Assembly: GCA_963764165.1 (NCBI GenBank)
Contig: CAVXRD010000002.1
Coordinates: 2,560,001 to 2,624,000 of the forward strand
Source of the DNA: an uncultured Verrucomicrobiae bacterium
GTDB taxonomy: Bacteria > Verrucomicrobiota > Verrucomicrobiia > Limisphaerales > Palsa-1400
Direction of reading: 5' to 3'
DNA length: 64,000 bases
The stretch's first letter is position 1, and each line of letters begins with the position of its first letter. Shown here one piece after another: positions 1 to 64,000 of this stretch. A program made the position numbers and the translations under genes. The notes below the pieces were generated by a model that worked only from the letters and a program-made list of their open reading frames with translations, had not been told where the DNA came from and did not search any database.

Positions 1-1
1 G

Positions 2-829
2 CTTTACGAGGCGGATCACAAACTTGGCGCGTGCCTGGAAGTTGCTTCGTGGAAGGGAGGCGCGGCGCATTTGGAATCCGCTTTGCTCGCGGAAACGGAT
101 TGCGTCATCGCCACCGGCAGCGACGAGACGCTAACCGCCATCCGCCACAAAATTCCCATCACCGCCCGCTTCATCGGCCACGGCGAGAAAGTCAGCTTCG
201 GATACATTTCGCGGGAGGCGCTGGAACGAAATTCCCGCGACGTCGCCGAGCGCGCGGCGACCGATGTCGCGGCCTGGAACCAGCGCGGATGCCTTTCGCC
301 GCATGTCTTTTACGTCGAGGAAACCTTCGATGGCACGGGCGAGGAATTCTGCAATGTGCTGGCGCAGCAATTGGAATTGCGCGAGCGCACGCATCCGCGC
401 GGCGGATTGAGCGTGCGCGACGCGGCGGCGATTTCCAGCCGGCGCGCTTTTTACGAGGTGCGCGCGGCCCATTCGATGGCCACAAAAATGTGGACCAGCC
501 CGGAATCAACCGCCTGGACAATCGTCCTCGAAAACGAGCCGCGGTTTCAAATTTCCTGTCAGAACCGGTTTATATATGTCAAAGTCGTCTCTGGGGTGGA
601 GCAGGCATTGCAGGGCGCGGACACCTTGAGCCATCAAGTTTCGACGGTGGGCCTGGCCTGCGCGCCGTCGCAAACAGCGGCCCTGGCGCGGCGCTTCGCT
701 CTATGGGGCGCAAAACGGATTTGCCCGCTGGGCCAGATGCAGCATCCGCCACTTGGCTGGCATCACGACGGCCGCCCGCCGCTGGCCGATTTGGTGACTT
801 GGATCGATTGGGAAAAGCACAGCAAATAA
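2..829 (+). CDS. Acyl-CoA reductase (LuxC-like), 5'-partial
   Basis: Frame is open from position 2. Motifs [34 protein letters not shown] and [19 protein letters not shown] are typical of the LuxC/acyl-CoA reductase family. Confidence 0.8.
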
Positions 830-833
830 CGAC

Positions 834-1208
834 ATGGAACTGAGGAAGACATTTCAATTCGAGGCCGCGCACCTGCTGCCTCATTTGCCGGAAACCCACA
901 AATGCCGCCGCCTGCACGGCCACAGCTTCAAAGTGGAAGTCGCCGTCGAAGGCCCGTGCGATCCCGTGCTGGGCTGGGTGATTGATTACGCGGAAATCGG
1001 CGACGCCTTCCGCCCGATTTGGGAACGGCTCGATCATTTTTATCTCAACGAAGTTCCCGGTCTGGAAAACCCAACCAGCGAAAACGTCGCGCTCTGGATT
1101 TGGGCCCAGCTCAAGCCGCGATTGCCGCTGCTGTCGGAAATCGTGGTGGCCGAGACCTGCACGGCGCGCTGCGTGTATAGAGGAACGCACTCTTCGCCAA
1201 CCTTCTGA
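834..1208 (+). CDS. queD: 6-carboxytetrahydropterin synthase QueD
   Basis: Motifs [33 protein letters not shown]. Confidence 0.93.
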
Positions 1209-1267
1209 TTAAGCGAAATGGGCGATTCCCCGTTTTCCTCCGTGCGCTCCGCAGTACAGATAACCTC

Positions 1268-1390
1268 GGTAGGGCGAGGCTCCTGCCGAGCCGTCCCATT
1301 ATTCCTATAATTCCCATTGCTCCCATCTTTATGCGAAGACTGGGAAGAATGCGAATCATGGGAACGGCTCGGCAGGAGCCTCGCCCTACC
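1268..1390. repeat. REP-like doublet, family A (GGTAGGGCGAGGCTCCTGCCGAGCCG ... CGGCTCGGCAGGAGCCTCGCCCTACC)
   Basis: 26-bp inverted arms with GTAG ends; near-identical arms at 7636-7725 and 43009-43112. Lies between convergent genes. Confidence 0.9.
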
Positions 1391-1398
1391 ATGGTTCG

Positions 1399-2403
1399 CT
1401 AAGGATTCGGGGGTTTCTCCGGCTCGCCTAAAATCTTGCGAGCTGCGGCGGCAACGCTTTCCGCCAATTCGGCGGGCTTGATGACGCGCGCGTTTCCGCC
1501 CCAGCCCAGAATCCAGCGCTCCACCTCGACCAGGCTTGAAAGTTTCATCCGCAGCTCCAAACCGCCGTCCTTCATTTCTGTCAATACTTGGGATTCGTGC
1601 CACTTTTTTTCGCGAATGTAGTCGGCCACGATTTCGTTGAACTGCAGGACGACTTCAAAATTCCCGTGGCCGGATTGCACGCCGAAGCTGTCGCGCAGCC
1701 GTTTTTCGAGAGAGAATTTCTGCGGACGGGCGAATATCTTGCCAGTGGGCTCCGCCGCCAGAATTCGCGCCGGAACAAAGGTGCGGATGTCTTTCCGCAA
1801 ATGGCACCAGGCAAAGAGATACCATTCTCCGTTGATGTTGGCCAAATGGTAGGGATCGACGATGCGCAATTCTGTGGCGCGCTGGCCGGGCTTGCGATAC
1901 GTCAACTGCAATTGTTTCCGCTGGCCGGAAGCCTTTGACAGGGCGTCGAAAATCTCCAGGTTCAAAATCGGCTCTGCCCGCGTGCGAAACGAAATCGTCT
2001 GCTCCCAATCCGCGATGCTGAGGGAAACGGTGTCGGGCAGCGAGGCGGCCATCTTTTTGAACGCGCTGATCAACGGGCGCTCGAAAGTTGTGCCGCGATA
2101 TTGCTGCAGCGCTTTTTCCGCCACCAGCAGCGCAAACAGTTCGCCTTCTGTGATCTGCAGAGTTGGAAAAGTGCCGACTTCCTGGGTGTAATGATAACCC
2201 TTGTGCGCCGCGTCGTAATCCAGCGGCAGCTCCATCCTGTCACGCATAAATTCCAAATCCCGATGAATGGATTTGGTGCTCACTTCCATCTCCGCGGCGA
2301 GGGAGGTGGCGTTGGGATAGCGGCCGGACTGAATCGCGTGATGAATCTTGAGCATCCGCTCCAGCGGCGGACGGGAACCCGGCATTGTTCTAGCTTTGGG
2401 CAT
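1399..2403 (-). CDS. HTH + WYL domain transcriptional regulator
   Basis: N-terminal HTH (LAAEMEVSTKSIHRDLEFMR) and WYL motif (RIVDPYHL...GEWYLFAWCHLRKDIRTF). Start trimmed to ATG 2403; 2412 and 2385 are alternatives. Confidence 0.9.
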   Translation of the reverse strand: MPKARTMPGSRPPLERMLKIHHAIQSGRYPNATSLAAEMEVSTKSIHRDLEFMRDRMELPLDYDAAHKGYHYTQEVGTFPTLQITEGELFALLVAEKALQQYRGTTFERPLISAFKKMAASLPDTVSLSIADWEQTISFRTRAEPILNLEIFDALSKASGQRKQLQLTYRKPGQRATELRIVDPYHLANINGEWYLFAWCHLRKDIRTFVPARILAAEPTGKIFARPQKFSLEKRLRDSFGVQSGHGNFEVVLQFNEIVADYIREKKWHESQVLTEMKDGGLELRMKLSSLVEVERWILGWGGNARVIKPAELAESVAAAARKILGEPEKPPNP

Positions 2404-2513
2404 GAGCGTCATTTGGCGTCTGCCAGCCCTTATGCCCGATAAAATGGGATTTGCCAAGGGCGCGGTAGCGTGGCGCATGATTAAAAGCGCATGACGAACG
2501 AAGATCTTTGGAC

Positions 2514-2632
2514 GGAGCACGACTGTGCCGCAGACCAGTCGCAGCACGTTGAAGCGAAAGGCGCGTCGATGGATGGCAACGCGCTGCGGCTGATTCTCCG
2601 TCGCTCCGCTCCGTCGAACACAGCTGCGCTCC
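2514..2632. repeat. Degenerate REP-like palindrome, family C
   Basis: Arms resemble GAGCGCGGCTGTGTCGAAGACCAGCCGCAGC seen at 24241, 51347 and 61567. Confidence 0.7.
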
Positions 2633-2645
2633 AATTGCGGCGCGG

Positions 2646-3773
2646 TCAGGTAATCTTGGAAAGAAGCTCTTCGTTGGTCTTGTGCTTCTTCAGCGCGGCG
2701 AGAATCGTCTCCATGGCCTCGATGGGATTCAGGTCGACCATCATGCGGCGGAGCTTGCGGATGGATTCCATGTTCTTGGGCGGGAAAAGTTTTTCTTCTT
2801 TACGCGTGCCGCTCTTCGGAATGTCCAGGGCCGGGAACAAACGGCGCTCCGACAATTTGCGGTCCAGGATCAACTCCATGTTGCCGGTGCCTTTGAACTC
2901 CTGGAAAATCAGTTCATCCATGCGCGAACCGGTGTCCACCAGCGCGGTGGCAATGATGGTCAGCGAGCCGCCTTCTTCAATCTTGCGGGCCGAGGCGAAC
3001 ATTTTGCGCGGGATTTCCAGCGCGCGGGCATCGACGCCGCCGGTCATGGTGCGCCCGCTGCCCCCGTGGACGCTGTTGTAGGCGCGGGCCACGCGGGTGA
3101 TTGAGTCAAGCAAAACAAAAACATCCTTGCCGCTTTCCACCATCCGGCGGCAGCGCTCGATCATGAACCGGGAGAGGCGCACATGCGTTTCCAAATCCTG
3201 GTCGTTCGAGGAGGCAACCACTTCCGCTTTGACGGAGCGCTGGAAATCCGTGACTTCCTCGGGGCGTTCGTCAATAAGAAGAACCATCACGTAGACTTCC
3301 GGATGATTCTGGGTCACGGCATTGGCAATCTGCTTGAGAATCGTCGTCTTGCCCGTGCGCGGCGGGGCCACGATCAAGCCGCGGGTTCCCTTTCCGATGG
3401 GCGTCACGAGGTCGATGATGCGCGTTTCGAGAAGGTCGGGAGAGGTTTCAAGATTGATCTTTTCGATGGGATCAATCGTCGTCAGGTTCTCGAAACGCAC
3501 GTTCTTGGTGTAATCGGCGAAAGGCTGGTCGTTGACCTTGTCCACTGAACGGAGCTGCGGACTGTTGCCGCGATGGGGCGGCTGAGTTTCGCCGGCCACC
3601 AGGCAGCCCTCGCGCAGGAAGCTGCGCTTGATAGTGTCAGGCGTAACAAAAATGTCGCTGGGCTTGGGGTGGTAGTTGTTTTCGCGGGTGCGAAGGAAGC
3701 CGAAACCCTTTTCAGAAATCTCGAGGTAGCCCGAACCATAGTCGGGCGCGGAGGCGCTGGGCGCATTACTCAT
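2646..3773 (-). CDS. rho: Transcription termination factor Rho (short, lacks N-terminal helical domain)
   Basis: Motifs GFGFLR, PIGKGTRGLIVAPPRTGKT, LLIDERPEEVTD, FKGTGNMEL, SGTRKEEKL. Confidence 0.95.
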   Translation of the reverse strand: MSNAPSASAPDYGSGYLEISEKGFGFLRTRENNYHPKPSDIFVTPDTIKRSFLREGCLVAGETQPPHRGNSPQLRSVDKVNDQPFADYTKNVRFENLTTIDPIEKINLETSPDLLETRIIDLVTPIGKGTRGLIVAPPRTGKTTILKQIANAVTQNHPEVYVMVLLIDERPEEVTDFQRSVKAEVVASSNDQDLETHVRLSRFMIERCRRMVESGKDVFVLLDSITRVARAYNSVHGGSGRTMTGGVDARALEIPRKMFASARKIEEGGSLTIIATALVDTGSRMDELIFQEFKGTGNMELILDRKLSERRLFPALDIPKSGTRKEEKLFPPKNMESIRKLRRMMVDLNPIEAMETILAALKKHKTNEELLSKIT

Positions 3774-3962
3774 AAGTTGATTCTTTGTGCAAAAATGTGC
3801 TGAGGCCTTTTCCTGAAAAACTACCCCGAAAAAATCAGATTCTTAAGAACTTAGAATTTTTTGGAGGACCGCCGCGCCTCAGAATACGGACTGGCGCGAG
3901 TACGGTCAGACCTTCAACAACTCAAAATCTAGGCGAAGAATGGATTAATGCAACTACTTTTT

Positions 3963-4946
3963 TTAGCCGCCCACCTCAGCCTTTGCCTCGGCGGCGAGCG
4001 GAGTGCTCAAGTAGCGTTCGCCGGTGGAGCAGGCGACTGTCACTATAACCTTGCCTTTATTCTCCGGCCGCTTCGCCACTTCAATCGCGGCGGTGACGTT
4101 CGCGCCGGTCGAAATGCCCACCAGCAATCCTTCCTCCTTGGCCAGCCGCCGCGCCATGGAAAATGAATCGTCATTGCTTACCTGGATGCATTCCACAATC
4201 TGCGGATTTCCCTTGCTGTCCTTCAAATGCAGGTTTTTGGGAATGAACCCGGCGCCGGTGCCTTGAATCTTGTGCGGGCCGGGCTTCAATGGCTGCCCCG
4301 CCAAACACTGCGAAATCACCGGCGAATCCTTCGGCTCCACCGCGATGGCGGTGAAGGAAGGCTTGCGCGCCTTGAGCACTTCCGTGCAGCCCGTGATGGT
4401 GCCGCCGGTCCCTACCGCCGCGACGAGAATATCGACCGTGCCATCGGTGTCCTTCCAGATTTCCTCAGCCGTGGTCTTGCGATGAATTTCAGGATTGGCG
4501 GGATTTTCAAATTGCTGTGGAATCCAAGAATTTGGCGTTTCGCGGGCCAGTTGCTCCGCGCGCGCGATGGCGCCCTTCATTCCTTCCGTTCCAGGCGTCA
4601 ACACCAATTTCGCCCCGAGCATGGCCAGCAGCGTGCGCCGTTCCACCGACATCGTTTCCGGCATGGTCAAAATCAGCTTGTAGCCCTTGGCCGCCGCCAC
4701 AAAGGCCAGCGCAATGCCGGTGTTGCCGCTCGTCGGCTCAATGATGACCGTCTCTTTTTTCAAGATGCCGCGGCGTTCCGCGTCTTCGATCATGGCCATG
4801 CCAATGCGATCTTTGACGCTGCCCAGCGGATTGAAATACTCGCACTTCAGCAGCACGGTGGCGTCAAGCCCTTCAGTGACACGGTTCAAGCGGACGAGCG
4901 GAGTGCCGCCAACGGTTTCGACAATGTTATTGAAAATCCTGCCCAT
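3963..4946 (-). CDS. cysK: Cysteine synthase A
   Basis: PLP-lysine motif [11 protein letters not shown], plus [13 protein letters not shown] and PHKIQG. Confidence 0.95.
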
Positions 4947-5070
4947 AAAAAAAGATGTTGATGTAAACTAACGCCGATATTGTCCCAAAGGTCAACAGCG
5001 GCAAGAACATTTTTGACCAGTCATTGAGATAATGTTTGATGACAAATCCGATTGCCTGTAAATTTGCCCT

Positions 5071-5277
5071 ATGACATTCAAAGTGGTCATCCATCCTGAA
5101 CTGACCGGCGGATACTGGGGAGAAGTGCCTGCCCTGCCGGGCTGTTACTCCCAAGGCGATACGGTGGAGGAATTGCTGGCCAACCTGCGCGAGGCCGCTG
5201 CTGGATGTCTCGAAGTTCTGTCCGAAGAAGGCCGGTCTCCAGAACCGGAAGTGCAGCTCGCCGAACTTGCGATATGA
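5071..5277 (+). CDS. hicB: HicB-family antitoxin (short)
   Basis: GGYWGEVPALPGCYSQGDTVEELLANLREA is the HicB N-terminal pattern; overlaps hicA by ATGA. Confidence 0.88.
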   Translation: MTFKVVIHPELTGGYWGEVPALPGCYSQGDTVEELLANLREAAAGCLEVLSEEGRSPEPEVQLAELAI

Positions 5278-5471
5278 GGCCCATCACCGGCAAGGAACTC
5301 TGCCGGTTATTGAGAGAGGCGGATTGGGCGCTTAAGCGCATCAACGGGAGCCACCACATTTTCGGCAAATCGGGAGAGCGCAAAATCATTGTCGTACCCG
5401 TCCATGGGAATCAAACCATCAAGCCCGGATTAGCCCTCCGAATCGCCAAGGATGCCGGAATTTCGTGGTAG
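5274..5471 (+). CDS. hicA: HicA-family mRNA interferase toxin
   Basis: RINGSHHIF...VPVHGNQTIKPG; ATG at 5274 overlaps the hicB stop. Confidence 0.88.
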   Translation: MRPITGKELCRLLREADWALKRINGSHHIFGKSGERKIIVVPVHGNQTIKPGLALRIAKDAGISW

Positions 5472-5553
5472 TGTCTTCCGTCCCCATGTCCGATATTATC
5501 CGCCGAAGCACGAAGCTGGGACGGCCCAAACCGCGCGAGCAGTTACGTCCGGG

Positions 5554-6927
5554 CTAAGCCCGCGAAGCCTTCAGCACAACCTCTTCGCCTTCCCGCGCGC
5601 CGTCCACCATCAACGTCTCTCCCAGCGCGGCCACGAATTGCCGCGCCCACTCTACCATGGAATCCACCTTCTGGTCATCGTGCATGGGATCGTGGTGAAA
5701 CAAATAAAGGCGTTTGACATTGGCGTTCAAGGCCAGCGCCACCACGTCATCGACACATCCGTGCCCCCAGCCCACCCGCGTTTCGTACTCCGTCGCGTCG
5801 TATTGCGCGTCGATGACCAGCACGTCGGCGTTTCGGATGAAATCGATCAGCTTTTCGTCCATCCGGCGCGCGAAAGCGAGGATTTCCGTGGAACCGGCCT
5901 GTGCTTTGGGATCGGCATGATATTTGTAGCGTTGAAACGGCTCGTTATCCGGCAGGTAGGCGATGATTCCGGCGCTCGTGTGCAATCGATAGCCCACGCA
6001 AATCCCCGGATGGTTCAGATACATCGATTCGACCCGGATAGGGCCGATGCAAAACTCAGGCTGTTTAAGCTCCTGCAGCAAAAGGTGGCTCGGCAGCTTC
6101 TGCCAGCCGACAGGAAAGTAAGGGCTTTCCATCTGGCTGGAAAGGGCGCCCAGCAATCCGTCGCGCGCGCCTTCGTAACCGAGAATGCGCAAACGGTTTT
6201 TTGGATCGTAGGCGGCGGCGAAAAACGGAAAACCTTGAATATGGTCCCAATGCGTGTGGGAAATCAGCACGGTCAATGACAGCGGCACTCCCTTGAATTC
6301 CTCCGCAAGGCGCATGCCCAGCGGCCGAATGCCCGTGCCGGCGTCCAGAACGATCAATTGGCCGTCGGCGCGAACCTCGATGCACGAAGTGTTGCCGCCG
6401 TAACGCAAGGTGGACGGCCCCGGCGTGGCGATCGAGCCGCGCACTCCCCAAAATCGCACGATGGCCTGCCCTTCGGGAACGGCGCCGGCGGGCAGCGGCG
6501 GAAAATCTTCGCCATCGCCTTCGGCCGTCCTCTGCCGCGCGACGGCTTGGGCGCCGCCGGCCGCCTCCGGAACGGCGCGCAGCAAGCGCAAAAGATGCGA
6601 TTGCAAAATCGGTTTGACAATGCATTCGTCCGCGCCCTCCTGAAGCGCCGTCTCGCGATCCACCCCATAGCCGCCACGGGCAGTCAGGATGATTCTTGTG
6701 CCGGGGAGTTTTTCCGGCTTGGTTTTGAGGAAACGGCACAGTTGAAATCCGTTGAACCGCTGCGCTTGCAGGTCGCAAAGGATGAGGGCCGGCTTTTGTT
6801 CCAGAGCGATGGAAAGTCCGGTCGCTCCTTCATCGGCCTCCAGCACACCCCACCCCGCCTGGCGCAACCACGTGGCCAGTGCATGACGCAGCACCCGATC
6901 CTCGTCGATCAGCAAGGCGGTCTTCAT
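5554..6927 (-). CDS. Response regulator receiver fused to metallo-beta-lactamase-fold hydrolase
   Basis: N-terminal REC (LLIDED...ILCDL...KP). C-terminal MBL motifs FWGVRGS, YGGNTSC, DAGTG, SHTHWDHIQG, HPG, FHHDP. Confidence 0.88.
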   Translation of the reverse strand: MKTALLIDEDRVLRHALATWLRQAGWGVLEADEGATGLSIALEQKPALILCDLQAQRFNGFQLCRFLKTKPEKLPGTRIILTARGGYGVDRETALQEGADECIVKPILQSHLLRLLRAVPEAAGGAQAVARQRTAEGDGEDFPPLPAGAVPEGQAIVRFWGVRGSIATPGPSTLRYGGNTSCIEVRADGQLIVLDAGTGIRPLGMRLAEEFKGVPLSLTVLISHTHWDHIQGFPFFAAAYDPKNRLRILGYEGARDGLLGALSSQMESPYFPVGWQKLPSHLLLQELKQPEFCIGPIRVESMYLNHPGICVGYRLHTSAGIIAYLPDNEPFQRYKYHADPKAQAGSTEILAFARRMDEKLIDFIRNADVLVIDAQYDATEYETRVGWGHGCVDDVVALALNANVKRLYLFHHDPMHDDQKVDSMVEWARQFVAALGETLMVDGAREGEEVVLKASRA

Positions 6928-7010
6928 CAATGAGCGCCGCCATGATGGGACTCCCGCCAAAAAACACAACTGTTTTCACCGGCGCGCAAAGTTCTTATTG
7001 CTGAGACGGG

Positions 7011-7206
7011 TCTTAGCCGTAACGATGCTCCTGACCGGGGAGCGCACGCGCCTCGCGTGCAGTGTTCCGCGCCCTCGCGGAACACATTCGGCGGACGAAC
7101 CGATTGGTGCGCTGATTCTTCGAAGGGCGACTGGCGGGGCGCCAGTCGTCTACACCCGAGGGCGGGTGTGCTCCCCGTGAAACGAACTGCATCGTTACGG
7201 CTAAGA
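7011..7206. mobile_element. MITE-like element with perfect 18-bp TIR enclosing a REP-like doublet
   Basis: TCTTAGCCGTAACGATGC (7011-7028) and its exact reverse complement (7189-7206); internal GGGGAGCGCACGCGCC...GGGTGTGCTCCCCG arms. Confidence 0.7.
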
Positions 7207-7584
7207 GATAAACCGCCGCAACAAAGATGCCTGGGGCGAAAATCAGCGAGGCGCACCATTTTTGGGATGATTCGGCCAGCCGCGCAAGCGCCATTCGGAT
7301 CACCGGCGACTGACCCTTTTTCGACAAGCCCCAGCGGGGCGAAATCTTTGTAGTGACGGGAACCATTTGGGATTAAGCCCCGTAGCGGGCGGCATAGGCC
7401 AGCGTGAGTGCAAAATTGAGATGGAGCCAGCCCCACTCTGCATAGAAAGGCGCACAAAATCAGGATCGCTCAGATGCTTTCCGAACCAGCCTCGTCGAAA
7501 GCGCAAAGGCGGCGCAACGAATGTATAGTTATTTGTGAGACACTACGCTTGCCCGTGATCTTGGCGTAAAGCCCGCTTTGAATT

Positions 7585-7771
7585 GGGCGCATCTCAATTT
7601 ATTGCAACAGTTGATGAAGTACAAGGGCAAATTGTGGTAGGGCGAGGCTCCTGCCGAGCCGTTCTTTGCTTGTGCTTTGCCCTCGGCTCCGACCCGAAGC
7701 GGCTCGGCAGGAGCCTCGCCCTACCGTGCTTTAGGTAAGTCCCATGTCTTGCAAGAAAGTGAGATGCGCCC
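7585..7771. mobile_element. MITE-like element (TIR GGGCGCATCTCA...) carrying a family A REP doublet
   Basis: GGGCGCATCTCAATTTATTGCAA versus TTGCAAGAAAGTGAGATGCGCCC (21/23 inverted match). The same ends occur at 14821/15085. Confidence 0.7.
7636..7725. repeat. REP-like doublet, family A
   Basis: Arms identical to those at 1268-1390. Confidence 0.9.
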
Positions 7772-7833
7772 CGTTGAATTGCTAAACAACGAATGAACTC
7801 GCATTTTTCCGAACGGCAAGGCATTTTTCAGTT

Positions 7834-8136
7834 ATGGGCATGACCGCTTTCCCAGAATGGGTTCAGTCGCAGAAGTTGGTCGCCAAGCTGGCGGATCAAT
7901 TGGGTGGCACGTTGAACGCGAACAGCGCGCGAGCGATTATCGCGCTTAAGGTGCAGGCGCCCACGATGGCCCGGCGGCGCCTCCTCGCGGCGAAAGCCAA
8001 TGATGGATTGTTGAGCGCTGAAGAGTTTGCCGAATACGAGACATATGCCCAATTGCGCGGACTTTTGTCCATTTTGCAATCCAAGGCCCGCCTCTACCTA
8101 AAGCAATCCCGGGCGCATGGCCAGTCGGCAGCGTGA
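7834..8136 (+). CDS. Hypothetical protein, antitoxin-like partner of downstream HNH gene
   Basis: C-terminal pattern LLAAKANDGLLSAEEFAEYETY...LLSILQSKAR resembles small proteins that precede HNH genes in PVC bacteria; overlaps the HNH start. Confidence 0.6.
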   Translation: MGMTAFPEWVQSQKLVAKLADQLGGTLNANSARAIIALKVQAPTMARRRLLAAKANDGLLSAEEFAEYETYAQLRGLLSILQSKARLYLKQSRAHGQSAA

Positions 8137-8514
8137 GGCGGTCAGGCGGCGCGCCAACCGCCGCTGCGAAATATTGCCGGCTGCCCGACGGCGCGATGAA
8201 TTCGTCGGATTTCCATGTTGAGCACATCGTCGCGCGCAAGCACGGCGGCAAAAGCTCAATGGATAACCTCGCTTGGTCTTGCATCTACTGCAATCTCTAC
8301 AAAGGCCCGAATCTTGCCAGCTTTGACCCCGACGGGCAAATTAACGCCATTGTTCAACCCTCGTGCCAACCGTTGGGATGAGCATTTCCGCCCGAATGGC
8401 GCGAGCATCATTGGCCTTACGCCAATTGGACAAACCTCCGTTTGGCTGCTTGAGATGAATTCCGATATTCTTGTCGCTTTGCGAGCATGCCTCATTCGGG
8501 AAGGCCGGTGGTGA
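8117..8514 (+). pseudogene. HNH endonuclease with two frameshifts
   Basis: Three frames join into MASRQREAVRRRANRRCE / YCRLP...FHVEHIVARKHGG...NLAWSCIYCNLYKG...DP / TGKLTPLFNPR...WDEHF...GLTPIG. Shifts near 8170 and 8330. Confidence 0.8.
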
Positions 8515-8753
8515 TGCGCGAACCCTCCGAAATGTTTGCGAAAGAGGACTTGTCGCACCGTAGCCTCGGCGCAGGCGGAAACTCGTTTTGGAGTCGCCGG
8601 AATTCCTGCCAGTTTCATTCAGTGCAAAAAGTGAGTGACACCTGCACTGGTTGTGTCGCTTTCGCATATCCGTTAGACCGAAATATAAAATGGAAAATTG
8701 CGTTGCCTAAGCCCCATGGAGTCAATCATACTCCTCGTGAGTAATTGGGCAAT

Positions 8754-10007
8754 ATGAGAATCAGAATCCAGAAATTCTCCATCACGAATTATCGTTCGTG
8801 CGTAAACGCTTCGATCGAGCCACATCCTGACCTTTCTGCGCTTATCGGAAAAAACGCCTCTGGCAAGAGTAGCGTCTTGAACGGGATTCTCTTGCTAAAA
8901 TCGCTGTTCAGCCAATCGGGGCGACCAATCCGCTCCGACCGGATCAGCGCACGTTCAAGGATCAACGCAGAACTGCAGTGCGGTAAAACTGTGATTCTTC
9001 TAAGAGCAGACGTTTTATACTCTGCAACGGAGACAAGCAGAGATGAGGTTTTCGGAGGGAATATTTCATGGAATTTTAAGAATCTATCTGGCGTAGATGA
9101 GTGGATTTCAATTCCAATTCAATTTGCATATGATATGTTTAGGCACCATCCAACCGGAGCTAAGATACACATAAATAAATATGCTTTAAAATCTGAAATT
9201 CAATTTCGCTTTAATCTACCAAAAAAACTCCAAAAGCAATGGCAATATTTTGTGCAGTTCTCGCAACCGCTATATCAATTCTTTCTGGGTATCAGTTATT
9301 ATAGTGCCTCTCAATTTACCGATCCAACACGATGTCCTGTTTCTGTCGAAATTGAAGACGAACGAATACAACGTCGAGCCTTTCGCCCCATGGAACACAC
9401 CAGGTTCTTGCACGACCTCTATAAAATTTGGAAAGCGCGGTCCCGAGATTACGAAGAATTCCTAAGCATAGTTGGTCAAAATGGGTTAAGGCTGGTTGAC
9501 CGGATTGACTTTCGAGAATTGGAGCTGCCTCAGAGCCGCTATGAAGTGCGCGCTGGCGGAAGGGTTGTTCGAGAAAAGTCACAACGGCGGTTACTTATTC
9601 CTTCATTTCAAGTTGACAGTAATCGATTGTCTCCAAACCAACTTTCAGAGGGCACTTTCAAAACCATCGCTTTATTGTTCTATCTAGTTATTGATAAAGG
9701 CAGTTTGCTCTTAATTGAAGAACCTGAAGTTTGTATTCATCACGGTTTGTTGAAAAGCATAATGGGTCTCGTAAAATCTTACTCGACTTCAAAACAGATA
9801 ATTATTTCGACCCATTCTGATTTTGTGCTTGATATGCTCGTGCCCGAAAATGTTTTTTTAGTACGCAAGGAAAAGAAGCTTGGAACAAAGGTTAAGCCTG
9901 TAACAAAAGCCCTTTCTGCACGTGACTTTGCTGCGTTAAAGACCTATTTGGCAGATACTGGAAACCTCGGGGAATTTTGGCGTCACGGAGGATTGGCACA
10001 TGATTAG
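8754..10007 (+). CDS. ABC/AAA_21-type ATPase (AbiEii/OLD-like)
   Basis: Walker A GKNASGKS, signature LSEGT, Walker B LLLIEEPE, H-loop IIISTHS; AT-rich. Confidence 0.88.
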   Translation: MRIRIQKFSITNYRSCVNASIEPHPDLSALIGKNASGKSSVLNGILLLKSLFSQSGRPIRSDRISARSRINAELQCGKTVILLRADVLYSATETSRDEVFGGNISWNFKNLSGVDEWISIPIQFAYDMFRHHPTGAKIHINKYALKSEIQFRFNLPKKLQKQWQYFVQFSQPLYQFFLGISYYSASQFTDPTRCPVSVEIEDERIQRRAFRPMEHTRFLHDLYKIWKARSRDYEEFLSIVGQNGLRLVDRIDFRELELPQSRYEVRAGGRVVREKSQRRLLIPSFQVDSNRLSPNQLSEGTFKTIALLFYLVIDKGSLLLIEEPEVCIHHGLLKSIMGLVKSYSTSKQIIISTHSDFVLDMLVPENVFLVRKEKKLGTKVKPVTKALSARDFAALKTYLADTGNLGEFWRHGGLAHD

Positions 10008-10566
10008 AATCGGAGTAATTGCAGAAGATATTAGTGACATCGATGTTGTTAAGGCGCTATTGCTGAAGCTAATAACGCGCAACAGTTTTTGCGTTCGGCA
10101 CTTTGTAGGAGATGGATGTGGCAAGTTGCGTAACAAATGTCATGCCTGGGCCAATCAACTTCGCCTTATGGGATGTTCTTCGCTTTTATTCGTTCATGAC
10201 TTGGATAGACACAGGGTAGAGCAGCTTCGTCGCGATTTGGTCGAAGCATTGAGCCCCTGCCCAATCGCCAAAAACGCGATTGTAATTCCAGTAGAAGAAA
10301 TCGAGGCGTGGCTTATGTCCGATTCGGAAGCGATCAAGCGTGTGTTTTCCCTAAAGAGAGCGCCTAATCTAACGGGTAATCCTGAGTCTATTGTTAGCCC
10401 GAAAGAGAAGCTCGAATCATTGGTCTGGCGCCTTTCGGGGAAGAGAAGGCGATACATAAATACCGTCCATAATGCAGAAATTGCTAAGTTAACTGCAATT
10501 TCTTCCCTGCGCCGATGTTCTGCGTTTCATGAGTTTGAGCGTTTTGTGAGAACTGATTTATCGTAA
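10000..10566 (+). CDS. DUF4276/RloB-like TOPRIM-type protein
   Basis: IGVIAEDISD, FVHDLD and EEIEAWL motifs; 8-nt overlap with the ATPase; AT-rich. Confidence 0.72.
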   Translation: MIRIGVIAEDISDIDVVKALLLKLITRNSFCVRHFVGDGCGKLRNKCHAWANQLRLMGCSSLLFVHDLDRHRVEQLRRDLVEALSPCPIAKNAIVIPVEEIEAWLMSDSEAIKRVFSLKRAPNLTGNPESIVSPKEKLESLVWRLSGKRRRYINTVHNAEIAKLTAISSLRRCSAFHEFERFVRTDLS

Positions 10567-10605
10567 GCCTTTTACTATTTATATAAGCCCTGCGCCTGCG
10601 CTCAG

Positions 10606-11208
10606 ACCGGCGTCAGTCGCTCACTTTTGACGTTTTTGTATTCGTAAATGGGAATTTGTATTCGTCGGCTGCCATTTCCGCCGCTCGCGCCGGGGACGTG
10701 AAAACCGCGTCGTATTACTAGCGCTCCCAACGGGATTGAAATCATGCAGCCCAGGGTTGCCCCGATTCCAAGAGGGCTACCCTGGGTTAACCGCAAAAGA
10801 AGGATCCCAACCCAGAATGGGTTGAATCAAACTCGCCTATTGCGCATCCTGCCGCCACACCGCAATCACCGGCCAAGATGCATGGCAGAATGGCTACGGC
10901 TTTTTTCCAGCGGCTTTTCACAAATCGAGTCGGTGCGGGCATCCATTGCCGGGCAGGAGGAGCATCATCGGAAGATTTCGTTTCAGGATGAGTTCAGGCA
11001 ATTGTTGCGACGTTACGAAATCGCGTTTGACGAACGGTATCTGTGAAAGGGTCAGGCCTAGAAAAATGACGGTCTTGCTTTCCCATCCGGTCCCTTCTGT
11101 TGATAAAAGGCGTTACCGGCGTCCTCACTTTTGACACTTTTTTATACGGAAATGGGAATCAGTCTTCATCCGCCGCAATTCCCGCCGCTCGCGCCGGGGA
11201 CGTAAAAA
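10606..11208. repeat. Diverged ~95-bp direct repeat pair (10606-10704, 11115-11208)
   Basis: Both copies contain ACCGGCGTC..CTCACTTTTGAC...AAATGGGAAT...CCGCCGCTCGCGCCGGGGACGT. Confidence 0.8.
10880..11046 (+). pseudogene. IS200/IS605-family Y1 transposase C-terminal remnant
   Basis: FSSGFSQIESVRASIAGQEEHHRKISFQDEFRQLLRRYEIAFDERYL matches the TnpA C-terminus. The catalytic Tyr of YIxxQ appears as S, and no HUH N-terminus is visible. Confidence 0.75.
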
Positions 11209-11254
11209 GCTGCGCCCGCCGGGCGAATATCAAGTTTTGACACTTTCTCTGAAA

Positions 11255-11355
11255 GGTAGGGACGCCTCGCCGAGGCGTCCGGTTGCGCGTGGATATGCAA
11301 AGGGTCGCTCGTGAATAATGCCTCACCCCGGACGCCTCGGCGAGGCGTCTCTACC
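11255..11355. repeat. REP-like doublet, family B (GGTAGGGACGCCTCGCCGAGGCGTCC)
   Basis: Two GACGCCTCG-CGAGGCGTC hairpins with GTAG/CTAC ends; copies at 27207, 48955 and 51511. Confidence 0.9.
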
Positions 11356-11474
11356 AAAACATGATTTGCGCCCGTGCCCGTTCCATGCGCCCAAGGCAGA
11401 CGCATCTAGTTTTCGGGGTTTCCGTCCGTGATGCCAGAGGCATCCGAGATTGTAGCCGGTGGTTGAGCGAAGCG

Positions 11475-12774
11475 CATGCGTGTCCAGTTATAAGTGAAAC
11501 AAAGGCAATGTGTTACGACTTTCCGAATCGTTTTCGGAAATGGCGTTTGTTGCAAGCAGCTCACCCAGAGGGGTTTGCTCAAACGCGCTGACGCTGAAAA
11601 TTTGCAGGATTTCATACAGACTTTTCTCCAATTTCCAATGCTTTTTGGCGATGGCCACCAAGAGGTAAGTGCAAATGGCGCACCATATCTGGCATTGAAT
11701 GGCGTTGCGGGAATGGCCGATGAAGCGGCGGATCCGCAGGTGCTGCTTGATCCATTTGAAGAACAGCTCCACCCTCCATCGCTTTTTGTATAATTCACAA
11801 ATGGTCAGAGGAGGCAGTTCGAAATCATTGGTCAGAAACACCAGCGTGCGCTCTTCCAGCGCGTCCCGAAAAACCACTCGCCTGAGCGGAACCGGATACC
11901 GGCCTTTGGAGTCTTCGCCAGTCAAGCGAATGGTTTGATCGCACCGCAAACCGCCATCCTTGTCAACGACGCGAGATGCCTTCACCCTGAATTTGATCTG
12001 CCGCTTGTTGCGCACGACGAATTTGGCCTCGGCGGTTTCCACATTCATCAGCCTGGCGAAATCCAAATAGGCCCGGTCCATCACATGGAAGGCGCCGCGC
12101 TCCAAGGGAATCTGGTCGAGCATTTTCACGTCGGGAACAGAGGCTTCCGTGAGCGCCGCCCACACCGGCAGGTCCCCCCGGAAGGACAGCATCGTGTGGA
12201 GCTTCATCGCGCCGGCGCGGGACCGTCCCCAATAGGCCCAAGGAAAGATTTTGATGCTCAGATGAATGATGGAGCTGTCCAAAGCCAGCGCGACGGCGGG
12301 AAAATCCGGGTCTGCGTTTTCAGGCTGGTAAAGCGCGCGGGCGCGCCGCATCAGCACTTCGGCCACTCCGGCAAAGACCCGCCAATCCCGGTTTTCGTTG
12401 GAGTAAGCCAGATTGGTCCGTGTGATCCTTCCCCGAAAGCCCAAATGATACTGCATGCGTGGACGGGCCTGCAGGCAGGCAACAATGTCGCGCAGACTCT
12501 CACGGTAAGTCAATTGTCCGAAACACAGAGCCAGGAAATGGTCGTAGGCGCTGAACGAGCGCGAGGAGCGCTTCATGGGAAAGGCCTCAGCGCAACGCCG
12601 AAATTCGGACGGATAAAGGAGATCGGTTAATTGGGAAAACACGTTTTGGTGGGAAGGCATTTGCCCAGCAAACCCGCTTCCAAACTGGATATCGAGAACA
12701 AACCCCAAATTCCCCAACCCTGCGATAATCAACGACTTTGGGCGCGTTGGCAACGCCTTAACTGGACACGAGTG
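11475..12774 (-). mobile_element. Complete IS4-family insertion sequence (1300 bp)
   Basis: TIRs CATGCGTGTCCAGTTA / TAACTGGACACGAGTG (14/16); 9-bp target duplication AGCGAAGCG at 11466-11474 and 12775-12783. Confidence 0.92.
11488..12660 (-). CDS. IS4-family DDE transposase (DUF4372-like N-terminus)
   Basis: Motifs QLTYRESLRDI, LDSSII, KLHT, MDRAYLD, YKKRWRVELFFKWIKQHLRI; start set at ATG 12660. Confidence 0.93.
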   Translation of the reverse strand: MPSHQNVFSQLTDLLYPSEFRRCAEAFPMKRSSRSFSAYDHFLALCFGQLTYRESLRDIVACLQARPRMQYHLGFRGRITRTNLAYSNENRDWRVFAGVAEVLMRRARALYQPENADPDFPAVALALDSSIIHLSIKIFPWAYWGRSRAGAMKLHTMLSFRGDLPVWAALTEASVPDVKMLDQIPLERGAFHVMDRAYLDFARLMNVETAEAKFVVRNKRQIKFRVKASRVVDKDGGLRCDQTIRLTGEDSKGRYPVPLRRVVFRDALEERTLVFLTNDFELPPLTICELYKKRWRVELFFKWIKQHLRIRRFIGHSRNAIQCQIWCAICTYLLVAIAKKHWKLEKSLYEILQIFSVSAFEQTPLGELLATNAISENDSESRNTLPLFHL

Positions 12775-12938
12775 AGCGAAGCGACACCACCGGACAACAA
12801 TTTAGAAATCGGAATGCACCCCGGAAGTGGGTGCCAGCATCGGGTGTCAAATGCGACGCCGTTGTTCGGACGGTGCTGGGACGCCTTTCAGGGTCCGAGG
12901 GGATTTTTGGCATTTGTTTCCGGTGGTGTCGCTGCCGC

Positions 12939-14048
12939 TCAACCACCGGCTACAATCTGGCATCCCTCCGGGATTCGGTTTAGATGCGTCTGCCCGCCCC
13001 CATCCCCGCGCGTCATCGTGACAATGTGTTCATTTGCCGCTTGCCGCCCAACATCCACTCGTGCTGGCCCCTGTTCCGTCTGTTCCCTTGGGGCGGATGC
13101 ACGTTCCTCGTTCCCAACGGGATTGTTGGGCGGGCTATCGCTATCGCTGCGCGCTGGAATACTAGGCTTCTGCTCTGAATGATTGACGCTCTTTGGGCTG
13201 TCAACGGGCTTCGGATAAACCGGCAACGGATCGCCGTAGGGAGGGCGGTAGCCTTCCGGGAAACCATTGGGATAGCGCCGCTTCATTTCCGTCCGCACCT
13301 GGAGGGTGACTTCCTCCTCCTTATACCGCATCGCCGCTCCCGGCCCTTCCCATTGTCTTGTGTTGTTGTTCCAGTTGGCGGCGAAGCGGCCTGTGCCCAG
13401 GATTTTGTTGGTGCGGTCCTCCTGTTCCTCGGGCGAGCGCTTGCGGTTTTTTTCCGCCTCTTGCCGCAGGCGCTCCTCCAGCATTTTCAGCTTCTCCCGG
13501 TCGAGCCGCACCTTCTCGCCATAATACTCCGCCCGCCGCAACAGGGTGTAGGACATCACCAATTGGTGCAGCGACGCCGTTTTGTCCGGCCCTTCGGGCA
13601 TGGCCCCGCAGCGCTGCATCTCCACGAACAGCCGCGCGCTCAGCACGACCGCCAGATGCCGGTTGAGATTTTCCGCCGCCGGACCTTCCACCCCGGCGGC
13701 GGCCGTCGCCACGGCTTCCACCGCCTCCTGCGTGTTCCGCTGCTCCAGCCACCCGGCGTAACCGCCCTGGCGCCAGCGCGAGAGGTTGACTTCCGTGATG
13801 GGCTGGGAGTCAAAAGATTGCGCCAGCACGCGCTGCACCTCCGGCAGGGCGTTGAGCCATTCCAGAATGGCGGCAGGCGGCTCCGCTTCCAAAAGCCGCT
13901 CGTTCAATTCAGCCCGGATATCGGCGGGCAGACGCGCGATCTTGCTGGTGCGGGCGCGGCCGGTCGGCCCGCAGCACTCCTGCCCCGGCGCCCCCGCCGC
14001 TGTTTTCGCCTCCGGCTCCGAATGAACAATCGATGATTCATTTGTCAT
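12939..14048 (-). CDS. Hypothetical protein with DUF3486/Mu gp27-like N-terminal HTH
   Basis: SKIARLPADIRAELNERL...ILEWLNALPEV...ITEVNLSRWRQGGY, followed by a coiled-coil. The C-terminus runs into repeat DNA. Confidence 0.6.
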   Translation of the reverse strand: MTNESSIVHSEPEAKTAAGAPGQECCGPTGRARTSKIARLPADIRAELNERLLEAEPPAAILEWLNALPEVQRVLAQSFDSQPITEVNLSRWRQGGYAGWLEQRNTQEAVEAVATAAAGVEGPAAENLNRHLAVVLSARLFVEMQRCGAMPEGPDKTASLHQLVMSYTLLRRAEYYGEKVRLDREKLKMLEERLRQEAEKNRKRSPEEQEDRTNKILGTGRFAANWNNNTRQWEGPGAAMRYKEEEVTLQVRTEMKRRYPNGFPEGYRPPYGDPLPVYPKPVDSPKSVNHSEQKPSIPARSDSDSPPNNPVGNEERASAPREQTEQGPARVDVGRQAANEHIVTMTRGDGGGQTHLNRIPEGCQIVAGG

Positions 14049-14056
14049 ACACTTAC

Positions 14057-14119
14057 AACATACCACAAAAGCGTGGAACTGCAAGCATAATTGACAAAAG
14101 AGATTTTTGGGCTTATTTT
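14057..14119. promoter_or_regulatory. Back-to-back sigma70-like promoters
   Basis: Minus strand TTGCAG-N16-TATGTT (with TG extension) 8 nt before ATG 14048. Plus strand TTGACA(14091)-N17-TATTTT(14114). Confidence 0.45.
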
Positions 14120-14448
14120 TCCCCTGTCGCCGTCAGGGCATGTTCTTTGAAATTTTGCGGAAGGAAATGAACTCGCGCGCAGAGAGGAAGAGTGCGCAGA
14201 GGAGCGCAACGACAAATTCTCGCCTGCTTGAAACAGGGCGCCATGAGGTGCCTAAAGGATAATTTGGGCGGACACGCAGGTCCGCCCTACCGAATTGGGG
14301 CAGGGCGGTGTGCGCCCGCCCAGAGACTCCTGGAACCTCACGGTGACCGGCCCGTTGCATGCTATTGCACCCTATTGCACCCTTCGTTTTGAATCGGGCG
14401 GATTTCTTCGCGTCCTTTGTTTCCTTGGTGCAGCCCTCCTATTTTCTG

Positions 14449-14551
14449 AAAATGTAGCGGGTTTGTAGCCCCTGTGTTGCCCTTTGTGTAGCGGCTTAAG
14501 TGACTAGCCATCAACAGTGTAGCGGGTGTTGCCCCTTTTTGGAGATCATAT
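14449..14551. repeat. TGTAGC/TGTTGC hexamer array, copy 1
   Basis: Reverse complement closely matches 33436-33537. Confidence 0.85.
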
Positions 14552-14591
14552 AATATCATCTGGAATACCCAACCTCAGGAAAAGAGGGCAA

Positions 14592-14728
14592 GCCGCAGAT
14601 GGACGCACATCAACGCAGATAGGAATGCCTCCGGCGAACCTGAAACGGTCGAAGCTGACGAAACTTGCAGGTGGTTGGAACACCAATGCCTTTTCCCAAA
14701 TCTGCGTTGGTCTGCGTCCATCTGCGGC
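14592..14728. repeat. Palindrome of tandem CAGAT units, family D
   Basis: GCCGCAGATGGACGCACATCAACGCAGAT ... ATCTGCGTTGGTCTGCGTCCATCTGCGGC; relative at 52735-52873. Confidence 0.8.
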
Positions 14729-14820
14729 CAGTTCCGCCTTCCCGACTCAATTTTCGGCATTATTCGTGCGGTTGGTCTTTGGCACAGCCGCGCCGTTTGT
14801 CGGGCTGTGTCCGTGGCGCT

Positions 14821-15085
14821 GGGCGCATCTCAGTTTTTGTGAGGGCGGTCTTCTGCAAAAAGCTCCGCCGGTCGACAAAGTGATCGCTCTCTCCCCGCCA
14901 AGCTTGGCGGGGAGAGAGAAGGAGAGAGGGGCAACTCATTAAAACCGGGCGAGGCGAGGGGCATTGAGGGCCGATGGATTTCAGTCGTTTCCTAATCGCC
15001 CCTCTCCCTAACCCTCTCCCCGCTGCGCAGGGCGAGGGAATCCGCGTTTCGTCGGCAAGGGATTGCCAAAAAGTGAGATGTGCCC
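14821..15085. mobile_element. MITE-like element (TIR GGGCGCATCTCA) carrying a CCCTCTCCC-type REP doublet
   Basis: GGGCGCATCTCAGTTTTTG ... CAAAAAGTGAGATGTGCCC; internal CTCTCTCCCCGCC..GGCGGGGAGAGAG and CCCTCTCCCTAACCCTCTCCCC. Confidence 0.65.
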
Positions 15086-15147
15086 CGTGGCGCTGAGACC
15101 CGCAAGCCTTCCTTGACCGCGCGCGCGCCTGCTTCCATTATGGTGGC

Positions 15148-16497
15148 ATGAATCGTCGAAGCTTTTTGAAAATGTCTTCTGCCGCCGGCTTGGCGATGGC
15201 GGCGGCCGGGCCCGCCGCGGCGCACGCGGATGGCGATGTCAAACGCGTCGGTCTCATCGGTTGCGGCTGGTATGGCAAGAGCGACTTGTGCCGATTGATT
15301 CAAGTGGCGCCGGTGGAAGTTGTTTCGTTGTGCGATGTGGACAGCAACACCTTGTCAGAGGCGGCCGATCTTTTCGCCGTGCGCCAGAAATCCAAAAAGA
15401 AACCGCGCACCTATCACGATTACCGGGACATGCTCAAGGAGAAGGACCTTGATGTCGTGCTGGTGGGAACGCCGGATCATTGGCATGCGCTGGCGATGAT
15501 CGCCGCCGTCGAAGCCGGGGCGGATGTCTATGTGCAAAAGCCGATCAGCGTCGATGTGGCGGAAGGGCAGGCGATGGTGGCCGCCGCGCGCAAACACAAG
15601 CGCGTCGTCCAAGTGGGGCTTGAGCGCCGCACGACTCCGCATTTGATCGAGGCCAAAAAGGAAATTATCGATTCCGGCAAATTGGGAACAATCGGGCTGG
15701 TGGAGATTTATTGTTACTTTTCAGGACGCGCCGGAAACCCGCCGGACTCCAAGCCGCCCGAAGGTTTTGATTATGACCTGTGGACGGGGCCGGCGCCGAT
15801 GCGCCCTTACAACAATCTTGTGCATTCGCGGGGCTGGCGGAATTTCATGGAATACGGCAACGGCATACTTGGCGACATGGGTGTCCATATGCTTGACGTC
15901 GCCCGTTGGATGCTGAACCTCGGCTGGCCCATTTCCATCGACTCTTCCGGCGGCATTCTCCTGGACGTCGGCGGCAAAGCGAATACGCCCGACACGCAGA
16001 CCGCTGTTTTCGATTTCGGCAAGCTTCAAGTGGTCTGGCAGCACCGCTGCTGGGGGAGCCCGCCTGATCCGAATTACTTTTGGGGCGCAAATTTTTATGG
16101 CGACAAGGGCACGTTGAAAGCGGGTGTTTTTTCCTACGATTTCATTCCGCGCGCCATGCACGACCCGAAGATTCACCGCGACTGTGTGATCGAGACCGAC
16201 AAGTATCCGGAAGACAAAACAGAGAAGGGGATCGAGGATTTCGCCGCCCCCGGCAATCGCGGCAACATGCGCAATTTCATGGATTGCGTGGCATCCCGCG
16301 AAAAGCCGGTGTCGGACATCGAGGAAGGCCACATTTCCACCGCCTCGTGCATTCTGGGAAATATGTCCTTGAAGCTCGGCCGCCGGCTGAAATGGGACAG
16401 CCAGGCCGGACAAGTCGTCGGCGACCCTGAAGCCAATGCCTTGCTGCGCCGGCCCTACCGGTCCCCGTGGGTTCATCCCGAAGCGGGCGCGGTTTGA
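15148..16497 (+). CDS. Tat-exported Gfo/Idh/MocA oxidoreductase
   Basis: Tat motif NRRSFLK, plus GLIGCGWYG, TPDHWH, YVQKP, DMGVH. Confidence 0.92.
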   Translation: MNRRSFLKMSSAAGLAMAAAGPAAAHADGDVKRVGLIGCGWYGKSDLCRLIQVAPVEVVSLCDVDSNTLSEAADLFAVRQKSKKKPRTYHDYRDMLKEKDLDVVLVGTPDHWHALAMIAAVEAGADVYVQKPISVDVAEGQAMVAAARKHKRVVQVGLERRTTPHLIEAKKEIIDSGKLGTIGLVEIYCYFSGRAGNPPDSKPPEGFDYDLWTGPAPMRPYNNLVHSRGWRNFMEYGNGILGDMGVHMLDVARWMLNLGWPISIDSSGGILLDVGGKANTPDTQTAVFDFGKLQVVWQHRCWGSPPDPNYFWGANFYGDKGTLKAGVFSYDFIPRAMHDPKIHRDCVIETDKYPEDKTEKGIEDFAAPGNRGNMRNFMDCVASREKPVSDIEEGHISTASCILGNMSLKLGRRLKWDSQAGQVVGDPEANALLRRPYRSPWVHPEAGAV

Positions 16498-16610
16498 GAG
16501 TTGGCAGCGCAAGAAATGGTGGGAAAATATTAAAATTTGTTAGGAGACAACGCAAGTTTCGTGATTAGATTGGGCCGGGAGCGGTGTGCGCTGCCGCATC
16601 CGGATGTCAA

Positions 16611-17831
16611 ATGAAACGACGCATTTATGTAGTTGACGATCAGGTGGCTGTGATGGAAACAGCCGTCTTGATTCTGCGTGGAATCGAAAGCCAGTGGGAG
16701 GTTGAAGGCTTCAGCGACCCTTTTACGGCGCTGGCGGCGGTCAAGGCTACCCCTCCCGATCTCGTGCTCTCGGACCAGCTTATGCCGGGCATGCAAGGCA
16801 GCCAGCTTCTGGAGGAAATCCGCAACATCGCGCCTGGCGCCATCCGGATTATCATGTCGGGTTATGTGTCGCTCAACCGGCTGACCCTCATTACTTCAGC
16901 CCATCAGTACATCGCCAAGCCATTTGACATCGGGCGCCTGCGCGAGGTGCTCCGCCGCAGCTTCGCCGCGCAGGAGCGTATCCAAAATTGCGGCCTGCAA
17001 AAGCTGGCGGCCTCGCTGCGCTCGATTCCCTCGCTGCCACAGGTTCATCAAACACTCTTGCAGGAGTTGAACGACAATCACACCGCCGGCACCGTCATTG
17101 CGCGGACCTTGGCGGAAGATCCGGGGCTTTCCATCAAAGTGCTCCAGTTGGCGAACTCCCCGCTTTTCGGGCGGGGGAATCTCATCACGAATCCCTCGGA
17201 GGCCGTCATGTGCCTTGGCACGGAGATGATCGCGGCCATTGTTCTTTCACAATGCCTGCTCCGGCACTACGAGCCCATGAGCCACGCTGAGTTTGATCCC
17301 AAGCGCGTTTGGGCGCATTGCTGGGAGACGGCCTGCCTCTCGCAGGTGTTGTGCCGGGAGAAGAAGCTTTCGCGGCGGGTGGCGGAAGAAGCGTTTCTGG
17401 CCGGGCTGCTGCATGAAGCGGGCCGCTATATTCTCATCGACAATTTTCCGGGAAAATATGGCGCCGCCTGCGCCCGGGCGCGCGAAGCGAAGTCTCCTCT
17501 TGTCCCGCACCTCGTCGAGGAGTTCAAATCGACTCCCGTTCAATTGACGGCTTATCTCATGGAACTCTGGGGCATGCCGGCCGAAGTGGTTGCCGCCTTG
17601 TCGCTGCTGGACCACCCGCAACAGGAGCCGGGCGGCGCGTTTTCGCTGGCTTCCGCCCTTTATCTGGCCGACCATCTGGCTTCGCGCGCAGCGCCGGCGG
17701 ATGATTTTCCCCAGGAACCATGGAATATGGATTACCTTCGTTCCATTGGATGCGAGGCCGACCTCGCTGAATGGGAAAAGCGTCCTATCCGCCGAAGCCC
17801 GTCCGCGCTTAACGAAAGCAAATTATGTTGA
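16611..17831 (+). CDS. Response regulator with HDOD domain
   Basis: REC (VVDD, SDQLMPGMQG, KP) plus HDOD (DPGLSIKVLQLANSPLFG, AGLLHEAG). Confidence 0.9.
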   Translation: MKRRIYVVDDQVAVMETAVLILRGIESQWEVEGFSDPFTALAAVKATPPDLVLSDQLMPGMQGSQLLEEIRNIAPGAIRIIMSGYVSLNRLTLITSAHQYIAKPFDIGRLREVLRRSFAAQERIQNCGLQKLAASLRSIPSLPQVHQTLLQELNDNHTAGTVIARTLAEDPGLSIKVLQLANSPLFGRGNLITNPSEAVMCLGTEMIAAIVLSQCLLRHYEPMSHAEFDPKRVWAHCWETACLSQVLCREKKLSRRVAEEAFLAGLLHEAGRYILIDNFPGKYGAACARAREAKSPLVPHLVEEFKSTPVQLTAYLMELWGMPAEVVAALSLLDHPQQEPGGAFSLASALYLADHLASRAAPADDFPQEPWNMDYLRSIGCEADLAEWEKRPIRRSPSALNESKLC

Positions 17832-18709
17832 CAGGAACCTATACCGCCATCGTCACGCCCTTTCGCGGCGGCCAGTTTGACGCCGTTGCCTTCAAGAAGC
17901 TCGTCGAGCTTCAGGTCAAAGGCGGGGTGGATGGCATTGTGCCGGTGGGCACCACCGGCGAATCGCCGACGCTGGATTACAAGGAGCATATTGAGGTGAT
18001 CGGCCACGCGGTCGAATACGCCGCGGGAAGGCTGCATGTCATGGCTGGAACCGGCGGCAATTCCACCAGCGAGGCCGTCTACTTGACGCGCGAGGCCGAG
18101 AAAGCCGGAGCCGACTCGACCCTGCAAGTGGCGCCGTATTACAACAAGCCGACGCAGGAGGGATTGTTCCAGCATTTTCTGGAGGTCAGCCGAGCGACCA
18201 AATTGCCCATCGTGCTCTACAGCGTTCCCTCGCGCTGCGGAGTGGAGATCGCGCCGGAAACCGTCCGGCGCCTCGCGACGGCCACTCCCAGAGTGGTGAG
18301 CATCAAGGAGGCCGGCGGCAATGCGGACCGCGTGAGCCAATTGCGCGCCGCCCTCGGCCCAAAATTCTCCATACTTTCCGGCGACGATGCGCTCATCGTG
18401 CCGTTCATGGCGCTCGGGGCGTGCGGCGTGGTAAGCGTGGCCTCGAATGTGGTGCCGCGCGAAGTGTCGAAGCTGGTGAAATTATTCCAATCCGGCAAAA
18501 CCGCGGCCGCGCTCAAAGTGCATGAACAGTTTTATCCGCTCTTCAAGGATTTGTTCATTGAATCCAATCCGCAACCGGTGAAAACCGCGCTCGCGATGAT
18601 GGGCTTGATTCAGGAAGAATTTCGCCTGCCGCTGGTCCCGATGAGCGCGAAAAATCGCGCCACACTTAAAGCGACATTGATCCAATGTGGAGTGCTGAAA
18701 CATGACTAG
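17825..18709 (+). CDS. dapA: 4-hydroxy-tetrahydrodipicolinate synthase
   Basis: Motifs GTTGESPTL, PYYNKPTQEG, LYSVPSR, IKEA, SGDD. Confidence 0.95.
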   Translation: MLTGTYTAIVTPFRGGQFDAVAFKKLVELQVKGGVDGIVPVGTTGESPTLDYKEHIEVIGHAVEYAAGRLHVMAGTGGNSTSEAVYLTREAEKAGADSTLQVAPYYNKPTQEGLFQHFLEVSRATKLPIVLYSVPSRCGVEIAPETVRRLATATPRVVSIKEAGGNADRVSQLRAALGPKFSILSGDDALIVPFMALGACGVVSVASNVVPREVSKLVKLFQSGKTAAALKVHEQFYPLFKDLFIESNPQPVKTALAMMGLIQEEFRLPLVPMSAKNRATLKATLIQCGVLKHD

Positions 18710-19436
18710 AGTAATCATCGCCGGAGCCAAGGGCCGCATGGGAACCGCGCTGTTGCGCTGCGCGGAATCGACCTCGGGAATGACAGTAGCCGGCCGCCTC
18801 GATTCGGGGGACGATCTCGCGTCCATCATTTCCGCCACCGACGTCGTGGTGGATTTTACCGCTCACGACGCGACCATTGGGTTCGCAAAAATTTGCGCGG
18901 CGAACAAGAAACCCATGGTTATCGGCACCACCGGGCATTGCCCCGAGGATCGCGCGGCGCTGGCCAAATTTGCCTCGGAAATTCCAATCGTCCTTAGCTC
19001 GAATTATTCGACAGGAGTCAACGCCCTGTTTTGGTTGACACACAAGGCGGCGGAAATCCTCGGGCCGGGTTTTGATTTGGAGGTCGTCGAAATGCATCAC
19101 CGCCTGAAAAAAGACGCGCCCAGCGGCACGGCCGCCTCCCTCGCAAAAATCCTGGCCGACGCGCGATTCGTGTCGCTCGAAAAAGAAGCGCGGCATGGGC
19201 GCGAAGGATTGGTTGGGGAGCGCACGCCCTCGGAAATCGGCATTCATTCCATTCGTGGCGGAGATGTGGTGGGCGACCATACGGTTATTTTTGCGTCGAC
19301 CGGTGAGCGCGTGGAATTGACCCACAAAGCGTCGAGCCGCGACACCTTTGCCATCGGCGCGCTCCGGGCTGCGCGCTGGGTGGCCGGAAAGCCGCCCGGG
19401 CTATACGACATGCAGGATGTCCTCGGACTCAGATGA
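18702..19436 (+). CDS. dapB: 4-hydroxy-tetrahydrodipicolinate reductase
   Basis: Motifs GAKGRMG, GTTG, EMHHRLKKDAPSGTA. Confidence 0.95.
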   Translation: MTRVIIAGAKGRMGTALLRCAESTSGMTVAGRLDSGDDLASIISATDVVVDFTAHDATIGFAKICAANKKPMVIGTTGHCPEDRAALAKFASEIPIVLSSNYSTGVNALFWLTHKAAEILGPGFDLEVVEMHHRLKKDAPSGTAASLAKILADARFVSLEKEARHGREGLVGERTPSEIGIHSIRGGDVVGDHTVIFASTGERVELTHKASSRDTFAIGALRAARWVAGKPPGLYDMQDVLGLR

Positions 19437-19939
19437 GCGAGAGCGCGGACGACTTCGTGTTGGTTGCCTTGGGATCGAACCTGGGCGACCGCGCCGAACT
19501 CATCCGCCGGGCGTTCGATTCCCTGCAAGGGCTGGCGCGCTCGCCGATTCTGCGATCCTCGCTATGGCAAAGCTCCCCGGTGGATTGCCCGCCGGATTCA
19601 CCGCTCTTCGTGAACGCCGCCGCCGGATTTATCCCGCGCCCGGGGGAAACGCCGCATTCGCTATTGCGTCAACTGCAATTTATCGAAGCGTCCTTCGGGC
19701 GCCGCCGCCGCTCTGTTGTGAACGCGCCTCGCCCGCTCGATCTCGATTTAATCGCCTTCGGCCAGCGCATCGTCAATTCTCCCGGCCTGACCCTTCCCCA
19801 CCCACGCGCCCACACCCGCCGCTTCGTGTTGCAGCCGCTCTCCGAAATCGCCTCGGGTTTCACGCTCCCCGGCGCCAATCAAACCATCGCCGACCTACTC
19901 CGGGGATTATCCTGCGATGAAGCGGTGATGCGGATATAG
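19433..19939 (+). CDS. folK: 2-amino-4-hydroxy-6-hydroxymethyldihydropteridine diphosphokinase
   Basis: Motifs ALGSNLGDR, PRPLDLDL, LTLPHPR, RRFVLQPL. Confidence 0.93.
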   Translation: MSESADDFVLVALGSNLGDRAELIRRAFDSLQGLARSPILRSSLWQSSPVDCPPDSPLFVNAAAGFIPRPGETPHSLLRQLQFIEASFGRRRRSVVNAPRPLDLDLIAFGQRIVNSPGLTLPHPRAHTRRFVLQPLSEIASGFTLPGANQTIADLLRGLSCDEAVMRI

Positions 19940-19945
19940 TGACGC

Positions 19946-22900
19946 CTAATCCCATTGGCAGAGCGATTCCACATAGGCGGCGGAGCCGTCGCGGAGCCAG
20001 CCGTCGAGCTGGGCTTGGTCTTTCAACTGCTGGCCGCGCAGGCGCGGGACGACGAAGAAACGGCAATTCACTTCCGGCAACGCGCTCATGTCGCCCCAGA
20101 GTTTCTCGAATTGCGCGACGGGGAAAATATCTTCTTGACCGTGGCCCCACCGCTTTTTCACTTCTTTAAGAGTGATATAAGTCGGCATCCGCGCGGACAC
20201 TTTGCGAATGGCGGCGGATACCTTTTCGCCATCGGCAAGATCGTCGGCGGACAATTCGAACAGGGCGAGCAATTGCTGGATGTCAATCCATGTGCTCATT
20301 GAGTTGTAATAGGAAAGCGCGAATTCATCCTCTTCGCGCGGCATGGAGAGGCCCTCCAAAATTCGCGGGCGCCCCTGCACGCGAGCGAGGCCGCCGCCAC
20401 GATCCTCAAGGCGGCGCGTGATCACCTCGAACGACAGACAGGCGCCCTCGCGAATGTGCAATCCCAGCAAACCGGGATCAAGATCGACGCCGAGGCAGTC
20501 AATATTATGCAGCAGCAGGTAACGCAAATTGGGACGATCCTTGAGCAATTGGAGAAGGACGCCGTTGCGCATCATGTTCGACACCTCGTACCAGTGGCCG
20601 ACGGGATGCAGGCATTGCGCGGGGACGTTGTCCGTGTAATCGCTGCCTTCGCCAGTTTGTTTCGCCCAGCCGATCAGCGCGGCGCGCAAGCTCAGGCGGA
20701 CTTTTTGCGCCTGCTCATCCAGCATTTGCTGGGGCATTTCCTCCCAGAGAAATCGCAAATCGCGCTCCATCGGCACGAGGCGCAAACCAATGGCGCGGCC
20801 AGGCGAAAGCACGAGCGGCCCGGGGTAATTGTAATTTTTTCGGCGTTCCAAAAACTCCTCAATCGGCGCATGTGTCAAATAGCTGGTGGTCACCACATGC
20901 GGAATTTCGAGCTCGTATTCGCGGCCCGCGCGCCTGCTCTTGGCCAGGTGCGCCTCCAGAAACGTGCGATGCCGGCCGCCGAGTTTGCAGAACGGATGCA
21001 GCGCCTTGACCACACCCGCGCCCTGCGTCCAGCGGCTTCCCACGCCAGCGGCAAGCGTCACCACCGCGACCGAGCCGCGGGCAATCGCCTCCGCGCCGAG
21101 CGCCGTGCAATCGCGCGGCAGCGCACCGGTTGCGTCAATAATATCTTCAGGCTGGACGTCGGAAATCACCGCGCTGGCGGGCAGCCGGTTTTGCGCCAGG
21201 CCGATGCGGCCATTCTTCAAATCCGCCCGGATGTGCTCGTGCTCGGCCCTGTCAAAACCATTTTCCACCAGCATGGCCTCCAGCGTGCGCTCCTTGTCCG
21301 ATTTTCGCGCGGCTTGGGGCAGCAAACGGTCGACGATTTTTTGCATCGCAACTCCCCATTCCGATTGCGTCTTGGCCGCGGCGGCCAGCTTGTCGATTTC
21401 GGCGCGCCGGGACGGAATCAGGCTTTGCAAATCCAATTTCAGCAGCGGCGGCACAATCATCTCATAGTAGGATGGCGGCAGCAGCGCGGTCTCTCCTGTC
21501 AATAATACTGACCAGGTCCCGCGCTCGTTGATGGCGAAATCGTAGACCACCGGCTCCATCGCGAACGGAAGCGCGTTCTCCAATTCGCGCTTGGTTGCCA
21601 GCATGATCGATTGCAGGCGGTCCTGCGCCTCCTGCTTGCGTTCCGGCGCAAAAATGAATCCCATGCCGCCGCCCGACATGCCGCCCAGCATCCAGAATCC
21701 CCAAAAATCACCGCCAAATTCCGCCCGCGCTTTGTCAATCAAAACTTCCGTGTAATGCGTGCCGGCCCAGGGAATAATGGTTTGCAGCGGCCCGGAGAAA
21801 TTCCGCCAGGTGGCCGCGCCAATGCGGCGGACATCCTCGTCCCGCAATGCGGCGAGCACTTCGTCGAGCACCCCGAGAGCTTCTCCGCGCGCATCCCATT
21901 CCGGCTGGCTGCGGAGCAGATATTTCTCGGTGACCATTTCCAAGATAGGCCCGACGTTTTGCGCCATGCCGCCATGCACCAGCACAAGGCTGTCCTGCAA
22001 TTTGCGGCGGACCGTTTCAGACGCATCGGCTGGGCCAAACACCTTGTGCGTCGGCATGAGGCGGCCGCGGCTGAGGCCAAATTCCGCATCGCCCTCGGCG
22101 GCAGCCGCGCCCTGGATCAATTTGAGCCCGGGCCAGACGCCGCCGGAATCCTGCCAGCCGCCGCCTGATCCGCCGATCCATTCGCCGAGAATCGCACGGG
22201 CCAGAACCAATCGCCGCTCCGGCTCGGCCAGTCCGCCTTCCAGCGAATGCGCCTGGCCGGTCGCCCGCATGCAGGCGGAAATGAGCGCGGCCAGCAAATT
22301 CGTTGAGACGGCGAGGCGCGAGCCTTTAGGAATATTATTGACGCTGCTGACCATCTCGATTCCGCGCCCCGGGCCGAGAATGTGCGCCAGCAAATCAGCC
22401 AGGCTTTGGCCCGAACCTTCAATGCCCGGCGGCACAATGCCCGCCGCAATGATGGCTGCTTTCAACAACCCGAGATAATCGCGCGCAAAATCGAAAACTT
22501 CCGCCAGGCTGCTGATGTCGGCCGACGCCCCCAGGTCAATGCTGGCCAGGCGAAGCACCGGTTCGTCAATGACGCGCAGGTAAACTTCGATAGGCGGCTT
22601 GGGCGCGCGGTCACGCCCGCGCACACCGAGATTCACCGAAACATTCAGCACTTTCGCGCCCTCGGGATAATCCATGCCGAGGAAGAAAATATCGCTCCAT
22701 GCGCTGTGCGTGAGATCCATTCGAACCGGAGTTTCCTCGCGCAGCACAGGATAGCAGCCATCCGGCCCGCGTTGCAAAAGTTCCGGGCGGAATCGCAGCG
22801 GCTGGTCCGCCGGGTGGCCCATGCGAAACATCCATTGATTGCCCGGGACAGACCGCACGCTCCGGCGCACCTGGTCCGCCAGCGTTTGGATGCCGAGCCG

Positions 22901-23266
22901 GTAATACGCCGAAGCGAGCGCGCTCGAGATGGCGTCGCTGGGGCCGTCTTTGCGCTGGGCGTCAAGAAACGTTTTGATCGCTTCCTCGAACCGGCGCTGG
23001 AGCAAATGATTCCAGCCCGTAAATGGAATCAGCCCTCGGCGCTGCAAGCCGGCGCGAGCGGGCAAATGAAAGCGATGCAACGCATACAGAAAAATCAATG
23101 CCCTGACCCGCTCGTATAAACTTTCGCTGACGCGGCGGAATTGTTCCAAATCTTCGCATTCCGCCAAAAGCTCACCGAGGGACGCGTCCGCGCAAGCCGA
23201 GTCAAGCGATTGATGGCGAACCGAGGGCTCCGCCGACGTTATGATGTCGCGCAGGCGCAATCTCAT
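19946..23266 (-). CDS. Bifunctional GHMP-type sugar kinase / UDP-sugar pyrophosphorylase-like protein
   Basis: Kinase motifs [30 protein letters not shown]-terminal nucleotidyltransferase motifs [24 protein letters not shown]. Confidence 0.75.
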
Positions 23267-24117
23267 GGCGCCGGGGCCGATGCGCCTTTCACCGCCAGCA
23301 TTTCGACCAGGTTCGAAAGCACCTCGTCCCGGTCTTTTCCGTCGAGGGCGAGCGCCATTTGAGCTGTCAACAATCCGTATTTCAAGCCGATGTCATAGCG
23401 GCGGCCCTCCAATTCCAGTGCGAGATAACGCTCGCGCGCGGCCAGCGAATGCAGCACCGCGCTGAGCGTGACTCCGTTCCACTGGCCGGCGCCCATTTCA
23501 TCCAATCGTTCCATGACCATCGGCGTCAGCACGTGCATTCCGAAAAAGCACAGGTAACGCCCGGCCCGCAAGCCGGGAACAAGCAGGCGCTGCTCGGCTT
23601 CGGTCGGCGTCGGTTTTTCGAGAACGGTGTCGATTTGATAAAGCCTCTGCCGCCCCGGCGCCAATCGTCCGCCCACCGCCCCATAATGCGGCAGTTTGCT
23701 TTCGTGCGTGGCTTGGACAGCGGAGACCGCGCACGCCTCGGCGCTCGCGACACCCACAAGCTGCTGGGCGCAATTTTTCCCGCCGCTGCTGACGTAAAGA
23801 TGATCGCCGACCAACAGCAGAAACGGGTCCTGCCCGGTGAAACTCGCGGCGCAATGAACCGCATGGCCGTAACCCAGCGGCGCGGCTTGCTCGACAAATT
23901 GCAGTCGTCCCGCCAGCGCTCCCGCCGCAGTGCGGTATGCCTCGCGATCACCCGGCCAAATGACGATGCAGACTTCTTCGACGCCCGCCTTAAGCACTTC
24001 CGCGACGACAATGGCCAGCGCGGTCTTGGGGCATCCGTCGGGGTCCACCAACGATTGAAGCGGGAGCGTGCGCTGATTTTTTCCAGCGGCGGTTATGACG
24101 GCTTTCTTGATTTGCAC
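23263..24117 (-). CDS. Sugar-phosphate nucleotidyltransferase (GalU-like)
   Basis: Motifs [31 protein letters not shown]; 4-nt overlap with the downstream gene. Confidence 0.85.
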
Positions 24118-24190
24118 AGGGCTTTGATGTTTGACGATAGAATCTCCGAGGCCCGGATTTTTTCAACGTTAAACAGATCAATTGGCCTAT

Positions 24191-24274
24191 CCGGGGTGTG
24201 ATTGAAAGTGGGGGGAGGCGCGCGAGGTCGCTTTGTGCGAAGCGCGGCTGTGTCGAAGACCGGCCGCAGCCACG
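24191..24274. repeat. Half copy of composite element (GGGGTGTGATTGAAAGTGGG end + family C arm)
   Basis: Matches the left part of 51300-51488. Confidence 0.7.
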
Positions 24275-24291
24275 TGGAAACCAGTGGCGCC

Positions 24292-25800
24292 TCAGTGCGC
24301 TGACAACGGCTCCGCCAAAGTTTCCAAGCTTTGCTGTTCGGCCTTCACGCCGCAGGTGGCTTCGATGGCGGCGGCGGCGAGCATGAGTCCGGCGCTGGCG
24401 AGATAGCCGCAAAGGAGGTTCACGCGCGATCCTGTCGCAACCAGCGCGCCGAATAACCACGGCGCAACCACTCCGCCAATCCCCGTCCCGACGGCGAAGA
24501 AAAACGCTATGGCCAGCCCCCGCGTTTCCAATGGAAATATTTCGCTGACCGTCAAATAGGCCGAGCTGGCCGCGGGCGACGCAAAGAAGAAAATCACCGT
24601 CCAGAGAACCGTTTGCTGCGTGGCTGAGATCGAGCCCCGGCTGAATAACCATGCCGTCACAGCCAGCAGGATGGCGGAAATTGTGTAGGTGCCGGAAATC
24701 ATTTTTCGCCGGCCAATCGTGTCAAAGAAATGCCCCAGCACAATTGGACCCAGAAAATTTCCCAAGGCAAAGGGCAGAAGATAAAGGCCAGTTTTTTCGC
24801 CGGGGATGTTGTAAAATTTTGTCAATACTAACGCGTAAGTGAAAAACACCGCGTTGTAAAAAAATGCCTGCGACACCATCAGCGCCAACCCGAGCAGCGC
24901 TCGCGCTCGATACTGGAGAAACATGGCCTTCGCGATCATGCCGAAACCGTATTTTGTCTGCGGCCGGATCTTCAGCGGTTCGCCGGTTGGCGCCGGCAAA
25001 TCGCCGCCATGGGACTCTTTGACGCGATCTTCAATTTCCGCCGTGATGCGCTCGGCTTCTTCCGGATGCCCGTGTGTCAGCAGCCAGCGCGGGCTTTCCG
25101 GGACAAATCGCCGCAGGTATAAAACGCAAAGCCCAATGACCCCTCCAATGGCAAAGCCCAATCTCCAGCCGACATTCACTCCGAAATGTTGAGGGTCCAA
25201 AATAACGAGGGTCGAAAGCGATCCCGCCGCCGCGCCGAGCCAATAACTCCCGTTCACAATCAAATCCACGCGGCCGCGCAGCCGGGCTGGAATCAATTCG
25301 TCGATGGCGGAATTGATCGCGGAATACTCGCCCCCGATTCCAGCGCCTGTTAGAAATCGGAAGAGGCAAAAGCTCCAAAGATTCCAAGAGATCGCGGAAA
25401 GAATGACGCCGCACAAATAAATGATGAGTGTCACAAAGAATAATTTGCGCCGCCCGTAGCGGTCCGTGGCCCACCCGAATACGAGCGAGCCCAGCACCGC
25501 GCCGACAAGGTACCAGGACGCCAGCACGCCGATTTGCGCCGGTTTCAAAGCGAGCGTGTGCGGATTTCCCAGCACGCCGCTGATCGCGCCCACCAGTGTC
25601 ACTTCGAGCCCGTCAAGAATCCAAGTGACGCCAAGCGACATGATGACCAGCCAATGGAAACGGCTCCACGGCAGACGATCGATGCGCTGCGGAATGTGGG
25701 TTTCGATGGTGCCGGAAGCGGTTGAAGCCGAGCTTGAGTTTGGCTCGTTTGGGACTGCGTTTGTCGTGTGATCCGGCATCCGTTCCTCCGTTGCAGTCAC
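24292..25800 (-). CDS. MFS transporter (sugar/aromatic acid-like)
   Basis: About 12 hydrophobic segments; DRYGRRK, GAGIGGEY, ESPRWL, SEIFPLETRG. Start GTG 25800 or ATG 25779. Confidence 0.92.
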   Translation of the reverse strand: MTATEERMPDHTTNAVPNEPNSSSASTASGTIETHIPQRIDRLPWSRFHWLVIMSLGVTWILDGLEVTLVGAISGVLGNPHTLALKPAQIGVLASWYLVGAVLGSLVFGWATDRYGRRKLFFVTLIIYLCGVILSAISWNLWSFCLFRFLTGAGIGGEYSAINSAIDELIPARLRGRVDLIVNGSYWLGAAAGSLSTLVILDPQHFGVNVGWRLGFAIGGVIGLCVLYLRRFVPESPRWLLTHGHPEEAERITAEIEDRVKESHGGDLPAPTGEPLKIRPQTKYGFGMIAKAMFLQYRARALLGLALMVSQAFFYNAVFFTYALVLTKFYNIPGEKTGLYLLPFALGNFLGPIVLGHFFDTIGRRKMISGTYTISAILLAVTAWLFSRGSISATQQTVLWTVIFFFASPAASSAYLTVSEIFPLETRGLAIAFFFAVGTGIGGVVAPWLFGALVATGSRVNLLCGYLASAGLMLAAAAIEATCGVKAEQQSLETLAEPLSAH

Positions 25801-25878
25801 ATTAATGGCCGCTCGGCCGGATTCAATTCGGTGGCGGCATGAAATGGTTATCGGGTATTCCCCTTTTGGGCGGGCAAG

Positions 25879-26044
25879 AATTTAATCTGGAACCTAGGAA
25901 ATCAGGAAAAGAGGCCGGAGTTGGTTTTCACGCGCAGACAAATTCGTATCCGGTTCAAATATTCTTCCCATTATTCACATTACTCCCATCGCGAAGAAAA
26001 TGCCCCCGGCCTCGTTTCCTGATTTCTTGAGTTCCAGATTAAAT
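25879..26044. repeat. ~40-bp-arm inverted repeat
   Basis: ATTTAATCTGGAACCTAGGAAATCAGGAAAAGAGGCCGG ... CCGGCCTCGTTTCCTGATTTCTTGAGTTCCAGATTAAAT. Confidence 0.75.
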
Positions 26045-26080
26045 AATTCCCATTTCTTTCCTGCCGTCGCAAACTGCGGT

Positions 26081-27190
26081 GTGCGTTTGCTGGATCGTTA
26101 CTTATTGCGCGAGCTGCTCGTGCCTTTGGGATATTGCCTGGGTGGGTTCCTGATTTTTTACGTCGCGTTTGACCTGATTTTTCAGATCAACCGTTTTCTC
26201 GATGCGCACCTGCTTTTTGTTGACATTGTCGAGTATTATGTTGTCACGCTGCCGGAGTTGCTGGCGGAACAGGTTTTGCCCGTCTCGCTGCTGCTCGCAC
26301 TGCTCTACGCGACCACCAATCACAGCCGCTACAACGAACTGACCGCTATTCGCGCCGCTGGTGTCAGCTTGTGGCGGCTGTCCGTGCCGTATTTTGCGAC
26401 TGGCGCGGCTTTCGGCGTCGTCATTTTTTTGATCGGCGAATTCTGGCTGTCCTCTGCGGATGAGCGCGCGAAGATCATTTTGGATCGCCACCAGGAGGTC
26501 GCCACCGAGCGCAGCCAGGCCACGCGCCTGACGTTTCACAACGACGCCACCCATCGCGATTGGACCATCAGCCGCTTCAACCGCGCGACCGGCGAACTGT
26601 TCCATCCGGTGATTCAATCGCACATGCCGGACGGCTCCGCGCAGACGCTCGCCTCTGAGCGCGCCGAGTACCACGAGGGCAAATGGAGTTTTTACAACGT
26701 CACGAATTGGGTTAAGGCAACCAATTCTGACTTTCCAAACTCGACGAACTACGCCAAGGTCACGCTTGAGCTGCCGGAGACGCCTGCCTGGATTCGGAGC
26801 GAAATCAAATTCCACTCGTTCCGCACCGCGGATGCCGCCAAAGGCCCGAAATTTTCAATGGGCGAAATCCGCAATTTTTTGAAGCTCCACCCGCAAATCG
26901 AAAAAGATAAAAAGGACAGGTTGTTGACACAATTTCAGGCGCGGCTGGCTGCGCCTTTTACGTGCCTGGCGGTGGTGCTGATCGCGCTCCCTTTCGGCGC
27001 GCGAACCGGGCGGCATAATGTGTTCGTCGGCGTAGCCAGCAGCATCTTCATTTGCTTCGCCTACTTCATCATGCAGAAGATCTCTTACGGACTTGGGCTG
27101 GGAGGATTTCTGCCGCCCTTCCTTGCGGCCTGGCTTCCGAATATCGTGTGCGGCGGAACCGGGCTGATCCTGCTCACGCGTGTCAGATAA
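26081..27190 (+). CDS. LptF/LptG family LPS export permease
   Basis: RLLDRYLLRE, NELTAIRAAGVSLWRL, AAWLPNI; 3+3 TM layout with a periplasmic domain; GTG start. Confidence 0.9.
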   Translation: MRLLDRYLLRELLVPLGYCLGGFLIFYVAFDLIFQINRFLDAHLLFVDIVEYYVVTLPELLAEQVLPVSLLLALLYATTNHSRYNELTAIRAAGVSLWRLSVPYFATGAAFGVVIFLIGEFWLSSADERAKIILDRHQEVATERSQATRLTFHNDATHRDWTISRFNRATGELFHPVIQSHMPDGSAQTLASERAEYHEGKWSFYNVTNWVKATNSDFPNSTNYAKVTLELPETPAWIRSEIKFHSFRTADAAKGPKFSMGEIRNFLKLHPQIEKDKKDRLLTQFQARLAAPFTCLAVVLIALPFGARTGRHNVFVGVASSIFICFAYFIMQKISYGLGLGGFLPPFLAAWLPNIVCGGTGLILLTRVR

Positions 27191-27206
27191 ATGCGCTTGG
27201 CTCCAG

Positions 27207-27283
27207 GGCAGGGACGCCTCGCCGAGGCGTCCGGTTGCGCTTGAATCATGCCTCACCCCGGACGCCTCGGCGAGGCGTCTACC
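27207..27283. repeat. REP-like doublet, family B
   Basis: Same hairpins and partial spacer as 11255-11355; lies between convergent genes. Confidence 0.88.
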
Positions 27284-27304
27284 TTAAAAGATGCGTGGGC
27301 GAGC

Positions 27305-28132
27305 TTACTTTCCCGGCTCTGCAAACAGCACCGTGAAAGCTTTCAGGAAACGCGCCATTTCGTCCTTCTTGCTTTCGCCCATGGCCAGCACTTCCTTGTG
27401 GGCGAGGATGCCGGCTTTTTCGTCGCCGCCAGCTTTGTTGGTGACGCAGGAAATTCCAGCCACTGCCAACCCGCATTGGCGGGCCACGATGGCCTCGGGG
27501 ACGGTGCTCATGCCGATGGCGTCCGCTCCCAGCGTTCGGAAGGCGCGGATTTCGGCTGGCGTTTCGTAATTCGGACCCGACACCGCCATATAAACGCCGA
27601 CGTGCAGGCGCAGCTTGCTTTTCTTGGCCGCCTTCCTGGCGACCTTGATCAACCGCCGGTCGTAGACGCGTGTCAAATCCACGAATCGCGGCAAGCCAGG
27701 CAGGGCCGGGCCGCGCAAGGGGTTCGCGCCCATCAAATTAATATGATCATCCAGCGCCATGAAATCGCCGGAGCGATAATTCTTGTTTATGGCCCCAGCA
27801 GCGTTCGTCAACAACAGCGTTTTCACTCCGAATTCCGCCAGCACGCGAACCGGGAATGTCAGCCGCTCCATTTCAACGCCTTCGTAATAATGAACGCGCC
27901 CCTTCAGCACGAGCACCGGAATTCCGTCAAAGGTGCCGACGACCAATTTGCCCGCGTGGCCCGTCACACCGACCGTTGGGAAGCCCGGCAATTGGCCATA
28001 TGCAATTTCCCGGGCGACATCGAGGTGAGTCAAGGCCTGCTGAAAACCGCTGCCGAGAACCATCCCCAGAACGGGGCGGAGGCTGGTTTCCTTGCGGAGC
28101 GTCGCGGCGGTGATTTTTGGATCAAACATCAT
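27305..28132 (-). CDS. punA: Purine-nucleoside phosphorylase (trimeric type)
   Basis: Motifs VLGSG, GRVHYYEG, TNAAG, GPNYETPAE, GMSTVPE, VTN. Confidence 0.9.
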   Translation of the reverse strand: MMFDPKITAATLRKETSLRPVLGMVLGSGFQQALTHLDVAREIAYGQLPGFPTVGVTGHAGKLVVGTFDGIPVLVLKGRVHYYEGVEMERLTFPVRVLAEFGVKTLLLTNAAGAINKNYRSGDFMALDDHINLMGANPLRGPALPGLPRFVDLTRVYDRRLIKVARKAAKKSKLRLHVGVYMAVSGPNYETPAEIRAFRTLGADAIGMSTVPEAIVARQCGLAVAGISCVTNKAGGDEKAGILAHKEVLAMGESKKDEMARFLKAFTVLFAEPGK

Positions 28133-28212
28133 GAACCAACATTCTTGGGGCATTGGGCGCCGCCATTCAATTCTTTTCCTTTGGCCGGTTCGTCTTACTC
28201 TGCTGCGCGATC

Positions 28213-29106
28213 ATGAAGCCGCTGCACCTGGTGTTGCTCATTCTGATGAATTGTCTTTGGGCCGTATCTTATGCGGCTTTCAAAGCACTCAGCCCATGGC
28301 TCGATTCGGGCGGCATTGCGACGCTCCGTTTTGGCGTGGCAGGGCTAATTTTGATTTTCTGCTGGCCGCTTCTGCCGGGAGAAAATCCTCGCGGACACGA
28401 TTGGCTCCGCTGCGTCGGGCTCGGCATCATTGTGTTTGTCGGCGCGCCGCGCCTCCAAGTGGCTGGTGTGCAAATGGGCAGCGCGGTCGCGGCCTCGCTT
28501 CTCATCGCGCTGGACTCACTTGTAACATCCGTCGCCGCCGCAATTTTTCTGCGTGAACGTATTGCGCCGCGACGCTGGATTGGTTTTCTGCTCGGCGTGA
28601 CGGGCGCGGTGTTGATGGCGGAAATGTGGAAGCCGGATTTCCGATTGCCCGCGCTGACCGGCAATATATTGGTCGTGCTTTCCTTCTTTTGCGAGGCCGC
28701 CTACTCCGTGCTTGGCAAGCCAATGCTGGGCCGGGTGGGATTATTCAAAATCCTCGGCGTCGCACTCACCATCGGAACCATCATCAACTTATCCATCGAT
28801 GGCCGCGCCACACTCCATGCCATTCCAGCGATGACGGCTTATGCGTGGACCACTTTGCTGTACTTGTCACTGATCTGCACGCTGGCCGGCTACTCGCTGT
28901 GGTTCGAGGTGATCAAGGACGTGGACGTCAACATCGCCGCCCTCACCATTTTCGCGCAACCAGTCGTCGGCGCGCTGGTGGCGGTGGTGTGGCTTGGCGA
29001 AACACTCCGCTGGGGCCAGCTTTGGGGAAGCCTGGCAATCATCGCGGGACTTGTGATCGGGTTTTATCGGCGAAAATCCCGTCGGCTGGAAGCATCGAGC
29101 GCTTAA
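28213..29106 (+). CDS. DMT/EamA family transporter
   Basis: About 10 TM segments in two repeats; FLRERI and WLGETL motifs. Confidence 0.9.
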   Translation: MKPLHLVLLILMNCLWAVSYAAFKALSPWLDSGGIATLRFGVAGLILIFCWPLLPGENPRGHDWLRCVGLGIIVFVGAPRLQVAGVQMGSAVAASLLIALDSLVTSVAAAIFLRERIAPRRWIGFLLGVTGAVLMAEMWKPDFRLPALTGNILVVLSFFCEAAYSVLGKPMLGRVGLFKILGVALTIGTIINLSIDGRATLHAIPAMTAYAWTTLLYLSLICTLAGYSLWFEVIKDVDVNIAALTIFAQPVVGALVAVVWLGETLRWGQLWGSLAIIAGLVIGFYRRKSRRLEASSA

Positions 29107-29173
29107 ATGCCTCGAGAATTTATTGCTGCCACGTTATGATGCGCTCCATCGGAAACATGGCGACTTCGGATCG

Positions 29174-30220
29174 ATGTCGACAAATATGACAAATACACAA
29201 GCGGCAGGCTGCATTTTCGAACCAAGGTCCGAGGCTGATTGCGATTTGGCCTCTTTCGTGCCGGAATCGATTCGTAAACTTGAAAATCCTCAACTGGACC
29301 TCCCGCGGATTGCAAAGGACCCGTCGTTGATCGCAAAGATCGAAAGATCGATTCAAAAAATTCCGACGCAACACACGCTGATACATAATGACTCAAGACG
29401 CCTTGGCTCCTTGCCGCCATCGAGCGTTCACCTCATTTTGACATCGCCGCCATATTGGACACTCAAGGAGTATCGAGATCATCCTGGGCAAATGGGGCAT
29501 GTTTCAGACTATGACGAGTTTCTGAGCGATCTGGATCGGATTTGGAGAATTTGTTTTGACGCACTTGTGCCAGGGGGGCGTTTAATTTGCGTCGTTGGCG
29601 ATGTTTGTTTGTCTCGGCGCAAGAATGGAGGCCGCCACACCGTTGTGCCGTTGCACGCATCTATACAAGAGCATTGCCGGGTGATTGGCTTTGATAATTT
29701 GTCTCCCATCATTTGGCACAAAATTGCTAACGCAGCTTACGAAGTGGAAGGCGGCGGCGGTTTTTTGGGAAAGCCCTTTGAGCCAAATTCGGTAATCAAG
29801 AATGATATTGAATTTATCCTCATGCAACGAAAGCCGGGAGGCTACCGAACACCGACCGTCTCCGAGCGCGTTCTCAGCGTCATTTCGGCTGAAAACCATA
29901 AGAAATGGTTTCAGCAGATTTGGAGCGGAGTGACTGGAGCCTCGACGAAGAACCATCCCGCACCGTACCCTGTCGAACTCGCTGAGCGGTTAGTGCGAAT
30001 GTTCAGTTTTGTTGGTGATACCGTTCTCGATCCATTCGCGGGAACCGGCACAACAAACCTTGCGGCTGCAAGGTGGGGACGCAATAGCATTGGCGTAGAA
30101 GTCGACCCTGTTTATTTTGCACAAGCAGAGGAAAGGCTTTCGATTCGGGCCTCTGATCTCTTCTCAGTCGTGACCGTGAAATCATTACGGATGTCGAACC
30201 AAAACCATGCCCGATCATAG
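29174..30220 (+). CDS. Beta-class amino DNA methyltransferase (SPPY, likely N4-cytosine)
   Basis: Motif IV LTSPPYW precedes HPAPYP and motif I VLDPFAGTGT; start 29174 or 29186. Confidence 0.9.
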   Translation: MSTNMTNTQAAGCIFEPRSEADCDLASFVPESIRKLENPQLDLPRIAKDPSLIAKIERSIQKIPTQHTLIHNDSRRLGSLPPSSVHLILTSPPYWTLKEYRDHPGQMGHVSDYDEFLSDLDRIWRICFDALVPGGRLICVVGDVCLSRRKNGGRHTVVPLHASIQEHCRVIGFDNLSPIIWHKIANAAYEVEGGGGFLGKPFEPNSVIKNDIEFILMQRKPGGYRTPTVSERVLSVISAENHKKWFQQIWSGVTGASTKNHPAPYPVELAERLVRMFSFVGDTVLDPFAGTGTTNLAAARWGRNSIGVEVDPVYFAQAEERLSIRASDLFSVVTVKSLRMSNQNHARS

Positions 30221-30929
30221 CAAGCAACTGAAAGCTGCGATACGGCGTTTTTGGGCCACGCGAGAAAGCCAAGCCTTGAAACAGGGCGCGAAAACAGGCC
30301 AAAGAGACGCCGGCGCGAGGGCTGCTGTCACGGGCGGTGCTCAAATGAACGGATTCGTTCATCTGATCCGAAGCCTGCTGTTGGAGGCAGGAATTCCCCA
30401 ACCGTCGATTCACGTTGAAAAACGAATTGAACTGCCGGGTTATTTTCGGCCCGAAAAGAAATGGGACTTGCTTGTGATTGTTGATAACTGCCTCGTTGCT
30501 TCCATCGAGTTTAAGTCTCAGATCGGCCCGTCGTTTGGGAACAATTACAATAATCGCACTGAGGAAGCGCTTGGCAGCGCAACGGACATTTGGGCTGCGT
30601 ACCGGGAAGGGGCGTTTAAGCCCTCGGCTCGACCATGGCTCGGCTATCTCATGCTTCTGGAGGAAATCGATGGATCGACCCGGCCTGTTCGAGCAAAGGA
30701 ACCGCATTTCAAAGTTTTTCCAGAGTTTAAGAATGCTTCTTATGCGAAGCGCTATGAACTGCTTTTGACAAAATTGCTCCGGGAGCGGCTATATGACGCG
30801 ACATGCTTGCTTTTATCTGACAGGGTTAATGGACCTAAAGGGCGTTATGCCGAACCAAATACCGAACTAAACTTCGAAAAATTCGCCCAGTCCTTGATCG
30901 CCCGGGCATCAGTCGTCAAAAATTCCTGA
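30207..30929 (+). CDS. PaeR7I/XhoI-family type II restriction endonuclease
   Basis: AVTGGAQMNGF, LPGYFRPEKKWDLLV, IEFKSQIGPSFGNNYNNRTEEALGSA (PD-D/ExK fold); 14-nt overlap with the MTase. Confidence 0.85.
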   Translation: MPDHSKQLKAAIRRFWATRESQALKQGAKTGQRDAGARAAVTGGAQMNGFVHLIRSLLLEAGIPQPSIHVEKRIELPGYFRPEKKWDLLVIVDNCLVASIEFKSQIGPSFGNNYNNRTEEALGSATDIWAAYREGAFKPSARPWLGYLMLLEEIDGSTRPVRAKEPHFKVFPEFKNASYAKRYELLLTKLLRERLYDATCLLLSDRVNGPKGRYAEPNTELNFEKFAQSLIARASVVKNS

Positions 30930-31049
30930 TCACAAAACCGGCACGAATTCGATTCGTGCTCCCATGGCGCACGGACTTGAATGTCGCCAGTGGTTTCTTG
31001 ATTTATTGACGAGGTCTCGTAATCTCTCAGAACGTTAGATTGAACCGTT

Positions 31050-32198
31050 ATGCAACTGGACAATGATGAGATTCGCCGATATTCGCGCCACTTGATTTTG
31101 CCCGAGGTCGGCATGGCCGGACAAAAGAGAATTTGTTCGACCAGCGTCCTTTGCATCGGCGCAGGGGGGCTTGGCTCGCCCATTGCGATGTACCTCGCGG
31201 CGGCGGGGATCGGAAAGATCGGCATTGTGGATTTCGACACGGTCGATTTTTCCAACCTCCAACGCCAGATCATCCATACCACCGCCGACGTCGGGCGTCC
31301 CAAATCGGAATCGGCCAAGGAAACCATCGAGGCCATCAATCCCAACGTCGAGGTCGTACTACACAAGACGCGCATCAGCAGCGAGAACGCGCTCGACATC
31401 ATCGCGCCCTACGACATTGTTGTCGACGGCACGGACAATTTTCCGACCCGCTACCTGACCAACGACGCTTGTGTGCTGCTGAAAAAACCGAATGTCTACG
31501 GCTCGATCTTCCGCTTTGACGGGCAAGCCAGCGTTTTTGCGCCGCACTTGAACGGGCCGTGTTACCGTTGTTTGTATCCCGAACCGCCTCCACCCGGCAT
31601 GGTGCCGAGTTGCGCCGAAGGCGGCGTTTTGGGAGTGCTGCCGGGAATCGTCGGCACGATTCAGGCCACCGAAATTTTGAAATTGGCGCTGGGCAAAGGC
31701 AGTTCGCTCATCGGGCGGCTGCTGTTGTTCAATGCGCTGGAAATGAAATTCCGCGAGGTCCGTCTGCGGCGCGATCCGAAGTGCCCGTTGTGCGGAGAAA
31801 ATCCGACCATCACCCAACTCATCGATTACGAAATGTTCTGCGGCATCACACCTCCGCCGGCCGTTCCGACCGAGGATCCGGACGAAGTCACAGTCCAGGA
31901 AATGAAAAAGGCGCTCGACGACGCCTCGCTCGGCATTCAGGTGATCGATGTGCGCGAGCAGGACGAGCACGACATCGCGCACGTCGAAGGCGTGCCGCTG
32001 TATCCGCTGAGCGCGCTGCACGAGGAATTCGTGAAGTTGAACCCGAACCAGCAGATTTACATTCACTGCAAGAGCGGTGTGCGATCGCTGCGGGCGCTGC
32101 ATTTTTTGCGCGACCAGGGATTCAAATACGTGAAGAGCGTCAAAGGCGGCATCAGCGCCTGGTCGGACGAAATTGATCACAATGTTCCCAAATATTAA
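31050..32198 (+). CDS. moeB: MoeB/ThiF adenylyltransferase with C-terminal rhodanese (MoeZ-type)
   Basis: RYSRH, GAGGLGSP, SNLQRQ, CYRC/CPLC zinc sites, rhodanese HCKSGVRS. Confidence 0.92.
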   Translation: MQLDNDEIRRYSRHLILPEVGMAGQKRICSTSVLCIGAGGLGSPIAMYLAAAGIGKIGIVDFDTVDFSNLQRQIIHTTADVGRPKSESAKETIEAINPNVEVVLHKTRISSENALDIIAPYDIVVDGTDNFPTRYLTNDACVLLKKPNVYGSIFRFDGQASVFAPHLNGPCYRCLYPEPPPPGMVPSCAEGGVLGVLPGIVGTIQATEILKLALGKGSSLIGRLLLFNALEMKFREVRLRRDPKCPLCGENPTITQLIDYEMFCGITPPPAVPTEDPDEVTVQEMKKALDDASLGIQVIDVREQDEHDIAHVEGVPLYPLSALHEEFVKLNPNQQIYIHCKSGVRSLRALHFLRDQGFKYVKSVKGGISAWSDEIDHNVPKY

Positions 32199-32223
32199 GA
32201 AATGGAAGTGAAGGCTGGACTGA

Positions 32224-32772
32224 ATGGAAGGCTCCATCCCCCAACCAACCGGGACGCAAATCCTCCCGGCCACCGAGCAGGACCTGCCGGCCTTGGCTGA
32301 ACTGGCTGGTGTCATCTGGCGCGCCTATTATCCGGGCATTATTTCACACGAGCAGATTGATTACATGCTCGCGCGCATGTACTCGCTGGACACGCTGCGC
32401 GAGGATATTTCGCGCCGCTCGGTTCGTTACGAACGCCTTATAGTTGACGGCAAGTTCGCCGGTTTCGCGGGCTGGGGGCCGGCTGATCAGGCGGGGCTAT
32501 TCAAGCTGCATAAACTTTACGTTGATCCATCCTGCCACGGGAAGGGATTGGGCACGCTGCTCCTGAGACATTGCGAACAGGCGGCGGCGGCGCTGGGCGC
32601 CACGCAATTGTTTCTGACTGTCAACAAACGGAATGAAAGAGCCATCAAGGCGTATCGCCGCAGCGGATTTCAAGTGACCAGTTCGGTGATCGCGGACATT
32701 GGCGGCGGATTTGTGATGGACGATTTCGTCATGTCCAAGGCCCTGAATTATCCGCCAGACGAAGAACATTGA
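32224..32772 (+). CDS. GNAT acetyltransferase
   Basis: Motifs LHKLYV, HGKGLG, VNKRNERAIKAYRRSGF. Confidence 0.9.
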   Translation: MEGSIPQPTGTQILPATEQDLPALAELAGVIWRAYYPGIISHEQIDYMLARMYSLDTLREDISRRSVRYERLIVDGKFAGFAGWGPADQAGLFKLHKLYVDPSCHGKGLGTLLLRHCEQAAAALGATQLFLTVNKRNERAIKAYRRSGFQVTSSVIADIGGGFVMDDFVMSKALNYPPDEEH

Positions 32773-32802
32773 AGCGCGCGCAAGAAGTTGTAGATTGGAA
32801 TC

Positions 32803-33423
32803 ATGGCTGCTGAAGAACGCGTCCTTTGTTTTGAACGAAAACTCCTCGATAGCATAGGTGATTTTCAGGGATTGAGCCTGGAGGCGGAAAAATATCTGCC
32901 CGTCCTGACCGCCAAGGCGAACCTCTCTTACCACAACCGCAGCGAGGCCGAGCAAAACAAAAATTTCAAACAGCTCATCCCGTATGTTTTGCTGCTTTGC
33001 GGCGATAAAATCCTGCGCTACCGCCGCGGCAAAACCGGCGGCGAAACGCGACTGCACGGCTTGTATTCCGTCGGCATCGGCGGCCACATCTCCGAGGAGG
33101 ACCACGGCCTGTTTTCCGAAGGCCCCGGCTACCAGGACGGCATGAAGCGCGAATTGATGGAAGAAGTGGGCATCGATGCCGGCGTCGAACCCGCCCTGGC
33201 GGTCATCAACGACGACAGCACGGAAGTGGGCCAGGTGCATTTTGGCGTGGTGCACATTGTGCGGCTGCCGGACGAAACCGTCGCCACCCGCCGCAGCGGC
33301 ATCAACAGCCCGGAATTCGTGACCATGGAAGAAGCCGTGCGGGATTTGTCGATTTACGAGACGTGGTCTTCGCTGTGCCTGGAGAGTTTTGCGGCGCTGG
33401 CGGCTAAAGCGTCGGTGAGTTAG
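32803..33423 (+). CDS. Predicted NUDIX-like phosphoesterase
   Basis: Motifs FKQLIPY, GETRLHGLYSVGIGGHI, RELMEEV, INDDSTEVGQVHFG. Confidence 0.8.
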   Translation: MAAEERVLCFERKLLDSIGDFQGLSLEAEKYLPVLTAKANLSYHNRSEAEQNKNFKQLIPYVLLLCGDKILRYRRGKTGGETRLHGLYSVGIGGHISEEDHGLFSEGPGYQDGMKRELMEEVGIDAGVEPALAVINDDSTEVGQVHFGVVHIVRLPDETVATRRSGINSPEFVTMEEAVRDLSIYETWSSLCLESFAALAAKASVS

Positions 33424-33435
33424 AGTGTGTTTTGC

Positions 33436-33537
33436 ATATAATCTCCAAAAAGGGGCAACACCCGCTACACTGTTGATATCAAGGCGTTTAAGTAGCTACA
33501 AAAAGGCAACAGGGGGGCAACAAACCCGCTACATTTT
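33436..33537. repeat. GCTACA/GCAACA hexamer array, copy 2 (inverted relative to 14449-14551)
   Basis: Direct alignment by eye with copy 1. Confidence 0.85.
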
Positions 33538-33897
33538 GAGTCTGCGCCGGCTCTCAGCCCAATGTGCCCGTTAAACTTCGCCCTCTGAGTTTCACACCCG
33601 CTTCCACATGTTTCCAAGTCACGCATGGAAGCCATTCGAGCTATTGATACAAAGACGCGGCGATTTTGCAATTCACGCTGCCGGCCCGTGCGCATAAAAC
33701 CGTCTGGATGGCTAGCGGCACAAAACATGACCATATAGAGGTGCTCGGGCTTCGAGAGTGTGCAAGGTGGCGCGGCGGGTCGCTTTCCACAGTGCAATCG
33801 AATAAAGCTGGCCCCGCATCTTGATGCGATGGTTTTTCGGGCAACTACTGCAATATTCCCCCCGTCGCCGCCGTAATGGGATTGAAAGGAAATTATT

Positions 33898-34029
33898 ATG
33901 ATGCTGGCACACATGTTTGGATTTGGTTTTCACGGGCGCGGATTTGGCGGCGGACTGCTCGTGGTTCTCATCGTTCTCGCTTTCGCGGTCATTATTGCGA
34001 CGTGGCCGAGCAAGACAGAGCCGAAATGA
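33898..34029 (+). CDS. Small single-TM protein (43 aa), absent from the ORF track
   Basis: MMLAHMFGFGFHGRGFGGGLLVVLIVLAFAVIIATWPSKTEPK*; RBS GAAAGGA 7 nt upstream. Confidence 0.6.
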   Translation: MMLAHMFGFGFHGRGFGGGLLVVLIVLAFAVIIATWPSKTEPK

Positions 34030-34090
34030 CTTAATTTACGCCTGGGTGTGCCCGATTTCGAGCCGCCCAGGCTACGGTGCATGGAGGCAA

Positions 34091-34864
34091 TTACTTCAAC
34101 GGAATTTTCAGGAGCTCTTCTTCCGTCTCGGGCTTTGGATGCGGTTCGGCGCGGGCGGCTTCGGACAAATCGTCTTTGATCTGAGCCGCGCCTTCGCCGC
34201 CCCATTTTGAGCGGATGAAATTCAAGACAGTCGCGATCTGTTCGTCATCCAGATTTTCCCGCCACGGCGGCATGGTGAGATTCCAGGTCTGACCTTGAAC
34301 GTGGATGGGGCCGGTGACGCCGTTCAACACGATGCGCACCAGCCTGTCGCCGCTGGGCGCCTTGATCCATTCGGAACCGGCCAGCGGGGGCGCGAGACCC
34401 TCTTTGCCTTCGCCGTTCGGTTGGTGGCAGGCGGCGCAGAGTTTGGTAAATATCGCCCGGCCCTTGCTTGCCGTATCGCCGTCGCTGGTCATGACCGAGC
34501 GCAGGAACGATTGCAGCACTGGATCGCTGGTCGCGTAGTTCAAATAGATGATGCGATTCGTATCGATGAAAAAGCCGGGCTCGGATGCGAGTGAAGGCGC
34601 GTTGGTTTTCACTTGCTCGCGCAGCTTCGCCAGATCCATCGAATCCTGCCGGAGATATTCGATTTCCTTCGCATTGCGCGCCATCAAAGCCTCCGCCGCT
34701 TTGCGGGCCGATTCGGATTTTTCGAGATCCTCCTGCAAAGACGATACATTGCTGCGCCACCCTTCGATTTCTCGCCGTGACATGTGCGTCAAGATAGTCG
34801 CCGTGAGGGCGGCCCCGAGAAGCAACCCGAAAAGAGCGCCAACAATTAAAGTCAACCCTCGCAT
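34091..34864 (-). CDS. Membrane-anchored cytochrome c with coiled-coil linker
   Basis: N-terminal TM, CAACH heme motif, PPLAGS, MPPW. Confidence 0.88.
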   Translation of the reverse strand: MRGLTLIVGALFGLLLGAALTATILTHMSRREIEGWRSNVSSLQEDLEKSESARKAAEALMARNAKEIEYLRQDSMDLAKLREQVKTNAPSLASEPGFFIDTNRIIYLNYATSDPVLQSFLRSVMTSDGDTASKGRAIFTKLCAACHQPNGEGKEGLAPPLAGSEWIKAPSGDRLVRIVLNGVTGPIHVQGQTWNLTMPPWRENLDDEQIATVLNFIRSKWGGEGAAQIKDDLSEAARAEPHPKPETEEELLKIPLK

Positions 34865-34873
34865 GTCAACAAT

Positions 34874-36019
34874 TCAGCTCCCGATCAACCGCTGGTGTTC
34901 GGAGATGGCGTAACGGTCCGTCATCCCGGAAATATAATCGCAAATCGCGCGAGGCCAGCCCGTCTTGCGGGCGCGTTTGCGCGACGCTTCCCCGATTTGC
35001 TGGCGGTTCGCTGTGAAAAAGGCGAACAAATCCTTGAGCATTTCCCCCGCGCGCTCATTCGGCTTCGCGACCTCTGGATGAGAGTAAAGATTCTTGTAGA
35101 GGTATTTGCTCAATTCCGCATTCAGGCTGCGCCGCCCTGGGCTGTAACGCACCAGCGGGCGCGGCTGGCGGCGGACGTCATCGGCGGTTTTCACGCCGGA
35201 TTTCAAAATGGCGGCTTCGCTCGTTTCCACCACGTCGCGCACCTGATCGTCGATGATGCATCGTATGATGAAATAATGACGAACTTCCGCAGGCAATTCG
35301 CCGTGCTCCTTTTTCAGCGTTTCCAACGCTTGCGCGAAAACGCGCACGTTGCGCTTCAAATCCTCCTCGGACAAAAGCCCGGAATCGAGGCCGTCATCCA
35401 AATCGTGGCTATTGTAAATGAGCGCGTCGGCGAGATTCGCAATTTGCGCTTCGAGGCTCGGTGAAGTGGCGGAGAAGCCTTTGTGCAATCCGGGCTGGTC
35501 GTAGGAAGTTTGGTGCTTGATCAATCCTTCGCGGACTTCCCACGTCAGATTCAATCCGCGAAATCCCGGATATTTTTCCTCCAGCTCCTCGACGATGCGC
35601 AAACTCTGGCGATTGTGCTCGAACCCGCCGTGCTCGCGCATCAAGCGATTCAAAACATCCTCGCCGCGATGGCCGAACGGCGAATGCCCGAGGTCGTGCG
35701 CGAAGGCAATCGTCTCCGCCAGATCCTCATTCAATCGCAAAGCGCGGGCCAGGCTGCGCGACATGGCGGCGACTTCCATCGTGTGCGTCAGCCGCGTGCG
35801 AAGATGGTCGCCGGTGCCGTTGAGAAAAACTTGCGTCTTGTATTCAAGGCGGCGGAAGGCGCGCGAATGAATGACGCGGTCGCGGTCGCGCTGGTATTCG
35901 GTGCGCCAGGAGGCGGGTTCCTCCGGGAAAATGCGCCCGCGCGTATCCCCGCTGAATTGCGCGTAGGAAGCGAGCGTCTGGCGCTCTCGCGTTTCGAGTT
36001 CTTCCCGGGAGCAAGGCAT
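34874..36019 (-). CDS. dgt: Deoxyguanosinetriphosphate triphosphohydrolase
   Basis: Motifs RDRDRVIHSRAFRRLEYKTQVF, RTRLTH, HDLGHSPFGH, DYISGMTD. Confidence 0.93.
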   Translation of the reverse strand: MPCSREELETRERQTLASYAQFSGDTRGRIFPEEPASWRTEYQRDRDRVIHSRAFRRLEYKTQVFLNGTGDHLRTRLTHTMEVAAMSRSLARALRLNEDLAETIAFAHDLGHSPFGHRGEDVLNRLMREHGGFEHNRQSLRIVEELEEKYPGFRGLNLTWEVREGLIKHQTSYDQPGLHKGFSATSPSLEAQIANLADALIYNSHDLDDGLDSGLLSEEDLKRNVRVFAQALETLKKEHGELPAEVRHYFIIRCIIDDQVRDVVETSEAAILKSGVKTADDVRRQPRPLVRYSPGRRSLNAELSKYLYKNLYSHPEVAKPNERAGEMLKDLFAFFTANRQQIGEASRKRARKTGWPRAICDYISGMTDRYAISEHQRLIGS

Positions 36020-36032
36020 GGCGCCGAGTGAG

Positions 36033-37256
36033 TTAGTTGGCCAGCAATTCCTGCACCGAAATGCCGCGCAACTCGAACAGCCGCTTGATCGCGTCTTCAA
36101 TCAAGTTGTTGGGGCAGGACGCGCCAGCGGTGATGCCCACGGTGATTTTGCCGGGCGGCAGCCAGTTGGCCGTCTCCACTTCCTTCTGCTGCGAAAGGCT
36201 GTAGTGGCGGATGACCTTGTCGGATACCATCATCGCCGCATTCTTGACAAAGTAAGTCGCCAGCCGCGCCTCGCCCATTTCGGCCAGATGCGACGTGTTG
36301 GAGGAATTGTAGCCGCCGATGACCAGCAGCAAATCCATGGGCTCGCGCAAAAGTTTTTCGAGCGCGTCCTGGCGATCCTGCGTCGCGCCGCAAATCGTGT
36401 CAAAGAAGCGGAAATGCTTTTCAACTTCGGATTCGCCATAGCGCGCGATCATGGCCTGCTTGATGCGGCGCTGCACTTCCTCCGTTTCGCCGCGCAGCAT
36501 GGTGGTCTGATTGGCCACGCCCACGGCTGTCAAATGAACTTCCGGATCGAACCCGGCGGAATAAGCGCCCTTGAACTTGTCGAGAAATTCCTGCTTCGAT
36601 CCGCCGCTCTTGATGAAATTGCAGACGTAATCCGTCTCGGATAAATTATACACGACAAGATAATGCCCCGGCCCGTGCGCGGTCGCCTGCGAAGTGGTCG
36701 CCTTGGTTTCCTCGTGCTTGGCCTTGCCGTGAATGATGCTGGTGACGCTTTCCTTGGAATACTGCCGGACGCGCTTCCACACGCTCATCACGTCGCCGCA
36801 CGTGGTGTCGACGAGCTCGCAGCCCTTTGCAATGAGTTTCTGCTTCGTCTCCACTTCCGTGCCGAAGGCGGGAATGATCACCACGTCGCTGGCTTTCAAA
36901 TCAGCCAATTCTTCGTCCGTCGGTTTGGGCGAAATAATGTGAATGCCCATGTTCCGAATCTGGTCGTTGACCTCGGGATTGTGAATGATTTCGCCGAGAA
37001 GATAAATCGCCGTGGGCGGCGGAAAAACTTTGCGGGCCGCGTAAGCGAGATCAATGGCGCGCTCGACGCCGTAGCAAAAGCCGAATTCCTTCGCCAGCTT
37101 GATGGTCAGCAAACCATCCGCGGACAAGACGTGGCCCTTGTCCCGGATTCGATTGACCAATCCGCTGCGATAATGTGAAAGCACCTGGGCCTGCACGGCC
37201 TCCATGACATCGGGCCGGCGCAGGTTGATTTTTTTCCGCTCATCCAAAGTTGACAT
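36033..37256 (-). CDS. ispH: 4-hydroxy-3-methylbut-2-enyl diphosphate reductase
   Basis: Motifs GFCYGVERA, IIHNP, DTTC, NQTT, DTICGATQDRQ, SSNT, TAGASCP. Confidence 0.95.
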   Translation of the reverse strand: MSTLDERKKINLRRPDVMEAVQAQVLSHYRSGLVNRIRDKGHVLSADGLLTIKLAKEFGFCYGVERAIDLAYAARKVFPPPTAIYLLGEIIHNPEVNDQIRNMGIHIISPKPTDEELADLKASDVVIIPAFGTEVETKQKLIAKGCELVDTTCGDVMSVWKRVRQYSKESVTSIIHGKAKHEETKATTSQATAHGPGHYLVVYNLSETDYVCNFIKSGGSKQEFLDKFKGAYSAGFDPEVHLTAVGVANQTTMLRGETEEVQRRIKQAMIARYGESEVEKHFRFFDTICGATQDRQDALEKLLREPMDLLLVIGGYNSSNTSHLAEMGEARLATYFVKNAAMMVSDKVIRHYSLSQQKEVETANWLPPGKITVGITAGASCPNNLIEDAIKRLFELRGISVQELLAN

Positions 37257-37478
37257 GCCAATTTGAAGATACCGATGGTTTTGCCCCGCGTCGAGAACGA
37301 TTCCGCGCAGGGCCGAACCGCCGCGTGAGGGTATGCGGCCTGGCAGGGACACCGCCATTTCAGCATTGCAGGCCGGGTGCCGTTCGTGCGCGCATGCGCC
37401 CGTATATCGCTCGTCCGCACCCGCTGATTTCGGCAAAAACATTGTAACCAATCCTGCACGAGCGGCATTTATCTATGG

Positions 37479-38486
37479 ATGCAGGAATTGGACGACATTT
37501 CGTTGTTGCGTGAATACGTCGAGTGCGAATCTGAGGACGCGTTCGCTGCGCTCGTCGCGCGTCACGTCAACAAAGTCTATTCCATTGCCTTGCGCCACGC
37601 GCGCAATCCACATCAAGCCGAGGAAATCACGCAGGCGGTTTTTGTCATTCTGGCCAGAAAAGCCGGGCAGTTGGGCGCGCAGGTCATCCTCTCGGGCTGG
37701 CTGTGTCGAACCGCGCAATTGACGGCGGTGACGTTCGTCCGCAGTGAAACCCGCCGTGCCCGGCGTGAACAGGAGGCTTATATGCGAAATCCGCCGGTCG
37801 AAACCGAGTCTGAGGTCTGGCCTCAAATCGAGCCGCTGCTGGACGCGGCGATGGCCGGATTAAGCGAAGCGGACCATCACGCGGTGGTGCTGCGGTTCTT
37901 CGACAGGAAAAGCATGAAGGAAGTGGGTGCGGCCCTTGGCGCAAGCGAAGGCGCGGCCAAGGTGCGCGTCAATCGCGCCGTCGAAAAGCTGCGACTATTC
38001 TTCTCCCGGCGAGGCATCGCTGTTTCGGTCCTGATTTTAACGGCGGCAATTTCCGCGAACTCGGTTCAATCCGCGCCCGCGACCCTGGCGAAAACGGCAA
38101 CGACGGCCGCGTTGACCAAAGGCGCGACAGCTTCCACCCCGACCTTACACCTCATCAAAGGAGTTTTGAAAATCATGGCATGGACAAAAACAAAAATGGC
38201 CATCGTGGCTGGAGTCGTCACGCTGCTCGTGGCAGGAACCGCGACTGTCGTCGTCGTCAAAAAGACATCACACCCGGCTCGCATTTCTGCCGACCGAAGG
38301 CCGGTCGATTTTCCTCGGGGTGCGCGAGTTGTGGGTCCCAATCGCCCGGGCCTGGACGGTGTGGCTCCGGGTGATCCGATAGCGAAACCCAGCCCGAATA
38401 TTCGTTTTGCCGACTTGACTCCCGGGCAGCGGGTCCAGGAAGCCCGCCGACATCTGCCGGAGTCCATCGATCATCCACGGAACTAG
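37479..38486 (+). CDS. ECF sigma-70 factor with C-terminal TM extension
   Basis: Region 2 (AFAALVARH, AEEITQAVF, GWL) and region 4 (LRFFDRKSMKEVG...KVRVNRA); TM segment KMAIVAGVVTLLVAG. Confidence 0.9.
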   Translation: MQELDDISLLREYVECESEDAFAALVARHVNKVYSIALRHARNPHQAEEITQAVFVILARKAGQLGAQVILSGWLCRTAQLTAVTFVRSETRRARREQEAYMRNPPVETESEVWPQIEPLLDAAMAGLSEADHHAVVLRFFDRKSMKEVGAALGASEGAAKVRVNRAVEKLRLFFSRRGIAVSVLILTAAISANSVQSAPATLAKTATTAALTKGATASTPTLHLIKGVLKIMAWTKTKMAIVAGVVTLLVAGTATVVVVKKTSHPARISADRRPVDFPRGARVVGPNRPGLDGVAPGDPIAKPSPNIRFADLTPGQRVQEARRHLPESIDHPRN

Positions 38487-38507
38487 ACCTCCAACTTCCA
38501 TTCTCCC

Positions 38508-39125
38508 ATGTATAAAAAATCTTCCGCCTTCACGTTGACGGAGTTGCTCGTGGTGATCGCAATTATCGGCATTCTGGCCGCCTTGCTGCTGCCCGCGCTC
38601 GGCCGCACGAAAGGTCAGGCCCGCAATTCAGTCTGCACGAATAACCTCCGGCAGCTCGGCATTGCCACGCGGCTTTATTCCGACGAAAACGGGGGACGTC
38701 TGCCAAGCGCCGAAATCCTGCCCACGGACCCGATTAATCCCGCCCGCCCTCTGCCTCGTATTTGCGACGTGCTCGCCCCCTGCATCGGCAGGGCCACTGG
38801 CATGGATACAAATCGCGTGACCGTTTTTAAATGCCCCTCCGACAATACGAGCCTGTTCACCACTGAAGGCTCCAGCTATGAGTGGAACGAGGGCCTGAAC
38901 GGCCAGCGCATCGACCAAACCACAACTACAAACGTCATGGCCACTATCGCGAACGACCAGACCGGCGAAGTGGCATTCAGCACCAATTGGGCGTTGACGT
39001 TGCCGCCCCAAACCACTCCTCTTTTGCTGGACTACGAGGACTTCCATCCTCGCCCGCCCAAATCGGGAAAGAATGCTGTTTACATGGACAACCATGTGGC
39101 GGCTCTTGATGTCTTGCCTAAATGA
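38508..39125 (+). CDS. Prepilin-type N-terminal cleavage/methylation protein (H-X9-DG/DUF1559-like)
   Basis: [40 protein letters not shown]...NAVYMDNHV. Confidence 0.88.
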
Positions 39126-39146
39126 GCAAGCGGCATGCCGTCGTGT

Positions 39147-40598
39147 TTACACCACCCAGCCCTTCCGATCCTCGCGCTTAATCCAGCGGTTCAATTCTGT
39201 CAGGTTTGTCACGCGCATATTCGGGCCGTCCCATTTGACGAGGTTGTGCGGGCCTGCGTGCTGGGCCAGATTCCCCAGCAGCGTGAACTCGGTCAGGCGC
39301 GCGCCGTACTCAAAGGGCGTCGCTGTATTGGTGCGGCCGGCCTTGCAGGCTTGCATGAAATCAACGAAGGGGTTTTGGTTTGGACGAGGCAGCGTCTTTG
39401 GCGGCTGTTTGATGGAATCCATTTTTTCCATTGGCACCACGTGCATTGGGTTCGTGTTCGTGCCGCCGTAGGTCGCGGTGAAGATCACTCCTTTTGATCC
39501 GACGTAAAGAGTGCCGCTATCGCCTTTCAAAAGTTCTTCGTCGGGATACTGCTTTTGCAATTCGAGCGCTAAGGCGGGGTAATACCGCGCCGAGCCGGAT
39601 GCGGCATGCAGATCGCCTTTGATCTCGGCTGGAGCTGTCGGGTTCAAACCCTCGTACCAATACGCCTTGAAGGCTGGCATTTTGCCGCGCGCCGGAACAT
39701 CCCACCGCACCCGGCTGCCGAGCGGATACCGCTCGTCGCTGCCGCCGCGGACGTATTCCATCTCCATGCTCGTCGGGTGCTCGACTTTCAGCGCCCAATA
39801 AACTCCCTCCAAAACGTGGCAGCCCATGTTGCCAATCGAGCCGTTTCCAAAATCAAACCAGCCATGCCATTCGTGCGGGTGCAAATCCGCATGGAAATCG
39901 CGATACGGCGCCGGCCCAATCCACGAATCCCAATTCAGGCCCGCTGGCACCGGCAGGGTTGGCGGACGCGGGCCTTCGCCGCCGTTGGCGCGATTTGTCC
40001 AGCTATGCGTTTCGGTGATGTCGCCAATGACGCCAGCTTCAACAAATTCGCACAGGCGCCGATAACCCTCGCCGCAATGCCCCTGGTTGCCCATCTGCGT
40101 GGCGCACTTGTTGTGGCGCAACGAGGCTTCGCGCAGTTTCCGCGCTTCGGCGATGTCGTGGGTCAGCGGTTTCTCGCAATAGACATTCTTCCCCGCCTCG
40201 AGCGCCATGAGCGCCGCGTTGCAATGGTGATGGTTCGGCGCGGCCACAAACACGCAGTCGATCTCCTTGCCGATCTTGTCGAACATCTCGCGGTAATCGG
40301 CGAAAACTTTCGCGTCCGAAGCGTCGACATTCTTTTTTGTGAATTCCTTTTTCTTCGCGCCGATCTGCTTCGGATCCGGATCGACCATGGCCACGAGATG
40401 CTGTTTTCCCTTGACGATGACTTCGTCAAGGTGCGTCGAGCCGCGTCCGCCGCAGCCGATCTGCACACATTTGAGCGTGTCACTCGGCTGACGCGCCGAG
40501 AGAATGCTGGGAAAGCCAATGATCTGCGCGGCGGCTGCGGCTCCCGCCGCCATGGTGGTACGCTTAATAAACGTCCGGCGAGTAAAGTTGGGTTTCAT
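39147..40598 (-). CDS. Tat-exported Gfo/Idh/MocA oxidoreductase
   Basis: TRRTFIK, IGCGGRG, PNHHH, YCEKPL, QMGNQG. Confidence 0.92.
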   Translation of the reverse strand: MKPNFTRRTFIKRTTMAAGAAAAAQIIGFPSILSARQPSDTLKCVQIGCGGRGSTHLDEVIVKGKQHLVAMVDPDPKQIGAKKKEFTKKNVDASDAKVFADYREMFDKIGKEIDCVFVAAPNHHHCNAALMALEAGKNVYCEKPLTHDIAEARKLREASLRHNKCATQMGNQGHCGEGYRRLCEFVEAGVIGDITETHSWTNRANGGEGPRPPTLPVPAGLNWDSWIGPAPYRDFHADLHPHEWHGWFDFGNGSIGNMGCHVLEGVYWALKVEHPTSMEMEYVRGGSDERYPLGSRVRWDVPARGKMPAFKAYWYEGLNPTAPAEIKGDLHAASGSARYYPALALELQKQYPDEELLKGDSGTLYVGSKGVIFTATYGGTNTNPMHVVPMEKMDSIKQPPKTLPRPNQNPFVDFMQACKAGRTNTATPFEYGARLTEFTLLGNLAQHAGPHNLVKWDGPNMRVTNLTELNRWIKREDRKGWVV

Positions 40599-40855
40599 AG
40601 TAAGCCCGTTGTAATCCTGCCGTCCAAAAACTGCAACCTTTTCCCACCCCCCCGTTTGAGGGGTCGCTCCTGACCGGCGATTTTCATTATTCGCATTATT
40701 CCTATAAATTCCCACTTCATGGGAGGAATTGGAATTATGCGAATCATGGGAGCGGTTCAGCTTTCACCCGGCTTTTCCTCTGGCCAAGTAGGTGCCGACC
40801 CAATAGATTGCGCATTCGGTGTAGCGGAAATTAACCTGAATATTAGACTCCGATT

Positions 40856-42970
40856 ATGGCTCTTTCATTCAATGGCCGCGCTCGTCCGGCCCTCTTGGCT
40901 GGCGCTCTCTTGCTCTCCACCGTTGCCGCATTTGCGGATGACGTCAAAGTGATCCTCGACGATCCATACATGTGGCTCGAAGACGTCAATGGCGACCGCG
41001 CCATGACGTGGGTGCGCGGCGAAAATTCCATTTGCACGAACCAACTGGACACGGTGCCGGGCTTCAAGGACATGCAGGAAAAGCTGCTGACGATCATGAA
41101 TTCGCGCGAACGAATTCCGGGCGTCGCCAAGCACGGCAAATATTATTACAACTTCTGGCGCGACGACAGCAATCCCCGCGGCGTCTGGCGCCGAACCACG
41201 CTGGACGAATACAAAAAGGCATCGCCCAATTGGGAAGTCGTTTTGGATGTCGACGCACTCGCCGCGACGGAAAAAGAAAATTGGGTCTGGCACGGTTACG
41301 AAGTTCTCCAGCCTTCTTACGACCGCTGCTTGATTCAGCTTTCGCACGGCGGAGCGGATGCAGCGGTCGTGCGCGAGTTCGATCTCAATACGAAGTCCTT
41401 CGTGACGGATGGATTTCACCTGCCCGAAGCGAAGAGCCATATTTCCTGGCGCAATCATGATGCCGTTTACGTCGGAACAGATTTCGGCCCTGGCTCGATG
41501 AGCAGCAGCGGCTACCCGCTCGTCATCAAGGAATGGCATCGCGGCACGCCTCTTTCTTCGGCTGCCGCCGTCTTCCAAGGCAAGCCTGACGACATGGCGG
41601 TCAGCGCCTTTGTCTCGCATGATCATGGGCAGGTCTACGAATGGGTCGTGCGCACGCCGACGTTTTTCACGGACGAAATGTATCTGCGAAAAGGCGATCA
41701 ATGGGTGAAAATCGAAAAGCCGGCCGACGCCAGCGTCTCGACTTACGGCAAGCTGGCCATGTTCCGGCTTCGCTCGGCGTGGACGGTGAATGGCGAAACA
41801 TTCGCAGCCGGCTCGCTCATCGCGACCGACCTTCAGGAATACATGAACGGCGGAAGGAATTTCACCGTCATCTTCAAGCCCAGCGAGCGGGTTTCGCTGG
41901 CCTCGATCAGCGACACGAAAAATTATCTCATCTTGACAGAGTTGGATAACGTCCACAGCCGGCCTTATCTCGTCCAATATGACAACGGAAAGTGGGTCCA
42001 ATCACCAATCCCGGCCCCGGATTTTGGAGCGGTGGAAGTCAGCGGCATCGATTCGGATGAGTCCGACGATTATTTCGTGACGCAGACGGATTTCCTGACG
42101 CCTTCGACACTGCTGATCGGCACCGCAGGAGTGAGCGCGCCGGAAAAAATCAAGGCGATGCCGTCCCTGTTCAACGCGGGCGGACTGGAGATTCAGCAAT
42201 TCCAGGCCAAATCCAAGGACGGCACGATGGTTCCTTACTTTGTGGTGAACCGCAAAGGAATGCGCCTTGACGGGCAAAATATAACGCTGTTGTCAGGTTA
42301 CGGTGGATTTGAAATCGCGCGTCTTCCTTCCTACAGCGCGGCGATGGGGGCGGCGTGGCTCGAGCGCGGAGGCGTTTATGTCCTGGCCAACATTCGCGGC
42401 GGCGGCGAGTTTGGCCCGCAATGGCACGAGGCGGCCCGCAAGGAGCATCGCCAGCGCGCTTACGACGATTTCATCGCGGTGGCGGAGGATTTGATCACGC
42501 GCGGCATCACCTCGCCCAAGCGCCTCGGCATCGAAGGGCGCTCCAACGGCGGTTTGCTCATGGGCGTCATGATTACCGAGCGGCCTGATTTGTTTGGCGC
42601 GGTTCATTGCGGCTCGCCGCTGCTGGACATGCGCCGTTACAATAAATTGCTGGCGGGCGCGAGCTGGATGGATGAATACGGCGATCCGGACAAACCGGAG
42701 GATTGGGCCTACATTCAAAAATATTCCCCGTATCAAAATTGCCGTGCCGATAAAATTTATCCGCCGATCCTCATCACGACTTCAACGCGAGATGATCGCG
42801 TGCATCCCGGCCATGCGCGAAAGTTTGCCGCGCGTTTGAAAGAGCAAGGTCACGAAATGCTGTATTACGAAAACATCGAAGGCGGCCACGGCGCGGCGGC
42901 AAACAATAAGCAATCGGCGTTTATGGAAACGCTGGCGTATGCATTTTTGTGGGATCGCCTGTCTCATTAG
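40856..42970 (+). CDS. Prolyl oligopeptidase (S9A), signal peptide
   Basis: Motifs DPYMWLE, GYGGF, RGGGEFG, GRSNGGL, DDRVHP, GGH. Confidence 0.95.
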   Translation: MALSFNGRARPALLAGALLLSTVAAFADDVKVILDDPYMWLEDVNGDRAMTWVRGENSICTNQLDTVPGFKDMQEKLLTIMNSRERIPGVAKHGKYYYNFWRDDSNPRGVWRRTTLDEYKKASPNWEVVLDVDALAATEKENWVWHGYEVLQPSYDRCLIQLSHGGADAAVVREFDLNTKSFVTDGFHLPEAKSHISWRNHDAVYVGTDFGPGSMSSSGYPLVIKEWHRGTPLSSAAAVFQGKPDDMAVSAFVSHDHGQVYEWVVRTPTFFTDEMYLRKGDQWVKIEKPADASVSTYGKLAMFRLRSAWTVNGETFAAGSLIATDLQEYMNGGRNFTVIFKPSERVSLASISDTKNYLILTELDNVHSRPYLVQYDNGKWVQSPIPAPDFGAVEVSGIDSDESDDYFVTQTDFLTPSTLLIGTAGVSAPEKIKAMPSLFNAGGLEIQQFQAKSKDGTMVPYFVVNRKGMRLDGQNITLLSGYGGFEIARLPSYSAAMGAAWLERGGVYVLANIRGGGEFGPQWHEAARKEHRQRAYDDFIAVAEDLITRGITSPKRLGIEGRSNGGLLMGVMITERPDLFGAVHCGSPLLDMRRYNKLLAGASWMDEYGDPDKPEDWAYIQKYSPYQNCRADKIYPPILITTSTRDDRVHPGHARKFAARLKEQGHEMLYYENIEGGHGAAANNKQSAFMETLAYAFLWDRLSH

Positions 42971-43008
42971 GCATTCACGCGTCTTAACCGTGCTCCATTG
43001 AGACGCTC

Positions 43009-43112
43009 GGTAGGGCGAGGCTCCTGCCGAGCCGGCCTATAATTCCCATTTTTATGGGATGAATGGGAATGATGGGAGTTATGGGGCGGCTCGGCAGGAG
43101 CCTCGCCCTACC
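43009..43112. repeat. REP-like doublet, family A
   Basis: Identical arms to 1268-1390 and a similar TTCCCAT/ATGGGA spacer. Confidence 0.9.
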
Positions 43113-43133
43113 GTGCCATATAAACTAACACGT

Positions 43134-43166
43134 CTTCATCCAATCTTAAGGTTCGCTCTGCATAAT
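43134..43166 (+). promoter_or_regulatory. Putative OmpR-type direct-repeat box plus -10
   Basis: CTTCA-N6-CTTAAGGTT followed by CATAAT; same layout at 45591. Confidence 0.6.
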
Positions 43167-43209
43167 GGCTGTCGTGACGCAGGAAGTCATGATAGCGTCG
43201 GCCCAAGCC

Positions 43210-43860
43210 ATGCGGCTTTTGATTGTCGAAGATGAACCGGATTTGCGCAGCGGACTTGAACAAGCCCTGCGCGAGGAAGGCTACGCGGTGGATTCCGCAG
43301 GCGAAGGAACCGAAGCTCTTTACAAGGCGGAAACCTGGGATTACGACACCATCGTGCTGGATATCATGCTTCCAGGCATCGACGGCTGGGAAATTCTCAA
43401 GCGCATTCGGAAAACAAAAAAGGTTCCAGTCCTCATGCTGACCGCGCGGGATGCCTTCACCGACCGCGTTCGCGGCCTTGATCTCGGGGCGGATGATTAT
43501 CTCGTCAAGCCGTTTGATCTTTCGGAACTTCTGGCCCGCGTTCGCGCTTTGATCCGCCGCTCGGCGGGTTCCCCGAATCCCGTTTCTGTCCTTGGCCCCA
43601 TCGCCATCAACACTGCTTCGCGCCATGTCGAAGTCGAGGGCAAGCACGTCGAGCTGACAGCGCGGGAATACGCGTTGCTCGAATATCTCGTCAACCGCCG
43701 GGGCGTCGTCGTCAGCCGCACGGAATTGTATGACCACCTGTTTGCGGAGGAGGACGAGTCATGCTCAAATCTTCTTGACGTTCACGTTTGCAATCTGCGT
43801 CGGAAGCTCGGCAAGGATTTGATTCAAACCCGCCGCGGCCACGGCTACGTGGTGGAATAA
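43210..43860 (+). CDS. OmpR-family response regulator
   Basis: MRLLIVEDE, LDIMLP, GADDYLVKPF, winged helix ending TRRGHGY. Confidence 0.95.
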   Translation: MRLLIVEDEPDLRSGLEQALREEGYAVDSAGEGTEALYKAETWDYDTIVLDIMLPGIDGWEILKRIRKTKKVPVLMLTARDAFTDRVRGLDLGADDYLVKPFDLSELLARVRALIRRSAGSPNPVSVLGPIAINTASRHVEVEGKHVELTAREYALLEYLVNRRGVVVSRTELYDHLFAEEDESCSNLLDVHVCNLRRKLGKDLIQTRRGHGYVVE

Positions 43861-43864
43861 CCGC

Positions 43865-45304
43865 ATGTTCCCCAAATCCATTCGCTGGCGGATTCAATTG
43901 TGGCATGGCGCTCTTCTCGTTTGCCTGGTGGCTGTGATGCTCGGCACTTTTTACGTCTACGTTCGCGCCGAGAAATTCCGTTTGGTTGATGATCAGCTTG
44001 AATCTTATTTGACGCCCTTGATGCCGCATTTGTTTCCGCCGGGCGGCGGGCGCGGATTCGGGCCACCGGCCGGCCCGGACGATGATCCGCCAGAGGACGA
44101 GCCATTCGGCGGACCGCACGAGCGCGGCCGGCCCGAACCAACGGAATTCGGCAGCGAGCAATCCAAAGGAGTCTACTACACCGCGTGGTCGTCGCGGGGA
44201 ATGGTCGTTGCCAAAACAACGAATTCCCCGGCTCTGACACCACCTCGCGCGGAAGAGGGCCGTCATCGCGCCAGCCGCCTGCGGGGCACAGCGCGGGAAT
44301 TAATCGTCTTCACTCCGCACGACGGTGTCGTCGTTCTTGGCATGCCGATCGGCACCACACTGGACGAGCTTCACCGGCTGGCTTGGATCGAGGCGCTGGC
44401 GGGCGTGGGATTGGTGGCCTTCGGATTGGCGGGCGGCTGGTGGGTGGCTGGACATACGTTGCAACCCATTCAAGAAATCAGCAAAGTCGCTGACAACATC
44501 GCGGCTGGCGATCGAGCGCGTCGCATCAATGTCCAGGAGGCAGACAGCGAATTGGGAAAATTGGCCACCGTATTAAACACAACTTTCGACAAGCTCGACA
44601 AGGCCTTCGAGCAGCAGGTTCATTTTACCGCCGATGCCTCCCATGAACTGCGCACTCCTGTTTCCGTTATCCTGACCCAGACTCAGTTGGCTTTGTCCCG
44701 CGAGCGTGCCGGCGCCGAATATCGCGAAAGCCTCGCCGTCTGCCAGCGCGCCGCCGAACGGATGCGCGGCCTCATCAACACGCTGCTTGACCTCGCACGG
44801 GCGGATGGAACCGGATTCGACTTGACGGTGGCCGATTGCGATTTGCGCCGCATAGCTGACAGCGCCATTGATCTCGTTGGAACGCTCGCGGCACAAAAGG
44901 AAACGAAACTGCAAGTCAACGTCGACGCCATTCATTTGAAAGGCGATCCATCCAAATTGGAGCAGGTGCTGGTCAATCTTTTGCAGAACGCCATCCTCCA
45001 CAACCCTCCCGGCACGCAAGTTTGTTTGTCGATCCACTCGAAGGAAGGTTACGCCGAGATTCGTGTCTCAGACGATGGAGCGGGCATCCCAGCCGAGGCG
45101 AGAGACCGTATATTTGACCGGTTTTTCCGTGTCGACAAGAGCCGGTCCAGCGCCACGGGGGGGAGCGGATTGGGGCTGGCCATTTGCAAAGCGATTATCG
45201 AAGCGCACGACGGGACTATTATCGTCGAAGATAAGGCGGCCAAGGGCACTGAGTTTCGCGTTCTGCTGCCGTTGAATTCCACGCCCGAGCCATCGAAAGG
45301 ATAG
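43865..45304 (+). CDS. Sensor histidine kinase (2 TM, HAMP)
   Basis: Motifs DASHELRTP, NLLQNA, DDGAGI, GGSGLGLAI. Confidence 0.95.
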   Translation: MFPKSIRWRIQLWHGALLVCLVAVMLGTFYVYVRAEKFRLVDDQLESYLTPLMPHLFPPGGGRGFGPPAGPDDDPPEDEPFGGPHERGRPEPTEFGSEQSKGVYYTAWSSRGMVVAKTTNSPALTPPRAEEGRHRASRLRGTARELIVFTPHDGVVVLGMPIGTTLDELHRLAWIEALAGVGLVAFGLAGGWWVAGHTLQPIQEISKVADNIAAGDRARRINVQEADSELGKLATVLNTTFDKLDKAFEQQVHFTADASHELRTPVSVILTQTQLALSRERAGAEYRESLAVCQRAAERMRGLINTLLDLARADGTGFDLTVADCDLRRIADSAIDLVGTLAAQKETKLQVNVDAIHLKGDPSKLEQVLVNLLQNAILHNPPGTQVCLSIHSKEGYAEIRVSDDGAGIPAEARDRIFDRFFRVDKSRSSATGGSGLGLAICKAIIEAHDGTIIVEDKAAKGTEFRVLLPLNSTPEPSKG

Positions 45305-45308
45305 CGTC

Positions 45309-45485
45309 TTAACTTGGATTGATCTTGGGTTTCTCGAGACAGAGGACCAAGATACACACAAAACAAATGTCGTCGCCGGCTTCTGCGTACGGACTAAGCG
45401 AAATCCAATGTCCGCTGCGAATGATAAGACATATCAACCAAATAACTAGAAGAGTATTCAGCAGCGGTTTTCTTTTTGGATTCAT
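45309..45485 (-). CDS. Possible small membrane protein
   Basis: MNPKRKPLLNTLLVIWLICLII...; GAGAGGA upstream; no family recognised. Confidence 0.25.
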   Translation of the reverse strand: MNPKRKPLLNTLLVIWLICLIIRSGHWISLSPYAEAGDDICFVCILVLCLEKPKINPS

Positions 45486-45590
45486 TAGTCCATTTCCTCT
45501 CGACAGCATTATCCGCGAAATTTGCCGATCGCAATATAAATCACGGCTCTGCGCATGATATATTATGTTTCACGCATCATTTCCTGCGCC

Positions 45591-45624
45591 CTTCACGCAT
45601 CCTTAAGGTTGATTGCGCTAGAGT
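45591..45624 (+). promoter_or_regulatory. Putative OmpR-type direct-repeat box plus -10
   Basis: CTTCA-N6-CTTAAGGTT then TAGAGT, ending 6 nt before ATG 45631. Confidence 0.6.
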
Positions 45625-45630
45625 GGCCGC

Positions 45631-47463
45631 ATGAAAAACAAATTTCATATACCCATCAAGTTTTCAAAAACGTTTTGGACTCTTGCGGTGGTGATCGGGA
45701 TGGCGGGCGGCGCTTCGGCGGATCCGCTTATCACTTCCTGGTTCACCACTTACTCCGGCAGATACGCCCGGATCTACACCACGGACAGCGCCAAGCTGGC
45801 AGGCGCCGCGGTCACAACGTGGACCAACGGCTCGCTGATCCAATCGCTTCCGGCTTACGACGGAATTCAGGAAGTCGATGACTCGTCCAATTGGGTTTAC
45901 ATCCGCAGCACCGGGCTGGGCTCGCATGTCATGGGGCCGTGGTATTTGGATGCGGCCCATACCCAGGCATTTCCCAGCTATCCCACCAATCAGCAGGTGC
46001 TTTATCGAATCCCTCGCTCGCCCGCGGCGGGAACAGGAACGCTGAACGGCGGTGGCGCGATTGGATATTTCGTGGATGGCGTTTCCATGTTCAACAGTTG
46101 GGATGCATTTTATTGGAACGGATCGGCGGATGTTTCCGGCGGCGCGGGCAACGGCGCTGCGTGGAATCGCGATGCATACGTCAACGAAGGCGTCACCTTC
46201 GATCCGGGCAATGCTCACCAGCCCGGCAGCGGCCAATACCATTACCACGCCAATCCCCCTGCCCTGCGCTATCTGCTGGGAGATCACGTCAATTACAATT
46301 CCGCCACGGACACTTACACCGAATCCACCAACGCGCTGACGCAGCATTCGCCCATCCTCGGCTGGGTCGCGGACGGCTGGCCGATTTATGGCCCCTATGG
46401 CTATTCGAACGCCACCAATTCCGGCAGCGGAATTCGCCGGATGATTTCCGGTTACGTTCCCCGCAACGGCGAATATGGGACGGACAATCTCTCGACCACC
46501 GGCGCAGCCCGCACGACGATCCCGGCGTGGGCGCAGAGGTTCTACAGTTTGTCCGCCGCGCAAAGCGGCCCAACCGTTTCCACCAGTTATCCATTCGGGC
46601 GTTACATGGAGGATAACGATTACCTGGGCGATCTCACTAATTCCGCGACGCACGCGGTTTACCAGCAAGGCACCGACTTCGATTTGGATGAATACAATGG
46701 CCGCTATTGCGTCACGCCGGAATATCCCAATGGCACCTACGCCTACTTCGTCGCCATAGCTTCGAATGGCACGCCCGTGTTTCCGTATAACATTGGCCGC
46801 GCCTACTACGGAGACCCGGTGGGCGGCGCGGTGTCAGGCATCGCCGAAACGGTGACGACGAATTTTGTGGGAGGCCCGAGCCTCGCGCCGGAGATCAATC
46901 CGCCGACTGTCAAGAATACAACCGTCACTTTGACCTGGAGCGCCACCGAAGGCGGAACTTACCTCGTGGCCTCCAGCACGAATCTGCAAACCTGGACAAC
47001 AAATTCCACCAACGTGTCCGCAGTGATGAACACGGGCTCATATACGAATACAAGCTTGTCCACCGAACGCTTCTACGTCGTGGCGCGGACGGCGCTTGCG
47101 GCCTATTCGCCGGTAACTGGAACAACAACGACGAGTGGAGGCGGCGGCAATCTGGTGACGATGTCTCCGAATTCCGGCGCGCGCGGCAGCACGATCACGG
47201 TGACCGCGACAATTAGCGCCAGCGCCAATCCGCCTCCGCCGCCAACAGCGGGAGCGCCGGTGGCGACCTTCACCGTCGGAACACTTAGCGTCACAAGTCC
47301 GGTGTATACAGTCAGCAGCGGCGCGGGAGTTGTGACCGGCAAACTGACAATCCCATCCACAACCGCAGCGGGAAGCCAGACGGTGACGATCACGTTCTCG
47401 CCACCACCCGGCCAAACGCAAGGGCCGACCTACACGCAATCCGGCGCGTTCACCATCGAGTGA
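45631..47463 (+). CDS. Secreted YHYH-domain protein with Ser/Thr-rich Ig-like tail
   Basis: Signal peptide; AHQPGSGQYHYH, HSPILGWVADGWPIYGPYGY, DLDEYNGRYCVTPEYPNGTYAYF. Confidence 0.85.
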   Translation: MKNKFHIPIKFSKTFWTLAVVIGMAGGASADPLITSWFTTYSGRYARIYTTDSAKLAGAAVTTWTNGSLIQSLPAYDGIQEVDDSSNWVYIRSTGLGSHVMGPWYLDAAHTQAFPSYPTNQQVLYRIPRSPAAGTGTLNGGGAIGYFVDGVSMFNSWDAFYWNGSADVSGGAGNGAAWNRDAYVNEGVTFDPGNAHQPGSGQYHYHANPPALRYLLGDHVNYNSATDTYTESTNALTQHSPILGWVADGWPIYGPYGYSNATNSGSGIRRMISGYVPRNGEYGTDNLSTTGAARTTIPAWAQRFYSLSAAQSGPTVSTSYPFGRYMEDNDYLGDLTNSATHAVYQQGTDFDLDEYNGRYCVTPEYPNGTYAYFVAIASNGTPVFPYNIGRAYYGDPVGGAVSGIAETVTTNFVGGPSLAPEINPPTVKNTTVTLTWSATEGGTYLVASSTNLQTWTTNSTNVSAVMNTGSYTNTSLSTERFYVVARTALAAYSPVTGTTTTSGGGGNLVTMSPNSGARGSTITVTATISASANPPPPPTAGAPVATFTVGTLSVTSPVYTVSSGAGVVTGKLTIPSTTAAGSQTVTITFSPPPGQTQGPTYTQSGAFTIE

Positions 47464-47470
47464 TCACCAC

Positions 47471-49360
47471 ATGAGCGATTGCAACATCACGCGAGTCCTG
47501 ATGCTCCTTGCATTGGGACTCGCCTTGGGCGCGCAGGGCGCCTCGCTGGAAATCGGCATCACGCCGAAGTTTTCGAGCGAGGTGATCCAACCGGCTTCGC
47601 TCCGTTACCGCACCTCGGCGGGCGAGGCGTTTTCGATCACCCGCGTCAGTTTCCTCGCCAGCGATTTTGCGCTTCAACGAATGGACGGGACGTGGTTGGA
47701 GATGACAAACTCGGCGGCCTGGTTCGATCTTGAGCGCAATCGAAATTCATTTCGCCTCGATGAGATTCCTGTGGGCGAATACGGATCGATTCGCTTTTGC
47801 ATCGGCCTTGAGACGAATCTCAATCACGCCGACGTTGCGCAATTCCCCGCAGGGCATACCCTCAATCCGGAGGTCAACGGACTCCACTGGAGCTGGCAGG
47901 GCGGTTACATTTTTCTCGCGCTTGAGGGTTTGTGGAGAAACGCGGGCGGCCAGTTTGACGGCTGGGCCTACCATCTGGCGCGCGATCCCAATTGCACGCG
48001 CATCACGCTCGCGGCGCCGTTGACAATTACGGACCGCTCTCGCGTCGATATCGACTTTGATATTGCCACACTTCTCAACGCGCCTCGTCCGCTTTCGTTC
48101 GCGCAGGACGGAACTTCGACACACTCACGCGACGGCGATCCGATTGCGGCGGCGCTCGACTCGAATTTGCCGGGCGCGTTTCGGATCCATGGCGTCAATA
48201 CGAATATCGAAACCGCCGCATCCCTTGCGCGTGTGGAGCCGTTGTATTTGCCAAAGAAATTCACTCCATACGCGTTCAACATGAATGCCACGTTTCCAAT
48301 CCCCGACCTGCCCCGCGACAATCCGCTCACGGTGGAACGCGTCGCGCTTGGCGAAATGCTCTTTCACGAAACGGCGCTCTCGCGCGATGGCACGTTGTCC
48401 TGCGCCTCGTGTCACAAAACATCCGAAGGCATGAGTGACGCGCGGCAATTCAGTGTCGGCGTTCGCGGTCAGGTAGGAGTCCGCCACGCCATGCCGTTGT
48501 TCAATCTGGCGTGGAAACGAACGTTCTTTTGGGATGGGCGTGCGCCTTCACTCCGCGCGCAATCGCTCATGCCCATTCAAGACCATTCCGAAATGGATGA
48601 ATCGCTGGCCAGCGTCGCGACCAAACTCGCAGCGGATTCAAATTATCGCGCGGCTTTCCAAACGGCCTTTGAGCCCGGCGACATCACGCCCGAAAAAATC
48701 AGCCTCGCGCTGGAGCAATTTCTACTGACCCGCATTTCTGGCGACTCGAAATTTGATCGAGCCATGCGCGGAGCAGAAACACTCACGGACGAAGAGAAGC
48801 GCGGTTTCCAATTATTCTCAACCGAATATGATCCGCGCCGCGGACAATTTGGAGCCGATTGTTTTCACTGCCACGGCGGCATGCTTTTCAAGAGCCAGGA
48901 ATTCGGAAATAACGGGCTCGATTCGGATGTCAAAGACAGCGCGAACCAATCGCCGGTAGGGACGCCTCGCCGAGGCGTCCGGGGTGAGGCGATTTCCACG
49001 CGCAACCTAGGACGCCTCGGTGAGGCGTCCCTACCTTTAAGCCCCAAAGACATCGGACGCGCCAAGGTAACTGGCAAGGATTCGGACGCTGGCAAATTCG
49101 CCGTTCCTTCGTTGCGAAATGTGGAATTGCGAGCGCCTTACATGCATGACGGACGTTTCAAAACATTGGAGGAAGCCGTGGCGCATTACAGCACTGGAGT
49201 CAGACGGAGCGCCACGCTTGATCCCAATTTGGCAAAGCATCCTGATGGCGGGCTTCATCTGAGCGATTCGGATCAAAGGGCGTTGGTTGCTTTTCTAAAA
49301 ACGCTGACCGACGATTCACGGCGCACGAACGCTGACAGAGTCGTCGCGAGCACCCTCTGA
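47471..49360 (+). CDS. MbnP-like (WxW) domain fused to MbnH/MauG-like di-heme cytochrome c peroxidase
   Basis: N-terminal LHWSWQGGYIFLALEG. C-terminal DNPLT, CASCH, FWDGRA, CFHCH, PSLRNV, PYMHDG. Confidence 0.85.
   Translation: MSDCNITRVLMLLALGLALGAQGASLEIGITPKFSSEVIQPASLRYRTSAGEAFSITRVSFLASDFALQRMDGTWLEMTNSAAWFDLERNRNSFRLDEIPVGEYGSIRFCIGLETNLNHADVAQFPAGHTLNPEVNGLHWSWQGGYIFLALEGLWRNAGGQFDGWAYHLARDPNCTRITLAAPLTITDRSRVDIDFDIATLLNAPRPLSFAQDGTSTHSRDGDPIAAALDSNLPGAFRIHGVNTNIETAASLARVEPLYLPKKFTPYAFNMNATFPIPDLPRDNPLTVERVALGEMLFHETALSRDGTLSCASCHKTSEGMSDARQFSVGVRGQVGVRHAMPLFNLAWKRTFFWDGRAPSLRAQSLMPIQDHSEMDESLASVATKLAADSNYRAAFQTAFEPGDITPEKISLALEQFLLTRISGDSKFDRAMRGAETLTDEEKRGFQLFSTEYDPRRGQFGADCFHCHGGMLFKSQEFGNNGLDSDVKDSANQSPVGTPRRGVRGEAISTRNLGRLGEASLPLSPKDIGRAKVTGKDSDAGKFAVPSLRNVELRAPYMHDGRFKTLEEAVAHYSTGVRRSATLDPNLAKHPDGGLHLSDSDQRALVAFLKTLTDDSRRTNADRVVASTL
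48955..49035. repeat. Family B REP doublet inserted in-frame inside a CDS
   Basis: 81 bp; hairpins and spacer match 11255-11355 in reverse orientation. Confidence 0.9.
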
Positions 49361-50587
49361 AGTTTCCGGCGCCGTAATGGCAAACACTTTTCCGTCCAGC
49401 GTCAGCGCGTAAACTTCGCCGTCAAGATCCTCCGCAAAGCTGGTGATGTTTTTCGGCTGCTCCAGCAGCGTGTCCATGGCGGTGACTTTGCCGTGCTCGT
49501 AACGGAATCCCCAAATGGTGCCGAGCGCGTAATCCGCATAGAGGTAAACGCCGCGCAGTTTCGGATATTTCGCGCCGCGATATACATAACCGCCAATGAC
49601 ACACGCGCCGATGCTGTGCTTGGGAAAAAGCGCTTGCGACATGAAATTTGTCTTATGCGGATATTCCATCACTGGGTCGATGAAGCGAGCCCCATCCGGC
49701 CCGGGCTTGAAATGGTGCGCGCCTTCCCGAATGCCCCAGCCGTAATTGCCGCCTTTGACAATTAAATCAACCTCCTCCCAGGTATCCTGCCCGACGTCAC
49801 CGGCCCACATCTCGCCCGTCTCACGATCCCAACTGAAGCGCCACGGGTTGCGCAGTCCGTAAGCCCAGATTTCCTTGCGGATGCCGTTCTCGTAAAAATC
49901 CGGCTCGCCGGTGAATGGGTTGTCCGAAGGAATTCCGTAAGGCAGCGTCTGCGCTTTGCCCAGCACTTGAATTTTCTGGCGCGAATTGACGTCAATGCGA
50001 AGGATCTTCCCGCGAATCGTGGAAGTATTTTGCGCCGCGCCGAATTCGTCGTTTTGCCCGCCTCCATCCCCAACGCTGACGTAGAGAAAACCATCGCGGC
50101 CAAACGCCACCAGTCCCGATTTATGAACGTCGGAAGGCTGGGGAATTTGGAGCAGCGTCCGCATCGAGTTCGTGTCCGCGCGATCCTGGCCGGGTGGGAC
50201 TTTCCATTCCGTCAATTCCGTGCGGCGCGGATTCTCCCGGCTGTAAAAAATATAAAACAACCCGTTCGTCTTGAAACCCGGATGAAAAGCGAGGCTGAGA
50301 AGCCCCTGCTCCGTTGAAGTATGCGGCTGCCACGCTTCGATATTGAGCAGCTCCTTGGCGCCCGAGCCGTCCTCGCCCTTTTTGACGGTCACAATTCTGC
50401 CATCCTGCTCAACAAGCGCGAAGCGATCCGAGCCATCCGGCGCGGGCGTCATCCAGACGAGATTCTCTGACTTGAACTTCGGAAAAACGGGCTGGAGTTT
50501 GACTTTGGGCAGCGGCTCATCCGCCGCCCACGCTGTCAAGCAAAATGAAGATATCCATGCCACCAGGCCAATGACTTTCCGATGCAT
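49316..50587 (-). CDS. PQQ-dependent sugar (glucose/sorbosone) dehydrogenase family
   Basis: Motifs EQGLLSLAFHP, GDGG, GKILRIDV, AYGLRNPWRFSWD, GGNYGW; signal peptide. Confidence 0.9.
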   Translation of the reverse strand: MHRKVIGLVAWISSFCLTAWAADEPLPKVKLQPVFPKFKSENLVWMTPAPDGSDRFALVEQDGRIVTVKKGEDGSGAKELLNIEAWQPHTSTEQGLLSLAFHPGFKTNGLFYIFYSRENPRRTELTEWKVPPGQDRADTNSMRTLLQIPQPSDVHKSGLVAFGRDGFLYVSVGDGGGQNDEFGAAQNTSTIRGKILRIDVNSRQKIQVLGKAQTLPYGIPSDNPFTGEPDFYENGIRKEIWAYGLRNPWRFSWDRETGEMWAGDVGQDTWEEVDLIVKGGNYGWGIREGAHHFKPGPDGARFIDPVMEYPHKTNFMSQALFPKHSIGACVIGGYVYRGAKYPKLRGVYLYADYALGTIWGFRYEHGKVTAMDTLLEQPKNITSFAEDLDGEVYALTLDGKVFAITAPETSEGARDDSVSVRAP

Positions 50588-50627
50588 GGCCCCACCGTAG
50601 CTGATGAGTTGCGGATTTCAATGGGGT

Positions 50628-51233
50628 CTATTTCGCCCCTTGGTCAATCCACGCCCGAAGAATGCCCACTTGATCGGCTGTCAACGGTTTCGGGCGATTG
50701 CGCCCACCGGGACCGCCGGGACCACCGGGGCCAGGGCCGGGACCGCCTTCAGGAGGTGGGCCACCAGGGCCAGGGCCGCCAGCGGGAGGAGGGCCGCCAG
50801 CGCCACCCGCTTGATCGGGAGCGGGGCCGCCAGGAGGAGGTCCGCCGGGGCGTCCGCCGCGAGGACCGCGACCTTTTGGAGGCATCGCGATGGAGTCACT
50901 TACCTGGGCGCACGCCGCTACGATCAGGCTGTTCTTGCTGTCGCCAGGGATGACCATTTTGCCTTCCTTTCCACCCTTAAGGACGGCGTCAAGCGAATCG
51001 ACTCGAAAATCGTGTTTCGGACGTTCCTCGCCGTGGCAATTCGCACACGACCCCTTGAGCATTGGCTGAATGTCCTTTTCGAAAGTCAGCCCTGCAGTGG
51101 TCGCGGCCGGCGGAAGTTTGCTGGTATCAATTTTCGTGATATCCCATTTATTGGGCGGCTTTTGATCCTGCGCGACAGCAGGCATGCCAGCCAGAAGCAA
51201 TCCGAACGCGGTCAATGCGAGAGTGTTTTTCAT
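50628..51233 (-). CDS. Planctomycete-type cytochrome c domain protein with Gly/Pro-rich loop
   Basis: Signal peptide; FEKDIQP..CANCHG, MPP, WIDQGA. Confidence 0.85.
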   Translation of the reverse strand: MKNTLALTAFGLLLAGMPAVAQDQKPPNKWDITKIDTSKLPPAATTAGLTFEKDIQPMLKGSCANCHGEERPKHDFRVDSLDAVLKGGKEGKMVIPGDSKNSLIVAACAQVSDSIAMPPKGRGPRGGRPGGPPPGGPAPDQAGGAGGPPPAGGPGPGGPPPEGGPGPGPGGPGGPGGRNRPKPLTADQVGILRAWIDQGAK

Positions 51234-51299
51234 AGTTAAAAAATCTTCGGCACTATTGCACAGCTTGAGTCCAAGTCAAGCGCAAGGGGAATCCGGCGC

Positions 51300-51488
51300 C
51301 TGACCGGGCTGTGATTGAAAATGGGTGAGGCGTGTGATTTCGCTTTGAGCGCGGCTGTGTCGAAGACCAGCCGCAGCAACGTGGAATTGACCGGCGCGCC
51401 CGGCGCTGCGACGCGCTGCGGCTGGTCTCCGACACAGCCGCGCTTGTCGGCCTGCGTCCATCACCCATTTTCAATCACACCTGGTCAG
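51300..51488. mobile_element. Composite element: ~28-bp TIR enclosing a family C REP doublet
   Basis: CTGACCGGGCTGTGATTGAAAATGGGTGA ... TCACCCATTTTCAATCACACCTGGTCAG; inverted copy at 61523-61772. Confidence 0.75.
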
Positions 51489-51527
51489 GGCAGACGCATC
51501 TGAATTCCGAGGTAGGGACGCCTCGGC

Positions 51528-51667
51528 GAGACTGTCTCAAAACTCAAAAATGGCTTTAAAAAGCACCACAAAAACACCCTCGCCGAAAATAAAAATGCGC
51601 CATATCGCAAATGAGAGAGTCGTAGTATTGACACACTTTGAGGATTTTGTAGTTTTGAGACAATCTC
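51528..51667. mobile_element. 140-bp MITE inserted in a family B REP
   Basis: TIR GAGACTGTCTCAAAACT / AGTTTTGAGACAATCTC (16/17); CGGC duplicated on both sides. Confidence 0.85.
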
Positions 51668-51680
51668 CGGCGAGGCGTCC

Positions 51681-52718
51681 CTACCAGGATTTGCTTTCTC
51701 GCTCGTAGAACTTATGGAATCTTTTCGATTCGTAGACTTCAACGCGGTCGCCGGGTTTGCGGACAATGCGCGCGGCGGCAGAACGGTTCCTGTCAATAAA
51801 CGCCTTCGCTTCCTCCGGCTTCAACACGCTCATGATTTTGGTCAGGCCGTCGGCGGCAAAATCGTCGGACGCGATCACCGTCACCAGGCTATGATCTGTC
51901 AATCCGATCCCTGTGTGCGGATCGACGATATGCGAGTAGCGGACGCCGTTGATTTCGAGGCGCTGGAACAAATCGCCGGAGGTAGAAATGCCCGCGTGCT
52001 TCAGCATGACGAACCGCGCCGGAGGAGCGTTGGTCGCGTCGAGCGGCGGCAACTCAACCCGCCAGCCTTTTTTTCCGGGTGGCGGATCGCTGACGCCGAT
52101 GTCCCCGCCGCCTGAAACCAGCGCGCTCACCACACCTCGCTCCGCCAGCAATTTGATGGCTTCGTTGACCGCGTAACCCTTTGCGATTCCGCCCAAATCA
52201 AGACGCATGTTCGGGGCGATCAATTTTACACGATGTTGCTTTGGATCGAGCAGCATTTTCTCGCAGCCAACCGATCGCCGCGCCTTCTCGAGTCTCTCCG
52301 GCTCCGGCAATTTCCCCTGGCGCCGCGCATATCGCCAAAGATTGACGTAGGGCCCGACAGTCACGTCAAACGCGCCGTGGCTCGCGCGCGACAGTTCCTG
52401 CGCCCGCTCCAGCACCGTCCATAAATCCGGGCTGACGGGAACGAATTTATCGTGCCCCGATGTTTGCGAAAGCCGGCTCAGCTCGGAGTCGGAATCGTAG
52501 TCCGTCATGATGTCGTTAAGCTGCTTGATGCGGGCGAAGGCGGCTGCGGAGGCTGAGGCAGCTTCATTCGTCGAAGCCGCGTAAAGCACGATGCGAAACG
52601 GCACGCCCATTTCCGTTTCGTGAAATTCAAATCGCTCCACAGACGGTGGAGGCGACATGCAACCTGCGCCGAAAAACGCCGCCAAAATCGCGATGCAAAA
52701 ACTAAGCGCCCATTTCAT
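51681..52718 (-). CDS. apbE: FAD:protein FMN transferase lipoprotein
   Basis: Lipobox GAGC; motifs MGV, GAFDVTVGP, DLGGIAKGYAV, STSGD, YSHIVDP. Confidence 0.93.
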   Translation of the reverse strand: MKWALSFCIAILAAFFGAGCMSPPPSVERFEFHETEMGVPFRIVLYAASTNEAASASAAAFARIKQLNDIMTDYDSDSELSRLSQTSGHDKFVPVSPDLWTVLERAQELSRASHGAFDVTVGPYVNLWRYARRQGKLPEPERLEKARRSVGCEKMLLDPKQHRVKLIAPNMRLDLGGIAKGYAVNEAIKLLAERGVVSALVSGGGDIGVSDPPPGKKGWRVELPPLDATNAPPARFVMLKHAGISTSGDLFQRLEINGVRYSHIVDPHTGIGLTDHSLVTVIASDDFAADGLTKIMSVLKPEEAKAFIDRNRSAAARIVRKPGDRVEVYESKRFHKFYERESKSW

Positions 52719-52734
52719 GCTTCACTGAAAGGAA

Positions 52735-52873
52735 GCCACAGATTAACACAGATCAACACAGATTTTTTCGCAGAACCCAGATTGAATCGTCTGCCAAGGC
52801 GGCTGCCGTACGTCAATGGCACCCCGGTCAGTTCTTTCAGAAAATCTGTGTTTCATCTGTGTCCATCTGTGGC
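52735..52873. repeat. Palindrome of tandem CAGAT units, family D
   Basis: GCCACAGATTAACACAGATCAACACAGAT ... ATCTGTGTTTCATCTGTGTCCATCTGTGGC. Confidence 0.82.
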
Positions 52874-52939
52874 CGCCCTCTCTTTCTTCCTTTTCAGATT
52901 TTAAGGTGATCTTTGGCCCGAATAGTTTACACTGCAATT

Positions 52940-55618
52940 ATGGCAGAGGACAGTCGCCCAGACCCGGATGCCTTGCTGGCGGCGATTCAGAAAAGCGAGG
53001 CCGAAACCAACCGCGGGAAATTCAAAGTTTTCCTCGGCATGGCCGCAGGCGTGGGCAAGACCTACGCCATGCTCCGCGCCGCCCAGCGCGCCCAGCGCGA
53101 AGGCCTCGACGTGATGGTCGGATACGTCGAGACGCACGGTCGCAAAGAGACCGAGGCGCTGCTGGCGGGCTTGACGGTTTTGCCGCGCCGCAAGGTGGAA
53201 TATCGCGGCGTGACGCTGGAGGAAATGGATCTCGACGGGCTTCTCGCGCGGCGTCCCAGGCTGGCAGTCGTGGATGAATTGCCGCATACGAACGCCCCCG
53301 GCTCGCGCCACGCCAAACGTTACCAGGACATCCTCGAATTGCTCGACGCGGGCATTGACGTCTATACAACGATGAACGTGCAGCACGCCGAGAGCCGGGT
53401 GGACACCGTCCGCCAAATCACCGGCTCAACCGTGCAGGAGACGATTCCCGACAGCGTGCTGGATGGCGCGGAAATGGAATTGATCGATCTCCCGCCCGAG
53501 GAACTTCTCAAGCGCCTCGACGAAGGCAAAGTTTACATGCCGGAACGGGCCGAACTGGCGATGATGAATTTTTTTCGCGAAGGCAATCTCAACGCGCTCC
53601 GCGAAATGGCGCTCCGACTGGCCGCCGATCATGTTGGGCAGGATGTGCATGATTATTTGCAAGCGATGCAAATTTCCGGCCCGTGGCGCTCCGGGCATCG
53701 CTTGCTGGTCGCCGTAAGCCCGAGTCCCTACTCGCCGCACATGATTCGATGGACCCGCAGGCTCGCGGATAATCTCGATTGCCCGTGGCTGGCTGTTTAC
53801 GTCGAGCAGCCGCGTCCGTTTTCCGAGGCGGACCAGGATCGCCTGAACAAACATCTGGCGCTGGCCCGGGAACTTGGAGCGGAAGTCATCACGACGGCGG
53901 ACACAGGAATTGGCCGGGGCATTTTGCGCGTGGCGCGCCAGCAAAACGTCACCCAAATCGTCGTCGGCAAGCCGGGCGGTTCCGGCTTCATGGATTGGCT
54001 GCGGAGCGGGCGATTGCTTCGGCAGCTTGTGCGGGACAGCGGGAATATTGAATTGCACGTCGTCCGGCCGGAGATGGACGAAAAATTCGCGAGGCCCAAA
54101 CATGCGCTGTTTGCATTTGAATCGCCGCTCGCGCAGTACGGCGCGGGCCTTGCGGTGGTGGCGCTTTGCACCGCCATAAACGCGCTCATTTTTCCGAAAG
54201 TCGGCGAGCACGCCCCGGCTCTGATTTACTTGCTGGGCGTCGTGCTGCTGGCGTTCGGCGTCGGGCCTGGCCCCACGTTTGCGACCGCCACCGCCAGCGC
54301 GCTGATGTGGGATTATTTTTTCCTGCCGCCGCGCTTCACTTTCTACTTGACTAAGCTGGAGGACATTTTGATGTTCGCCATGTATTTCGTCGTTGCGCTG
54401 GTGCTGGGGCAATTCGCCTCGCGCCTGCGCTGGCAGGAGCGCTCCGAGCGGCGGCGCGAGGAGCGCTCCACCGCGCTGTATCTTTTGACGCGCGATCTGG
54501 CCGATGCGGTGGACATCAATGATGTTGTGCAAAGACTCGTGCGGCAGGTGGCGGCTGCGTTCAAGGCGAAAGCCGCCATTCTCCTGCGCGAAACGGACGG
54601 AACTCTCGCCCGCGCGGCGCATCCGGCCAGCGCGTTCGGCGTTTCCGAAAAGGAACAAAGCGTCGCCGCGTGGGCTTTTCGCTTCGGCAAAACGGCTGGG
54701 CGGTTCACTGACAATCTTCCTCTTGCCTCGGCGATTTACCTGCCGCTGCAAACCAATCGAGGCCCCGCGGGCGTGCTCGCGGTGGCGCTGGATGGCGAGC
54801 GCCCACCCACACTTGAGCAGCGGGATTTGCTGGACGCCTACGCGCGGCAGGCGGCGCTGGTGCTGGACCGGCTCCGGCTGGATGCCGAGTCGCAGCAGGC
54901 GCAATTGCTGACGGAGTCGGAAAAATTGAGCAAGGCGCTGCTGAATTCCATTTCGCACGAATTGCGCACGCCCATCGCCGCGATCACCACCGCGGCCAGC
55001 GCGCTGGTGGAAACGAACACGCCCGCCAATATTCGCAGCGCCATGGCGCTCGAAATTCAGGAAAGCGCGGCGCGGCTGAACCGGCTGGTCAGCAATCTGC
55101 TTGACATGACGCGCCTGGAATCCGGCAAGGTGAAGCCGCACATGGATTGGTGTGACGCGTCGGACCTTATCAACGTCGCGCTGCGCCAAAATGAACGCGA
55201 ACTGTCGCGCCATGAAGTCAAACTGCTGCTGGCTCAGCCGCTGCCGCTGGTGAAAATGGATTTTGTGCTGATGGAACAGGCGCTGAACAACTTGCTTTTG
55301 AACGCCGCGCATTACACGCCGGACGGAACGGCCGTCGAAATCAAGGCTTCCGCCACGGCGGACGAAATGACCATTTCCGTCGGTGACCGAGGGCCTGGAC
55401 TTCCCCCGGAGAGCTTGCCGCATGTGTTTGAAAAATTTTATCGCGTGCCCGGCGCGCCGGCCGGCGGAACCGGCCTCGGCCTTTCCATTGTCAAAGGCCT
55501 GGTGGAAGCGCAAGGCGGCAGGGTCGAGGTCCGCAACCGCCCGGGCGGCGGCGCTGAATTTAGCATTTATCTGGCTGTGGAACCACATCCGCAACCAGTC
55601 CTGGAGCAAGCCTTATGA
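52940..55618 (+). CDS. kdpD: Sensor histidine kinase KdpD
   Basis: RPDPDALL, GMAAGVGKTYAML, VDELPHTN, Usp domain, 4 TM, GAF, ISHELRTP. Confidence 0.95.
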   Translation: MAEDSRPDPDALLAAIQKSEAETNRGKFKVFLGMAAGVGKTYAMLRAAQRAQREGLDVMVGYVETHGRKETEALLAGLTVLPRRKVEYRGVTLEEMDLDGLLARRPRLAVVDELPHTNAPGSRHAKRYQDILELLDAGIDVYTTMNVQHAESRVDTVRQITGSTVQETIPDSVLDGAEMELIDLPPEELLKRLDEGKVYMPERAELAMMNFFREGNLNALREMALRLAADHVGQDVHDYLQAMQISGPWRSGHRLLVAVSPSPYSPHMIRWTRRLADNLDCPWLAVYVEQPRPFSEADQDRLNKHLALARELGAEVITTADTGIGRGILRVARQQNVTQIVVGKPGGSGFMDWLRSGRLLRQLVRDSGNIELHVVRPEMDEKFARPKHALFAFESPLAQYGAGLAVVALCTAINALIFPKVGEHAPALIYLLGVVLLAFGVGPGPTFATATASALMWDYFFLPPRFTFYLTKLEDILMFAMYFVVALVLGQFASRLRWQERSERRREERSTALYLLTRDLADAVDINDVVQRLVRQVAAAFKAKAAILLRETDGTLARAAHPASAFGVSEKEQSVAAWAFRFGKTAGRFTDNLPLASAIYLPLQTNRGPAGVLAVALDGERPPTLEQRDLLDAYARQAALVLDRLRLDAESQQAQLLTESEKLSKALLNSISHELRTPIAAITTAASALVETNTPANIRSAMALEIQESAARLNRLVSNLLDMTRLESGKVKPHMDWCDASDLINVALRQNERELSRHEVKLLLAQPLPLVKMDFVLMEQALNNLLLNAAHYTPDGTAVEIKASATADEMTISVGDRGPGLPPESLPHVFEKFYRVPGAPAGGTGLGLSIVKGLVEAQGGRVEVRNRPGGGAEFSIYLAVEPHPQPVLEQAL

Positions 55619-56319
55619 CGGAAAGCGCCGCCCCCCATCAACCGGTCGTCCTGGTCATTGACGACGAAATTCAAATGCGGCGCCTGCTGCGCGTGACGCT
55701 TGAAGGCAATGGCTATCGCATGTTTGAAGCAGCCACCGGCCAGGCGGGTTTGATCGAAGCGGCCCAGCGCCGTCCGGAAATTGTCGTGCTCGACCTGGGT
55801 CTGCCGGATATGGATGGCCTGGAAGTTTTGAAGCGCTTGCGCGAATGGACAGAAGCGCCGGTGATCGTTCTATCTGTGCGCGAAGGCGAAGAGGATAAAG
55901 TCGGCGCGCTGGACCGCGGAGCGGATGATTACATGAACAAGCCGTTCAGCACAGCCGAGCTGCTGGCGCGGCTTCGCGCGGCCCGGCGGCGCGCGCAACC
56001 GGTGGCCGACACCGCGGTTTTTCAATCGGGCCCGCTCGAAGTCGATTTGTCCAGCCGCCAGGTGCGCCGCAAAGGCGAGGAAATCAAATTGACACCCACT
56101 GAATATTCCCTCCTTCGCCTGCTGGTGCGAAACGCCGGGAAAGTCGTCACACACCGGCAAATCCTCAAGGAAGTGTGGGGCCCGACCTACGGCGAGCAAA
56201 CCCATTATCTGCGAGTTTACGTCGCGCACCTTCGCGAGAAACTGGAGGAAGACGCCAGCCGGCCGGAACTTTTGTTGACTGAGCCGGGGATAGGCTACCG
56301 GCTGAAGGCGGAAGCGTGA
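55615..56319 (+). CDS. kdpE: Response regulator KdpE
   Basis: LDLGLPDMDG, VVTHRQILKEVWG, HYLRVY, TEPGIGY; ATGA overlap with kdpD. Confidence 0.93.
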   Translation: MTESAAPHQPVVLVIDDEIQMRRLLRVTLEGNGYRMFEAATGQAGLIEAAQRRPEIVVLDLGLPDMDGLEVLKRLREWTEAPVIVLSVREGEEDKVGALDRGADDYMNKPFSTAELLARLRAARRRAQPVADTAVFQSGPLEVDLSSRQVRRKGEEIKLTPTEYSLLRLLVRNAGKVVTHRQILKEVWGPTYGEQTHYLRVYVAHLREKLEEDASRPELLLTEPGIGYRLKAEA

Positions 56320-56336
56320 GATTTCCTGGAGCATAA

Positions 56337-56473
56337 TGGGAAGCGCGGCCGTCTCGACCGCCGCCTTCGGCGTCCCGCCGAAGGCATCTTGCGCTCAGGC
56401 AGCCCCACCAAATAACGGACTGACTTATTCCGCCACATCCAGTCGGCGAGCAACCGGGACGCTCACGCTCCCT
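56337..56473. repeat. Degenerate REP-like palindrome
   Basis: GGGAAGCGCGGCCGTC...CCTTCGGCGTCCCGCCGAAGG...GACGCTCACGCTCCC; architecture similar to the 7036-7177 repeat. Confidence 0.5.
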
Positions 56474-56490
56474 TTTATAACTGGCTGCGG

Positions 56491-59145
56491 CTACGGGGTC
56501 TGCGAAATCAACGGCTGCTTGTTCAATAGCGCGATGTAATCCGTCATGATATGGCGGGCTTCATCAAGCGCGGGATCGACGGGGCCTTCGGCGGCAACTT
56601 CCGCATCCAGGTCCTCATCGTCGGAAAAGGCCGATGAAGCGGATGCCGTGGCTGAGTTCGTCTTCACCGCCATGGGTTCAAGCTGGGCGAGATCGACATT
56701 TTTCAAGGTGAGATCGTATATTTTTTCCTCCGGCTTCTTGCGGGATGCGATCTCGCGCTTGATGGCTTCCGCGCGGGCCGCGTTTGTTTTTTGTTCCGCC
56801 TGGCGGTCGGCTAAATTCAACGACACCGTTTTGTCCGCCTGCATTTTCAAAAATTCGGCAATGTCGTCGCGAATATATTGATAATCCTTGCTGGCGGCGA
56901 CGCGTTGTTTGGAGCGTTCCAGAAGCGTCGGCAAATACGGACGCACGCGGTGCATGTTGATCGGATCGGCGCTCGTCACTTCGTCGAAGGGCATCGCTTC
57001 CGGCAACGCGCTCTCGCCGATATCGTTCGTGTCCGCGTTCAATCTTGAGGGCAGTTCGATGTCGGAGAGGACGCCCTTGAGCTGGGTCGAACTTCCACCG
57101 GCGCGATAAAACTTTTTGATCGTCAGCTTGAGCTCGCCCGGATCGTAGGCGGTGTCGTAAGGCAAATTGTTCCTGCGCTGAAATTGGATCAGATATGGCT
57201 GCAATCCCTGCATCGTCTGCACGGTTCCCTTGCCGAAGGTGGAATGATCGCCCACGATCAGCGCGCGGTCATAATCCTGCATGGCGCCCGCCATGATCTC
57301 AGAAGCCGAGGCGCTTAAACGGCTGGTCAGCACAATCAGCGGCCCGTCATAGATGGGCGACTTGGAGCTGCTGTCGGTCGAGCAATCGCCGGACGGCTCC
57401 TTCGTTTGGACGATTGGCCCCTTCGGAACAAATAATCCAGACAGGCTGACGGCCTCTTCCAGATAGCCGCCGCCGTTGTGCCGCAAATCCAAAATGATTC
57501 CTCCGACCTTTTCCTCCTTCATCCGGCGGACGAGCTTCGCGACGTCGCCAGCCATGCTTTTGCCGGCTTCGGGATTGGCATAAAACGACGGAATGTTGAT
57601 CACGCCGATGCGCGCGGCCGAACCGGGAGTGTTCGTATTCTCATAAAGGCGCGCTTTGGATTCCTGCTCTTCCAATTTGATTTCGTCGCGGACCAGCGTG
57701 ACCTGTTTCCGGACGGAGGCGTCTATGGCGTCAGCCGGCGTCACCGTCAGCGTCACCTGACTGCCTTTTGGGCCGCGAATCATCTCGACGATTTTATCAA
57801 GCGTCATCCCTTCCACCTCGACCGGCTCGGCATTGCTTTGCGCCACCGCCACGATGCGATCGTTCTCGCGAATCTTGCCGCTCCTTTTGGCTGGGCCCTC
57901 CTTCAATTCCACAATTTTGCAATAGTCACTATCCTTGCCCAGCAAGGCGCCGATCCCGAAAAGCGAAAGCTTCATCTGAATTCCAAAATTTTCGGCGGTT
58001 ACATGGCCCATGAAATCCGAATGCGGGTCGTAAGCGCGGGCGAGGGAATTGATGTACCATTCGAACACGCGGTCGGAATCCAGCTCGTGGTAGTTCCGCA
58101 TCATCTGGTCGTAGCGGTTGGTCAGCGTCTTGTGGATTTCGGCCAGATTCTTTTCATTGAGATGAATCATGGCGATCAGGTTGGTCGACTTTTCTTCGGA
58201 GTTCGTTGCTGACGCATTGGGCTGGGTGGCAGCGGCCGCATTCGCCTGCCCCCCAGTTGGCGAGTAGAGCATGTCCGTATTGGTCGCGGATGAAACCGTC
58301 AAATTCGTCAATGCCGTTTCCAATTTCTCATGATGGAAGGTGACATCGCCAATTTCTTTTCCGTTCATGGCAAGGTGGTTTGTCGTTTTCTTGACGTTTT
58401 CCGGGATCGGAAAATTAAAATGCACCGTGGCGTCGGATCCGCCGTCGGCGAGTTCCACCACCAGGTTTGTCGGGAGCAAATCAAACGAAGCGGGGTGAAT
58501 TTTGTCGCGCTTCAGGGTCACCACGGCGTTGCCTTTGGAATCCAGCGTCACCGGCCCGACGAACTGGACATCCGGCGAATTGAGGAGCTGATCGAGATAT
58601 TCGCAGCGCAGCTCCTGCCGCCAAAAATCCTTGGCCTGGTCGAGGTCTTTCGCATAAGGCAGCGCATGGCGGTTCAGGGCGAAGCGCTCGTGGTTGGTAA
58701 ATTCAAATTGAGCCGTGGCGAGCATGTTGCTGGCGAGATCGTACCGCTGATGGACGCGCTCCATGAACCGCGAAAAAATCACCCAGCACGGCGTGAGATC
58801 CTGCTCCTTCAGCGTCATTATATTGAGCCTGCTCCGGTATTGCTGGAAATCATTAATGTCGCCCTGCACGAAGAACAGATGAAAATAATCGAGCGAGTCA
58901 ATAAAATGATCGAGGAATTTGCCGGACATTTCGGCGTCAAACGGATGCTGCAAATAGTTCCATTCCTGAATTTTCTCGGCGGCAATCCGGCCGACCAGCG
59001 GATCATTCGGATCGGCGGCGGCGGCGAATTCGGCGGCGGTGCGGGGTTCGGCGCCCTTGGGTGCGGCGGAAGCGTGGAAAAGAAAGAAGCAAAAAGCGAA
59101 GGCCGATGCCAGGCTCTTGGCCGCGAAAAACGATCTTGATCTCAT
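56491..59145 (-). CDS. Carboxy-terminal processing protease (S41A, Prc/Tsp-like) with internal insertion
   Basis: Motifs YDPHS, GIGA, PDZ IRGPKGS, DLRHNGGG, SASASEI, TFGKGTVQ, STQLKGV. Confidence 0.92.
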   Translation of the reverse strand: MRSRSFFAAKSLASAFAFCFFLFHASAAPKGAEPRTAAEFAAAADPNDPLVGRIAAEKIQEWNYLQHPFDAEMSGKFLDHFIDSLDYFHLFFVQGDINDFQQYRSRLNIMTLKEQDLTPCWVIFSRFMERVHQRYDLASNMLATAQFEFTNHERFALNRHALPYAKDLDQAKDFWRQELRCEYLDQLLNSPDVQFVGPVTLDSKGNAVVTLKRDKIHPASFDLLPTNLVVELADGGSDATVHFNFPIPENVKKTTNHLAMNGKEIGDVTFHHEKLETALTNLTVSSATNTDMLYSPTGGQANAAAATQPNASATNSEEKSTNLIAMIHLNEKNLAEIHKTLTNRYDQMMRNYHELDSDRVFEWYINSLARAYDPHSDFMGHVTAENFGIQMKLSLFGIGALLGKDSDYCKIVELKEGPAKRSGKIRENDRIVAVAQSNAEPVEVEGMTLDKIVEMIRGPKGSQVTLTVTPADAIDASVRKQVTLVRDEIKLEEQESKARLYENTNTPGSAARIGVINIPSFYANPEAGKSMAGDVAKLVRRMKEEKVGGIILDLRHNGGGYLEEAVSLSGLFVPKGPIVQTKEPSGDCSTDSSSKSPIYDGPLIVLTSRLSASASEIMAGAMQDYDRALIVGDHSTFGKGTVQTMQGLQPYLIQFQRRNNLPYDTAYDPGELKLTIKKFYRAGGSSTQLKGVLSDIELPSRLNADTNDIGESALPEAMPFDEVTSADPINMHRVRPYLPTLLERSKQRVAASKDYQYIRDDIAEFLKMQADKTVSLNLADRQAEQKTNAARAEAIKREIASRKKPEEKIYDLTLKNVDLAQLEPMAVKTNSATASASSAFSDDEDLDAEVAAEGPVDPALDEARHIMTDYIALLNKQPLISQTP

Positions 59146-59377
59146 TGCATTTGCGAATGTTAAAGGCGGTCGGAGAAGGCGCGCCAGCCTTCCAAAGGGC
59201 AGGCAACGCAAACCCAACAGAGCATAAACTAACCAATCCCCGCCCGTTCCGCCAGCGAAGTTTTTCGGGGTTAAGTCTCCACTTGTGACGGAAAGCGAAA
59301 AGCCAAATGCCAGACGGAAATGCTCTTTCGCGCAGGGAAGATGAGTGCGCGGAGGAACACAAGACAAATCCGCATCT

Positions 59378-60181
59378 CTAGGTGGGCGGGATAACGTCAC
59401 TCACTATCTTTACATTGTGCTCGCAGAATTTACGCACCGCGTGCAGCGACAAGTAGACCGTCTGCCCATTCGACTGTTCCAGCTCGATAAACTCCGCCCC
59501 GATATCATGCTCACGGATGCTCAACAGCTTCCGTCTGCCTTTGAAAAGCGCATTGCGATAAACCAGTAACTGATTTGTCTCGACGCAATAAACATCGTAT
59601 CGCTTATTCACATCAACTGGATCGAGCTGTGACTTTTGCACGGTCATATTCTTCGGATTACAAGAGGGTTGGCTGCTTTTTGCCGTGCTTGGAGCATTGG
59701 GACCGAGTTCTTTGAGGATTTCGATCCGTGTTTGCTCCGCATGAACATTAAGGTTCTTCAACACACGAGCCGTGACACCGTCGCCTTCGCGGAGCAAACC
59801 CAGCAGAAGATGTTCGGTCCCGATATAAGTGTGATTGAGCGCCTTGGCTTCCCGTGCGGCCACTGCCAGGATTTTCTTAAGGCGCGGTGCATATGGAATC
59901 GGATCGGATAGTGGCTGCTCAAGGCCTTTTCCGACCTGCTTCTCGACTTCCAACCGCACTATTTCAATCTCGAGGCCCATAGTCCTGAAGACGCTCACCG
60001 CCACGCCTCTCTCAAGCGCCAATACCCCGAGCAGCAGATGTTCGGCGCCGACGAAGTTGTGCCGAAGGCTGTCAGCTTCCCGGCGAGCCAACGCCAGCGC
60101 CTGCTGGGCGCGCGGCGAAAAGTTCAACGGTTCGAGCGAACCCATTGCCAGCCTTCTTCGGAATGACTTAAACCAGTTCAC
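59378..60181 (-). CDS. Stand-alone Clp N-terminal repeat protein with small C-terminal domain
   Basis: Two Clp_N repeats (FSPRAQQALALARREA..HNFVGAEHLLLG; EAKALNHTYIGTEHLLLGL); no Walker motifs. Confidence 0.82.
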   Translation of the reverse strand: MNWFKSFRRRLAMGSLEPLNFSPRAQQALALARREADSLRHNFVGAEHLLLGVLALERGVAVSVFRTMGLEIEIVRLEVEKQVGKGLEQPLSDPIPYAPRLKKILAVAAREAKALNHTYIGTEHLLLGLLREGDGVTARVLKNLNVHAEQTRIEILKELGPNAPSTAKSSQPSCNPKNMTVQKSQLDPVDVNKRYDVYCVETNQLLVYRNALFKGRRKLLSIREHDIGAEFIELEQSNGQTVYLSLHAVRKFCEHNVKIVSDVIPPT

Positions 60182-60406
60182 AAAAACAGATGCTGAAATC
60201 TCGGCGGCACCGCACGCCCTAAAGTGCCGCTGACGAAGCGCCGGGGAAAGCCAAAATGGTCACCGGTTGCGCATGGCAGTTGGATTTGTGGGACAATAAT
60301 TCTCGACGCTTTACATGCTGATGCCAGGCGATTATGCTGCGCGTGTTAGCTCGGCTAATGTCTTTCCAAACACGATAGGCATCAAAAAGTAAAAGTGGAG
60401 TCCTGA

Positions 60407-61414
60407 GTGAAAAGCGTTCATTCCCTTTTGTGGGCGTTATTGGCCGCTGTGGCGGCATGCGGCCGCGTTTGCGCGGCGGACAGCGAGGCGGCTAACAGCC
60501 TTTATTTGGTCATCACCAACGGCCCCAGTTCCTTTTCGCTCACCGCCTACAAGACGATTCCCAGTTGCGTTTATCGAATCGAAACGAATGCGGAATTGGC
60601 CAATCCCGCAGGCTGGGGCGAATGGCTCAGGGTTACCGCGACGGGTTCCGTCACACCTCTGGCCTCTTTAAGCGCCACCTTTCAACAACTGTATTTCCGG
60701 GCGGTCATCATGGGGCCCTCCGAAACGGGCGCCGCGGGTGAATTGTTTCTCGGCAAGGTTGTGAACAATGCGAAGGGGGGCACGAACGCGGCGGCGCCAG
60801 ACCTCAAAAGCTGGGGACGCCTGATCAATCCAGACAATGACGGAAAAGCGGCTGTGAACGGAGAGGAACTTGCGCTGAGCGTGCCCGGCGGCGGGCATCC
60901 GCACGATCTCGCCTCGGAAATTGATTTGATCAACTCGCCGCGCGTGGTGCGAAGCGTCGATGGAGATTTTGCGATTCAGGTTCGGACGGACGGGAAATTT
61001 GAACCGGGAGAGATTTCCACCTTTCCCGGCCGCCGAGCCTACAACGGAGCCGCCTTGATCATCATGGCCGGCCCGGGCGATGTGGTTACCTTGGCGCGGG
61101 CGGGACTGCAATACCCCGAAAAAAGCGCATCGTATTATGGGAATCTCGAAATGCGCGCCGGAGGGAATTTGGATCGGATAGGGATGTCTGGCGATTGCAG
61201 GCTGCCAGAGGCCGGTCCGGTGTATCTCAAGCTTGAAAAGCGCGGATTGCAGATCACTGCTTCAACCAGCCTCGACGGCAAGCAATGGCAGACCATTGGA
61301 ACAAAAACCATTCCATCAACATGGCCGCATGCGCTTTCAGCGGGAGTGGCAACAATCAGCACATCCGAGGCGGAATTCGCGCCGCGCTTCGCGCACTTGA
61401 GCATCACGCCATAG
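60407..61414 (+). CDS. Secreted protein with C-terminal DUF1349/concanavalin-like domain
   Basis: Signal peptide; NSPRVVRSVDGDF, VYLKLEKRG, STSLDGKQW. Confidence 0.65.
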   Translation: MKSVHSLLWALLAAVAACGRVCAADSEAANSLYLVITNGPSSFSLTAYKTIPSCVYRIETNAELANPAGWGEWLRVTATGSVTPLASLSATFQQLYFRAVIMGPSETGAAGELFLGKVVNNAKGGTNAAAPDLKSWGRLINPDNDGKAAVNGEELALSVPGGGHPHDLASEIDLINSPRVVRSVDGDFAIQVRTDGKFEPGEISTFPGRRAYNGAALIIMAGPGDVVTLARAGLQYPEKSASYYGNLEMRAGGNLDRIGMSGDCRLPEAGPVYLKLEKRGLQITASTSLDGKQWQTIGTKTIPSTWPHALSAGVATISTSEAEFAPRFAHLSITP

Positions 61415-61522
61415 CAATGCTTGTTCCCTAGGAACGATTCATCGGGGAAAGAGATGGGAATTAGCGGGGTGCATCTCACACCAGGTTTGTCCTGTTCCCG
61501 TCAAACGGGGCTGCATCTATAA

Positions 61523-61772
61523 CGGGGTGTGAGTGAAAGTGGGGGATGGACGCAGGCCGACAGGCGGAGCGCGGCTGTGTCGAAGACCAGCCGCAGCAAC
61601 TCTCAAACAAACGAAACGGATCTTCCTGTGGCCATCTCCGAAAAATCTATCAAAACTTCGGAACTGCGACTGGCGAGCCGTGCCGCTGTTTCCAACGCGC
61701 CACTTGCTTCGAAGCGGCTGCGGCTGGTCTTCGACACAGCCGCGCTCCGCTCAAAGCGAAATCGGCGGCAAT
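61523..61772. mobile_element. Inverted copy of the 51300-51488 composite element (one end decayed)
   Basis: GGGGTGTGAGTGAAAGTGGGGGATGGACGCAGGCCGACA + family C arms + TCAAAGCGAAATC. Confidence 0.75.
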
Positions 61773-61857
61773 CTCACTTACGCTTAACCCGCCTTTATTC
61801 ATACCCTCTATAGCAGCCTGCCGCGCGTTCCGTTCGACATCGTCATTCATTTTGTGT

Positions 61858-64000
61858 ATGACTGCGGCCTTGCAATCGAAAGCACAATCGCGCGCGCCGC
61901 GCTGGAAATTATGGTGCATGCGGCTGATCGCCGTCATTTTGGTGCCATGCCTTTTCCTGGCGTTGCTGGAATTTGCGCTTCACCTCATTGGATTTGGCTG
62001 CTCGACTTCGTTTCTGCTGAAATCGCAAAACAAGGGCGAGCTAACCTACATCCAAAACAACAAATTCACCTGGCGCTTTTTTGGGAAGCGCATGGCGCGC
62101 ACGCCCAATCCATTTTCCATCGGCCGCGACAAACCGCCCGGCACGGTGCGCATATTTGTCCTCGGCGAATCGGCCGCGTTCGGTGATCCGCAGCCGGCCT
62201 TCGGCTTGCCGCGCGTGCTGTCGGCCATGCTGAGCCTGCGCCATCCGGGCACCAATTTCGAAATCATCAATGGCGCGATGACGGCCATCAATTCGCATGT
62301 GATTCTGCCCATCGCCCGCGATTGCGCCCGCGCCCACGGGGACGTTTGGGTGATTTACATGGGCAACAATGAAGTCGTCGGCCCGTTCGGCGCGGGAACG
62401 ATTTTTGGCTCGCAAACGCTGCCGCTGCCGTGGATTCGCGCGGACCTCGCCTTGAAATCCACCCGCTTCGGGCAGTGCCTTGATGCGCTCCGCGATTCTG
62501 TCAATAAAAAGTCCGCCGACAAGAGCGAATGGGGCGGGATGGAAATGTTCCTCGGCCAGCAAGTCGCCGCGGATGACCCGCGCATGGCCTTCGTTTACAA
62601 AAATTTCGCGAGGAACCTGGAAGATATTATCCAGGCGGGACACAACTCGGGCGCGGGCGTGGTGGTCAGCACGATGGCTGTCAACTTGAGGGATTGCGCG
62701 CCGTTCGGATCCAGGCATCGCGCTGGGCTTTCGTCGGCTGATCTGCGGACGCTGGATGACGAAACGCGCCTCGGAACCCAAGCCCAGGCGGCGGGGGATT
62801 TTCTCACGGCGGTTCAACAATTTGGGAGCGCGGCAAAATTGGACGACGCCAGCGCGGAAATCCAATTTTGTCTGGGGCGCGCGCTGCTCTCCGCCGGTGA
62901 CGCCACCGGGGCGCGCAAAGCTCTCATCGCCGCCCGCGACCTCGACACTCTCCGCTTTCGCTGCGACTCGCGCCTGAACGATTTGATTCGCCAAGCTGGC
63001 AGCGGCCGCGAGCCGCAAAAAATTCTGCTGGCCGACGCTGAAACGTCCTTCGCCGAGGCATCGCCTGACGCATTGCCGGGATGGAATTTCTTCTACGAGC
63101 ACGTGCATTTTACGTTTGAGGGAAATTATTTGCTGGCGCGGGCGATTGCGGAAAAAGTTGAGCAGCTCCTTCCGCAAAACGGGCCGTCGCCGCCAGCGTG
63201 GCCTTCCATTGCCGATTGCGCCCGCCGCCTCGGACGCACCGAGCACGACTTGCAGCCAGCCTTGGCGGATATCTTCGGGAGGCTGGCCGACCCTCCTTTC
63301 GCCACGCAAATCAACCATGCCGAGCAGATGCAATATTGGATGCAGCAGTTGAAAAATTCCGAGGCGCATTCGAGCCAGAAAGAGGCGCTGAGCGTGTTGC
63401 AGGATGCGGTCAAGGCCAGTCCGAACGACGCGCAGCTTTTCGAAAATCTGGCCGTGCTGGAACAGTCGCTTGGACACTCCGCGGAAGCGGAGACCGCGGC
63501 GCGGCGCGCGGCGGATTTGGTGCCGAGCAGCGAATCGGCGTGGTCGGAGATGGGCTACGCTTGCGCGCAGGAGAAAAAATATGACGAGGCGCTGGGCGCT
63601 TTTCAGCAGGCGTTCAAATTAAACGAGCAAGATCCATGGCCATTGCAAAATATAGCGATGGCGCAAACGAAACTCGGAAAAACCAATGACGCGATGCGGA
63701 CCTACCGCCGAGCCTTCACGGTGGCGCCCAAATTCGGCCTCGCCTATTTGGGACTCGGCCAATTGCTCGAAAGCGAAGGCAAGACCAACGAGGCGTCGCA
63801 ATATTACCAGAAGGCTCTGGCCAACCGCATCCATCGTCCCTCGGAATTGGCGACGCTGGCGAAATTTTGCATGGCCCGCGGCTGGATCGAGGCCGCCGCC
63901 ACCAATTACGACGACGCCATTGCCATGGACCGCGTGAACGGGGAGCTTCGATTGGAAGACGGCAAAGCGCATTTCATGCTCGGGCAAAAATTTGGGAATG
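61858..64000 (+). CDS. Membrane-anchored SGNH-like + TPR protein, 3'-partial (absent from ORF track)
   Basis: Translated by hand from ATG 61858: TM segment, RIFVLGESAAFG, YMGNNEVVGPFG, EHVHF, then TPR-like helices; no stop seen before the window end. Confidence 0.8.
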   Translation, partial: MTAALQSKAQSRAPRWKLWCMRLIAVILVPCLFLALLEFALHLIGFGCSTSFLLKSQNKGELTYIQNNKFTWRFFGKRMARTPNPFSIGRDKPPGTVRIFVLGESAAFGDPQPAFGLPRVLSAMLSLRHPGTNFEIINGAMTAINSHVILPIARDCARAHGDVWVIYMGNNEVVGPFGAGTIFGSQTLPLPWIRADLALKSTRFGQCLDALRDSVNKKSADKSEWGGMEMFLGQQVAADDPRMAFVYKNFARNLEDIIQAGHNSGAGVVVSTMAVNLRDCAPFGSRHRAGLSSADLRTLDDETRLGTQAQAAGDFLTAVQQFGSAAKLDDASAEIQFCLGRALLSAGDATGARKALIAARDLDTLRFRCDSRLNDLIRQAGSGREPQKILLADAETSFAEASPDALPGWNFFYEHVHFTFEGNYLLARAIAEKVEQLLPQNGPSPPAWPSIADCARRLGRTEHDLQPALADIFGRLADPPFATQINHAEQMQYWMQQLKNSEAHSSQKEALSVLQDAVKASPNDAQLFENLAVLEQSLGHSAEAETAARRAADLVPSSESAWSEMGYACAQEKKYDEALGAFQQAFKLNEQDPWPLQNIAMAQTKLGKTNDAMRTYRRAFTVAPKFGLAYLGLGQLLESEGKTNEASQYYQKALANRIHRPSELATLAKFCMARGWIEAAATNYDDAIAMDRVNGELRLEDGKAHFMLGQKFGN

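Follow-up and report, generated by a model that had tools for sequence, protein, structure and literature searches.

A single-chain MbnP-MbnH fusion beside a secreted YHYH protein: a candidate envelope maturation system in Verrucomicrobiota

Background

What is the role of an MbnP-MbnH pair when both proteins are joined in one chain and encoded directly after a secreted YHYH protein? This question is raised by a locus in a stretch of 64,000 nucleotides (the window) from an uncultured Verrucomicrobiae bacterium. MbnP/MbnH pairs occur far beyond methanobactin producers (PMC3621798), and in the available part of PMC13729199 MbnPH is tied to the release of copper from methanobactin. The initial annotation of the locus proposed a copper or metal acquisition system or a protein-modification module, an interpretation that our analysis supports in part.

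A full-text literature search returned, in the main texts that it covered, neither an MbnP-MbnH fusion nor a link to YHYH; a prior mention of such fusions is possible. The words 'fusion' and 'fused' are absent from the main text of PMC3621798 and PMC6405878. Some relatives are already labelled 'MbnP family protein' in databases.

Results

Gene calls and domain structure of the fusion

All genes of the system lie on the forward strand. An OmpR/PhoB-family response regulator (43165..43860; Response_reg and Trans_reg_C in Pfam), whose true start is probably the ATG at 43210, is followed by a HAMP-HisKA-HATPase sensor kinase (43865..45304; Pfam), a secreted YHYH protein of 610 aa (45631..47463) and, after an intergenic gap of 7 nt, the fusion of 629 aa with a signal-peptide-like N-terminus (47471..49360); signal peptides were assessed by eye only. 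The open reading frames, the gap and the motifs reported previously were all found, namely HWSW at 47885-47896, CASCH at 48401, FWDGRA at 48527, PYMHDG at 49136 and Tyr573 (codon 49187) 14 residues after His559; CFHCH, which had been placed at 48859, lies at 48860. The proposed HMM check gave Pfam matches for all three families, with 99.4 bits for MbnP (cut-off 27), 172 bits for CCP_MauG and 123 bits for YHYH (cut-off 25).

In a Pfam scan the flanking genes gave peptidase S9, GSDH, PSCyt1 and ApbE. The glucose/sorbosone dehydrogenase-family gene (49316-51233, reverse strand) overlaps the 3' end of the fusion by 45 nt in antisense, and a gene for a cytochrome c of the Planctomycete type lies ahead of it; this pair is not conserved beside the fusions of relatives.

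The MbnP-fold domain comprises aa 22-243 of the fusion (47534..48199, forward strand; Pfam, profile search and an alignment of 194 fusions). A PDB search with this domain as a single sequence gave no match, but a profile search did match the MbnP structure 7L6G, and W140-x-W142 is kept in 194/194 fusions; together with the Pfam score, these results bear out the earlier assignment to MbnP. The domain misses the TIGR04052 equivalog cut-off (32.9 vs 140 bits), and with no conserved Cys among the N-domains of the 194 fusions it lacks the four-Cys motif of MbnP. The available part of PMC11951088 gives His, Met, water and kynurenine 174 as the ligands of the MbnP site. Leu138 occupies the position at which 7L6G has the Met ligand, two residues ahead of the first Trp, in a column that holds Leu in 190 and Met in 4 of the 194 fusions. 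The His ligand of MbnP, which we take to be His65 (His40 in the 7L6G chain), has Thr57 as its sequence-aligned counterpart via a Methylocystis MbnP, and this column contains Thr or Ser in 189/194 fusions and His in none. The copper site like that of MbnP which had been envisaged is thus unsupported, because the Met and the presumed His positions are both substituted. Other residues are kept, namely R58, E152, H168 and H218 in all 194 sequences, D223 in 193, H139 in 181 and H129 in 178. Judged from its sequence, the N-domain is an MbnP by fold and WxW without the characterised copper site, and the invariant H168 and H218 suggest that a metal site may have been retained.

Flavobacterial MbnPs linked to YHYH retain the Met ligand position. 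Most fusions linked to a galactose-oxidase-type partner (see below) have a Cys four residues before WxW. The segment between the MbnP and the di-haem domain measures 46 residues in 152/194 fusions, which is compatible with a fixed domain arrangement and is no demonstration of cis chemistry, and the predicted structure of the fusion (pTM 0.56) is too weak to settle how the domains are arranged.

The di-haem domain (aa 266-620; 48266..49330, forward strand; structure-sequence match and alignment of the 194 fusions) has C311, C314, H315, W354, Q364, P368, E374 and M375 invariant across the 194 fusions and a second haem motif, C464xxC467H468. Y573 aligns with Tyr312 of 6E1C, which is presumably the distal ligand of the second haem, and is kept in every one of the 192 rows that extend this far. 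Two CxxCH motifs, W354 as the inter-haem Trp and Y573 at the predicted distal ligand position mark the domain as MauG/MbnH-type, in agreement with the first assignment, and the Tyr at the MbnH ligand position excludes a canonical bacterial cytochrome c peroxidase with a His-Met second haem. As far as the accessible text of PMC11892367 goes, His-Tyr ligation sets the MauG type apart from canonical di-haem peroxidases and the His/Tyr class is poor in dye-linked peroxidase activity. The fusion stays below the cut-offs of both TIGR04039 (MbnH; 214 vs 363 bits) and TIGR03791 (MauG; 170 vs 444 bits).

An in-frame palindromic genomic repeat of the GTAG type (48955..49038, no strand assigned; genome repeat search and alignment) makes up most of a 38-aa insert in the haem domain, which is present in 1 of the 194 fusions, the window's own copy, and lies outside the conserved system; neither this insert nor the regulator boxes (see below) had been noted in the initial annotation. 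A hairpin of -46.6 kcal/mol was obtained for 48926-49045. The genome contains 251 matches to this repeat, 16 of them within open frames that extend for 100 or more codons to either side, compared with about 126 expected for random stretches; the insertion is reminiscent of Rickettsia palindromic elements. The relatives P0077 and P0093 have different inserts in the same haem domain. A second palindromic repeat family (71 genome places) is found at 43008-43112 of the window, between a prolyl oligopeptidase gene and the regulator box. The same genome also encodes a second CCP_MauG di-haem protein without an MbnP domain (G000:C2:2877107-2878645; L154:3108-4646), near the start of which, at C2:2877214, lies a looser repeat, CTTAA-N6-CTTCA.

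Distribution of the fused form

Both Pfam families were detected in 119/119 listed relatives with 56-70% identity (the best 120 of 4560 matches), and the N-domain profile matches 102 of the 301 genomes of the order. For the neighbourhood analysis, 60 of those places, selected for long contigs, were combined with 17 named loci and the window to give 78 fusion-side loci. Both domains are in one open reading frame in 76 of the 78, the window and one duplicate included, the exceptions being one lone MbnP and one gene cut by a contig end. An assembly or frameshift artefact is ruled out by the single frame in these loci and by the presence of both families in the listed relatives. Such a fusion is common in the order. 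In the records of named genomes, fusions occur in Verrucomicrobiota and in one Armatimonadota record, with the Bacteroidota relatives unfused; a search for PF20243 across the phylum gave 8/251 genomes, in a sample that differs from that of the order-level search.

The YHYH protein

The YHYH protein consists of a core (about aa 31-420) and a C-terminal part rich in Thr, Ser and Pro. It belongs to PF14240 by its score (123 vs 25 bits) and by the His triad H196/H204/H206 with D191. Invariant in 68/68 YHYH proteins are W178, D191, H196, H204, H206, D248, Y253, D328 and Y372, and H239 is near-invariant. The core was modelled with a pLDDT of 94 and a pTM of 0.93; Foldseek with this model found no match at E 0.001, sequence and profile searches gave no significant solved relative, and an Atlas search returned only YHYH clusters, with scores below 0.9. 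A complex prediction of the fusion with the YHYH core scored 0.00, against a mark of 0.32, and was taken neither for nor against an interaction. In the available parts of PMC7824862 and bioRxiv 10.64898/2026.10.18.759936, a His-triad Zn site is predicted for YHYH, and one of the two also predicts a metal-dependent hydrolase.

Partners of the fusion

A relative of the YHYH protein at E <= 1e-50 is present in 85/301 genomes, 82 of which also have the MbnP domain; no p-value is given for this co-occurrence because related genomes are not independent. In 66 genomes of the order the YHYH gene is found no more than 3 kb upstream of the MbnP domain, in the same orientation, so that the linkage noted at the window is indeed conserved. 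Outside the fusion set, 9 of 63 other loci contain a YHYH gene, all of them from Bacteroidota whose MbnP and MbnH are separate proteins, and in 8 of these the YHYH gene lies directly or one gene downstream.

In 12 fusion loci lacking YHYH, a large secreted protein follows the fusion directly (L118:154-6780; L001, L002, L003, L110, L111, L119, L121, L127, L139, L140, L148), with about 1800-2600 aa in view, several copies being cut by locus ends and one being broken. Its domains include galactose-oxidase-like, lectin or PA14, PKD and beta-propeller domains and a di-haem domain of its own, and the N-terminal part matches solved galactose oxidases at E 8e-94. The motifs HDMFC, RNYHS and THSxN occur in 10, 11 and 9 of the 12 copies, and we take them to be the Cys-Tyr and copper-ligand motifs. 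Close relatives of the large partner (>50% identity) were found in 19 genomes, 18 of which have the MbnP domain, directly upstream in 15; these 19 cover 14 of the 20 genomes without a close YHYH. Both partners occur together in four genomes, and each of these has two genes with an MbnP domain, located on separate contigs. Neither partner was detected in 6 of the 102 MbnP-domain genomes, nor was either in view for 18 of the 76 fusion rows of the tree set, some of which are at contig ends.

In a FastTree analysis the oxidase-linked fusions form one clade (14 rows, support 98), from which a single partner swap follows; repeated independent swaps are ruled out by the same clade. Since this sister lineage carries a copper-oxidase-type gene in the place of YHYH, the YHYH protein is likely a metal enzyme that is matured or loaded by the fused protein.

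The same data bear on a more direct role of the haem domain, which might tailor the partner in the manner of MauG, for example at Trp178 or a conserved Tyr of YHYH or at the radical cofactor of the oxidase, while the MbnP domain, devoid of its copper ligands, would act as a docking surface or as a hole-hopping relay through WxW. Such tailoring would account for a WxW that persists where the Met and His ligands have been lost, for the invariant Trp178 and Tyr253/Tyr372 beside the His triad, for the one fusion copy per partner type and for the distinct Cys before WxW in most oxidase-linked fusions. We nevertheless regard it as rather unlikely, as the oxidase has its own di-haem domain and an extra oxidant would be redundant, H168 and H218 hint at a retained metal site, and the flavobacterial YHYH-linked MbnPs keep the Met.

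Other unfused MbnP/MbnH pairs adjoin genes for HMA proteins, multicopper oxidases, E1-E2 ATPases and TonB receptors (one representative of each was checked), and a Deinococcus pair adjoins copC and copD. In the flavobacterial-type order (L056, L060, L065, L072, L078) an ECF sigma gene is followed by genes for a small membrane protein, MbnP, MbnH and a YHYH protein with a secretion sorting tail, sometimes with an additional di-haem gene and, in L072, with a multicopper oxidase in between. In Bacteroidota triplets (many of L021-L045), the gene for an MbnP that carries a secretion sorting tail precedes two di-haem genes, and HMA or multicopper oxidase genes are frequent neighbours. Other fusion loci repeatedly contain EF-hand, sulfatase and PQQ-repeat genes.

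In a scavenging or uptake role like that of the methanobactin and MopE/CorA systems, YHYH would capture copper outside and the fusion would take it over for the cell. In line with this, the accessible part of PMC13729199 describes MbnP/MbnH deletions that leave copper-bound methanobactin in the medium, unfused relatives are next to TonB receptor and HMA genes, and the flavobacterial YHYH carries a sorting tail for a secretion system. However, no transporter family recurs among the 78 fusion-side loci, and the swapped-in partner is of a copper-using enzyme type and not a transporter. A methanobactin operon was rejected, as an MbnB query gave only a match of 26% identity (E 1e-5) on another contig, hence no orthologue, and the scanned flanks contain no transporter or TonB receptor. 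Nor is the acquisition part of the original proposal backed by the outer region of the kinase, which by eye is rich in Pro, Gly and Arg and has no conserved His, Met or Cys. Of all readings considered here, copper uptake appears to us the least probable and very unlikely.

Regulation

A direct-repeat box of 20 bases, CTTCA-N6-CTTAAGGTT, was found by motif scan before the response regulator gene (43134..43153, forward strand), with CATAAT at 43161-43166 on its 3' side; we infer that the response regulator controls its own gene. A second box, CTTCA-N6-CTTAAGGTT, stands before YHYH (45591..45610, forward strand; motif scan), followed by 8 nt, TAGAGT, 6 nt and the ATG of YHYH. The coupling of the module to the two-component system, as first suggested from gene order, is upheld by this common box. 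The strict box has three copies genome-wide, and the third precedes the only other YHYH gene of the genome (C2:1443272-1444864), which encodes 530 aa, has box and promoter spacing as in the window and is the third predicted regulon member (G000:C2:1443232-1444864; L153:7273-8865). In both YHYH genes a TAnnnT hexamer lies 8 nt after the box with the ATG 6 nt later, a spacing which suggests that these promoters are possibly activator-dependent and leaderless. A consensus promoter scan gave no result above shuffles.

When up to one mismatch is tolerated, the core repeat is found upstream of 21/47 YHYH genes among relatives, compared with 2.8% of random stretches. Of 75 fusion loci, 26 have a response regulator no further than 7 kb away, which is encoded on the opposite strand in 23 loci and on the same strand in 3, the window among them; 12 of these regulators closely resemble that of the window (type A), and the other 14 do not. 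Box A is present in 11/12 type-A and 0/12 type-B loci, and another box, TT(T/A)AC-N6-TTAACA, in 12/12 type-B and 0/12 type-A loci, counts that are partly circular because both patterns were derived from the same loci, so that the genome-wide number of three is the cleaner test. The two sets were hand-picked from YHYH-bearing loci (L108 and L149 added; L004, L143, L009 and L130 dropped), and neither box occurs in 12 oxidase loci. Seven type-B loci (L101, L103, L104, L106, L144, L145, L146) have, 3' of the fusion, a shorter second YHYH gene and a kinase-like gene, the latter judged from the start of its sequence.

The nearest models of the response regulator are PmrA and CusR/CopR-like, all below cut-offs. 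At least two unrelated regulator types front the module in relatives, with an ECF sigma gene in flavobacteria. Together with a sensor kinase lacking a metal-ligand pattern, this fits a general envelope-stress signal. The genes might accordingly be joined by nothing but a common stress signal, with a di-haem domain that removes or locally uses H2O2 and a YHYH protein that is an unrelated Zn-type hydrolase, a role for which the published Zn or hydrolase predictions would speak (PMC7824862; bioRxiv 10.64898/2026.10.18.759936; both as far as available). The poor dye-linked peroxidase activity of the His/Tyr haem class (PMC11892367, available part) argues against an envelope or peroxide stress module, which would also leave the invariant WxW and the one-copy-per-partner pattern unexplained, and we consider it improbable.

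Discussion

The explanation we favour, with somewhat less than even confidence, is that the locus is an envelope operon activated by its two-component system, in which the MbnP-MbnH chain matures or metal-loads the YHYH protein encoded just upstream. The response regulator would bind the box and activate its own gene, the YHYH-fusion operon and the second YHYH gene elsewhere. Once the protein has been exported and loaded with haem, its His/Tyr di-haem domain would oxidise Trp140 of its own MbnP domain, in cis or in trans, with H2O2 as the oxidant as in MbnH. The resulting metal site, probably for copper, would be built from ligands other than those of methanotroph MbnP (candidates are H139, H168, H218, H129 and E152) and would serve a dedicated neighbour, which here may be YHYH with its invariant His triad and in the sister clade the galactose-oxidase-type copper radical oxidase.

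Several observations weaken this explanation. The known copper ligands of MbnP are not kept, there is no four-Cys motif and the scores stay under the NCBIfam cut-offs; the partner swap happened once and thus offers no repeated evidence; the regulators and the sensor fit a general stress signal, as noted above. The fusion model has a low pTM (0.56), a response regulator is nearby in 26/75 loci only and 18/76 rows have no partner in view. In addition, the published predictions, in the parts available, point towards a Zn site or a metal-dependent hydrolase and not a copper protein (PMC7824862; bioRxiv 10.64898/2026.10.18.759936).

A bolder form of the proposal, which we hold to be doubtful, is that YHYH represents a new class of secreted copper enzymes, with a fold that has no solved relative, matured by a self-oxidising MbnP-MbnH metallochaperone that forms a His-based kynurenine site in cis, and that in the sister clade the same device came to serve a giant galactose-oxidase/di-haem enzyme. 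MopE* and CorA provide a precedent for a His-only kynurenine site (PMC11951088, available part).

The locus provides a test system for the role of MbnP/MbnH outside methanobactin operons and for the function of YHYH. The single-chain form of enzyme and substrate is suited to studies of long-range Trp oxidation, and from its altered ligands a kynurenine-linked site that differs from the one in MbnP is to be expected. The swap with a copper radical oxidase leads to the concrete hypothesis that YHYH is a copper client, and the three-site regulon can be used as a reporter for finding the inducing signal.

Compared with known systems, the YHYH protein resembles the YHYH domains of phages in its His triad plus Asp (PMC7824862, available part), whereas it differs from those of phage tails in being cell-encoded, secreted and tied to MbnP/MbnH. 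Unlike MauG of tryptophan tryptophylquinone maturation (3L4M; TIGR03791 is missed), the fusion has no methylamine dehydrogenase genes nearby and contains a substrate-like domain of its own. MopE*/SACCP and CorA/CorB of methanotrophs likewise have a di-haem enzyme beside a partner with a two-His kynurenine copper site, but according to the available part of PMC11951088 their folds differ from MbnP, whereas the N-domain described here has the MbnP fold. The MbnP/MbnH pair of Methylosinus trichosporium OB3b (7L6G, 6E1C; TIGR04052, TIGR04039) shares with the fusion the two folds and their order, WxW, two CxxCH motifs, the second-haem Tyr and the inter-haem Trp. In contrast to that pair, the version found here is one polypeptide, has Leu and Thr where the Met and His ligands would be, lacks the four-Cys motif and falls below both NCBIfam cut-offs; in place of methanobactin and TonB genes it has YHYH as its partner, or the galactose-oxidase-type protein in the sister clade, with a boxed two-component system in front.
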